From: Octopus sinensis
Lineage: Eukaryota
DNA: 15,741 nucleotides
Reading direction: 5' to 3'
Assembly (NCBI RefSeq): GCF_006345805.1
Contig: NW_021825379.1
Span: 1 to 15,741 of the forward strand
Positions 1-15,741 of this stretch are shown here, one piece after another (position 1 is the stretch's first letter; each line of letters begins with the position of its first letter). A program made the translations under genes and the position numbers. Under the pieces are notes generated by a model. It saw nothing but the letters and a program-made list of their open reading frames with translations. It was not told the origin of the DNA and searched no databases.

Positions 1-9813: not shown

Positions 9814-10274
9814 AATTAAGCAGAAACTGGAGAAAATTATTAATCAACAAACAAATTGACTACCATCGGTTATTGCGATTGCATTATGCATATATAATGT
9901 ATATGTTTATGAATATGAGTGTATGTGTGTGTGTGTGTATAAAGATAGATAGACGCAGGGAGAGAGAGAAAGAGAGAGAGAGAGAGAGAAACTAATTTAC
10001 ATCAATCTCCCTAAAGGTTGTACAAACATCAATTTGTTTGTTTTAATTTTTTTAATTATCATTTAACGAAGTCTTGCCATCTGAAATTGTTAATGTTGTT
10101 ATGACTTGAAGAAAAACCTACAGTATACTGTGGCTGATTAAATACTAACGATATGATAAAGTAAAGTGGCTACGAAAGGTTAAAATTTTCGCTTGTAAAC
10201 ATTAAATCATTTTAAATTAGACACTTTATGAACACGAATTCAAGTAGAAAAAGTATGCACAGAAACGCCCAAGT

Positions 10275-10296
10275 GTATATTATGTATGTAACACAC

Positions 10297-10356
<60 letters not shown>

Positions 10357-10960
10357 GTATGTGTATAGTATGTGTGTATAATGTATATACATTATATATA
10401 TATATATATATATATGTATGTAATATATATGTATATATATGTATATATATGTGCATATATATATATATATATATATTATACCTATATATTATATATAGTA
10501 TATATAACATATATATATATGTATATATATGTATATTATGTGCATATATATATATATATATTATATATATACATAATATATATAATATATATTAGATATA
10601 ATATATATATATATATATATATATAGTATATATATATATATATATATATAGATATATATATGCACATATATAACATATATTGATATGCACATACATACAT
10701 GCTTGCATATGTTATTTATATATATATATTAAGTACTTTGTGCATATTTTATCTTCTTGGGTACGTATATATATTACAGCTATACGCTTGTGTGTATATA
10801 TATGTATGTATGTATGTATGTATATATGTATGTATATGTACACACAGACGCACACACTACATACATATATATATTACCGTATGAATATATGTGTGTAAGT
10901 ATGAGTATTACATATATGTATATCAATATAGAATATATAATATATATATATATATGTATC

Positions 10961-10991
<31 letters not shown>

Positions 10992-11090
10992 ATATATATA
11001 TATATATTATATATATATATATATAATAATATATCTATATATATATATATATATATATATATGTGCGATTGTGCGTGTGTATGTATGTAT
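10275..11090. repeat. Long compound (CA)/(TA)/(TATG) microsatellite
   Basis: Direct inspection. Confidence 0.95.
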
Positions 11091-11091
11091 A

Positions 11092-11418
11092 GTGAAGGCG
11101 CGTGGCTAAGTAGTGGTTACGTCATTAGCTCACGATCGTAAGGCCGTGGGTTCAATTCCCGGCGACGCATTATGTGCTTGAGCCAGACACTTTATTTCAC
11201 GTTGCTCCAGTCCACTCAACTGGCAAAAATGGGTAGTACCTGTATTTCAAAGGGCAAACCTTGTCACACTCTGTGTCACGCTGAATCTCCCTGAGAATTA
11301 CGTTAAAAGTACACGTGTCCGTGGTGTGCTCCGCCACTTGCATGTAAATTCCATGACCAAGCTGGTCTGTTGACCGTATCAGCTGAGACCCTCGCTGACG
11401 TAACCGACGGCGTGCTCC
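11092..11418 (+). mobile_element. tRNA-derived SINE, family B, full length
   Basis: Head GGCGCGTGGCTAAGTAGTGGTTA..GGTTCAATTCCC; homologous to 12186-12516 (minus) and 2970-3058. Confidence 0.85.
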
Positions 11419-11469
11419 TATATATATAATATATATATCAAAATAAGCAACAAGCATATCCAGAGATAA

Positions 11470-11556
11470 TGCAGTACGATCGTTTCATGCAACGCCATTT
11501 AATTGAACAATGAAATCATTACATCAATTTAAAATGTAGAGCGATCTTCAGCTGCA
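11470..11556 (-). ncRNA. Type I hammerhead ribozyme, long stem II with a damaged base
   Basis: Minus strand reads UGCAG-CUGAAGA-[long hairpin with CAUUU/AAAUG and AAUUGA/UCAAUU]-GAAAC-GAUC-GUA^CUGCA. Stem I is a perfect 5 bp and stem III is the palindrome ACGAUCGU. The base of stem II pairs poorly. Confidence 0.75.
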
Positions 11557-11764
11557 CAAAGACATAAAATTTAATTGAATTAGAACAGATGGACACATTA
11601 GTATAATTATACCTAAAATCTCCAAGAAGTTAAGGAGATCGACAAAGAACGTGTACCTACAACAACATAGCCGCAACTGTATATATATATATCCTGTAGA
11701 TTTTTGCTGCCGTGGTAACTAGTTATTTATTTTTCCGTGTTAATTGTTAACAAGGTAAATACAC

Positions 11765-11792
11765 TATATATATATATATTATATATATATAA

Positions 11793-11828
<36 letters not shown>

Positions 11829-11867
11829 ATATATATATATACATATTTATATACTACATAATATATA

Positions 11868-11900
<33 letters not shown>

Positions 11901-11958
11901 ATTATATATATGTACGTGTAAAGGCATGTACCTGTGGATATATATATATATATATATA
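11765..11958. repeat. (TA)n-rich microsatellite
   Basis: Direct inspection. Confidence 0.95.
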
Positions 11959-12185
11959 AAAAACGTATACACATAAGTATCATGTGTATGCATGTATATA
12001 TTTCTGTTTATTATACAGTAACATGTGTGTGTGTCTACATCTGTCTCATCTAATAAAGTCATCTGTTTTAAGACTACATCCTGTAGATGTGTTGGTATTT
12101 AAAGCTAATCTGAATCTGTTGTAGATGTTATGTTATTACCTATGTACATACTGCACAATATGTATTCACAACGGAAATGACTAAC

Positions 12186-12516
12186 TAATTGGTTCTCTGT
12201 CGGTTACGATGGCGAGTGTTCCAGCTGAACCGATCAACAGAACAGCCTGCTCTTGAAATTAACGTACAAGCGGCTGAGCACTCCACAGACACGTGTATCC
12301 TTAACGTAGTTCTGAGGGAGATTCAGCTTGACACAGTGTGTGAGTGTGACAAAGCTGATCCTTTGAAATACAGTCAGCTGAGCGGACTGGAGCAACGGGA
12401 AATAAAGTGTCTTGCTCAAGGATGCAACGTTCCGCATGGAGCAACGTGCCGCTAGAAGCTCACGATCTTACAATCGGGAGTTGCATACCCTAACCACTAA
12501 GCCACGTACTTTCACC
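12186..12516 (-). mobile_element. tRNA-derived SINE, family B, diverged
   Basis: Reverse complement aligns along the length of 11092-11418 with an internal deletion. Confidence 0.85.
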
Positions 12517-12600
12517 ATAACAGGAATAGAAAGGACTCTAAGTGGTTATACAACATGCTAGAAGTAGCGACAAAATCTTTCTTCAAAGTACACTCTAACC

Positions 12601-12859
12601 CAGCGGTTCTCAACCGGGGTTCCATATGGCCCTTGGGGTTCCATATAAAAATATTTTGCTGTTAAAATATATGTGCAATAAATTACTTGTACTTCTACAA
12701 TACAGTAGATATTAAAATTTTCTTTATACAACTTCTTATTTTATTTAACAATAAAAATACAATAGGAATTTTTCATATTCATCGAATAGCTGTGGAGGTC
12801 CAGTACTATGACACAGGAATCAAAGCGGTCCATAGGCAAAAAATGGTTGAGAACTAGTC
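12601..12859. mobile_element. hAT-like MITE
   Basis: TIRs CAGCGGTTCTCAACC / GGTTGAGAACTAGTC; related to 13135-13914. Confidence 0.7.
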
Positions 12860-12989
12860 TTTTTAAACTCTCGTGGTGCCATGGTGTCATAAGACGTGTC
12901 TTGAACATTTGAATCTAGCAGTGCCTATTCATCTCAAAGTCTGAGCACAGCGGATTTCTTCCAGACAGGAAGAAAGAAGTAGCAACGTT

Positions 12990-13134
12990 AGAACTTGATT
13001 AGTACTTATTGTTTAGTTTATTTATCGGCTCCAAAAGGATAGTAGAGGAGTGAAGTCGACCTAAGCGGGATTTGAACTTAGTCTGTTGAGAGCCATCACG
13101 AATACAGAAAGGTATTTTATCCAACACTCAAACG
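12990..13134 (-). mobile_element. Old, degenerate family A-like SINE fragment
   Basis: Retains AGTACTT..TTTATCG..AAAGGAT..AAGTCGACCT..GGATTTGAACT, matching the 6347-6576 copy. Confidence 0.55.
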
Positions 13135-13443
13135 CAGTGTTCCTTAACTGGGGGGGGGGTCAATATACGATTTTGGGGATGCATATACAATTTGGGATAC
13201 CCTCTTTTTACTCTTTTACTTGTTTCAGTCATTTGACTGTGGCCATGCTGGAGCACCGCCTTTAGTCGAGCAAATCGACCCCAGGACTTATTCTTTGGAA
13301 GCCTAGTACTTATTCTATCGGTTCTTTTGCCGAACCACTAAGTTACGGGGACGTAAACACATCAGCATCGGTTGTCATACACATACACACACATACACAC
13401 ATAACATACATACATTACATAATATATATATATATATAATTAG

Positions 13444-13490
<47 letters not shown>

Positions 13491-13914
13491 TATATAAATG
13501 TATATATGTATATTATATATACGACGGGCTTCTTTCAATTTCCGTCTACCAAATCCACTCACAAGGCTTTGGTCGGCCCGAGGCTATAGTAGAAGACACT
13601 TGCTTAAGATGCCACGCAGTGGGATTGAACCCGGAACCATGTGGCTCGTAAGCAAGCTACTCACCACATAACCACTCCTATGCCTATATACGATGCGAAT
13701 ACGATTTTTCTCCGTTAAAATTAAGTGCAAAAAATTGGTTTTTAATTCTACAATATTCATAATGTATTATTTTATTTTTACACAGTTCCTAATAATATTT
13801 AATTATAAAAATATAATGATAAGAGTTTTTAAAAACTGTATAGCTGTGAGGGTCCACTCGAGTAAAATAGAAGACAAAGAGGTCCGTAGCTAAAAAATTG
13901 ATTGAGAGCCACTA
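13135..13914. mobile_element. hAT-like MITE carrying a nested SINE
   Basis: Degenerate TIRs CAGTGTTCCTTAACT / GATTGAGAGCCACTA; 8-bp TSD CTCAAACG / CCCCAACG (6/8 match); 3' part resembles 12660-12859. Confidence 0.65.
13202..13686 (-). mobile_element. SINE family C with expanded internal (TA)n
   Basis: Both halves closely match 4491-4885; nested in a hAT-like MITE. Confidence 0.88.
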
Positions 13915-14182
13915 CCCCAACGAGTCAACAAATTTGCAACCAAAGAATTCGAGCGAACAATTCCATAGTTGTCGCACCGTGCATTTATGAATAGATAGAA
14001 CCGGGTACTGCCAGTAATATCACAACAGAGTTCCCTCTATGCAATTGGACATAGAGCTAAAAGACTCAGCCTTCAATCTGCCTTGTCTGTACAAGTATGT
14101 TCCAGAGCTGGAACAAATACCGTAAGGCTTCCAGTACGATTTCGTATATTTCCGTCATCCCCTTGAACTGGCACTTTTTATA

Positions 14183-14299
14183 TTAATCTCTCAACGAACA
14201 GTTATTTGATCAAACCACTTAAATGCATCTTTAGAATGAGATAACGGCCTTCCACTTGATTTTCACAATGAAATAGAAACAGGAACCCTATTTATTTAA
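14183..14299 (+). pseudogene. cox1: NUMT: 3' end of mitochondrial cytochrome c oxidase subunit I
   Basis: In the invertebrate mitochondrial code it reads LISQRTVIWSNHLNASLEWDNGLPLDFHNEMETGTLFI*, with two TGA=Trp codons; resembles the molluscan/cephalopod COX1 C-terminus. Confidence 0.88.
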
Positions 14300-14310
14300 T
14301 TTAATATATT

Positions 14311-14436
14311 ATGACCCAGCGAGGACAATTAGGAGATCAATACGCAAGCTCACCATTCATAGAGCAACTTCTTTTTTTTCATGACCACTCTATATTTATT
14401 CTTACTATTATTCTAACATTAGTTGTATATATTACA
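14311..14436 (+). pseudogene. cox2: NUMT: 5' end of mitochondrial cytochrome c oxidase subunit II
   Basis: MTQRGQLGDQYASSPFMEQLLFFHDHSMFILTIILTLVVYIT contains the SPxMEQLxFFHDH motif; truncated by a SINE-like sequence. Confidence 0.9.
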
Positions 14437-14444
14437 AAAGGTAA

Positions 14445-14580
14445 AGAAAGTAGCCTTGTGGTTAAGATGTTGTACTTACGACTGCAAAATCATGGTTTCG
14501 ATCCCTGGACAGAGCAGTACGTCAAATTCTTGAATTCATTTCACGTTGTACCAGTTCACTCAGTTGTATATTGAATACCA
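14445..14580 (+). mobile_element. Degenerate family B-like SINE head
   Basis: GTGGTTAAG..GGTTTCGATCCC..ATTTCACGTTGTACCAGTTCACTCAG resembles 11195-11220. Confidence 0.5.
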
Positions 14581-14650
14581 CGCGACAGACTGACCCTGAC
14601 CATTAAGCCACGCGACTTCGTTTATATAAACATATAGATGGAAGGGCTTC

Positions 14651-15092
14651 AGGCGCAGGCTTCCCCACCACATGGCTCCGGGTTTAGTTCCACTGCATGG
14701 CACCTTGGGCAAGTGTCTTTTACTGTAGCTTCGGGCCGACCAAAGCCTTGAGAGTTGATTTGGCAGACGGAAATTGAAATAAGCCCGTCGTATGCACGCA
14801 TGCATGCATGTATGTATGTATGTATGTATGTATGTATGTATGTATGTATGTATGTATGTATGTATGTATGTATGTATGTATGTATATATATGTATGTATG
14901 TATGTGTTTGTGCGCACACCATCGCTTGACAACCGATGTTAGTGTGTTTACGTCCTCATAACTTAGCGGCTCGGCAAAAGAGACCGATAGAATAAGTACT
15001 AGGTTTACAAAGAATAAGTCCTGAGGTCCATTTGTTCAACCAAATGCAGTGTACCAGCATGGCCGCTGTCAAATGACCGAAACAAGTAAAAA
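14651..15092 (+). mobile_element. SINE family C with deleted A-box region and internal (GTAT)n
   Basis: Matches the reverse complement of 4491-4885. Confidence 0.85.
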
Positions 15093-15165
15093 AATACTAT
15101 ATGTTTTACTAATTTTTATTTCTAACACTTTTTAAAAACTTTCCATGCGGAATGCACCAGTAATT

Positions 15166-15187
15166 TATTATTATTATTATTATTATA

Positions 15188-15221
<34 letters not shown>

Positions 15222-15244
15222 GTAGTAGTAGTAGTAGTAGTAGT
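15166..15244. repeat. (ATT)n-(AGT)n compound trinucleotide repeat
   Basis: Direct inspection. Confidence 0.95.
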
Positions 15245-15305
15245 GTTGTTTATTTGTTTAATCTTTAATGCTTCACGAAGATAACCGAAATATTCAAGAA
15301 CTGCA

Positions 15306-15306
<1 letters not shown>

Positions 15307-15343
<37 letters not shown>

Positions 15344-15405
15344 TTATGTATGTATGTATGTATGTATGTATGTATATATACATATATATGTAATGTATGT
15401 ATATG

Positions 15406-15436
<31 letters not shown>

Positions 15437-15455
15437 ATACTCACACATATATATT
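15307..15455. repeat. (TATG)n/(TA)n microsatellite
   Basis: Direct inspection. Confidence 0.9.
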
Positions 15456-15741
15456 ACATAAAATAAAATTTAATTAAGATTAATAAAAAAAAACCTCACA
15501 CAAAACTGATTCAGACATTAGCTTCTCATTACAGTTCATATTAAAAAAAAACCGTACTGTATAATCGTACCCAGTCTTCAAAGCCATCAAACCCAACACT
15601 CGGATGTGTGATTATCTTACGAGAAATATGATAAACATAATCCGCTTAATCCTGTTTGCGCATGTTAACTTGGCAGTTTCTCGTGTCTGAAATACTACGA
15701 GGTAAAATTGGTGAATTACGTTTTCTCACTTGTTGCTGTCA

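What the first reader, a model, noticed from the sequence alone, without database searches (positions are those of the whole stretch)
11438..11680. Second, sequence-unrelated long-stem-II hammerhead in a ~240-bp insert between (TA)n tracts
Seen: UGCAG-CUGAAGA-[58 nt]-GAAAC-GAUC-GUA^CUGCA on the minus strand. It has the same architecture as the 8119 ribozyme (GUA triplet, AC-NNNN-GU palindromic stem III, long stem II) but different helix sequences. Inference: a separate family sharing a conserved structural variant, which argues for selection on the fold. The weak base of stem II suggests this copy is impaired.
Basis: partly seen in the sequence, partly recalled or inferred. Interest (0 to 1): 0.75.

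Follow-up and report, generated by a model that had tools for sequence, protein, structure and literature searches.

The report
Long-armed hammerhead of Hydra retrotransposons
This 243-base piece is the broken-off tail of a Penelope-like jumping gene, and it carries a predicted self-cutting hammerhead RNA with an arm two to several times longer than in published relatives; the form occurs some 24,000 times in this genome, and its odd weak base is normal for the family rather than damage, but cutting is untested.

Summary
The motif is real: minus strand 11557-11469, complete type I core, 58-nt helix II region, AC-GAUC-GU-A. The insert is the 5'-truncated 3' end of a repeat family; walking upstream reaches a copy with reverse transcriptase, CxCX5C linker, GIY-YIG endonuclease and a ~2.8-kb 3' UTR, i.e. 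a Hydra-clade Penelope-like element. The long arm is a lineage trait: 24,538 pattern matches against 379 control, downstream and sense in 47 of 60 related RT loci, antisense in 0, with strong covariation. The U-U at the helix II base is fixed (60 of 60 copies) and published for cnidarian Hydra elements and a cleaving axolotl ribozyme; only U10.2C and two distal changes are private to this copy. Hammerheads in these elements are known; the long arm exceeds the published search pattern. This scan found the same class before on other DNA. One lead: an AWUAAA hexamer 17-26 nt before the cut site, unsupported by the poly(A) tests I could run.

The parts
11438..11678 (-). 3'-terminal, 5'-truncated fragment of a Hydra-clade Penelope-like retrotransposon (family A)
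   Evidence: 91-95% identity over 212-245 nt to the other 39 of 40 scored places, 2174 candidates; other copies run on upstream into a ~2.8-kb UTR, endonuclease and RT
11552..11557 (-). helix I, 5' arm
   Evidence: pairs with 11474-11469; covaries across families
11545..11551 (-). core CUGAAGA (C3-A9)
   Evidence: each position 51-60 of 60 in the family
11487..11544 (-). long helix II region, 58 nt: U10.1-U11.1 mismatch, short proximal helix, bulge, middle helix, distal hairpin
   Evidence: U-U in 60 of 60 copies
11543..11543 (-). private change U10.2 to C, breaks the first pair above the U-U
   Evidence: C in 2 of 60 copies; pair probability 0.65 in the majority sequence, 0 here
11498..11503 (-). 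AUUAAA hexamer, 23 nt before the predicted cut; poly(A)-signal-like, role unknown
   Evidence: AWUAAA in 45 of 47 RT-linked ribozymes; 11,321 genome matches; absent from the 8119 family
11475..11486 (-). GAAA core, 2-bp helix III with palindromic loop GAUC, GUA triplet; cut predicted between 11475 and 11474
   Evidence: no fold as monomer, 8-bp duplex of -12.0 kcal/mol between two copies
11469..11474 (-). helix I, 3' arm
11438..11468 (-). U/GU-rich 3' stretch ending at the family's commonest 3' junction, 36-37 nt past the cut site
   Evidence: 31 of 62 copies end at +35 to +49, 28 of 62 at +112 to +158
11419..11438 (.). (TA)n target tract at the element's 3' end
   Evidence: most family copies end in (TA)n-type repeats
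11679..11693 (.). (TA)n tract at the truncated 5' end

Best explanation
The insert is the truncated 3' end of a Hydra-clade Penelope-like retrotransposon lodged in a (TA)n tract, and it carries that lineage's type I hammerhead motif with a long helix II, predicted to cut the element's RNA weakly and likely in pairs; this copy is likely further weakened by a private change. Shown: element anatomy, family-wide U-U, lineage-wide long arm, covariation, 3' ends past the cut site. Inferred: the element's endonuclease nicked the (TA)n tract, reverse transcription began about 37 nt past the scissile bond on an RNA whose junction was intact (uncut or re-ligated) and stopped after 240 nt. Inferred: the 2-bp helix III is completed by pairing of two palindromic loops in tandem transcripts, and the U-U base keeps cutting slow enough to leave templates whole. 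The long arm is most likely a tolerated, structurally maintained extension whose proximal 4-7 bp matter most.
For: Anatomy: L101 holds RT (DKT motif, motifs A-C by eye), Asn-rich linker, endonuclease, UTR, the 3' end and an inverted 5' copy; GIY-YIG weak Pfam hit E 0.003, below cut-off; 711-aa homologues with RT and endonuclease at E 6e-36; Hydra motifs. Opposite-strand pieces in 12 of 55 loci. 47 of 60 RT loci have the long motif sense within 4.2 kb, 0 antisense. Covariation in helix I, helix II base and loop III palindrome, and along the arm in 21 related sequences: 84% paired, 80 double changes. Position 10.1-11.1 reads G-C, G-U, A-U, A-C or U-U by clade on the RT tree. U-U is in 14 of 26 published Hydra rows; axolotl Amex2 with U-U and 2-bp helix III cleaves 22% in an hour as monomer and more as dimer; U-U is described as the most active mismatch there. 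An Anolis element used uncut RNA as its dominant template in vitro.
Against: No cleavage assay. RNA reads (1,447 laid from three unstranded runs, mostly 90-95% alike, 65-70% running on into other sequence) show no pile-up of starts or ends at the cut site; they look like passengers in host transcripts, so power is low. The ribozyme fold is not the minimum-energy fold: 5.8 kcal/mol above it for this copy, 6.4 for the family medoid. The distal arm covaries less (77% paired; outer pair 7 of 21). Only 17 of 60 family copies keep all parts. Family A's own RWK region is missing from L101, and no tree with published Hydra proteins was built. Dimer action is borrowed from other elements.
Confidence: 0.8

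Rival explanations
1. The long arm is functional cargo: it carries a polyadenylation signal (AWUAAA 17-26 nt before the scissile bond, U/GU-rich tract after it), so 3'-end processing and self-cleavage compete for the same site.
For: Hexamer in 45 of 47 RT-linked ribozymes across RTs 53-74% identical to family A, varying only at position 2 (A or U) between families; 11,321 genome matches, control 22; unpaired in some families, paired in others; UUGUU-like tract conserved downstream.
Against: Absent from 7 of 17 multi-member clusters, among them the 8119 family and an RT-linked one (L226); the carriers are one lineage, so descent may explain it; no retrocopy ending in 12 A within 14 nt of the site (1 chance match, control 6); no poly(A) among the loose ends shown (186 rows not shown); the U/GU tract also follows short-arm Hydra ribozymes.
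Confidence: 0.12
2. In family A the motif was already a dead relic; the U-U base and long arm abolished cutting and the family spread without it.
For: Every full copy includes the intact junction (the selection required bases past the cut); active fold not minimum-energy; ribozyme mutants did not block insertion in vitro in the Anolis element.
Against: Family A has its own helix I and helix II sequences that still pair, and a perfect palindrome; U-U also sits in sister families and in cleaving ribozymes.
Confidence: 0.12
3. The long-arm form arose independently in the 8119 family and family A (convergence), as a reading of 'sequence-unrelated' would allow.
For: No detectable similarity between the two; the 8119 family was not tied to any RT; short-arm forms also exist here (9,730 matches, control 489).
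Against: Long arms are shared by all RT-linked families sampled, down to 43% RT identity (L226), while arm sequences turn over fast, so loss of similarity is expected under descent.
Confidence: 0.15

Closest known systems
Hydra-clade Penelope-like elements and their hammerheads (Craig et al. 2021, PMC8557442; seen: passages, section 11, supplement passages and part 2 of 59 with Files S1 and S2)
   Same: C-terminal GIY-YIG, DKT, CxCX5C linker, (TA)n targets, sense type I hammerhead about 40-100 nt from the 3' end, U-U at the helix II base in 14 of 26 rows; an octopus member (Hydra-1_Obim) is listed.
   Different: Published helix II regions are about 12-26 nt (23 in Hydra-1_oBim) against 44-64 nt here; published helix III has 3-4 bp and a 1-3 nt loop against 2 bp and a palindromic tetraloop; published elements are mostly under 3 kb, these have Asn-rich ORFs of 840-1,120 aa and 3' UTRs of 0.5-2.8 kb.
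Minimal hammerheads of metazoan PLEs (Cervera and De la Pena 2014, PMC4209133; seen: parts 1-2 of 4 of the text, passages of supplement file 2; file 1 not searchable)
   Same: Type I, in the terminal repeat, palindromic helix III, thousands of solitary truncated copies, proposed dimer action with low activity.
   Different: Their descriptor allows at most 7+10+7 nt plus two extra bases in region II and would miss this form; their consensus keeps G10.1-C11.1.
Axolotl retrozyme ribozyme HHR_Amex2 (PMC7229834; seen: passages and section 15)
   Same: U-U at the base of helix II, 2-bp helix III with tetraloop; cleaves weakly alone, better as dimer.
   Different: Sits in 350-bp non-coding tandem repeats with loop 1-loop 2 contacts; no long arm is described in what I read.
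PLE-X1_sMoe hammerhead of spike moss (File S2 of PMC8557442)
   Same: A PLE hammerhead with about 54 nt between the core halves, so a long region II has a published precedent.
   Different: Plant, endonuclease-less, single flagged deviant; large loop on a 9-bp stem, different helix III.
Anolis Poseidon element PAc (Frangieh et al. 2024, PMC11167929; seen: parts 1-2 of 4)
   Same: AT-rich targets, several reverse-transcription start sites past the ribozyme giving an optional tail, uncut RNA as template.
   Different: Other clade; its ribozyme overlaps the ORF start and needed the protein to cleave.

Membership tests
Type I hammerhead ribozyme | Core CUGANGA, GAAA, A15.1-U16.1, NUH triplet in type I order | tested here: met
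Type I hammerhead ribozyme | Three helices around the core, supported by covariation | tested here: met
   helix III has only 2 bp as monomer
Type I hammerhead ribozyme | Standard pair at 10.1-11.1 (usually G-C) | tested here: not met
   U-U in 60 of 60; a known tolerated variant, so not disqualifying
Type I hammerhead ribozyme | Match to an Rfam hammerhead model | tested here: not met
   no hit; short-arm loci L230 and L234 also gave none, so the test is insensitive here
Type I hammerhead ribozyme | Helix I-helix II tertiary contact | tested here: inconclusive
   a small 3'-side bulge after 4-5 bp of helix II recurs; no partner identified
Type I hammerhead ribozyme | Self-cleavage | not testable with these tools
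   RNA reads uninformative
EN+ Penelope-like element | One ORF with RT then GIY-YIG endonuclease | tested here: met
   L101 in pieces; open ORFs of 842-1,124 aa in sister families; GIY-YIG below Pfam cut-off, RT not hit by Pfam
EN+ Penelope-like element | Terminal repeats, inverted 5' pieces, optional tail, no poly(A) end | tested here: met
Hydra clade | DKT in place of DKG; CxCX5C linker; CxxC and CxH in the endonuclease | tested here: met
   family A pieces in L101, L103-L105; 4 of 4 sister ORFs have DKT, CxCX5C, CxxC, 3 of 4 CxH
Hydra clade | RWK motif | tested here: inconclusive
   RWK in 2 of 4 sister ORFs, RWR and RWA in the others; region absent from L101
Hydra clade | Insertion into (TA)n | tested here: met
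Hydra clade | Generally shorter than 3 kb (a description, not a diagnostic) | tested here: not met
   family A exceeds 5.5 kb
Hydra clade | Placement in a tree with published Hydra, Neptune and Nematis proteins; absence of the CCHH motif | not tested
   the tree holds only this genome's RTs and three unnamed homologues
Non-LTR retrozyme | Short non-coding tandem unit of 300-600 nt | tested here: not met
   family A is the end of a coding element; the 8119 family does fit, unit about 594 bp

The most novel reading that the evidence does not exclude
In one lineage of Hydra elements the hammerhead's long helix II houses the element's polyadenylation signal, placed so that the poly(A) site and the ribozyme cut site coincide: folding of the arm would switch the transcript between a polyadenylated, translatable end, a self-cut end, and an intact template for reverse transcription.
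Probability: 0.12. Interest if true: 0.72.

Novelty: new variant of a known kind. Interest (0 to 1): 0.35.

Why it matters
The locus itself is an ordinary decayed transposon fragment. The class matters modestly: long-arm hammerheads outnumber short-arm ones about 2.5 to 1 in this genome (24,538 against 9,730 pattern matches) yet fall outside the published descriptor, so ribozyme counts in such animals are likely far too low. The lineage is also a natural series at the helix II base (G-C, G-U, A-U, A-C, U-U) attached to young elements with open ORFs, which makes the open question of what PLE hammerheads do testable: do these elements tune cutting down so that whole templates survive?

Tried and rejected
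Rfam on the window and on six loci: no hammerhead hit. First guess of a Neptune element from the Cys linker: dropped after section 11 of PMC8557442 showed DKT and CxCX5C to be Hydra marks. Coding potential of the 2.7 kb upstream: stops in all six frames of the majority sequence, internal ~840-nt duplications instead. Pfam did not recognise the RT pieces. Metagenome search for relatives: none confirmed, so other species' elements were not compared directly. Run search: no RNA holder listed; runs with small shares were not used as evidence. Reads laid on a young sister family: 0 reads in three raw runs, no test. Poly(A)-ended retrocopies: none. A footprint of cutting in 5' ends: the window's 8119 copy begins 4 nt after a cut site, but it is 1 of 20 loci and L035 and L039 run 77-82 nt past that point, so rejected. 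A UGUA upstream element in the distal hairpin: rejected, it alternates with UGCA as pairing predicts. Linking the 8119 family to an RT: two tblastn hits in flanks, both on the opposite strand and not shown to be part of the element. Lunse et al. 2016 (PMC5785218) is not held; known only through a review passage, and it or its supplements may describe long stem II variants. The careful tree did not finish; the quick tree is used for grouping only.

Full report
Observation. The minus strand reads GUGCAG-CUGAAGA-58 nt-GAAAC-GAUC-GUA-CUGCAU at 11557-11469, with the cut predicted between 11475 and 11474. The insert sits between (TA)n tracts. The 8119 motif has the same layout with 54 nt. Rfam finds neither.

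What the insert is. A search of the own genome (2.72 Gb; likely an octopus, my inference from size, repeat content and the published Hydra-1_Obim, not a tool result) gave 2,174 candidates; the 39 other places of the 40 scored are 91-95% identical. Flanks show that the 243 bp is a fragment: other copies continue upstream with shared sequence and end downstream at preferred points joined to (TA)n-type repeats. Two further searches walked upstream through about 2.7 kb of AT-rich non-coding sequence with internal duplications into a reading frame with CNCR-x-C, a GIY-YIG-like stretch and CELC. Locus L101 holds, in order on one strand, RT pieces, an Asn-rich linker, the endonuclease, the UTR and the 3' end, with an inverted copy of the 3' end at its truncated 5' side. 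Pfam gives only a weak GIY-YIG hit (E 0.003, below cut-off) and nothing for the RT; full-length homologues of about 710 aa exist at E 6e-36. DKT, CxCX5C and (TA)n targeting define the Hydra clade in section 11 of PMC8557442. Opposite-strand pieces occur in 12 of 55 loci (two of the 55 are the same place). Of 62 copies, 31 end 35-49 nt and 28 end 112-158 nt past the cut site (copies ending at the site itself were excluded by the selection). The window copy ends at +36/37.

The long arm is a lineage trait. The RT of L101 has 10,993 candidates in the genome; I fetched 60 of the 149 scored, chosen to span 53-81% identity and favouring open frames. 47 of 60 carry the long-arm motif on the sense strand within 4.2 kb after the RT, 0 on the antisense strand (listing). 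Genome-wide the 44-64 nt pattern has 24,538 matches (control 379), the 8-30 nt pattern 9,730 (control 489); 31-43 nt and over 64 nt were not counted. In the first 30 matches, unselected features are enriched: stem I of 4 or more pairs 16 of 30 against 3%, perfect palindrome 21 of 30 against 12%. 165 distinct hits in my loci fall into 46 clusters at 80%. A more distant family (L226, RT 43% identical) is a complete element with the long arm.

Selection on the fold. On 26 sequences picked from 25 of the 46 clusters plus the window copy (most chosen for looking intact, so the figure leans high), 89.4% of cells pair and 110 show double changes; shuffles give 58% and 33, slid partners 28-43%. Core columns are invariant by construction. 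On 21 related sequences the arm itself covaries: proximal and middle helix 82% paired, distal hairpin 77%, outermost distal pair only 7 of 21; RNAalifold recovers only the proximal 7 bp with a one-base bulge. Related sequences can beat the shuffles without structure, but the changes recur on separate branches of the RT tree.

The weak base. In 60 distinct full copies (8 partial hits dropped; half were selected by likeness to the window copy) U10.1 and U11.1 are each 60 of 60, U10.2 55 of 60, A11.2 55 of 60. A strict U-U pattern has 1,705 genome matches, control 0. Sister families L119, L120, L122 share U-U; others have G-C, G-U, A-U or A-C. In File S2 of PMC8557442, 14 of 26 Hydra rows have U-U (my count). 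The axolotl Amex2 ribozyme with U-U and a 2-bp helix III cleaves 22% in an hour as monomer and more as dimer, and PMC3088659 notes U-U as the most active mismatch (passages). The window copy differs from the majority at 7 of 131 positions; three lie in the arm: U10.2C (11543), 11513 and 11494. It thus has two mismatches next to the core, and is solitary, so it likely cuts poorly. 17 of 60 copies keep every part.

How it likely works. Shown: anatomy, fixed U-U, covariation, ends past the cut site. Inferred: endonuclease nick in (TA)n, reverse transcription from about 37 nt past the scissile bond, early stop. Since the copy includes both sides of the site, the template was uncut or re-ligated, as in the Anolis element in vitro. 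The palindrome cannot fold alone but forms an 8-bp duplex with a second copy (-12.0 kcal/mol), which fits dimer action in tandem transcripts as proposed in PMC4209133. Against: the active fold is about 6 kcal/mol above the minimum-energy fold, and RNA reads show no ends at the site, though these are unstranded, from a differently labelled organism and mostly passengers.

A lead. An AAUAAA or AUUAAA hexamer ends 17-26 nt before the cut in 45 of 47 RT-linked ribozymes and in 10 of 17 multi-member clusters (11,321 genome matches), with a U/GU-rich tract after the site. That is the layout of a poly(A) site (recalled knowledge). It is missing from the 8119 family, carriers are related, and no poly(A)-ended copies were found. 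I give it 0.12.

The 8119 family. 1,893 candidates; about 594-bp circularly repeated unit with inversions, retrozyme-like; no similarity to family A; no parent RT found. Its kinship with Hydra elements rests on layout alone.

Comparison and novelty. Hammerheads at Hydra ends are published, including an octopus element with a 23-nt region II. The published descriptor stops at about 26 nt. Eight searches showed no paper on long-arm forms in Hydra elements or cephalopods; Lunse et al. 2016 was not held and may bear on this, as may unread supplements. A spike-moss PLE has a 54-nt region II. Earlier notes of this scan reached the same reading on other DNA; I saw them after my own analysis and they are not independent support. 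Verdict: new variant of a known kind, interest 0.35.

Noticed in passing
window 9283-9325 (+): A third, short hammerhead-like core: CUGAUGA, 13 nt, GAAAC-GU-UA with palindrome AACGUU and weak helix I, at the end of a pyrimidine- and CA-rich stretch (8740-9440); looks like a minimal PLE-type motif.
   Followed up: no
window 7940-8713 (-): The 8119 element is 1.3 units of a ~594-bp repeat; its 5' end lies 4 nt after the previous unit's predicted cut site (1 of 20 loci; others do not show this).
   Followed up: partly
window 11080-11410 and 12199-12500: The insert sits in the (TA)n end of another dispersed repeat, which has an inverted relative at 12199-12343 (81%); SINE-like by recall, no tRNA called.
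   Followed up: no
L101, L124, L129 ORFs: The ORFs carry two Asn-rich low-complexity expansions (after the RT and before the Cys linker), lengthening them to 840-1,120 aa against about 710 aa in homologues.
   Followed up: no
family A 3' UTR (L075, L054): The UTR of about 2.8 kb contains internal duplications of about 840 nt at 73% identity; UTR length varies from 0.5 to 2.8 kb among sister families.
   Followed up: partly
L124, L125, L127, L114: 15-25 nt before helix I and the last 10 nt of the element: A possible outer helix (GAGAA or GGAAAA with the terminal U/C-rich tract) whose 3' strand ends at the element's 3' junction, so it may mark the reverse-transcription start (seen; not counted).
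   Followed up: no
L136, L171, L172, L173: Sister families with identical RT fragments and open ORFs up to 947-1,124 aa look recently active.
   Followed up: no
L211 (G000:C1:4620800-4625800): A 445-bp tandem unit with a 45-nt-arm hammerhead, three direct copies plus an inverted one: a long-arm retrozyme-like family.
   Followed up: partly
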